Source: a virus (lineage: Duplodnaviria; Caudoviricetes). From it: DNA of 36,349 bases. Within the stretch, counting starts at the first letter, position 1, and the number at the start of each line of letters is the position of its first letter. The stretch spans positions 1-36,349 of the IMG/VR virus record IMGVR_UViG_3300028384_000615; one strand, 5' to 3'. Under the pieces are notes generated by a model, which did not search any database, was not told where the DNA came from, and saw only the letters and a list, made by a program, of their open reading frames with translations. Positions 1 through 36,349 of the stretch are shown in pieces. The translations under genes were made by a program, and so were the position numbers.

Positions 1-3000
1 GTAGTACCGGTCTTATACCAATCAGTGTCAGATACATCCCCGCCATCAATAATGTTATCTTTATATCTGCTATAACCACCAAAGCGTAGTTCAAGTTCTA
101 TTGCTTCATAGATGTCAACGTCAGTATCAGCTACTTCACCATATGGATACACACGTTCTGTTTCACGTATCTTTGTGTGATATGGTTTTGTTTCGTTCAC
201 ATAATCAATGATATCATTATAGTTGTCATTCTGATAAATTGCATATTGACGTAGAGGTTTGTTCATCATAAACAAGTCGATATAACTTGTCTTGAATATC
301 CAGTCTGGGAAATTATTTTCAGTATACATATAGTCAATCATATCAAAGAACATATTTTTAATAAATTTATTGTCTGCATATGTATAAAGCATATTGATTA
401 GTTCATAAGTTTGTACTGCATACATATTGTTATAGTACGTTGTGATTTCATTTTCAATTGTTGTATCAAAGTTAGGATATTGTAAACGAAGTGTCCCGTT
501 CTCTTTGTGAACTAATCTTAGATTACCATTATATTCGAAATAATACTCTGCGTTATCTTTAATATCAACCTTAAACGATTGTGTACCAGACTTAAACATT
601 TTAATCATATCAAAAGTTCGTGTCTTTGATAGATATTCATACCTTTTAATGATATCATAATCAGAAGATATAGCCCAGTTTTCTGTCTGTAATATTCCGT
701 TACCAGGCACAATATATTCACCAAAGAATGGAAATTCTTTGACTAATAGTTTTCTTTTCATGTAATCATTGATGATGGAAGCAAAGTTATTTCTCGCATC
801 AACTACATTGTTAAACCATCCAGTCTGTGGTATTATTTTATAAACTCTAACAATATCACCAGAAGTGATTGTAGTATCACTTATTAACAATTCATCATTA
901 TTGAAACTTACATTAAAAATGCCCAACACTTCTGAATTAACTGATACAACTGAATTCAACAAAGAAAGTCCAAATAGCGTGTCGTCAATAAAATTAACTT
1001 GATCTTCTTCTGCTACAAATACTTTAACTTCTTCTACTTTACCACCTATAATACTATCTTTTAAACCATCAAGATATGATTTTTCTATAGGAGTACTACT
1101 ATTTCTAGAAACCATATGCCAATCAACATGCTTGTTTTCAATGTCTAAACTATTTTGTTTATATACCGAGTATTTGATCTGGTCGGCACTTAGTAGTGTA
1201 TTGTTACTAGTAATAATTGTTCTATCATCTATAGGAATGAATTTATTAGTAACCCCGCCAGATTCAATTAACATTTTTATTTCATCAATTGTATATTCTT
1301 TTTCTGTTGCATCTATACCAATCGTAGACCAGTAATAATATTTGGTAATACTTCTATTCGTGTCTGTATCCCAACGGGTCTCGGTGTTAAACCAAGACAC
1401 GTCTTCTGGTACACTATTAGAAGACTTCCATTGCTTTATAGTAACTGTTGATCCAGGAACTAATTTTCCCCAATACCTTTTCACATAATCAACATTTATA
1501 TTACCATTCATATCACCATAATCGTTATATCTGTAATAACGGGCAGATTTAGTATCCCACCAAATCTCACCAACGTGTTCATCTAACCACAAATCATTAC
1601 TATATTCATCATCGTATTTTGCTGGATCTTGCCAATCAACATAATCGATATCTTTGCCAATTGACCCCGGAATCTTCATATTTAATGGATCGAACAATTG
1701 ATATGTCCAGAAAGTTTCACCATCTTTTAAAACCATTCTTTTAATATCTGATATGTCTACTAACCTATCTACCTGTCTAGCAATTTTATTTGAATTACTA
1801 TTAGATGTATTATAATCTAATATAGCCCAACCATTACCCAAGTCTTTATAGTCATCTGCCCAAATTTTAGTATTACTATTAATACCTAAGTCTGCAATAA
1901 AGTCATCATATGATGAATATACGTAATTAGGAGTATATCTAACTGATTTCCAACGCATGATTTTAAAATTAGCATTGCTTTTAACACTAGAATATGTGCT
2001 ATAGATACCTATTTTATCTAACATACTCTGTTCTGTGCCAGTGAAAGACATAGATGTACTATTACTAGTGAAAATCATTCTACCATCACTGGATACCGAG
2101 ACAGCCACATCGTTTGAAATCTGATTAATCTGTTCTTTAAATAATTGAACTGATGAAGATGATGTGTTTATATTATTATAATTTCCAGTTGCAATTCCAA
2201 GATCATCCCATGGATTTCCTACATAGTTGAATAGTTCTACTCGTTTTGCGGATGACGTTATTACTACACGATCTGAGCCTGCATATTTTTCAGCACGTGT
2301 GTTAGAAGGTAAAACACTATTAATATCTTCTATAATTGTTTCAATAGATTTAACTGTTTTTTTACCATCTGATGACAGAATACCAAGTCTATTCAACGCA
2401 CCATCTGTTAATTCAGCTATTTCTAATTCCGGACCATCGAATGTAATTGACACCGAGTTACCAATATTTACGGCGCTAACTGATGGAATTGACGCTGTGT
2501 TTATCTGATTAGCAATACTTGTTGCTGTTGGATCAGTAGTCGCATCATACTCTTTTGGGTTAAATCCCAACACTGTTGCAAGATCGCCACCCAATAAAAG
2601 ATAATCATCATCGGATGTAATATTAAGTTTATTATTACCATCAATTGCAGACGTGATAAATGAAACGCTTTGTAATTGTTCATTGATGCCTAATAGTTTA
2701 CTCTTGACAAGGAAATCTGTTGTGTGTAACCCCAAATCTTCAAGTGCAGTGCCGGAAAATTCTATATAGGATGCACCTGTTACTAAGTTAATTTTATTAT
2801 CTACAATTTCAGCAGTAGCCGGAGCGCCTGATGCGTTTATCGCCGAAACAATATCATTTATTTCTAAAACTTGCGGAACGGATATCGCCTTCAATTCTAC
2901 TGAAAGATTTATAAAAGAATCATCACCAATAGCATCCTCTACTGGAGTATTAAACGTTATCGTCCCATTAGAATGTACATAATCGCTTGGTTGTATTTCA

Positions 3001-6000
3001 TATACTGGATCAATACCGTTGTCTACAGTTATTATTCCTGGCTCGAAGTACGTCATATTATTTGATAAGGATATTGCTGTCACAGGCGTTCCCTCAAACG
3101 GAAACGATTCTGTAGTATCCTGCTTCAATATAGGTTCTGGTATTTCTAATCTTGTAGGAATGTTATTGATATATAAAGTCTTAGTACTACTAATAGTAGG
3201 ATTTTCTATTGTACCTTCAACTATTATGTCACTAGTTGTAACAGATGCAGTGGTTACGCCATTTGATACAGTCATAGTAAGATCAGAATTCATTACAGAA
3301 TCTAAATCTGCACTAGATGTTGCAGAAATAGAAGTTTGTGCGCTATAGTCTACTGTTATTTCAACGCCGTTGATACTAATAATATCACCAGTAATACTGC
3401 TTACTGTATTATCACCTGTAACTGAGGTGCCTCTAAAACGCACATCAGTTGATGAATTTAATATGTTGTTATTCTCATCATAGACAATAATTCTTGCTTC
3501 TTCGCCGACAGTAATAAATGGATCCGTAGCTGCACCTTCGCCGCCAATCGTTAAACCAAAATTAGTACTATCGGACGAAGAATTATAAGTGTAGACGTTA
3601 TCATTAATTGTCAATCTCTCACCATCGGCAAACAATGGATTAGAAACTGAACCGATTGCTTCTACACCGCTATCATCTGGCGTAGGAACATAAACAGAAT
3701 TATCTGTAGTTTCATCGATTTCAACTATGAAAGGTTCATATTCAGTGTCAAAAACAAGATACTCATAAATTACTTGTCCGCCTTGATTTTTTTCACCATC
3801 ATCAACTAAGTTAAAATATCCGTTAACGTTAGGATCGATTTCAATAGAGTTAATTTTTAAGAATACAGGCTCATCAATCGTAATTTCATTCGTTAAACCA
3901 ACATAAAGCTGGCCATCAGATGTTTCACCAATATATGCTATTTCTGCGACTTCGGATAGTCTTTTGACATCCCATTCTCTATCATCATCAAAGCGTATCC
4001 AAGCCAAATCACCTTCATAAAATGTACTACGTATTGTATTTTCAAGAATAGTGTTGTTTCTAACAACATAGTTAACATCATTAGGGTCAACATAACCAGA
4101 TGTCATTATAGGCGCAGTTCTGTAATGATTACTCGAACTTAGCTTAAATTTATCGTTTTCATCCCATTGAATAACAAAAGGATCGCTATCAATATCATTA
4201 CGATTAATCGTCTTACTTATGATACTTCTATTTTTTGTTTTACCATACTCATCAATTTTAAATGCCCAAATTTCATCATGCTTAGTGTCAGAGAAATTTG
4301 AATTCTTATTGATTACTCGGTCAATACTTTGCTTTGTACCTTTACCTGCAAGAAATCCTTTATAGAATTCAACTTGTGATTCTCTATCTACAAAATGATT
4401 CGTTAAATAAGTTCTAGGTGTAAATCCAAGCTGAGATTCTTTTAGTTTATTAGTAATTTCAAGTGACTGATCTACTAACGTATCTCTATAATACCTAGTA
4501 TCTTCAATCATTGTTTCGAAGTTAGGCAGTAATTTACCACCATTAACTATATAACCGTCGGCTGCAAGTGTACCGTCCCAGTTTCTAGTTCTATTACAAT
4601 CTATCAACATTCTTAGATTTCTATCGTGTGTCAAAGGATTATAAATTACATCACCAAATGAATCTTCTCTATCAATAACAATCGCATGTTCGATATCTCT
4701 TATGTCCATCTTGATACCGTAAATAGGCACATTAGATTCCCAAAGTATACTACCGCCTTCCATATTGAAGGTAATATTTTCTTTACGAATTTGTAGACCT
4801 TCGCTATCCACAACATTAAAATAATTCTTATTTGTGTTACTTGTAATACTTGCAACGCCGTAAGGAGTATTAAACTTACCTGACTTTAACACGGGTGTTA
4901 AAGTAATGTATTCGCCCACGTTTCTACGTTCACGTGACCAGTTTAAAAACTCTACTAATAATGTTTCAAAATCAATGATTTCACTGAACTCATCAATGTC
5001 CGAGAAATCCCAACCGACTGCTTTTAGATATTCTTGATAGCCTACAAAAAGTTGTGCAACCTCATCATATGTTTCTAATATGTCACCATAATTATGAAGT
5101 TTTAGTTGGTCTGGTAGCACATCTTTGTATCCATTTGCATCAACAGTGTTGACAACTGGCCATTCTTTTAAAAGTTTCCAGTTACCGTCCGATAAATCAT
5201 TGTCGAAACTTTCAGTTGCCTGATGGTCATACAGGGCGATGTAAGGTTTATTATTGTAAACTGCATATAAATCTTGTTTGTAATACTCGCCTGCTGTCCA
5301 TTGCTTTAAGTTTGCTAAATCACCATCTGATGACCAATGTTTTGCACCTGATGTTTTGTCCCAATCTAATGTGTAGAATACTGGATTAAAGTCATCATAT
5401 CCTGATATACGATAACCAAACTTCTTAATATTAGGTTGTGAAATTAGAATCCATGCGCTATAATCAAAGTACGCAGATTCAGATATTTTGTCTATTTCGT
5501 TTTGTGTCTGACTGGTTACTTTTCTCTTGTAATATTTACCATCATTTTGACGTAATACTACATCACCAGGTTCATATTGTGCAGTGTCTAATACAGAATA
5601 ATAAGGATACTGTTCATCTAATGAAACTTTCTCAATAATAATAGCTGAAAAACTTTCTGTACGATTTGGTTCACCAGAATGAATGACTAGTTCGTAATTA
5701 TCTTTTGGTATTTCTGAGTTACTTGTGTTAGAAAAAGAATTTCTCTCAGAGAATAATTTAAAGTTATTTACGAAACCACCTAGCTTAGATCCTAATTTAA
5801 ACTCATAACTCTCACGTGTAGATACAATCGCATCAGTGTTGTAACCTTCACGTTTATTATAAAATTCTACTATTGTCTGGATATCAGCATCATACAAATC
5901 TAAAATCTTAAATGGTTTTAGAAGTACCTTCATTGCAAATTCAATAAATGGATACTCTGAACTTCTACGCCATGCAAGTTCTTCTGGTGATCCGTCACCG

Positions 6001-8714
6001 AACTCCCAATCTTGTTTTAATATATTGTTATCAGAAGAATATAGAGAGAACATGTCTAAAATTTCTCTTGGATTTCCATCTGAATCGACAGGAAGAGGCC
6101 AATCTGCACCGGAATATTCTTTAAGTTTTGACCAGAAATCATATGACTTAAAATCTACTTCTTCAAAGTAACCAGATTCTGGATAGTGTCCTAGTTCTAC
6201 CCATCCAAATAATTCTGTTTTAGGTCTCTCTGTTACTCCCAGAGTTAACCATGGTTGTGTGAATATAAATTCTGTATTATATACGAAATTAAAAATTGAT
6301 CTCCACGATCCCGGAATATCATCACTCAGCGCACGATAGTTCCATGTTTTCCAATCATTTATATCAAATGTTGAATTTCTCAAATCATCGATATTGTTTT
6401 TAATCAACCATTTCTTAAAAAATGGGAATACTGAATATCTTTTTTCTGCAAATGTATACTCGGTATCTAAGCTGTTAAATCCTAATTCTAGTTCTCTTTT
6501 TTCAGTTGACTTATCTGTGTTTTTATTATAAATTAGGTTCTCTAACATTAAAAGTATTTCGTCAGTTCTGTCGCCCCACGAAGGAACAGATGAGCCGTCA
6601 TGTCCTCTAATAAATGTCACTGGTGTTTCATATTCTTCATCAATAAAATAACCAGGTACATATAGAGGTGAAACACCCAAAGATGTTGCGCTTGGCGGAA
6701 TGTAAGTTTCTGCTAATTTTTCATAATGTCTAATAATGATAGTATCATCTGGTTGAACTAAGTAATTCTTAAATATTACGTTTTGTCCGCTATCAGTGAT
6801 AATATACTCATCTTTATATCTTAAAACCCTATCATTTAAAATTAAAACAACATTTTCCGGATAAACCCCAATTGATAGTTTATCCAGACTGTCTGGTATA
6901 CGTTGTTCGTAACTACCCAAATCCAAGACAAGCATATCCTCAGTAAAGTGATTATAAACTTCACCAAAGTTAATCATATCAGAACCCGTGAATACGTTTA
7001 TATTTTCTCTTTTAAGACTTGCCAGTTCTCTAACTGCTGTTTCAAATATTTCTAAATTAGTTTTAGAGTCATATTCATCTTCTGTTAATAGCTCTTGGAC
7101 TTTTAAGATAAATTTATTCTTATAAGATGCATAAGAATTAGCCAAGAATTCTAACGACTTTATAGGATCAAAGTCATCACGTGTTATTGCAAAGTAACCC
7201 TTTTTTACATCTATGTCATGTATCACCATGACACTACCAAATTTATTAAACTTAGTTTTAGAACCAGCTTGCAATTTTCTATAATTATTCGATGCGTTAG
7301 CTTCGCCTATTAATCCGTCAGTAGTTTCAATTTGTCTAATTAGATGCTCATATATCGTAGAGTATGTAAATTCAACACCTTCATGTGTTTCATTATCGAT
7401 ATTGAATTCTAGTCTAGGATCAATACGCTGCCAAATTCTATCGCCATCTATATCAACTGGATTTTTAGTACACAAGTCAATGTAAACATCACCGCTAACA
7501 TCTTCATCAAATACAACAATATTACCTTCTACATTGTAGTTTCCATTTTGTTTTATACCGTCAACGTAAATGTCAACATCATTATCTGTTACAGATAATT
7601 GCGGAAGTTCAAATATATTGGTATTTGTAACACCAAATTCACTTCTAAGATTTCTATAATTAAATTCTGAATTTATATAAAGAGAATGTTCTTCTTCATT
7701 AATTTTATATGTTGAGCCTTCTGGCATTGTAATTTGGAAAACAAACTCGCTTTTGTAATCGCCAGATTTTACTTTTACATCGATACCAAGAATTGGATCG
7801 GGAGTAAAGAATTCATCTTGCACATACTCAAAAATAGTAAATCCATCAGTAAGAGGACCATCTTCATCATATAAATTAAATTTAGGTACTTCCCATTCTG
7901 CTACATCATTTTGAACTTCTAAACCTTTATCAAATTCAATGATCGGGCGCTGTGCTTGAAGAAATAGCTCTGAGTTATCAGTTTTTACATAGTAATAATC
8001 AAATGTTAAATCAATACTTTCATCAGAAAAATAATGTTCACTATTAGTTATTCTAGTATAGCTATTTTTGTTTGACATTAGATGTCTTACATCATCGTGG
8101 TGATACCAAGAATTTGTTTTACTCCAATAATTTTCTACGCCGTCATCTATCGTTATATATTCAGGCTTATTGTTAGAGGTCATAACTAAATTTTTATGAC
8201 TAACATATACTTGTTTGTTATTTTCGTCAAGAACTCTTTCTAATATTGGTGTTTCACCATCACTTTCGTATTTGGCAAATTCACCATCGAAAACATGTCT
8301 ATATAAAGCAAGCGGTTTAACCCAATAATACAATTGCCAATTTACAAACTTATCAGCATCGATTGGTAAATTAATAGTCTTGTGATTACTTTCGAATAAA
8401 CGTCGGTGATCATTGATAAGCATACCCTTGTTATACATAGCATTTAACAAATCATCATAAAAGACCCTGTCGTTTATACTTGAATTTACGAATACTGGTT
8501 CTAGACCATAGTTGTCACGTTGGAAAAGATGCTCAGGAAATTCTAAGTACCTGTCATCATTGTTATTCATTCCCTTTTCACGTCTACCTACATATGCTCT
8601 TACTTTTTCAAGATCACCTTTAGAAAATACACGTTCAAGTGTAGCATCAAAAATATCTGACAACTCTTTATTTTGTAGATGAGCCGGTAGAAAATCGTAA
8701 ATTTTATTTGCCAT
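1..8714 (-). CDS. Giant virion structural protein, probably baseplate wedge/baseplate-associated (>2900 aa, 3' end outside the window)
   Basis: ATG at 8714, 3 nt after the stop of the gp6-like gene, reads MANKIYDFLPAHLQNKELSDIFDATLERVFSKG. The same frame at the left edge reads ...KPYHTKIRE...SDTDWYKTGT. Spot checks found no stop. It is absent from the ORF track, as expected for an ORF with no stop in the window. Confidence 0.88.
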   Translation of the reverse strand, partial: MANKIYDFLPAHLQNKELSDIFDATLERVFSKGDLEKVRAYVGRREKGMNNNDDRYLEFPEHLFQRDNYGLEPVFVNSSINDRVFYDDLLNAMYNKGMLINDHRRLFESNHKTINLPIDADKFVNWQLYYWVKPLALYRHVFDGEFAKYESDGETPILERVLDENNKQVYVSHKNLVMTSNNKPEYITIDDGVENYWSKTNSWYHHDDVRHLMSNKNSYTRITNSEHYFSDESIDLTFDYYYVKTDNSELFLQAQRPIIEFDKGLEVQNDVAEWEVPKFNLYDEDGPLTDGFTIFEYVQDEFFTPDPILGIDVKVKSGDYKSEFVFQITMPEGSTYKINEEEHSLYINSEFNYRNLRSEFGVTNTNIFELPQLSVTDNDVDIYVDGIKQNGNYNVEGNIVVFDEDVSGDVYIDLCTKNPVDIDGDRIWQRIDPRLEFNIDNETHEGVEFTYSTIYEHLIRQIETTDGLIGEANASNNYRKLQAGSKTKFNKFGSVMVIHDIDVKKGYFAITRDDFDPIKSLEFLANSYASYKNKFILKVQELLTEDEYDSKTNLEIFETAVRELASLKRENINVFTGSDMINFGEVYNHFTEDMLVLDLGSYEQRIPDSLDKLSIGVYPENVVLILNDRVLRYKDEYIITDSGQNVIFKNYLVQPDDTIIIRHYEKLAETYIPPSATSLGVSPLYVPGYFIDEEYETPVTFIRGHDGSSVPSWGDRTDEILLMLENLIYNKNTDKSTEKRELELGFNSLDTEYTFAEKRYSVFPFFKKWLIKNNIDDLRNSTFDINDWKTWNYRALSDDIPGSWRSIFNFVYNTEFIFTQPWLTLGVTERPKTELFGWVELGHYPESGYFEEVDFKSYDFWSKLKEYSGADWPLPVDSDGNPREILDMFSLYSSDNNILKQDWEFGDGSPEELAWRRSSEYPFIEFAMKVLLKPFKILDLYDADIQTIVEFYNKREGYNTDAIVSTRESYEFKLGSKLGGFVNNFKLFSERNSFSNTSNSEIPKDNYELVIHSGEPNRTESFSAIIIEKVSLDEQYPYYSVLDTAQYEPGDVVLRQNDGKYYKRKVTSQTQNEIDKISESAYFDYSAWILISQPNIKKFGYRISGYDDFNPVFYTLDWDKTSGAKHWSSDGDLANLKQWTAGEYYKQDLYAVYNNKPYIALYDHQATESFDNDLSDGNWKLLKEWPVVNTVDANGYKDVLPDQLKLHNYGDILETYDEVAQLFVGYQEYLKAVGWDFSDIDEFSEIIDFETLLVEFLNWSRERRNVGEYITLTPVLKSGKFNTPYGVASITSNTNKNYFNVVDSEGLQIRKENITFNMEGGSILWESNVPIYGIKMDIRDIEHAIVIDREDSFGDVIYNPLTHDRNLRMLIDCNRTRNWDGTLAADGYIVNGGKLLPNFETMIEDTRYYRDTLVDQSLEITNKLKESQLGFTPRTYLTNHFVDRESQVEFYKGFLAGKGTKQSIDRVINKNSNFSDTKHDEIWAFKIDEYGKTKNRSIISKTINRNDIDSDPFVIQWDENDKFKLSSSNHYRTAPIMTSGYVDPNDVNYVVRNNTILENTIRSTFYEGDLAWIRFDDDREWDVKRLSEVAEIAYIGETSDGQLYVGLTNEITIDEPVFLKINSIEIDPNVNGYFNLVDDGEKNQGGQVIYEYLVFDTEYEPFIVEIDETTDNSVYVPTPDDSGVEAIGSVSNPLFADGERLTINDNVYTYNSSSDSTNFGLTIGGEGAATDPFITVGEEARIIVYDENNNILNSSTDVRFRGTSVTGDNTVSSITGDIISINGVEITVDYSAQTSISATSSADLDSVMNSDLTMTVSNGVTTASVTTSDIIVEGTIENPTISSTKTLYINNIPTRLEIPEPILKQDTTESFPFEGTPVTAISLSNNMTYFEPGIITVDNGIDPVYEIQPSDYVHSNGTITFNTPVEDAIGDDSFINLSVELKAISVPQVLEINDIVSAINASGAPATAEIVDNKINLVTGASYIEFSGTALEDLGLHTTDFLVKSKLLGINEQLQSVSFITSAIDGNNKLNITSDDDYLLLGGDLATVLGFNPKEYDATTDPTATSIANQINTASIPSVSAVNIGNSVSITFDGPELEIAELTDGALNRLGILSSDGKKTVKSIETIIEDINSVLPSNTRAEKYAGSDRVVITSSAKRVELFNYVGNPWDDLGIATGNYNNINTSSSSVQLFKEQINQISNDVAVSVSSDGRMIFTSNSTSMSFTGTEQSMLDKIGIYSTYSSVKSNANFKIMRWKSVRYTPNYVYSSYDDFIADLGINSNTKIWADDYKDLGNGWAILDYNTSNSNSNKIARQVDRLVDISDIKRMVLKDGETFWTYQLFDPLNMKIPGSIGKDIDYVDWQDPAKYDDEYSNDLWLDEHVGEIWWDTKSARYYRYNDYGDMNGNINVDYVKRYWGKLVPGSTVTIKQWKSSNSVPEDVSWFNTETRWDTDTNRSITKYYYWSTIGIDATEKEYTIDEIKMLIESGGVTNKFIPIDDRTIITSNNTLLSADQIKYSVYKQNSLDIENKHVDWHMVSRNSSTPIEKSYLDGLKDSIIGGKVEEVKVFVAEEDQVNFIDDTLFGLSLLNSVVSVNSEVLGIFNVSFNNDELLISDTTITSGDIVRVYKIIPQTGWFNNVVDARNNFASIINDYMKRKLLVKEFPFFGEYIVPGNGILQTENWAISSDYDIIKRYEYLSKTRTFDMIKMFKSGTQSFKVDIKDNAEYYFEYNGNLRLVHKENGTLRLQYPNFDTTIENEITTYYNNMYAVQTYELINMLYTYADNKFIKNMFFDMIDYMYTENNFPDWIFKTSYIDLFMMNKPLRQYAIYQNDNYNDIIDYVNETKPYHTKIRETERVYPYGEVADTDVDIYEAIELELRFGGYSRYKDNIIDGGDVSDTDWYKTGT

Positions 8715-8717
8715 GTT

Positions 8718-11700
8718 TTATTCGCCTGATAATTCTGTATCTGTTATACGTTCAATGATTTTTACATCTGCTGATGTTGTTACACTCATGAAGATTTCAT
8801 TTTGATCGCTACCAATACTTAGTAGCTTTGTAAATTGATTTCCTGAATACTTAGGTGTTATAACAACACTTGAAATATAATCAGGAACTGACTTATGAAT
8901 ATGTGCTGCTAATTCTGAGAAGTAGAATGTATCACCGAAGTCCCAGTTTTCGATTTTAAAGTATTCGTTGACTGCCGCTGAAACCGCAGACTTAATTTCA
9001 CTGTCAGTGAATAATGTACCACTTTTCTTAACTACTTTAAACACTGCTTGATTTTCTTGTATAGCTTGTGTTCCGAATAGAGGTTTGAACTTAACTGGAA
9101 TATATGACACGTGGTCTGATATCATTTCCTTACCCTTGATACTTTCCATTAGCTTTTTAAGTTCATAGTTATTTGGGGCTTTTGGCATAGGCCCTGAGAA
9201 CCCAGAATTTTTCCAAGTATCAATTTTTCTAGCATAATCGGCAGTAAGAACATAAACGTCAACAATATTAGATGTTGATGGATCAATTCTCTTATCTTTA
9301 TCTGCAAAATGCTCCCAATTGTATCTTGCAAGTGTGTTATTGATATGTGAAATACCATCTGCTACTTTAAATTTCGTTCCTGTAGGGAATACACCTTGGT
9401 CACTATCTAATGTGATTTCTTTTGATCCTTGTGCAATAACATCACCAGATTTATTATACCACTTGTCTTGTTCAATATTATAATAAACATAATATTGTTC
9501 TGTTATATTTTCTGGAATATTTGTAGCGTATGCGAATTTTGATATATTATATGTATTACTGTCTGGTAGTTTTGCAATTATAATATATCTATCACTTCCT
9601 ATAACATCAATCATACCATATGGATTTTGTTTGTCATCCATAGTTGTTAATTTAACTTTAGAATAATCTGCGTATCCTTCAGTATCAATATACTGTTCGT
9701 AAATATAACTGCCTATAGACGAATACTCAGGTATTGAAAGTTTAGTTGCCCTTGTAATCTTAACAGCCGATTGCGCTCGTACTTTATAATCTTCTATAGA
9801 GATACCGGAAGCAGTTGTATAAATGTCATACACGTCAATAAGAGCGTTTTCGGGATCATGGGTCCAAAATACTATCTTATAAGAATACATGGTGTCGTCT
9901 GTAGTATCTGTTTCTAATAATTCAATATGTCTCTTGTCGATTCTGGTTCCGTCAACTTTAACAACAATAGTATTTTCGGTAAGTTCTCTTTCAGAATCGA
10001 ATTCAATTTCTGCATACGCAAATTGTTTCCAAAAAACTGAACCGGCTCCCGCTGCTATTGTAGAATTACTAAATTGAAACTGATAAACTGTGCTTGTTGG
10101 ATCAGTTTTAAAAGTCATATAATCATTTACTACACCAGTTGGTAAATTATTGACATCATCTATTGTAATAGAAGAAAGGGTTTCTCCGGTTGGTAACTCT
10201 GTACTCTTAACAAATACAAAGTTTGCAGTGTCTCTTGCTGATGTGAAGTAGTCCGTTGAAACATTACCTTTAAAACCATCTGTAACAATGTCCTGCGATG
10301 ATAATGAAACCAATGTAGAATCTGCATTTGCCACATTACCGTCTTCTGCTATTACTGTTAATACAGAAGACACTTCAAACTTATCAGTTTCAAGTGTGGG
10401 TGCCTCATTTGTCACTGGATCAGAAACATTATCAATTGTAAGTTCACTTATATCAATAGTCACTGGTAACGTATATTCATCATTATAACTATCACCGATC
10501 GGAGTAGAATATCCTGTTTTAGGAATAGCATCATTTAGTCCAGAAATAGCTTCTGGGATATCATCACCGTTTGTATTAACAAGAACAAAGTTCATTGCGT
10601 TTTCTGGCTGTCTCATACCATTCAATTCGTCTTGTATAAATTCTAAATTTCTTGGTGCGCCCGTCCATGTTTTATATTGAATATTGAATGATGCATTAAT
10701 ACCATCAAGCGAATAGTTATAAATGTCACTATAACCCAAAACAACAACATCATCTTTTTCATCGCCGCCAATAATATCACTGTCGCCCGGCTGATAGTAA
10801 TCAATTACAATTCTATCTTGGTGTGCTAGGTTTGTTTCTAAATCTACAACTCGCTTATTATTACTATAGAAAAATTTAACATCTCCGTCAGATTCAAACA
10901 CCACTTTCTTGCCAGAAAATTTCACAGTATATTCTGCTTCTGCTGTTCTAATACCTTTTTTATAAGATAGATTTACATAAATATGTTGACCTGCAACTAG
11001 TTCAGGATCTACGTCTTTATCATGTAATCGCCAAATCCATCTATTCTGTACTTCATCATAATCATATATGATATCAAATGAAGATGCAGCACCTTCAGAA
11101 AATGCACCGTTTCTAATTTCAATTATTTCAAAATCTTCAAATCTAGTTCTAAATCCTTTAACGATTTCTACAATCGTAAACAGGTTATCATTTCTTGTAT
11201 CTTCTGGTAAGATATCAGTAATAGTATATCTATTGTTACTGATTCCGCCACCAGAACCAGCGGCGCCATATATTCTTGTCCAGTATTCATTATTATCTGT
11301 TTTAATTTTAATAAAATCACCCGGATATAAAATTTCTGATGGATGTGGATCCGCGCCGCTTTCACCTTGTGCTATTGTTTGAATTTCTATTGCCTTAGGA
11401 TCAGTCGGATCGATCTCAACATTGATTTCAGTAAATAACTCATCTGTGTCAGAATTAATAACAACTTTTTTATCACCAATGTTATTAATATAATATAAAT
11501 TAGCAAGTGAATTATGCTTAATAACTTTAGAAATTTCGTTTCTGATAAAATTAACGATGTTACCGTTTTGACGGTTGAATGATAACTTTGCAGTAATGCT
11601 ATCATTGTCAAGATAAAGTGTACCGTCGGTCGAGTTTACTGTGACATTAGAATGATGACCCGTCACATCGTCCATTTCAAAGTAACGTGAGTTACCTGAG

Positions 11701-13073
11701 AAATTTGTATTGACTGCTTTTATTTTCTTTACTACGTTTGCACCAAGTGATAGCGGAAGAACATTATAGTCTTGACCGTTAACCATTCTATCTTGTGCAT
11801 AATATGAACGTGGTGCAATTCTTCTAACACTTAGAAAATTTTCTGCTGCGTAGTTCTCACCAAAATCACGTGTAGAAGATAACGTTATATTAAGAGAATG
11901 TGCTATACCATCGTTTCCTATATATGGAATGGTAATATTGACATTTGATATTGATTTACTATCAACAGAATAACTTTCGTTATCACTGACACGATACCAC
12001 ACACGATAATTACCGTATGCTGAATTGCCAAAAATACCATCTGGATAGTGCAATTCTATTCCGTTGTCAACTGTAGTATTGACGCTTACTAGATCACCGG
12101 TACCGTTTCTAAGAGAATTATAAATTGCTGTTTCTCTTGAATCATTGTCTACTTTTGTGACATTTCTTAATATTTCACCGTTTGTATTTGTCTTTTGTAC
12201 CCAAACATCTGAATTTGAAATATTATTATCAGCAATAGTTTGTACTCTATTAGAAATATCAACAGTATAATTAAAAACCTTAGATGATAATTTACCTAGT
12301 TTTGCAAATATAAAAAAGCCTGTTCTGTCAGAAGCAGGACCTAGATTGTCATTTCGATTGATAATTGTAAAGTTTTTTGTTCTATCTGGCGCAAGTTCAA
12401 CAACTACGTTATCTTCGAAACCTGCCCTTACTGCTTCTACATTTCTGCTTTTACCTGCAATATTGCTTTTAAATCCATATACTACAGATTTACTTGATGT
12501 ATTTTCATTAATATCATATAGACTATGTTCTACATTAGATATATTAATTGTTTGTTTAGGATTTTGTATTTTTGTATTTTTATCTAAAGATGAATTAATC
12601 ACAGTAATGAAATTTTCATACCAATCCGGATCATTAGAATCGTTCCAATTTACAGTGCGATTAGCGAGAGATACACCATTTGAATCGAAAACATCTTCGT
12701 CAGTTCTTATACTTGTGATTTTCATAAATCCACGACCGTTAATAGGACGTGTTTTATTGTAACCCATAGATTTGGCAATACGTAAAATACTTTCTTTTCG
12801 TTCTGCTAAATTTAGGAAGTTCTCACGTGTGTTCATATCCAAACGATATGATAGTGAGTGGCCTAGGTATGATACAAGATCAAGAATTGCAATGAATTCT
12901 GAACTTGCTATAAAATCATTATATTTGTCTGGGTATGTCTGACGAATATATACAAGTAATGCCTCTCTGATAGTATCGAAGTCATATGCTTTTAAACTTA
13001 CATCAGTAAATGCAGTATAAACTGCATTCCAGCTTTCACTTGCAAATAAGCTGTCAACTCTTTCTTGACTCAT
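8718..13073 (-). CDS. gp6: Baseplate wedge subunit, T4 gp6-like, enlarged (1451 aa)
   Basis: N-terminal YDFDTIREAL...LDLVSYLGHSLSYRLD...ENFLNLAERKESILRIAKSMGY and APRSYYAQDRMVNGQDY motifs of the gp6/baseplate J family; adjacent to a gp25-like gene. Confidence 0.85.
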   Translation of the reverse strand: MSQERVDSLFASESWNAVYTAFTDVSLKAYDFDTIREALLVYIRQTYPDKYNDFIASSEFIAILDLVSYLGHSLSYRLDMNTRENFLNLAERKESILRIAKSMGYNKTRPINGRGFMKITSIRTDEDVFDSNGVSLANRTVNWNDSNDPDWYENFITVINSSLDKNTKIQNPKQTINISNVEHSLYDINENTSSKSVVYGFKSNIAGKSRNVEAVRAGFEDNVVVELAPDRTKNFTIINRNDNLGPASDRTGFFIFAKLGKLSSKVFNYTVDISNRVQTIADNNISNSDVWVQKTNTNGEILRNVTKVDNDSRETAIYNSLRNGTGDLVSVNTTVDNGIELHYPDGIFGNSAYGNYRVWYRVSDNESYSVDSKSISNVNITIPYIGNDGIAHSLNITLSSTRDFGENYAAENFLSVRRIAPRSYYAQDRMVNGQDYNVLPLSLGANVVKKIKAVNTNFSGNSRYFEMDDVTGHHSNVTVNSTDGTLYLDNDSITAKLSFNRQNGNIVNFIRNEISKVIKHNSLANLYYINNIGDKKVVINSDTDELFTEINVEIDPTDPKAIEIQTIAQGESGADPHPSEILYPGDFIKIKTDNNEYWTRIYGAAGSGGGISNNRYTITDILPEDTRNDNLFTIVEIVKGFRTRFEDFEIIEIRNGAFSEGAASSFDIIYDYDEVQNRWIWRLHDKDVDPELVAGQHIYVNLSYKKGIRTAEAEYTVKFSGKKVVFESDGDVKFFYSNNKRVVDLETNLAHQDRIVIDYYQPGDSDIIGGDEKDDVVVLGYSDIYNYSLDGINASFNIQYKTWTGAPRNLEFIQDELNGMRQPENAMNFVLVNTNGDDIPEAISGLNDAIPKTGYSTPIGDSYNDEYTLPVTIDISELTIDNVSDPVTNEAPTLETDKFEVSSVLTVIAEDGNVANADSTLVSLSSQDIVTDGFKGNVSTDYFTSARDTANFVFVKSTELPTGETLSSITIDDVNNLPTGVVNDYMTFKTDPTSTVYQFQFSNSTIAAGAGSVFWKQFAYAEIEFDSERELTENTIVVKVDGTRIDKRHIELLETDTTDDTMYSYKIVFWTHDPENALIDVYDIYTTASGISIEDYKVRAQSAVKITRATKLSIPEYSSIGSYIYEQYIDTEGYADYSKVKLTTMDDKQNPYGMIDVIGSDRYIIIAKLPDSNTYNISKFAYATNIPENITEQYYVYYNIEQDKWYNKSGDVIAQGSKEITLDSDQGVFPTGTKFKVADGISHINNTLARYNWEHFADKDKRIDPSTSNIVDVYVLTADYARKIDTWKNSGFSGPMPKAPNNYELKKLMESIKGKEMISDHVSYIPVKFKPLFGTQAIQENQAVFKVVKKSGTLFTDSEIKSAVSAAVNEYFKIENWDFGDTFYFSELAAHIHKSVPDYISSVVITPKYSGNQFTKLLSIGSDQNEIFMSVTTSADVKIIERITDTELSGE

Positions 13074-13075
13074 GT

Positions 13076-13429
13076 TTACTCTCGCTCTAAATCAATTTCT
13101 AATGTGACTGGTGTATTTTCAGGTAAAATATCTACTGTCAAATATACACTAATCGTATGTTCTGTTTCTTCTATTACAAGATTGACAAAATTAACTCTTG
13201 GGTCTTCGTCAACTATACTTTTAATGTCTTCTTCAATCATAATTTTAATTTCTGATGTTAATGGTTCAAAAATTAAGTCATGTACAATACTACCGAAAGT
13301 AGGCATCATTATACGCTCGCCTTTGCGAGTCATAATATGGTTCATCAAGTCTTCAATCACTAGGTCTTTACCTGTTAAAACATGATTAATCGCTTTTTTA
13401 TTTTTAGTACTGAAACCTGAAAATCTCAT
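13076..13429 (-). CDS. gp25: Baseplate wedge subunit, gp25/GPW family
   Basis: TRKGERIMMPTFGS...LIFEP...DPRV signature; 117 aa. Confidence 0.9.
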   Translation of the reverse strand: MRFSGFSTKNKKAINHVLTGKDLVIEDLMNHIMTRKGERIMMPTFGSIVHDLIFEPLTSEIKIMIEEDIKSIVDEDPRVNFVNLVIEETEHTISVYLTVDILPENTPVTLEIDLERE

Positions 13430-13462
13430 TTTTTCATTCTCTCTGTAGTTTTTGATTAAGAG

Positions 13463-13491
13463 TATTTATCTATGTATAAACTACGAACTTT
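13463..13491 (-). promoter_or_regulatory. Late-type promoter (GATAAATA) with conserved upstream element
   Basis: Minus-strand GATAAATA at 13470-13463 upstream of gp25, resembling T4 late TATAAATA; plus-strand TATAAACTACGAA at 13475-13487 recurs at 31511. Confidence 0.65.
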
Positions 13492-13495
13492 TTGC

Positions 13496-13523
13496 TTGAC
13501 AATTTCTTAATTGATGTTATAAT
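13496..13523 (+). promoter_or_regulatory. sigma70-type (early) promoter
   Basis: TTGACA (13496-13501), 16-bp spacer, TGn-TATAAT (13518-13523), then AGGAG RBS before ATG 13543. Confidence 0.8.
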
Positions 13524-13542
13524 ATAAAAATAGGAGTAATAT

Positions 13543-14307
13543 ATGAAAGTAGGTATTGTAGGATCAAGTTATAGCGTAGGCCGACATCATAATCCAGAAA
13601 CCAAACAAAATGACTTAGCACTTCCTTTTGAGACATGGTTGTATAATCACACCGAGGATATGGAATTCTTTAACGGTGCATGTGCAGGCAAAGGAACTGA
13701 ACTATATCTGAATAAAGTCGTTTACATGAAAGACAAGTATGATATAAACTGTCTTCTAATTGAAGTTGTCAACAATAGATCGATGTTAAATTTCAAATGC
13801 CTACCTGAAAATTATAAAAGAATTTTTTCAGAAGATGATTTTACAAAGTTTGAAAGTGAAGTATATGATAATTCTGGAAGCATTTGGACTTATGTAAGAG
13901 CATTAATTCAAGATATGGAAGAAGACACGTTTTCTCCTTCCAAAAATAAATTTGAATGTTGGAAAGAAACACAATGGAATATAGCATCAACTGAAGGTGC
14001 TATGGAATTTTGGGGTATGCTTGACATTTATCAAACTATTAAACTTTGCAAAATGTTAAACATCAAATGTGTATTATGGGAAAAGTCATGGGAGTTTACA
14101 CAACTTCCAGGATTTGAAAATATGTTACAGGGTTCTAAGTTTATAGAGTTCCCAAATCACCCTAACGCACATAAGTACTATGTCGCTAAATACGGCTTAG
14201 ATAACATTCTCTGTAACCATGACCACTTTAATGACAAAGTTAATGATGAAATGGTAAGAGACTTTATTGCACCAGCACTTATGGAGGTGAAAAATGGGCA
14301 AACTTAA
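13543..14307 (+). CDS. Putative SGNH/GDSL-like hydrolase
   Basis: N-terminal VGIVGSSYSVG (GDS-like block I), a G-x-G block and C-terminal DHFN (block V-like); good RBS. Confidence 0.5.
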   Translation: MKVGIVGSSYSVGRHHNPETKQNDLALPFETWLYNHTEDMEFFNGACAGKGTELYLNKVVYMKDKYDINCLLIEVVNNRSMLNFKCLPENYKRIFSEDDFTKFESEVYDNSGSIWTYVRALIQDMEEDTFSPSKNKFECWKETQWNIASTEGAMEFWGMLDIYQTIKLCKMLNIKCVLWEKSWEFTQLPGFENMLQGSKFIEFPNHPNAHKYYVAKYGLDNILCNHDHFNDKVNDEMVRDFIAPALMEVKNGQT

Positions 14308-14713
14308 AGAACAGCAACTAGAAATGTTTTTCGAAGATGTTGCACCAGAACTAATCATTGAAGAAGATATTATGAATACATTTGATATTCATCCTGATTG
14401 GAATGACTTAGATGTAACATACACTGTTGAATACAATGACACTATGACACCAATCACACTTGAAGAATTTGATACAATGGTGGCACCTGCTTGGACTGGC
14501 GTGTCAGAAGCAGAAAAGCGTGACTGGGTTATGTGGGAAGAAACAAAACCCTTGACAACAACAACCGAAGCTGATATGTTACGTAAAGAGATTCGTGAAC
14601 TTAATGAAACTCTGTATTCGCAATACAAACGTGTTGCTGAACTTACAGAAGAAGTTAATGAACTGAAGGCTCGTCTAGAACAGAAACTACATACAAACAC
14701 AAGGACTTTTTAA
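14294..14713 (+). CDS. Hypothetical acidic protein with C-terminal coiled coil
   Basis: 139-aa ORF with GGAGG RBS, coupled to both neighbours; heptad pattern [12 protein letters not shown]...[13 protein letters not shown]. Confidence 0.75.
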
Positions 14714-15339
14714 TGCCTAATCTAGTACCAATGGTCGTTGATCAAACTGCTAACGGTGAACGCAGTTATGATATCTTTTCACGTTTACTTAAAGAACGTG
14801 TCATCTTTTTGACAGGTGAAGTAAATGATTATCAAGCTGATTTACTATGCGCACAATTGCTTTTCTTAGAAGCAGAAAACCCAGACAAAGATATTCATTT
14901 CTATATCAATTCGCCGGGTGGTTCTGTAACATCAGGTCTTGCGATCTATGACACAATGCAATTCATCAAGCCAGATGTATCAACAACAGTCATTGGTCAA
15001 GCAGCGTCAATGGGTTCACTATTAGCACAAGCGGGTGCAGTGGGTAAACGTTATGTTCTTCCTAACTCTCGTACAATGATTCACCGTGTGTCAAGTGGAA
15101 CACGTGGCACTGGTGGTTCAGTTCATGTACAAGAAATGGAAATGGAAGATAACATTCGTCACCTACAGGAAGCAAAAGAACTTAACAAACGTCTTACAGA
15201 ATTGTATGTAAATCATAACAGTTCAGGTAAAACATACGAAGAACTATTCGAAACAATGAAGTTCGACACATTCTTACGTGCTGAGGATGCAGTTGCTTGG
15301 GGTCTTGCTGATAAAGTAATGAATGAACGTCCTGCTTAA
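14713..15339 (+). CDS. clpP: ATP-dependent Clp protease proteolytic subunit
   Basis: LVPMVV...[46 protein letters not shown] (Ser), MIH (His), DTF (Asp). Confidence 0.96.
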
Positions 15340-15977
15340 CTAAAGCCAGGAACGTAACTCCACATCTTAGCAGTACGAATTCTAATAATGGCAAGTCGGT
15401 CATCGACTTTGCCATTTTTTCGTTTTATATTAGACTGAATTTCATCAGTGATTTCATACCAACGCCCTAAGTTTATAAGTTTAATAATATAAGAATTCTC
15501 AATAGTATCTGCACCTTCATAATAAAAATGATGTACAAGTGCATCAAACTGTGATTGTCCTAACGGCTGTCTAACAAATTTTTCGATGACATTACCAATA
15601 GACCTAAGTTGTTTTTCTAATAATAGTTCTGCCTGGTGCATTGTTACCATACCGTTAGTAATAGGTATTCTAGTCGATGCAACTGTTATATACCCATACC
15701 TTAATTCAGTTTCAGAAATTTCATATCTATAACCAATATTACCACCTGGTTTAATCTGCAACACAGGTTTAATATCATTCATTATTTCACGTTTACTTAA
15801 TTCGCTAAACACTAAGTCTACAACACTAAATGTTTTGACTTTAACATGTGAAAGAATATATTTTGGATTATTGATTTCATCATAACCCACTCCTAGGTAC
15901 GTCCCCGATGGTGTTATTACATTTAATGGTAGCTGTATATAATTTAATAATGAACCTTTTCTTTTATCATATAACAT
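15336..15977 (-). CDS. Lysozyme-fold (GH24-like) protein, probably catalytically degenerate, baseplate-associated
   Basis: IGY...AELLL...L.Q.QFDALV...G...NGKV...L..R pattern of phage lysozymes; no obvious N-terminal catalytic Glu (no xEG motif). Confidence 0.6.
15387..15420 (+). terminator. Intrinsic terminator of the clpP operon, embedded antisense in the next gene
   Basis: AATGGCAAGTCG-GTCAT-CGAC(T)TTGCCATT hairpin followed by a T run, about 50 nt after the clpP stop. Confidence 0.65.
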
Positions 15978-15981
15978 ATTT

Positions 15982-18063
15982 TTATCCTGTCCACTGTCTT
16001 ACACTACGTTGTCCTGTGATATCTGCCGTAGTGACCACCTTATAATTTCTAGCGAACTGGTATGCACCACGCTCACCCGAGCCTGCTGAAAAGTGCATAG
16101 GGTCCCACGGAGAACTCCAGTTACCACCCCATCCTAGCCCATGTCTAGCTGCTATCTCTGACACATTTAACGGCAAATCGCAACCATATTGTGATCCGCG
16201 AGTAGTATTACCGTTCCACCCACTAGGTCGTGAGCCGTAACCGTTAACGTCCCAATTAACATCAATTGCCGCGCCCATGGCATGATAAGAAGGTCTACTT
16301 GATCCACGTGCATTTCTGTTACAGTAACCACCTAACATTCTAACCACATAACCTGTTGCTTCTAAGTCATCAATAAATCCTTGGAAGTTTCGCTGAAATA
16401 CTGCTGCAACCTGAGTAGATGCACCACCTCTACTTGTTATTGTTGCTAGACCTTCAGCATCATCTAGTTCTGGTGGAGGGCCATCTTGTCCACTGGCGTC
16501 ACCTTGACCTTGACTACTATTAGGATCATTTTGTACGCCACCATTTGCACCTGAACTATCCCCACCTGGGTATGAACCACCAACACCCGGGTTCGATCTC
16601 ATCATGGGTTCATGTGATGGCATGTTTGACACAATACTATCACTTACCTGTGTGCTTGATCCTTCCTGTATATCAGGGTGCGATGTCGTAGATAAACCAG
16701 GAGACATCGCTGCTTGTGGGCCGTTTAGATGAATATCGCCGCCAGTCGATGCGTACATATTTGTTCTTACTTTTGTATGGTTCGAACCACCACTATCATA
16801 AAACTGTGAACCGTCACTTTTAATATGGGTCTGATTACCGCTGTTAACAGAGAAATTATCACCCGACTTAATATTAATCTTTTGTCCTGCTTCCATGTTG
16901 ATATTTTTATCAGCACGAATATTGAAATCGTTTTCGGCTCTCATAGAAATAGAACCTTTTGCGTATGCCATTATTTCTCCTTGGGCACCAATTTCTACCC
17001 AACCTGAACCGGTAGAGTTAACTACATAAATCAAATCATTTGTACCATCTAAGATAACACTTGCACCTGAACCTGTTTGAATACGAATCTGATTAGGATG
17101 AATTTCACCATCTGGAGAAATATTACCATCATCCATTGTAATTGCATTTGATCCAGGTGTTCTCCAACCATGAACTGAACTGTGTTGTGGTGTTTCATAA
17201 CTTGCGTTACGAACAGGCGATGCTGTACTTTGTCCGCGGACAGGATCAGTATATAAACCCTGACCAGCTACATTGACATTTCTATCATGATTTGGTCGTG
17301 TATTTTCAGGTGTATTTCTTGCTGCCCTTGCATCATCTACATTATTTGGATTTGTAACTTCTGGTGTAGGACTATCTTCTCTGCCTGCACTTATATAACC
17401 TCTACTGATAGCATATGCACGTTCACCCGGTGTTAATTGCGCACGAACTCTCCCACCACCGATGTCTTCGTTAAAACTTCTAAGTCTTTCTACTTCCTGT
17501 GCATCTGCTGTTGTCCAGGCTGCTGTTTCATCCGAAGGTGTATCTGTACTACTATTTCCTTCACTATCGCTAGTATCAACTCTTTGATGTTCTGCTAAAC
17601 TACCAGAGACTGTATCAGCGGAGGGTATATCAGTAAAAGCACCGGATCCTTGGCCTGTTCCGTCATTACGAGCTGGTCCTGCAGGTCCACCTGCTACGAC
17701 ATTTGGAACTTCTTGTGCTACTGCGAACCAATAACCTTCACTTAACTCACCATTCTCAGCAAAGAATACAAGAATAGTTACGCCAGAATCTGGCGGTACA
17801 GAAAAGAAACCGTAAGAACCTGAACCATTTGAACCACCTGTAGGAGAAGCATACTGAAAGAACATCGGATGATCAGGATCGCCACCTAGTTTTGGAACAT
17901 AAGCTGCTAGTCTTCCGCGACCTTCCGGATCTGGTTGTCCAGTCGTAATAGCACGGTAAATACCACTTTGTATATTTGCCTGAATAGGAGACTCAGAACG
18001 TACTTTTTCACGTTTTAACGATTGAGCTAAACTATTACTATTATCATTTGGTGGTATACTCAT
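15982..18063 (-). CDS. gp5: Baseplate hub/central spike protein (gp5/VgrG-like) with C-terminal M15-family peptidase
   Basis: OB-fold start DPEGRGRLAAYVP...PPDSGVTILVFF; beta-helix repeats (ISMRAENDFNIRADKNINMEAG); C-terminal SYHAMGAAID...WGGNW...DPMHF zinc-peptidase motifs. Confidence 0.82.
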   Translation of the reverse strand: MSIPPNDNSNSLAQSLKREKVRSESPIQANIQSGIYRAITTGQPDPEGRGRLAAYVPKLGGDPDHPMFFQYASPTGGSNGSGSYGFFSVPPDSGVTILVFFAENGELSEGYWFAVAQEVPNVVAGGPAGPARNDGTGQGSGAFTDIPSADTVSGSLAEHQRVDTSDSEGNSSTDTPSDETAAWTTADAQEVERLRSFNEDIGGGRVRAQLTPGERAYAISRGYISAGREDSPTPEVTNPNNVDDARAARNTPENTRPNHDRNVNVAGQGLYTDPVRGQSTASPVRNASYETPQHSSVHGWRTPGSNAITMDDGNISPDGEIHPNQIRIQTGSGASVILDGTNDLIYVVNSTGSGWVEIGAQGEIMAYAKGSISMRAENDFNIRADKNINMEAGQKINIKSGDNFSVNSGNQTHIKSDGSQFYDSGGSNHTKVRTNMYASTGGDIHLNGPQAAMSPGLSTTSHPDIQEGSSTQVSDSIVSNMPSHEPMMRSNPGVGGSYPGGDSSGANGGVQNDPNSSQGQGDASGQDGPPPELDDAEGLATITSRGGASTQVAAVFQRNFQGFIDDLEATGYVVRMLGGYCNRNARGSSRPSYHAMGAAIDVNWDVNGYGSRPSGWNGNTTRGSQYGCDLPLNVSEIAARHGLGWGGNWSSPWDPMHFSAGSGERGAYQFARNYKVVTTADITGQRSVRQWTG

Positions 18064-21000
18064 TATTCACTATCCTCTTGTTCTTTATCTTCTGCTACAA
18101 TAAACCCACTTCCTGCAATTTCAGTACGTAGTTTACCAGATGAAGATTCTTCCTCACCGCCATACTTACCAACTTCTAACGCAGGAAAATTATCTGCCAA
18201 TCCTTGCATCATTCGTCCTTGCACAGTTGGCGAATAGCCATAAGTAGGGTCGTTGACATCAGATGGGAAATAATCTATGGGATTAAATGTTTGTACATCG
18301 CCATTTGCATCTATGTATGGAACTGGTTGTAATTGCTGCCAATCCGGATCTGCCCATGTTTCAACCGTGCCATCAGGAAAAGTGTATGATTTTTCTACTC
18401 TAGGAAGAGAAGATATTTGATTTTCAAAATTTCTCATTACTGTATTAGCTGCTTCTAATTGTGTTGCTTCATTTTCTGATAAGTTTTGATAAGCTGGATT
18501 AGACATGTCAACACTACTTCCTGGGAGTTTTACTAACTCTTGTGTTTGTTCTAACTGTAAAATTTCAGTCTGTTGTTCGGTTGGTAGGCTGTCAATAAAC
18601 TGTTTGACTTTAATGCCATTATTACTTTCTAACGCATCAAAGTATTCTTGTTTTTGATCTTCCGATAAACTTGTAGCATCTATTGCATCAAGTCCACTAT
18701 CTGTAACAGTAGGATTTTGAGTAGGGGGGCCCTCTACTGTTATTGTGCCGTCGCCATTATCTATATAAACATCAGGTAACTCATCTGGTTTAGGAATAAT
18801 TATAGGTCTTTTGTCAATGGACGTAGGTAAATATTCGGGAACGTCTTCACGTTCACCTGTTTCAGTATTTACGATAGTTTTTACTTCTTGCATTGCATAT
18901 GGCAAGTTTTCAGTTTGTGATGCCAAGACATCTTGTCTAAGTTTTTCTCGTTGCGCTTCGTCTTCTTCTCTACCAGACTGTGTCCAATAAAACCCGTCTA
19001 AGTCATCTTCTACTTCTGCTAGTGCTTCTTGTGCGCTTGCTAGTTCTTCACGTTTTTCACGCTGTATAACTTCGTCACGCACCGCGCCACGAGTGCCAGT
19101 TGTAGAATTTTCTACGATATCATTTAACGCAGTTTCTAGTTGTCTAACTCTTGCATACTCTGTATCGGTCATATCCATTAATGGGGTTTCGGTAGTAAGT
19201 CTTCTTATTTCTTTTTGAATAACTAATGCTTGTTCCATTTCTGCTGGTGTAAGTGTATTAGCAGGTATTTCAGTTGAAACACTTCTAGGTGTCATACCCG
19301 TTCTATCACCGAATGTATTAAATTTACTACCTCTAGGATCAAAAGGTTCATCACTACTTAATAGGGTATTTGCGTCATCTGCTGAAAATGCGCCGCCTGG
19401 TATACCAGAACCAAAGTCTATCTGATTTGCAGGGTTACCACCAGATGCTATCTCATCAGTTTGTGTATACTCGTCTGCAAAAGGAAGATTAGGACCTGGG
19501 CCTCTACCTTCAGATACTAAATTGCCTTCTGAATCGAATACCTGATATCTTCTACCTTGTCCTGAGCCGGTCACAACTTTATATGCACCTTCTCCTACTC
19601 CGACAGAATCATTACCTTCTCCTGCTCCCGTTCCCTGCCCTTGTCCTGCAGGAACGTCAGAAGTACCATTACCTGTAGGTTCTTCTTCAATAAATGTAGA
19701 ATCTATTGTAGGATTTAACTCTCTAAAGTTTTCAGGAAAATTAACTTTTACCATTTCTAATACTTGCGTAAACATACCACCTGAAAATGAACTAGTTATA
19801 TTTTTAACTAGATACACATCAATCATTAGATTAGCGATCTTTATATTCATCAATTCGTCTGTTCCAGCGGCTTTATTATTAATAATCATGCAATAATTAA
19901 ACCCACCGTAAAGAGAATTGTCATTTCTAAAATCTTCACTTGTTGCATTAACACCAAAAGTGCTTCTAGCAGAAACAGGAGGGATATAATTGTTAAGCCA
20001 GAATGGGTCACCTTTAATTGTTATTGATAATTTTTGCATACTCAGATCGACATCAAGGCCCTCATAGTATCTCTGTTTTGCTACTTCAATATCATTTTGG
20101 TCAGACGATCTAAACACCCCAGACCTTTGCTCCCCTTGCAGTCTAGGAAGAACTGCACGTCTGAATACCATTGGAGATGTTAACATTGTATCAATAAGCG
20201 CATTAAATTCTTCTGTTCTTAAATTAGTAACGAAATCGGTATCAAGTGCTTCTATTAAAACAACATCACCATTAATAGCATTAGGATTGCTTTGTGATAT
20301 AGCAGCAAAATTTTCATCTGGTCTTCTTGTTGTTTCTTGTTGTCTTTCAGATAATAATGCGCCTATTCCTTGCTCCATAGCAGAATCAATCGTAGATTGT
20401 TGCGCAGCCAATTGCCCAGATAAATCATTAACCTCCGCAGTTTTACTTTCTACAGTATCAAGTAATTCTGTGATCCTTGCTTGTCTATTATTTGTTAATA
20501 CACTACTTGCAATATCTGCACCAATATCACCAAATCCACTATCCATTAATGATATCGTATCAGAAAGACTAGTTGAATCTCCGAAAATATCATCTCTTGA
20601 TAAACTTATACCCAATGATGAGTTAACTTGTGAAACAAAATCGTTTTGAACAGAACTAACCTCATTACTTAAATTATTTCTTATACTCTCAAGATTATTT
20701 GAAGCATCCTCTAATTGTGGTGTCAGTTCTTCTTGCGCAGCACGTGCATCTGTTATTGCAGACTGTGCAGTATCATTCAACATGGAAATTGAAAAATCTC
20801 CTATACCCGCTGCATTAACAAAATTCGCAAATACAAATTCATCAGTTGGAGCAACATATGTTTTTGTAAGTTGTTTATTTAATGACACTTGGAAATCTAA
20901 TATTTGATCATTAAGCCCTGTATATTGATAATAATATCTTTTTCTACAACGACCTTGTGTAAAAATTTCATCTACCATTTTTGCACTATTTTGTGCTTTG

Positions 21001-22655
21001 AGAACCGCATCAGGTTGGTTCTGAAATAAAACTGTTCTTTTTATGCCCAGATAATATGTTACATCGTGTCCTCTAGAATTAGTTAGAATATTGAGTCCGC
21101 CTGGCTTGGGGACTGCCATCGGAACAACATTAACAATTGAAGAAAATGTATCACTCTGTTCTGTCAATCTTTCTCTCATCATCAATGATTGGTTAATTAT
21201 ATCTGCGATAATATCGTAAACATTAGAACCCACTGAAACATTACCAGATTGCTGTGATATATTAAGGTCTCCGCTACGTGACGCAACACTATTTGTTGCA
21301 CCACTTAAATTAGGATTAGGGCCGTTCATTTCTGATCCCATAAATTCTTCGAAATCAGGATCGACTTCAAATGTATATGTATTAATATACTTTTCGCCGT
21401 TTTCGCCGTTACCTTGGAAGTTTTGCATTCTTATGACATTGTTAAGCTCATTTATGAAATCATCTAGCGTATCTCTTAATGTTTCTTTAATTTTAAACTG
21501 GAATGGATAATCAATCTGATTTATATCCTGAGAAAAGGATTTTTGTAAAATTATAGTACCATACAACATTGTTGCTGTGCCTCTAGCATCAGTACTAGTT
21601 TGTAAATCAGCGAAATCAGATATTTTAAATGGCAATACTTTAGTTGCTTTAAGATGTTCAGGTTGATTATTTTTATATCCTAGGAAGTTAACTTTTATGT
21701 ACCAAGTAGCATCATGAATACTTGTGTATCCCATTAGAATGGCTGCGTTTTGTAAACTGTCATTTAGACTTGTATTACCAACTTGCACTAAATTAAAATT
21801 TAACGATGTCGCAGTACCAGACATCCTTGCGCCAGATTGAGATCCTGTACCTAAACTCTGTACACTCAAGTCTTGTATATTAAATTCTGTAGTCACGCCG
21901 GTTTTTGCAATTATGACTCTTTTTGTTCCATTTGGAGGCCATGCGTCTGTTGCAACATCATCTAGGCTATAATCATCTATAATAAATCTACTAGAAGTTA
22001 ATTCGTCAACTATAAAAAATTCTAATGTATATGTATAATTTTCAAATTCGTCTACTTCATTATCCCAGAAGTTATCATTTGCCTCAGCTATTTGCCATAG
22101 ATCAGCGGTATTATTGGCTGCTGCAAAATCACTAGTGTTATTTGCAACGCCTGTTGCTCCCGCACCTGTTGCTCCTCCTGCTAATCCGCCATTTCCTTCT
22201 ACTCCCACCACTGCGCCTTCAGGTGGTAATTCAGGAGATCCACCGCCAAATAATGTATGTTCAGCTTGTCTTCGTCTTACTAGACCGTCTAATGTCTGAC
22301 CACCTGCTTTGTTGTATTCTAATATTTTTCTTGAAATTTCTGCTTTAGAACGAGTACCATTTGCAGTCAGCCCATCTATACTGCCGATATTATATGCAAA
22401 ACTAATTAAGGCAGCACGTTCATTTGGCGTCCAATTGTATCTACTATTATATCTGTCTACACTTTCTTCGTATCTTCCTAATTGCTGCCTTAACATAGAC
22501 CTTGCCTCCGATTGAGACACTCGGATATTTGGAGGGTTTGATCTATCTCTACTACCGGCATATGACCCGTAGCCTATCGACCATTGGTGATAATCCCAAT
22601 AAGGTTCTGGGGCAAACCCCTCAAATCTAGCAATTAAATCTACATGGTCTGTCAT
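18063..22655 (-). CDS. Baseplate hub protein (gp27/gp44-like) with N-terminal GH24 lysozyme
   Basis: N-terminal IARFEGF...YWD...SIGYG...AALISFAYNIG...GLVRRRQAE lysozyme; later ITIKGDPFWL...YLVKNITSSFSGGMFTQVLEM hub-type motifs. Confidence 0.75.
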   Translation of the reverse strand: MTDHVDLIARFEGFAPEPYWDYHQWSIGYGSYAGSRDRSNPPNIRVSQSEARSMLRQQLGRYEESVDRYNSRYNWTPNERAALISFAYNIGSIDGLTANGTRSKAEISRKILEYNKAGGQTLDGLVRRRQAEHTLFGGGSPELPPEGAVVGVEGNGGLAGGATGAGATGVANNTSDFAAANNTADLWQIAEANDNFWDNEVDEFENYTYTLEFFIVDELTSSRFIIDDYSLDDVATDAWPPNGTKRVIIAKTGVTTEFNIQDLSVQSLGTGSQSGARMSGTATSLNFNLVQVGNTSLNDSLQNAAILMGYTSIHDATWYIKVNFLGYKNNQPEHLKATKVLPFKISDFADLQTSTDARGTATMLYGTIILQKSFSQDINQIDYPFQFKIKETLRDTLDDFINELNNVIRMQNFQGNGENGEKYINTYTFEVDPDFEEFMGSEMNGPNPNLSGATNSVASRSGDLNISQQSGNVSVGSNVYDIIADIINQSLMMRERLTEQSDTFSSIVNVVPMAVPKPGGLNILTNSRGHDVTYYLGIKRTVLFQNQPDAVLKAQNSAKMVDEIFTQGRCRKRYYYQYTGLNDQILDFQVSLNKQLTKTYVAPTDEFVFANFVNAAGIGDFSISMLNDTAQSAITDARAAQEELTPQLEDASNNLESIRNNLSNEVSSVQNDFVSQVNSSLGISLSRDDIFGDSTSLSDTISLMDSGFGDIGADIASSVLTNNRQARITELLDTVESKTAEVNDLSGQLAAQQSTIDSAMEQGIGALLSERQQETTRRPDENFAAISQSNPNAINGDVVLIEALDTDFVTNLRTEEFNALIDTMLTSPMVFRRAVLPRLQGEQRSGVFRSSDQNDIEVAKQRYYEGLDVDLSMQKLSITIKGDPFWLNNYIPPVSARSTFGVNATSEDFRNDNSLYGGFNYCMIINNKAAGTDELMNIKIANLMIDVYLVKNITSSFSGGMFTQVLEMVKVNFPENFRELNPTIDSTFIEEEPTGNGTSDVPAGQGQGTGAGEGNDSVGVGEGAYKVVTGSGQGRRYQVFDSEGNLVSEGRGPGPNLPFADEYTQTDEIASGGNPANQIDFGSGIPGGAFSADDANTLLSSDEPFDPRGSKFNTFGDRTGMTPRSVSTEIPANTLTPAEMEQALVIQKEIRRLTTETPLMDMTDTEYARVRQLETALNDIVENSTTGTRGAVRDEVIQREKREELASAQEALAEVEDDLDGFYWTQSGREEDEAQREKLRQDVLASQTENLPYAMQEVKTIVNTETGEREDVPEYLPTSIDKRPIIIPKPDELPDVYIDNGDGTITVEGPPTQNPTVTDSGLDAIDATSLSEDQKQEYFDALESNNGIKVKQFIDSLPTEQQTEILQLEQTQELVKLPGSSVDMSNPAYQNLSENEATQLEAANTVMRNFENQISSLPRVEKSYTFPDGTVETWADPDWQQLQPVPYIDANGDVQTFNPIDYFPSDVNDPTYGYSPTVQGRMMQGLADNFPALEVGKYGGEEESSSGKLRTEIAGSGFIVAEDKEQEDSE

Positions 22656-22657
22656 TA

Positions 22658-22948
22658 TTATTTCATCTTATCTATATTTTCACGCTTTGGGATTCGTATC
22701 TTTTTTCCAGCAGTGAAGTCATTAATAGGGTCTACTATGTCATTTATATTTCTATGCGCAAATATCCACCAATACTTTGCTGTGCCGTATTTTTCATAAC
22801 TCATCAAATCAGGCCTGCGATCCATATGCTGTGGAATAACCACTTCTTCGTCAAGTGGGTCTTTCAATAAAAATCTTTTATTTTGAATATCCAATATTCT
22901 ATTTGAAATGACAGAAGTTTTAGACCATGGGGAATGCGACTTATACAT
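22658..22948 (-). CDS. gp53: Baseplate wedge protein, gp53/LysM-like
   Basis: RPDLMSYEKYGTAKYWWIF...N...DPI...GKKIRIP motif. Confidence 0.78.
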   Translation of the reverse strand: MYKSHSPWSKTSVISNRILDIQNKRFLLKDPLDEEVVIPQHMDRRPDLMSYEKYGTAKYWWIFAHRNINDIVDPINDFTAGKKIRIPKRENIDKMK

Positions 22949-23510
22949 AACCTTTTCCTTTCAAGCTACCACTTAAATAGTTTTCAAGAGTGAATTCTTC
23001 ACGTACATTTTTAGGAGCATAAGTAGTAGTAAGAGACATAACAAGAGTACTGATTACAGGAACTCTTGCACCAGAACTTAGTTCTACATAATCTACGTCC
23101 GCATCTAAGTTGTGCGTAAAGTCTCTGATTAGTACAGGAACGTTTTCATATATACCATATGCATTGAATCTTAACACGGGCGGCGGCAATCCTGGATTAT
23201 CTTGATTTAATCCAAAATTCATTTTCATTGCGCCTCTAAAAAATCTCAATGCATTCATAAGATATTCACCCTGTTCATCATTCTCTACTATATACGGCGC
23301 AGTTACAGAAATTTCAGCATTAGCAGACATTTCAAACGCACGTTGTTGAAAGTTAGAATGCGTAGGATCATACGAACTATAATTTGCATTTGCTATAGTA
23401 GATATGGTTGGAGTATACGGAAAGTTAAATTGTGTCATACCAGAAGGACCAAGCCTGCCGCTAGGATCCTTAATGTAAACCGGTTGTTCTGATGCATAAG
23501 GTGATGCCAT
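22941..23510 (-). CDS. Tail tube initiator/baseplate protein (gp48/gp54-like)
   Basis: FPYTPTI...PPPVLRFNAYG...VPV motifs; first gene of the baseplate-hub operon. Confidence 0.6.
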   Translation of the reverse strand: MASPYASEQPVYIKDPSGRLGPSGMTQFNFPYTPTISTIANANYSSYDPTHSNFQQRAFEMSANAEISVTAPYIVENDEQGEYLMNALRFFRGAMKMNFGLNQDNPGLPPPVLRFNAYGIYENVPVLIRDFTHNLDADVDYVELSSGARVPVISTLVMSLTTTYAPKNVREEFTLENYLSGSLKGKGYV

Positions 23511-23534
23511 ATACGTTCTCCTAAATTATGACAG

Positions 23535-23566
23535 TATTTATCTGACTATAAAGTTCGTATATAACA
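23535..23566 (-). promoter_or_regulatory. Late-type promoter (GATAAATA) with conserved upstream element
   Basis: Minus-strand GATAAATA at 23542-23535; TATAAAGTTCGTATATAACA at 23547-23566 matches 31511-31530 at 17 of 20 positions. Confidence 0.65.
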
Positions 23567-23567
23567 C

Positions 23568-23596
23568 TTGACAATGATTTCTAGAGGATGTATAAT
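23568..23596 (+). promoter_or_regulatory. Consensus sigma70 promoter driving the gp55-gp47-SDR-gp46 operon
   Basis: TTGACA-17 bp-TATAAT, then AGGAG RBS. Confidence 0.88.
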
Positions 23597-23623
23597 TATA
23601 GTAATAATTAGGAGAATACCATT

Positions 23624-24514
23624 ATGGCCAGACGGCAGAATTATTTAAACAACAGAGATATGTTGAAACAGATTCATATCTCTAAATCAAATTTTAGTTG
23701 GTTTGAAGACCGTGAGCGTCATCACCAATTTGATGTTATCATCGATAACGTAAAAGGAAATCTAAATTTAGAAAATGAAATCCGTGAACTTGAAGCAGTA
23801 GCACGCCAAAATCGTGCTGACCGTTTACAGAAAGAAGCATGGGATCTCAATACAGATAAGAAAAAGAAGCAAGCAGATTTTGCTGTTGACCCAAATTCAT
23901 TTGAACAAAGCCAGATTGTGTTTCGTGTAATGACATTTGAACATATCCCAGATGAGCCTGGTCGTAAAGCAAACCCAAAGACGGTTGCTGACCACAAAGT
24001 GAAACTTCCTTTCCCACCGTTCAAGCACTATGTTATTGACAATAGTTTGATCCGTGAAGTAGGCATTTCACACCACAACAAAAACAAAGAGTTTGACTTA
24101 GAAAGTGGTGCTATCACAGCAACACTAGCAAACATGTATATCAAGCTAGTTGAACGTTATTCACAACGTGCTAACTGGCGTGGATATACATACATCGATG
24201 AAATGCGTGGACAAGCACTCCTGCAGTTGACACAGATTGGTCTACAGTTTAATGAAGATAAATCTGATAACCCATTCGCATATTACACCGCAGCAGTGAA
24301 TAACTCATTCACACGTGTTCTTAATATTGAAAAGAAAAATCAAGGCATTCGTGATGACTTGTTAGAAAAAGCAGGACAGGCACCATCTTGGACACGTCAG
24401 CTAGAACACGAAATGAAATCACAAGAACGCTGGCAGAAGGTCGTTAAGACTAAAATTACAGACGAACAAATTCCAACTGAAACAATCAAAGAGATTTACG
24501 CAGACAATGAGTAA
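23624..24514 (+). CDS. gp55: Late-transcription sigma factor, T4 gp55-like
   Basis: YLNNRDML start and NWRGYTYIDEM...FNEDKSDNPFAYYT...NSF.R.L..EKK core; T4-like synteny 55-47-46. Confidence 0.88.
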   Translation: MARRQNYLNNRDMLKQIHISKSNFSWFEDRERHHQFDVIIDNVKGNLNLENEIRELEAVARQNRADRLQKEAWDLNTDKKKKQADFAVDPNSFEQSQIVFRVMTFEHIPDEPGRKANPKTVADHKVKLPFPPFKHYVIDNSLIREVGISHHNKNKEFDLESGAITATLANMYIKLVERYSQRANWRGYTYIDEMRGQALLQLTQIGLQFNEDKSDNPFAYYTAAVNNSFTRVLNIEKKNQGIRDDLLEKAGQAPSWTRQLEHEMKSQERWQKVVKTKITDEQIPTETIKEIYADNE

Positions 24515-25520
24515 TTTATTCAACAAACTCGCATTTTTTACAGACATTCACTATGGCATGCGTAACAACGCACGCCAACACAACGAAGACTGTGACGCAT
24601 TCGTAGACTGGTTTATTCAGGAAGCAAAAGCAAAGGGATGCGAGACTTGTATCTTTGGAGGGGACTGGCACCATAATCGTGCTAGTCTCAATATCTCTAC
24701 TATGAAGTGGAGTATTCAAGGACTACGAAAGCTAAGTGAAGCATTTGATAAAGTCTACATGATACTAGGTAACCACGATTTGTTTTATCGTGAAAGCCGT
24801 GATATTAACTCTGTTGAGTTTGTTGAGGAATTAGAAAATGTATATCTAATTCGTGACACTCATATTGAAGGTGATGTAGCACTTGTCAGTTGGTTAGTCG
24901 GAGATGAATGGAAGAAAGTTCCAAAGATTAAATCAAAGTATATGTTTGGACATTACGAACTTCCGTTTTTTATGTTGAATGCTATGGTTGAAATGCCGGA
25001 TCATGGTGGTCTTAAACATGAAATGTTTAAGTCACAAGACTATGTGTTTACTGGTCACTTTCATAAGAGACAAGTTAAAGGTAATGTTATCTACACAGGT
25101 AACGCATTCCCACATAACTTCTCTGATGCGTGGGATGATGAACGAGGATGGATGTATCTAGAATGGGATAAAGAACCTGAGTTCTTTGCTTGGCCAGATG
25201 CTCCTAAATATAAAACTATCAAGCTATCTCAATTGCTAGATAATCCATCTAAGTATCTACTGCCTAAATCATCTATTCGTATTCAACTTGATATTGATAT
25301 CTCATATGAAGAAGCAAACTTCATCAAAGATACATTTGTTGACACGTATGATTTGCGTGATGTGACATTACAACCGATTAAAAATTTGGAGCATACAGAA
25401 GAAAACGGTGCTGAAATACATTTTGAAACTATTGACCAAATTGTAGTTTCACAATTGGCAGCACTTGACAGTGGAAGTTTCGATAAGAATGTACTAATCG
25501 AAATATACAACAATCTGTGA
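24507..25520 (+). CDS. gp47: Recombination endonuclease subunit (gp47/Mre11/SbcD-like)
   Basis: Metallophosphoesterase motifs DIHYG, GGDW, GNHD, GH, GHFH. Confidence 0.93.
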   Translation: MSNLFNKLAFFTDIHYGMRNNARQHNEDCDAFVDWFIQEAKAKGCETCIFGGDWHHNRASLNISTMKWSIQGLRKLSEAFDKVYMILGNHDLFYRESRDINSVEFVEELENVYLIRDTHIEGDVALVSWLVGDEWKKVPKIKSKYMFGHYELPFFMLNAMVEMPDHGGLKHEMFKSQDYVFTGHFHKRQVKGNVIYTGNAFPHNFSDAWDDERGWMYLEWDKEPEFFAWPDAPKYKTIKLSQLLDNPSKYLLPKSSIRIQLDIDISYEEANFIKDTFVDTYDLRDVTLQPIKNLEHTEENGAEIHFETIDQIVVSQLAALDSGSFDKNVLIEIYNNL

Positions 25521-25527
25521 GAATAAA

Positions 25528-26130
25528 ATGGAATATAAAAAAGTACTAATAACAGGAAACCGTAACTATGGACTTTGTGAAGCGATATGTAATCTTTTTG
25601 ATACTGTGGATAATATTGATTACAGTACTGCTAGTCGTAGCACTGGTTGGAGCCTAGATAAAAACGAAGAACAGGAAAGATTAGCACAGCATTTTATTGA
25701 TGAAGACTATAATGTTTTTATTAACAACTCTGCTATGTGGAAATTTCACCAAGTTATGATTGCAGAAAAACTTTATGATACTACCTACAAGGAAGGTCGT
25801 CATGCACAATTTATTCATATGGGCTCTACTGCTGATACAGGTGTTAAAGGTAGAACATGGCGTTATCCTACAGAAAAGAAAGCACTACGGGATTATAATA
25901 GAGATTTAACATATATGACTGCTGGTGGTTCTAACATCAAAACTACTTTGATTTCTCCGGGTAGCTTAACTACACCAAGTGTAATAAAGAAACACCCAGA
26001 TAGAAAACTTATTGATGTTGAATATATTGCAGAAGTCATTTTATGGTTGCTTCAACAACCAGAATATGTTAATATTAATGAAATTTCGTTAGACCCTATT
26101 CAGAATGGGACATACGCAAGAGAGAGGTAA
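25528..26130 (+). CDS. Short-chain dehydrogenase/reductase family protein
   Basis: VLITGNRNYGL (Rossmann TGxxxG-like), FINNSA, catalytic S (MGS) and YPTEK (YxxxK), ISPG. Confidence 0.8.
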   Translation: MEYKKVLITGNRNYGLCEAICNLFDTVDNIDYSTASRSTGWSLDKNEEQERLAQHFIDEDYNVFINNSAMWKFHQVMIAEKLYDTTYKEGRHAQFIHMGSTADTGVKGRTWRYPTEKKALRDYNRDLTYMTAGGSNIKTTLISPGSLTTPSVIKKHPDRKLIDVEYIAEVILWLLQQPEYVNINEISLDPIQNGTYARER

Positions 26131-26135
26131 TCTGT

Positions 26136-27929
26136 TTGCTAAAACTAAAGAATATCACTATCCGCAATTTCATGTCGGTAGGCAATGTCACTCAGGCAAT
26201 TGACTTACAACGTGACAACTTGACACTTGTACTAGGTAACAACTTAGACCTAGGAGGAGATGGTAGTAGAAATGGGACAGGTAAGACAACGCTTATTAAT
26301 GCGTTATCATACGGCTTGTATGGGAATGCTCTTACGAACATTAAGAAAGATAACCTCATCAACAAAACAAACGCAAAGAATATGCTTGTTTCTGTTGATT
26401 TTGAGTATAACGGTAGCGAATATCGTATTGAAAGAGGTCGTCGTCCGAATGTATTCAAGCTAATGCGTGATGGTCACGATATCAACACACAAGACGAAGC
26501 ACAAGGTGAAATGCGACAAACACAGATTGAAGTTGATTCAATTATTGGTATTTCACATTCTATGTTTAAGCACATCGTTGCTCTTAACACGTACACTGAA
26601 CCGTTCTTGTCTATGAGAGCGAATGACCAACGTGAGATTATCGAAGAACTTCTTGGTATTACAGAACTATCTCGTAAAGCAGATAAACTAAAAGACGATA
26701 TCAAAGACACAAAAGATCAAATCAAAGACGAAGAATATCGCCTAAAGTCTATTGAAGATGCTAATCAACGTATCTTAAAATCAATCAAAGACATTGAACG
26801 AAGACAACGTATTTGGTCAGAGAAACATCAAACTGAATTAGCAGAACTTGAAACAGGACTTGATGCTCTTTCTCATATTGATATTGACAGTGAAATCAAA
26901 AACCACGCACTGTTAGCAGAATACAATGAAAAGAAAACACGATTAGATGAAGCTAATCGTTGGATTACAAGTATCAATGCCGATGATGCGAAACAAGAAA
27001 AGCTAATTGAAAAACTAGAAGCAGAGATTAAGATGCTACAAGAACACAAGTGTTATGCTTGTGGCCAAGAAATGCATGACGAAAGACAAGAAAGTATTCT
27101 CGCTTCCAAAACAGATCAAAAGCAAGAAGCAGCGATGCAAATTCTTGCTAATGGTGCCCAATTAGAAGAACACACAGAAACAGTTTCTTCTATTGGCGAG
27201 TTAGGCGACAAGCCTACAGTGTTCTATGAATCATTAAACGATGCGTATGAACATCAAAACTCTGTTCGTATGTTAACAGAACAAATTGAACAGAAGAAAA
27301 AAGCAGAGGATCCTTATGAAGAACAGATTAAGGATATGCGTGAAAGTTCACTAGAAGAACTTGATTACTCACAAATGAATATGCTTATTTCATTCCGTGA
27401 ACATCAGGACTTCTTAATGAAACTTCTTACAAACAAAGATTCATTCATTCGTAAGAAAATCATTGACCAGAACTTATCGTATCTAAACTCACGACTAGAC
27501 TACTACTTAGAAAAGTTGGGTCTACCACATGAAGTTAAATTTCAATCTGACTTGTCAGTTGAAATTACCGAATTGGGACGTGACTTAGACTTTGATAACT
27601 TGTCACGTGGTGAACGTAATAGACTTATTCTTGGTCTATCGTGGGCATTTCGTGATATCTTCGAGTCACTATACTCTACAATCAATGTTCTATTTGTAGA
27701 CGAATTGATTGATTCGGGTATGGACTCAAATGGTGTTGAGGCATCACTTGCAGTTCTAAAGAAAATGGTAAGAGAACGTGGACGTTCATTGTTCCTAGTA
27801 TCACACCGTGAAGAACTACAAGGTCGAGTAAGCGATGTACTAAACGTAATTAAAGAAAATGGTTTCACTACATTCACACAGGAAGAAGAAACCATTGAAG
27901 CAGGCATAGAACTAGATACAGTTATATAG
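26136..27929 (+). CDS. gp46: Recombination ATPase subunit (gp46/Rad50/SbcC-like), TTG start
   Basis: Walker A NGTGKTT, coiled coil with zinc hook CYAC, signature LSRGE, Walker B LFVDE, H-loop VSH. Confidence 0.94.
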   Translation: MLKLKNITIRNFMSVGNVTQAIDLQRDNLTLVLGNNLDLGGDGSRNGTGKTTLINALSYGLYGNALTNIKKDNLINKTNAKNMLVSVDFEYNGSEYRIERGRRPNVFKLMRDGHDINTQDEAQGEMRQTQIEVDSIIGISHSMFKHIVALNTYTEPFLSMRANDQREIIEELLGITELSRKADKLKDDIKDTKDQIKDEEYRLKSIEDANQRILKSIKDIERRQRIWSEKHQTELAELETGLDALSHIDIDSEIKNHALLAEYNEKKTRLDEANRWITSINADDAKQEKLIEKLEAEIKMLQEHKCYACGQEMHDERQESILASKTDQKQEAAMQILANGAQLEEHTETVSSIGELGDKPTVFYESLNDAYEHQNSVRMLTEQIEQKKKAEDPYEEQIKDMRESSLEELDYSQMNMLISFREHQDFLMKLLTNKDSFIRKKIIDQNLSYLNSRLDYYLEKLGLPHEVKFQSDLSVEITELGRDLDFDNLSRGERNRLILGLSWAFRDIFESLYSTINVLFVDELIDSGMDSNGVEASLAVLKKMVRERGRSLFLVSHREELQGRVSDVLNVIKENGFTTFTQEEETIEAGIELDTVI

Positions 27930-27938
27930 GAGATTATT

Positions 27939-28115
27939 ATGACGCTAAATGAACAGATCCAAGAACAAATGGATATCTATCTAAAGGAATCAGAAGCATT
28001 CGAAACTAAAGGTGTTAAGGCGGCCGCTGCACGTGCCCGCAAAGCACTTGGCGAATTAGGTAAACTTACAAAAGCACGCCGTGCAGAAATTCAAGAAAAA
28101 AAGAATAATATGTAA
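27939..28115 (+). CDS. Histone H1-like (Hc1-family) DNA-binding protein, 58 aa (not in ORF track)
   Basis: AGGAG RBS; MTLNEQIQEQMDIYLKESEAFETKGVKAAAARARKALGELGKLTKARRAEIQEKKNNM; KG.KAA..RARK...EL....K..R pattern of the Hc1 N-terminal domain. Confidence 0.8.
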   Translation: MTLNEQIQEQMDIYLKESEAFETKGVKAAAARARKALGELGKLTKARRAEIQEKKNNM

Positions 28116-28123
28116 AAAAGTTA

Positions 28124-28152
28124 TTGACATTCGTGTTCTAATTTGCTATATT
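28124..28152 (+). promoter_or_regulatory. sigma70-type promoter with extended -10
   Basis: TTGACA (28124-28129), 17 bp, TGc-TATATT (28147-28152). Confidence 0.8.
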
Positions 28153-28156
28153 AGTA

Positions 28157-28282
28157 TTAATAGGGAAGTCAACATCTCTTGTGTCTCCTCTCTCAACCTC
28201 TCTCAACAACTTGAGGTCTAGACTTCACTATTAAAAACAGAGCATGAACTTTACCCGGCTACTTAGGTAGTCGGGTTTTTTT
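28157..28282 (+). ncRNA. Candidate small regulatory RNA (~125 nt) with CU-rich tandem repeat
   Basis: Bounded by a sigma70 promoter and a terminator; no ORF longer than about 8 codons from an ATG; closing stem TTAATAG-G-GAAGTC/GACTTC-A-CTATTAA; internal CCTCTCTCAA x2. Confidence 0.65.
28253..28282 (+). terminator. Intrinsic terminator
   Basis: ACCCGGCTAC-TTAG-GTAGTCGGGT stem followed by a T run. Confidence 0.9.
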
Positions 28283-28317
28283 CTGAATAAATAATACTAT
28301 CAAGGAGGATTAGATTT

Positions 28318-28491
28318 ATGAGTATTACAGGATTTCCGGCAAAGAGATCGGATGAAGAAAAAGCTGAAATGGAAAAGGCAATGGCAGAGTTTCTTAAAAA
28401 GGGCGGAAAGATTAAGAAACTAGAAGAAGGCGAACACACCGAAGCTAAAGATATGAAGTATAAATTTAGAAGGCCTGCCAATAAGAAATGA
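28318..28491 (+). CDS. SutA-like RNA-polymerase-binding protein, 57 aa (not in ORF track)
   Basis: AAGGAGG RBS, preceded by late-like AATAAATA (28286-28293); MSITGFPAKRSDEEKAEMEKAMAEFLKKGGKIKKLEEG...; the AM.EFL..GGK[IV] helix resembles the Pseudomonas SutA core. Confidence 0.65.
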   Translation: MSITGFPAKRSDEEKAEMEKAMAEFLKKGGKIKKLEEGEHTEAKDMKYKFRRPANKK

Positions 28492-29057
28492 AAACGTTTA
28501 AAGATTACCTTGCTGAGAAATCTGGATCTTTTACAGCGTACCACGGGTCAGGCGCAAATTTTGATAAATTTCTAAGAACGAAAGCACACTCCGGTGAAGG
28601 GGGTGCTGCATTCGGTTCTGGTATATACATTTCAAAAAATCCAGAAGTAGGTAAATTTTATCAAAAGTTAAGCAATAGTGAAACGGCGACACTATATAAA
28701 ATAAAAGTGAACATCGATACTAACAAGATTTTAAGATGGGATAGACCATTTGAACAACAGCCAAAATTTGTAAGAGATGTTTTGAGTACAATAGATTACG
28801 ATGGGTCAAATGGAACAGAAGCAAGATACTATTATCATTACCTTAGAGCATCTTATGGTTCTGGCAAGTCAGGTCCAATCGAAAGTGAAAAGGCAACGAA
28901 ATATCTAGAAGACAACGGTATACAAGCAATATACTTTGTTGGTGATAGAAAGTTCAAAGGGCCATCACGTGACCAATCTCAAAACTTTGTTGTTTTTAAC
29001 CCAAATTTAATTACTATACTTAACAAGTATGACCTTAAAGGTAACGAAATAAAATGA
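28488..29057 (+). CDS. Putative ADP-ribosyltransferase-fold protein with T4-like capsid-targeting N-terminus
   Basis: YHGS...FDKF...G...FGSGIY...Y and C-terminal VVFNP..I pattern as in ART domains of polyvalent proteins; N-terminus MKTFKDYLAE. Confidence 0.62.
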   Translation: MKTFKDYLAEKSGSFTAYHGSGANFDKFLRTKAHSGEGGAAFGSGIYISKNPEVGKFYQKLSNSETATLYKIKVNIDTNKILRWDRPFEQQPKFVRDVLSTIDYDGSNGTEARYYYHYLRASYGSGKSGPIESEKATKYLEDNGIQAIYFVGDRKFKGPSRDQSQNFVVFNPNLITILNKYDLKGNEIK

Positions 29058-29296
29058 ACATAAGCCTTAGCAAGTTCCTAGAATGGGCACAATTATTCAC
29101 AGGCTGTACAGCCGCACTTATTGTATCCGCTAATCTAGGAGACACTTGGGTTTTCTGGGCTATGTGCTTATTTTTTATAAAAGATTCTATGATGGGGATA
29201 TTTGCGTATATCAACAAGTATCCCGGTATTGTAATGTCTAGTGCAATATACGTTCCTATAGATTTGCTAGGTATCTATAGATGGTGGCTTTTTTAA
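29054..29296 (+). CDS. Small three-helix membrane protein (possible PnuC-like half transporter)
   Basis: 80 aa, three hydrophobic segments, ends GIYRWW; ATGA-type overlap with the upstream gene. Confidence 0.55.
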   Translation: MNISLSKFLEWAQLFTGCTAALIVSANLGDTWVFWAMCLFFIKDSMMGIFAYINKYPGIVMSSAIYVPIDLLGIYRWWLF

Positions 29297-29733
29297 TCTA
29301 GCTTTTTTCTATTACTTTCCAAATATTCTTTAAGAACTTTAGAACTACCAATTCTTACATTGATGATACCGTTGTAGTATTCATCTGTTTCCAGTACACG
29401 CCTGTCGAATTGCTCTTTTGCTTCCATGTAACTTAGGGCGCCACGACTCGGACAATAGTGTAGTATTTCCCTCATAAATTTATCAGCGCCTAGTTCCTCT
29501 ACATCCCGGTTAAGATGCTCAGAAGAACCCCAATACTCACGCCAATCGCTTTCCTTAAACCCACGTCTTTTGTTTTTCTTCCCTTTAAGAGGTGGTTTTG
29601 TTGTTTTAAAACGGGCTAATTTCTTACCTACATATTTTCTGTTATTTGTTAAATTAGTAATCAGATAGACAAATCCCTCACAATCATCAGGTAATTCATT
29701 TACTATCTCATTTCTATATGTCCATTCGCTCAT
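29293..29733 (-). CDS. GIY-YIG family endonuclease (Seg-like, catalytic domain only)
   Basis: GFVYLITNLTNNRKYVGKK motif, conserved E (MEAKEQ) and YYN; 146 aa with no appended DNA-binding repeats. Confidence 0.88.
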   Translation of the reverse strand: MSEWTYRNEIVNELPDDCEGFVYLITNLTNNRKYVGKKLARFKTTKPPLKGKKNKRRGFKESDWREYWGSSEHLNRDVEELGADKFMREILHYCPSRGALSYMEAKEQFDRRVLETDEYYNGIINVRIGSSKVLKEYLESNRKKLD

Positions 29734-29833
29734 ATATTAATCATTTCTAGATATCTTATAAGGTCTAAAGACCTAAAACTTCATAAATCTCATTTCGCTT
29801 TCGCTCAACCGATTTATTCTGTTTTTCTTTTCT

Positions 29834-29849
29834 CATATATTTATATATG
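29834..29849 (-). promoter_or_regulatory. T4-type late promoter TATAAATA inside a perfect inverted repeat
   Basis: Minus-strand TATAAATA at 29845-29838 within CATATAT-TT-ATATATG, about 105 nt upstream of the GIY-YIG start. Confidence 0.55.
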
Positions 29850-29877
29850 GATAATTTATAAGATATATCTTTATTAT

Positions 29878-30295
29878 TTGCCTGCGGCTGAGCCACAATT
29901 GCCCTGTTGCCAGGACAACTGCAAAAATGGTACGGTCTTGCCATAGCTTCATCGCCTCTGTTTTAGAGCTAGTAGCCAGTAACTACGGGGTCGGTTGACG
30001 ATTCCCCCTTCACTCAGTATTGCTCCTTTCGGATCAACGGCACCTCACGATATCCTAAACAGACAAAATATCATGTAAGTCGATAGTATTATAGTAATCT
30101 ATCATCGGTTATATATTATAAACTGGTCAACCACAGCCTTTGGAGCCATGGTCGTTTTGAATTCTGAACACTCTTATGTGTGGTTACGAGAAGAATAAGG
30201 GAGTTCGTCCCCTCTAGTCTGACGGCAACAGTAACTACACTGGCAGTCTCAATCCCGGATTGGCAACCCAATCAACAGTCCACTATGTACGGATA
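29878..30295 (-). ncRNA. Candidate large structured non-coding RNA of unknown class
   Basis: No credible ORF; visibly more GC-rich than its flanks; several hairpins whose G-U pairs and GNRA loops (GAAA, GCAA) form only on the minus strand. Confidence 0.65.
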
Positions 30296-30380
30296 TATTA
30301 GTCATTTTCATTGTATTAGCCTTTTGATTGCCTATATTAGATTTGTATTAGTTGTAGAGCGTGAAATTTATATTAGCCTT
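30294..30380. repeat. Five copies of TRTATTAG (CTAATAYA on the minus strand)
   Basis: TATTAG cores at 30296, 30314, 30335, 30346 and 30371; two copies extend to TATTAGCCTT. Confidence 0.8.
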
Positions 30381-30597
30381 AAAGTATTGGTACACCAGCT
30401 TTCTTGCTCATTTCATAGTTTTCTCCTATGATTTCATTAAGATGCTTAATATGTCCCAATGGCATATCGTGTAGTTCAGATATACTGACCCCACCTCTCA
30501 TATACCAAGATAACTTTAACAGATTCTTATGTATCTTGTCAAGACTTTTTTCGTATTTTTCTTGTTTTTCTTGAATTTCTTCATGGCTGGCATTCAT
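30379..30597 (-). CDS. Small baseplate-hub/tail assembly protein (gp51-like or lambda T-like C-terminal extension)
   Basis: 72 aa, LSWYMRGGVSISELHDMP motif; overlaps the upstream stop (TGATG) in the -1 frame. Confidence 0.6.
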   Translation of the reverse strand: MNASHEEIQEKQEKYEKSLDKIHKNLLKLSWYMRGGVSISELHDMPLGHIKHLNEIIGENYEMSKKAGVPIL

Positions 30598-31448
30598 CAG
30601 CCAGTTTTGAAAAAATTTACAGGGTTGACCTCCAGAGCAACCTTTTGTTTGTGTTCACATTCTGGGCAAACGAACTCAAATTCGCTTGATTCTTTTGGTC
30701 GTTTAGAAATTTTTCTAGCGGCCGTGTTTATTTTGTCAATTACGGTAGATGGAACATTGTATAAGAATTCAACAATCATATCGTAATCATCTACTGTGCC
30801 GTCGGGTGTTTCTATTTTGTGGATTACATTTCCTAATAAATCGACATTTAATGACGCAATTTTCTTAAAACTAGAATATAATGTTTTCGCTATTTTACTT
30901 TCGTCCTTACCTTCTAAATCTTCATTTCCGGCATTATTTGACACATTTGCAATAATTCTTTTTTGTTCTAATTCGATAAGAGAAAGTCTAGTTATACTTT
31001 CTATCGTTGATGGTTTTATGAAAATTTTCAAATCATCGTATAGAATAGGTTCTATATTATCTAATTCTGGAAACCTATTTAAAATATAGTTGATATCGAT
31101 ATTAAAATCATTTTTTTCTTCACATTTTTCACATGTATGTGTGTGTACTAACTCTTTGCCATATGTAGCATATTGTATAGCTAGGTAAAGTGCTTCGGCA
31201 TCTATATTTGATAACAATCTTGGATTTGGAATGTCGGGAACACAGCTTTCTATTACACTTATTAATGCTTCCCCATTAAGAAGTGCCTCTGGATTTTTCA
31301 TAGTTATCTCATCGATTGCTGTCATTGGTCTAACACCAACTTCATCAAGCACTGTCTGTGGTATTTCTGGATTGAATTTACCGCCTGTAGGTAATTTAAT
31401 ATATATTCCAGGCTTTCTGAAATATTTGGTTAATATATTTTTTGTCAT
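30597..31448 (-). CDS. gp26: Baseplate hub assembly chaperone, gp26-like
   Basis: IYIKLPTGG...VRPMTAIDE...D.EALYLAI...TYG, two CxxC pairs, C-terminal NFF. Confidence 0.75.
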   Translation of the reverse strand: MTKNILTKYFRKPGIYIKLPTGGKFNPEIPQTVLDEVGVRPMTAIDEITMKNPEALLNGEALISVIESCVPDIPNPRLLSNIDAEALYLAIQYATYGKELVHTHTCEKCEEKNDFNIDINYILNRFPELDNIEPILYDDLKIFIKPSTIESITRLSLIELEQKRIIANVSNNAGNEDLEGKDESKIAKTLYSSFKKIASLNVDLLGNVIHKIETPDGTVDDYDMIVEFLYNVPSTVIDKINTAARKISKRPKESSEFEFVCPECEHKQKVALEVNPVNFFKTG

Positions 31449-31461
31449 TTATGTACCTCTT

Positions 31462-31530
31462 GATAAATACAACAATACATTATATTTATGTTTGTACTTA
31501 TTTAATCATTTATAAACTACGAATATAACA
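31462..31530. promoter_or_regulatory. Overlapping late-type promoters for the divergent gp26-like and tape-measure-like genes
   Basis: Plus GATAAATA at 31462-31469; minus CATAAATA (31490-31483) and ATTAAATA (31506-31499); conserved element at 31511-31530. Confidence 0.55.
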
Positions 31531-31548
31531 GAAAAAGAGAGATATTTT

Positions 31549-34086
31549 ATGGCAGAGAATGATGTATTCATTGAAGGTGGTAATTGGCCTGCTTGGGCCA
31601 CCGAAGATACACAAAATCAAATACTAAATGCACTTCTGGCTGCCGGAGTCAGCGGTCTCAAAAAAGGAGACCTTCAAAAACTTATCGAAGCTATCGGTAA
31701 AGGTGACAACGATGTATCTCAGATACTTAAAGATATAAAAGTAGAAGAAAAGGATAATACAAAAAAGTTATCTGATATATTAAAAGATACAAATGATCGT
31801 GTTACTAAACTCAGAGAGTCCAATGAAAAAGAGGGAACTGAAAGAGATAGAGATGCATCTAAACTGCAAAAATCTATGGAGAACTTCTCTGCATTGATGT
31901 CGAACATTAGTGACGGTCTAAACAATAGAGAGATTGATGAAGCAGCCCTAAGAGCAGAAATGTCAGCATCGTTTAAGGACGCAGAAGGACAGATCACTAG
32001 CGGTATTATAGATACTTTAATTGCACTAACTGCGATGGCAAACGGTGCAAATCAGTTCGCTATACAATTGGGAGAAGATAGATTTAACCTAGTAAACGAG
32101 ATAAGACAAAGTGGATTAGCATCAACGTTGAATACATTAGATGGTAGCTTAATCGGATTTTCTGAAATGGTGAATAGATCATCGTTTACATTGGGGCAAG
32201 CTGCGAAGTTTACAGAGCAATTTTCTCGTTCTGTTGGCGGCGCCGGAATTCAACGTTCATTAGAATTTGTGCAAGAAATGGCATATGAAATGTCAAATTC
32301 AGGTATTGAAGGTGCAGATATGATGCGCAGATTTGGATTAGAATTTGGCGGAGTTGCAGAAGTTGCAGGCAATTACTTAGATACAGTAAGACAGCTTGGA
32401 ATGTTAGACCGAATGAACAATCAGCAGTTACGTTCTGGTATGGAAGATTTCATGGATACTGTTACAGTGACATCTAATGTATTAAAAATTGGTATAACCG
32501 AAGCGGCAGAAATGATTGCTAATACGTTAAATCAACGTGACGATTTAACTGTTATGCTTGCAGGTTTACCAGATGAACTTCGTAATAGAGTAACAAATAT
32601 TGTATCTGCGATGGGTGCCCAAGGAACACAATTCGGTGAATCTATTGCGATGGCATTATCGTCTACAAGTTTTGACGAATTCTTAACAACAGAACAAGGA
32701 CAATCGTTAGCAGGTAGTAATCTAGGACAAGAGTTTATTCCGTTATTAAGGAGTGTTACTGACCAAATACGAGGCGGCGCTGACCAAGGAGATGTGCTTG
32801 CCTCAATGGAAGAACCATTACGTGCAATAGTTGATCGCTTTGGTGAAAGTGGATTCAGAGCATTAATTGCTCAAAACCAAGATCCTCTTATAAGAGCATT
32901 GGGTGCAGACTTTGTAAGAATTCTTGACACAATAGGTGATGCCGATGATGGTAATGCGGCAGATACGAGAGTTACAGGCAGGGAAGATAGTGCTGAATTT
33001 ATTAGACTTATGAATAATAGGCAACAGGCACAGCTAACAAGAGAAGATATTGAAACTGGACTAGCAAAAGTTTTTGATTATGCTGATAATTTAGCAGAAT
33101 TAAACACTGCTAATGCAAATTTAATTGCAGAAATTAACGAAAATGTTAGACCAGCAATCGAAGCCCTTCCAACTGATACTTTATTTGATGCTACAACTTT
33201 TATTGACACGACAGTTAAAGATACGCTTACGTTGTTTGTCGATGTTGTTGGTGATATAACAGGATTTTTAAGCGACGAGTTTGATAGACTATCACAACGT
33301 CAGGAAGAAAACATGCAAGCATTTAAAGATAATGCGGGTATTACAGATCAAGACGTAGCTGATAGAGAAGAAAGGACAAGAATTGAACGTGAAGTCGGCG
33401 AGAATGGCGATGACACCCGAAATTTCTTTGCGAGAATGTTCACGTCAGATGCAGAACGTGAAACATTTGATATTGATAAAATTGCAGAGGCAATTGAACG
33501 TGGAAATGAAGTAGTAGAATATCAATATGTAGATGAAGACAGAAATTCTCCTACATATGGCCAAACATTAACAGAAAGAAGAATAAGCACAGACGAGGGA
33601 ATGTTTGATTCTGCAAGTTATATGCCAATTGAAACACCTCAACAAATGACTGATGTACAGTCTGTCATTGATAGGCAGGATAATTTTGATAGATTTACCA
33701 ATCAGGTTTTATTGGATGCGTCTAATAACAATAATGTTAGTTCTTCTTTTGCAAATGATTTGATTAGTCTATTGGGTGAAAATCGTGACGGTAGTATTGA
33801 TTACGCAATGCTTGCTGATGAATTGGGAATAGATGAAAGATATAGTTCATCCGATTCTGCTGAGTTAGAGTTTGTCAGACAGACGTTAGAAACGTTTGCA
33901 AATAATAATCTAACAAGCGTATCAGATATAGAAACCTTAATAACTGCATTAAACAGTATGACACAGCAATTACGGGATAGAAGTTGGATTGCAGGCGGTG
34001 AAAGGGTATCAAATAGAGAAATAGGTGAACGGGACGCACTGGTAGCTGAACTTAGAAGATTGGTTAATGCGTTAAACGGAAACTAA
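31549..34086 (+). CDS. Tape-measure-like helical virion protein (845 aa)
   Basis: Long Ala/Gln/Leu/acidic-rich helical sequence with no Cys; starts PAWATE.T; lies between the gp26-like chaperone and the portal. Assignment rests on composition and context. Confidence 0.5.
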   Translation: MAENDVFIEGGNWPAWATEDTQNQILNALLAAGVSGLKKGDLQKLIEAIGKGDNDVSQILKDIKVEEKDNTKKLSDILKDTNDRVTKLRESNEKEGTERDRDASKLQKSMENFSALMSNISDGLNNREIDEAALRAEMSASFKDAEGQITSGIIDTLIALTAMANGANQFAIQLGEDRFNLVNEIRQSGLASTLNTLDGSLIGFSEMVNRSSFTLGQAAKFTEQFSRSVGGAGIQRSLEFVQEMAYEMSNSGIEGADMMRRFGLEFGGVAEVAGNYLDTVRQLGMLDRMNNQQLRSGMEDFMDTVTVTSNVLKIGITEAAEMIANTLNQRDDLTVMLAGLPDELRNRVTNIVSAMGAQGTQFGESIAMALSSTSFDEFLTTEQGQSLAGSNLGQEFIPLLRSVTDQIRGGADQGDVLASMEEPLRAIVDRFGESGFRALIAQNQDPLIRALGADFVRILDTIGDADDGNAADTRVTGREDSAEFIRLMNNRQQAQLTREDIETGLAKVFDYADNLAELNTANANLIAEINENVRPAIEALPTDTLFDATTFIDTTVKDTLTLFVDVVGDITGFLSDEFDRLSQRQEENMQAFKDNAGITDQDVADREERTRIEREVGENGDDTRNFFARMFTSDAERETFDIDKIAEAIERGNEVVEYQYVDEDRNSPTYGQTLTERRISTDEGMFDSASYMPIETPQQMTDVQSVIDRQDNFDRFTNQVLLDASNNNNVSSSFANDLISLLGENRDGSIDYAMLADELGIDERYSSSDSAELEFVRQTLETFANNNLTSVSDIETLITALNSMTQQLRDRSWIAGGERVSNREIGERDALVAELRRLVNALNGN

Positions 34087-34090
34087 GCAC

Positions 34091-34119
34091 TTGACATACA
34101 GAAATAAGTATGTTAGTAT
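34091..34119 (+). promoter_or_regulatory. sigma70-type promoter upstream of the portal gene
   Basis: TTGACA (34091-34096), 17 bp, TGt-TAGTAT (34114-34119). Confidence 0.7.
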
Positions 34120-34142
34120 AAAAAATACAGGATTATAAAAAG

Positions 34143-35837
34143 ATGGCAACTTGGAAAAAATATTTTAAAACCTATGATGGTGTAGCACGTAGCACTACAG
34201 CGCAACCAAATCAACAAGGTTCAGAAGCATCGAACAAACGATATAGCAGTTGGCTACCCGAAGTTTATCAGGGTCAACCGAACCGTGTTGCTCGTTATGG
34301 TCAGTACGACCAAATGGATTTAGATAGTGAAGTAAATGCAGCACTTGATATTATTGCAGAGTTCTCAACACTAACAGACGAACAAACAAAATTACCTTTC
34401 AAGTTTGACTTCAATGAAGATCCTACAGAATCAGAAAACGAAATCCTACAGCGTACACTAAGACAGTGGTGTAACATCAATGAAATGCACAAGCGTATCT
34501 TCCGTATCTTTAGAAATGCCATCAAGTTCGGGGATCAAATGTTTGTGCGTGATCCTGAGACATATAAACTATTTTGGGTTGATCCTGCTAAAGTAGACAA
34601 AGTTATTGTCAATGAGGGTAAAGGAAAACAGATTGAAGCATACTATGTGAAAGATATTGATATCAATATCGAGTCTATGAATGTTACAGCCGACCCACAG
34701 AAACTTACACAGACTGCTACTGGCCAAATGGGCAGACCGAATATCAATGCGAACACTACACAAGGATATCTTGGTGGTACAGCAGGTGGTACACGATTTG
34801 CGAATGAGCAAAGTTCAACACCAATTGATTCTTCACATGTTGTTCATATATCACTAAGTGAAGGTATCGATTCATTCTGGCCTTTCGGTACATCTATCCT
34901 AGAACCTGTATTCAAGGTTTATAAGCAAAAAGAACTACTTGAAGACGCTATCCTAATCTATCGTGTTCAACGGGCGCCAGAAAGACGTGTGTTCTACATT
35001 GATGTTGGTAACATGCCAACACACAAAGCAAGAGCGCACCTAGAGCGTATCAAAAACGAAATTCATCAAAGACGTATCCCGTCTAAGACGGGTGGTGGGC
35101 AAAACATTACAGATAGTGCTTATAACCCACTATCTATTATGGAAGACTACTTCTTTGCTCAAACGGCAGAAGGTCGTGGTTCTAAAGTTGAAACACTGCC
35201 AGGCGGTGAGAACTTAGGTCAGATTGATGACTTAAAATATTTCAATGATAAACTACTACGTGGTCTACGTGTCCCACCATCATATATCGGTGGTATGGAA
35301 GACGGTGGTTCATCATACAACGATGGTCGTGTTGGTACAGCAATGATTCAAGAATTTCGTTTCACTAAGTTCTGTGAAAGACTACAAGCACTTATCGTAG
35401 AAGAACTAGACCGTGAATTTAAAATGTTCTTAAAGCATCGTGGTGTTCAAGTTGAGAGTTCTCTATTCAATCTAAACTTCAATGTTCCGCAGAACTTTGG
35501 TAAGTTCCGTCAAGCAGAAGTAGATCAGGTAGCAATGAATGTGTTCTCAACAGTAGCAGATGTTCCGTATATGAGTAAGCGTTTTGCTCTACAGCGTTTC
35601 TTAGGTCTAACAGAAGACGAAATTATCGAAAACGAAAAGCAGTGGCGTGAAGAAAACGGCGAAGAGGATGCACTGGCACCAGCAGAAGATACACTGAAAG
35701 GCGTAGGTGCTGCACCTAGCCCAGAAGGTTTCGGTGGTGAAGATGATTTTGACCTTGATGAAACTGATATGGATGATACAGAAGACGGATCTCCAATATC
35801 CGGTGCAGAAAACGCTGAAACTGACGAAGAAGTATAA
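34143..35837 (+). CDS. gp20: Portal vertex protein, T4 gp20-like
   Basis: LLEDAILIYRVQRAPERRVFYIDVGNMP, MEDYFF...EGRGSKVETLPGG.NLG.IDD..YF..KL..GLRVP; acidic C-terminal tail. Confidence 0.96.
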   Translation: MATWKKYFKTYDGVARSTTAQPNQQGSEASNKRYSSWLPEVYQGQPNRVARYGQYDQMDLDSEVNAALDIIAEFSTLTDEQTKLPFKFDFNEDPTESENEILQRTLRQWCNINEMHKRIFRIFRNAIKFGDQMFVRDPETYKLFWVDPAKVDKVIVNEGKGKQIEAYYVKDIDINIESMNVTADPQKLTQTATGQMGRPNINANTTQGYLGGTAGGTRFANEQSSTPIDSSHVVHISLSEGIDSFWPFGTSILEPVFKVYKQKELLEDAILIYRVQRAPERRVFYIDVGNMPTHKARAHLERIKNEIHQRRIPSKTGGGQNITDSAYNPLSIMEDYFFAQTAEGRGSKVETLPGGENLGQIDDLKYFNDKLLRGLRVPPSYIGGMEDGGSSYNDGRVGTAMIQEFRFTKFCERLQALIVEELDREFKMFLKHRGVQVESSLFNLNFNVPQNFGKFRQAEVDQVAMNVFSTVADVPYMSKRFALQRFLGLTEDEIIENEKQWREENGEEDALAPAEDTLKGVGAAPSPEGFGGEDDFDLDETDMDDTEDGSPISGAENAETDEEV

Positions 35838-35840
35838 ATA
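35833..35840 (+). promoter_or_regulatory. T4-type late promoter TATAAATA
   Basis: Exact TATAAATA overlapping the portal stop codon. Confidence 0.65.
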
Positions 35841-35845
35841 CTACT

Positions 35846-36073
35846 ATGAGATATACAGATTTAACAGAAAACTATTCTCCTGAGGAGGATAAGTCAAATC
35901 AAAGAGAATTAGGCGACACTCGTAAAGACCGTCTAACTCTTGTCCACCTATCAAAACTTCGCAAAATCCGTGAATATCGTAAGTATCAGCAAGGTGTTCG
36001 TACTCAACAAGTACAGCGCCAATATGCAGCAGGTGGCGGCGAAGGTGGCGGCGAAATGAGCGGTGAACTATAA
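35846..36073 (+). CDS. Small prohead-associated hypothetical protein
   Basis: 75 aa directly after the portal; TRK.RLTL..L.KLRK.R motif; function inferred from position only. Confidence 0.65.
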   Translation: MRYTDLTENYSPEEDKSNQRELGDTRKDRLTLVHLSKLRKIREYRKYQQGVRTQQVQRQYAAGGGEGGGEMSGEL

Positions 36074-36124
36074 TTAACTAGTAAGTTAAGTTTATAAAAT
36101 CACTTACTAAATATCTCTACAACC

Positions 36125-36154
36125 AAAAAGCGGCTAAAAAATAGCCGTTTTTTT
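36125..36154 (+). terminator. Intrinsic terminator (possibly bidirectional)
   Basis: AAAAAGCGGCTA-AAAAA-TAGCCGTTTTTTT. Confidence 0.8.
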
Positions 36155-36183
36155 ACATTTCCGTTATATTCCCTATTTTTAAC

Positions 36184-36191
36184 TATAAATA
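36184..36191 (+). promoter_or_regulatory. T4-type late promoter TATAAATA
   Basis: Exact match after the terminator and upstream of the ORF at 36268. Confidence 0.75.
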
Positions 36192-36267
36192 CTTTTGAAA
36201 CAAGAGTGTTTCTACAACCGTGCCACTTTAGATGACGTGGCTTTTAACCTAGATAAGGAGACTTATA

Positions 36268-36349
36268 ATGTCAAGAAGCAAACTAGAACAAGTACTAGAA
36301 CTTCTTATCAACGAGGAGCGTGAAGCAGCGGAAGAGCTACTACACGATT
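36268..36349 (+). CDS. Probable prohead core/scaffold protein (partial, runs off the window)
   Basis: AAGGAG RBS; MSRSKLEQVLELLINEEREAAEELLHD...; position in the head module. Confidence 0.6.
   Translation, partial: MSRSKLEQVLELLINEEREAAEELLHD

Follow-up and report, generated by a model that had tools for sequence, protein, structure and literature searches.

Large structured RNAs encoded beside a nuclease gene are known from HEARO/omegaRNA with IscB and from the IS110 bridge RNA, in which a loop of the RNA pairs with DNA. The element described here differs from these: it gave no Rfam hit in the window and showed no mobile-element ends, it keeps to one place in the genome, and the protein encoded next to it can have any of three unrelated folds. 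A second system for comparison is ColE1, whose RNA II is ~550 nt long (PMC5043065) and contains an rG stretch that must pair with a dC stretch of the template (PMC4412123). The T4 origins oriF and oriG are described as a promoter followed by an unwinding element, with an R-loop transcript that primes synthesis and with several origins per genome (PMC4412123); the proposed element would share promoter-driven R-loop priming and several origins per genome with them, whereas oriF and oriG use middle-mode promoters and their description in PMC4412123 includes no large structured RNA. Finally, Polynucleobacter-1 (RF01718) is an orphan candidate motif reported from Burkholderiales and from fresh water and estuary (Weinberg et al. 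2010, PMC2864571). In a search that covered few subscription papers, the original paper was the only one found to name this motif.

The gap beside the baseplate-hub gene

The window (the whole stretch of DNA that was analysed, 36,349 nucleotides) is a 36-kb virus record with an estimated completeness of ~10%, and carries genes for a late sigma factor, gp47, gp46, a baseplate hub and a portal. Its gp46 is nearest to those of PA5oct (52%), Atu_ph07 and Rak2-like jumbo phages, and on sequence the window phage is classed as a Rak2/PA5oct-like jumbo phage. A first-pass annotation had pointed to a 645-bp gap without a credible gene (29734-30378), and this gap is present; no other intergenic gap in the part from 8.7 to 36 kb exceeds 202 bp. 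The features in and around the gap, from the hub gene onwards, are:

30379..31448, minus strand: baseplate-hub gene (283 aa) and the 72-aa ORF downstream of it; fixed genomic landmark of the RNA element
30513..30542, minus strand: sigma70-type promoter, TTGACA-18-TAAAGT with TG, within the upstream 72-aa gene (motif match; predicted transcript start)
30296..30376, minus strand: A-rich leader with five CTAATA copies (3-7 CTAAYA copies in 32/33 relatives, 2 in the truncated one)
29876..30290, minus strand: structured RNA core, ~415 nt (conserved in 33 non-redundant relatives; spanned by RNA-run contigs)
30166..30206, minus strand: pseudoknot 1, loop 30206-30203 with 30169-30166 (98% paired, C-G/U-A swap, 20 G-U cells)
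29957..30063, minus strand: pseudoknot 2, loop near 30063-30057 with 29963-29957 (covarying column 100% paired)
29994..30038, minus strand: pseudoknot 3, GUUGA 30038-30034 with loop UCAAC 29998-29994 (top covarying pair, G-C in 19 and A-U in 14)
29293..29733, minus strand: stand-alone SegE-type GIY-YIG nuclease, 146 aa (PF19835, phrog_447)

A 9-10/12 match to the promoter lies 76-289 nt upstream of the core in 32/33 relatives, the exception being cut by a contig end. Several observations concern the surroundings. AAATTTTTT is found at 30618-30610 (minus), shortly ahead of the hub-gene stop, and the 72-aa ORF follows in another frame. After gp46, the plus strand encodes a small histone H1-like Hc1 protein (27939-28115) and a protein with a weak match to the SutA RNA-polymerase-binding domain (28318-28491); in a 202-bp gap (28116-28317, plus), a TTGACA promoter motif is accompanied by a CU-rich stretch and by a hairpin that resembles a terminator. 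An ART-PolyVal ADP-ribosyltransferase-like gene (PF18760; 28488-29057, plus) looks recently inserted, since it is missing in close relatives such as L002 and is bypassed by one RNA-run contig. The start of a 208-aa ORF (14713-15339, plus) resembles a ClpP protease subunit.

Evidence for an RNA on the minus strand, as the first-pass annotation had proposed, comes from folding, conservation and covariation. The whole gap folds better than shuffled sequences on the minus strand (z -3.0) and not on the plus strand (z +0.5), with corresponding values of -2.6 and +0.8 for the core only. Those helix arms of the first-pass annotation that were located sit where it had placed them, and the core 5′ end (30287-30283) is able to pair with 29898-29894. 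Conservation and covariation, which had been named as a check, were counted in a 22-sequence core alignment with 27 pairs, using shuffles and slid pairings as controls: 97.3% of 594 cells were paired and both sides changed in 11/27 pairs, 0/500 shuffles reached the observed value, and the slid controls were 16-44% paired. The columns that covary most strongly show Watson-Crick swaps. Within the core, covariation supports three pseudoknots, and two more long-range pairings are preserved by one-sided changes only. Pseudoknot 2 is out of register in the helix-by-helix column count and is 35% paired there; compared sequence by sequence, its complement is 7.8 nt long, versus 6.4 nt across sequences. 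G-U cells amount to 369/3343 (11%) in the core and 3/486 (0.6%) in the tail, totals that include P5b, P6, P10 and pseudoknot 2 even though alignment gaps put these out of register (35-67% paired); this contrast would fit a boundary between RNA and DNA.

Finer details of the first-pass fold did not persist among relatives. The 10-mer GUAGUUACUG, noted as occurring twice, does so in just 1/33 relatives and is hence not a conserved repeat, and the switch or long-range contact proposed between CUGUUGCC and GGCAACAG is likewise not conserved, both segments being present in just 7/33. In place of the GACUGC/GUAGUU stem, relatives favour a CAGU/ACUG stem as judged by eye. That the RNA matches no tRNA, tmRNA, RNase P or group I/II intron was borne out: Rfam (at the gathering threshold and at E 10) and ARAGORN, run on the window, returned one chance snoRNA hit and nothing else, and blastn of the gap against cultured phages gave no match. 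The gap holds a conserved element with several pseudoknots, and this element is very likely an RNA.

Relatives, Polynucleobacter-1 and cultured phages

The same element lies upstream of the nuclease in 18/80 loci fetched by means of the nuclease (identity 66-93%), and a 21-nt motif from it retrieves 75 loci, nearly all at the hub locus. The 88 complete elements reduce to 48 distinct sequences and to 33 below 96% identity, which form the clade A set, clade A being the window's own; clade B comprises 11 elements, and the third is the Polynucleobacter-1 clade. As the relatives are not independent, counts over them overstate the number of events. A single copy was seen in each of three clade-A fragments, and CTAATA-type leader repeats occur in clade B too. 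Element orientation in the window's clade is inverted relative to other clades, and in 41/56 GIY loci examined an element of similar appearance is found on the downstream side of the gene rather than upstream.

Sequence methods bridge the clades poorly. A covariance model of the window clade (R1) gave no significant match in 15 sources, comprising other clades, cultured phages and ColE1 (best E 0.8), and a strict core descriptor matched 5/16 elements, the window and L051 among these. With nhmmer, clade A was linked, among other clades, to L058 and L063 only (E 1e-4 and 3e-4), and a profile built from GAP32 missed the marine elements. Since the covariance model and the strict descriptor fail across clades, evidence from PA5oct and GAP32 transfers to the window only via position, layout and motif likeness.

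Polynucleobacter-1 occupies the same phage locus as the window element, with gp46, the GIY-YIG gene and the baseplate hub as shared genomic context. RF01718 was found in L051 and in 20/20 tested loci with the motif's 3′ core, itself present in ~740 viral stretches, and its match covers the 5′ portion of these elements. Its elements have the repeat, hairpin and tail layout of the window. Judged by eye, pseudoknot 3 seems to be common to the window RNA and the long Polynucleobacter-1 representatives, and the original 16-sequence alignment continues into a core, GCCGUUG ... YAACCG, that looks like that of the window and has a pseudoknot between a loop and a distal segment. The order differs: the Polynucleobacter-1 RNA is downstream of the GIY-YIG gene, which lies just upstream of it in 55/58 full loci, whereas the window RNA is upstream of that gene. 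Against RF01718 the window stayed below the 37-bit gathering threshold, with no match even at E 10, and its clade-mate G001 was negative too. Because the Rfam score failed and the covariance model does not bridge the clades, the window element is classed as a variant that is related to the orphan motif by position and layout, and not as a member of RF01718.

In cultured phages the GAP32 element matches 62 records, of which 33 are Escherichia phages, and occurs at 4-5 places per genome in each of the 25 matching records listed. GAP32 itself has five full copies at ~35, 99, 177, 261 and 341 kb, 53-85 kb apart, all on the plus strand, which carries most genes. In every GAP32 copy, a promoter motif and a repeat pair occur together with mini-hairpins on the sense strand only; a single copy adjoins a resolvase gene, and the annotated neighbours of the other 4/5 include no such nuclease. 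In PA5oct, paralogs of the element at the hub locus lie at 12.9 and 246 kb. RF01718 is present as a single copy in each of five aquatic records, among them one with 99% completeness. In cultured phages, the tiny ORFs annotated within the element (L158 5705-6517, PA5oct gp338-gp341; L235 7267-7924) are probably not genes. RNase HI is encoded by GAP32 and SHEFM2K, and PF00075 RNase H was not found in PA5oct or two marine fragments. A retron test for reverse transcriptase (PF00078) was negative in 5/5 records, three of them complete, and GC/AT skew in nine genomes or fragments tracked the gene strand, with no origin signal.

Direct repeat, transcript end and tail hairpins

The recurrent layout starts with the promoter and the RNA; two copies of a direct repeat of 5-9 nt flank the last hairpin, and an AT-rich tract and mini-hairpins with GNA or GNNA loops follow. 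After the core the order is copy 1, a U-run, the hairpin and copy 2, and the corresponding window features are:

29938..29942, minus strand: repeat copy 1 (GGCAA), predicted guide for the template strand at copy 2 (sequence comparison)
29895..29922, minus strand: last RNA hairpin, after the U-run and between the repeat copies (7/7 core pairs kept, 41 G-U cells)
29878..29882, minus strand: repeat copy 2 (GGCAA), apparent RNA 3′ end (contig ends, ncRNA004 end); predicted R-loop nucleation and priming site
29820..29875, minus strand: AT-rich, length-variable tract with TATAAATA at 29845-29838 (alignment of relatives)
29782..29818, minus strand: hairpin that has tandem G.A pairs and includes the mini-hairpin GC-GAAA-GC (29808-29793); putative single-stranded DNA signal for primosome or primase loading
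29761..29774, minus strand: second small perfect tail hairpin (5/5 pairs kept in 33 relatives)

We take TATAAATA to be the T4 late-promoter motif.

The repeat copies vary between lineages and yet match inside each element. The common substring between copies averaged 6.8 nt within elements versus 5.0 nt across them in clade A (n=33), and 7.0 versus 4.3 nt in clade B (n=11), values reached by 0/5000 permutations in either case. In the Polynucleobacter-1 clade, both 7-mers were identical in 99/99 elements across 8 types (120 loci less duplicates, truncated loci and loci without anchors), and the four variable positions of the 7-mer were each 100% identical versus 51-82% expected. Copy 1 was enclosed in a loop in 47/99 and copy 2 in 16/99 of these elements. 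There was no excess of a third strand complementary to the repeat inside the RNA (4.27 vs 4.31; 4.36 vs 4.39), and besides this self-matching repeat no variable, spacer-like segment was seen. Such a pair of identical copies, with no partner inside the RNA, would be needed for pairing with the template DNA strand.

Contigs of four RNA runs from four studies cover the element, though contigs give no strand, ends or level. Marine RNA-run contigs from two studies stop at 29878 and 29873, beside copy 2, which is a weak indication as contigs give no true ends, and contig depth drops past copy 2 in three RNA runs, weakly again as these runs have no DNA-run control. In PA5oct, ncRNA004 is listed as 246116-246734 (PMC7318152 Table 1). 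It is a paralog of the PA5oct hub-locus element, and its copy 1 caps a hairpin. The published end, 246734, coincides with the last base of its copy 2; the tail hairpin follows at a distance of 57 nt, outside the RNA as listed. The hub-locus copy is not among the four ncRNAs given in that table, and ncRNA002 (21951-22401) and ncRNA003 (103065-103668) showed no match to the element.

The strict tail motif is present in 29/33 clade-A relatives, with loops GAA, GGA, GTA, GAAA and GGAA, and missing from 4/33. Across nine genomes or fragments (2.70 Mb) it gave 6 hits, 5 of them at the element and one of those 5, at the PA5oct hub locus, on the opposite strand. In a separate count, it was sense in 54/71 versus antisense in 12/71. 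Mini-hairpins of this kind are described at the G4, St-1 and alpha3 origins and at ssiA, and are far less stable as RNA (PMC13037366).

Comparison with ColE1 brings out likenesses in layout. The window element resembles RNA II in size class and in the order promoter, RNA, origin, being a promoter-driven structured RNA of ~500-600 nt with the promoter given by a motif match. In both, a segment of the RNA is identical to a downstream site, and pairing of this segment with template DNA, as in RNA II, would fit the window repeat. In ColE1, which has n'-pas/ssiA, the tandem-GA mini-hairpin motif lies downstream on the RNA-sense strand, as in the window tail; the motif occurs once in the window and once in ColE1, where it is found on the RNA II strand, ~140 nt beyond the point at which the primer region ends, which we take as the position of the RNA/DNA switch. 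The matching segment is a variable 5-9-mer in the window and a G run in ColE1, and the window element, unlike ColE1, has several pseudoknots and belongs to phages of 290-360 kb with one to five copies. No sequence similarity to ColE1 or RNA II was found, either with Rfam on the window or with the window model on the ColE1 record, and no RNA I-like antisense unit was identified in the element.

The neighbouring nuclease and the readings of the element

The 146-aa protein was confirmed as a stand-alone SegE-type GIY-YIG nuclease (PF19835, phrog_447; 120 bits vs a cut-off of 25), a bare catalytic domain with a basic insert. A fold search gave weak matches only, the best being the I-TevI catalytic domain (E 0.2), and a PDB sequence search gave none. 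Short forms of the family are very common, since 7990/7999 scored candidates (80-256 aa only) are relatives. Among the 75 motif loci, GIY-YIG is downstream in 67 (in two after an insert of ~1.2 kb), absent in 7 and truncated in 1. The seven loci without it represent about four distinct sequences, and a PD-(D/E)xK gene occupies the slot in 4/4 of them with ORFs listed (PF24608 confirmed for two). In L013 a radical SAM gene (1796-3004) is inserted between RNA element and GIY-YIG gene. Endo VII fills the slot in GAP32, XbC2, SHEFM2K and Kae01, and PD-(D/E)xK in PA5oct; in these cultured relatives the nuclease is on the opposite strand, divergent from a gap of 800-1500 bp. Atu_ph07 and Vibrio phage 2.275.O keep the nuclease next to gp46 with the gap absent at the locus, and Melnitz encodes a 78% identical GIY protein without such a gap, as do more distant homologs. 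The cyanophage S-WAM2 (L240 763-1172) has a 400-bp unannotated gap upstream of its phrog_447 gene.

GIY-YIG, PF24608 and Endo VII are mutually exclusive, with exactly one full-length member in 14/14 phage genome records (six picked for GIY, eight for gp46), and cultured phages carry resolvase annotations for two of the three folds that replace one another. Because unrelated nucleases are swapped in among relatives, the neighbouring nuclease is interchangeable and is probably not the dedicated partner of the RNA. The GIY-YIG protein is probably a replaceable junction resolvase of the gp47-gp46 recombination module, and the family's distribution would fit a housekeeping junction nuclease better than a homing endonuclease.

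The first-pass annotation had led with a ribonucleoprotein of this RNA and the nuclease, and had mentioned a replication-primer RNA on the side; the lead idea was not supported, while the side suggestion was adopted as the best reading. On balance we favour a primer: an element that acts on its own DNA by forming an R-loop that would prime replication in the manner of ColE1 RNA II. Host RNA polymerase would transcribe from the sigma70 promoter and the RNA would fold during synthesis. Copy 1, often in a hairpin loop, would then pair with the template strand at copy 2, ~60 nt downstream, resulting in a persistent R-loop. The RNA 3′ end at copy 2, produced by termination or RNase H trimming, would prime leading-strand synthesis, and the displaced strand would expose the GNA/GNNA mini-hairpins for primase or helicase loading. 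Several points count against a primer: skew gives no origin signal and the element is inverted in the window's clade, Atu_ph07 and Vibrio phage 2.275.O have no gap at the locus, the covariance model and the strict descriptor do not bridge the clades, the strict tail motif is on the opposite strand at the PA5oct hub locus and missing from 4/33 clade-A elements, neither an RNA I-like unit nor sequence similarity to ColE1 was found, and no PF00075 RNase H was found in PA5oct or two marine fragments. In addition, the GIY-YIG gene stays adjacent in 67/75 and 55/58 loci, and a primer has no obvious need of an architecture with three pseudoknots.

That dense pseudoknotting, with its many invariant unpaired bases, would suit a large ncRNA that stands on its own (as a scaffold, a decoy or a ribozyme, comparable to GOLLD, ROOL or raiA) and in which the repeats are protein-binding or processing sites and the hairpins a 3′ tail or terminator. 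In three RNA runs, contig depth on the element exceeds that on the hub gene, which points weakly the same way, and multiple GAP32 copies could provide RNA dosage. We consider this unlikely, as it leaves unaccounted for the identity of two freely varying 7-mers, the loss of G-U pairs and the GNA triloops in the tail, and the PA5oct RNA end ahead of the tail. The DNA-type mini-hairpins could instead mean that the whole element acts as folded single-stranded DNA, as a single-strand origin or cruciform, and covariation by itself cannot separate RNA from DNA; the 11% G-U cells of the core helices, the conserved upstream promoter and the transcript of the PA5oct paralog make this a very improbable account.

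The remaining alternatives give the nuclease a part. A cis R-loop might be cut by the junction-specific phage nuclease or by the RNA itself, leading to recombination-dependent or rolling-circle replication or to packaging. Repeat and tail speak for such cutting as much as for priming, the nuclease is the usual neighbour, and the resolvase annotations and mutual exclusivity in 14/14 genomes add to this; against it, the nuclease remains next to gp46 where the element is absent, 4/5 GAP32 copies are far from it, and in-place inversions preserve adjacency without selection for it, so that we rate cutting as improbable. As for a trans-acting ribonucleoprotein in which the RNA guides or activates the GIY-YIG nuclease, akin to HEARO/omegaRNA, RNA and gene are adjacent and co-oriented in both the RNA-then-gene and the gene-then-RNA arrangements, and a bare catalytic domain with a basic insert might be expected of such a protein. 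An obligate link of the RNA to one nuclease family was not found, however: the GIY gene is absent from 7/75 RNA-motif loci, the same RNA stands beside a PD-(D/E)xK gene and relatives carry other nucleases, insertions such as the radical SAM gene separate RNA and gene, GIY homologs occur without the gap, and the only spacer-like variable segment seen is the self-matching repeat. We therefore give this ribonucleoprotein very little credence.

The gene swaps also hint at a role as junction resolvase for phrog_447, a protein that is very common in phages and goes under the labels 'NAD synthetase' or 'homing endonuclease'. In a search that covered few subscription papers, none was found on how replication starts in Rak2-like jumbo phages. 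A bolder proposal, which we hold to be distinctly unlikely, is that these phages have a new class of initiator-free, RNA-guided origins, in which a pseudoknotted RNA would invade its own DNA by a 7-nt loop, the interchangeable junction nuclease or the RNA itself would cut the junction and so free the end for priming, and up to five evenly spaced copies would fire along the genome. If the primer reading is true, the ColE1 mechanism of small plasmids would also operate in viruses of 300 kb, and both the orphan Polynucleobacter-1 motif and PA5oct ncRNA004 would gain a function.
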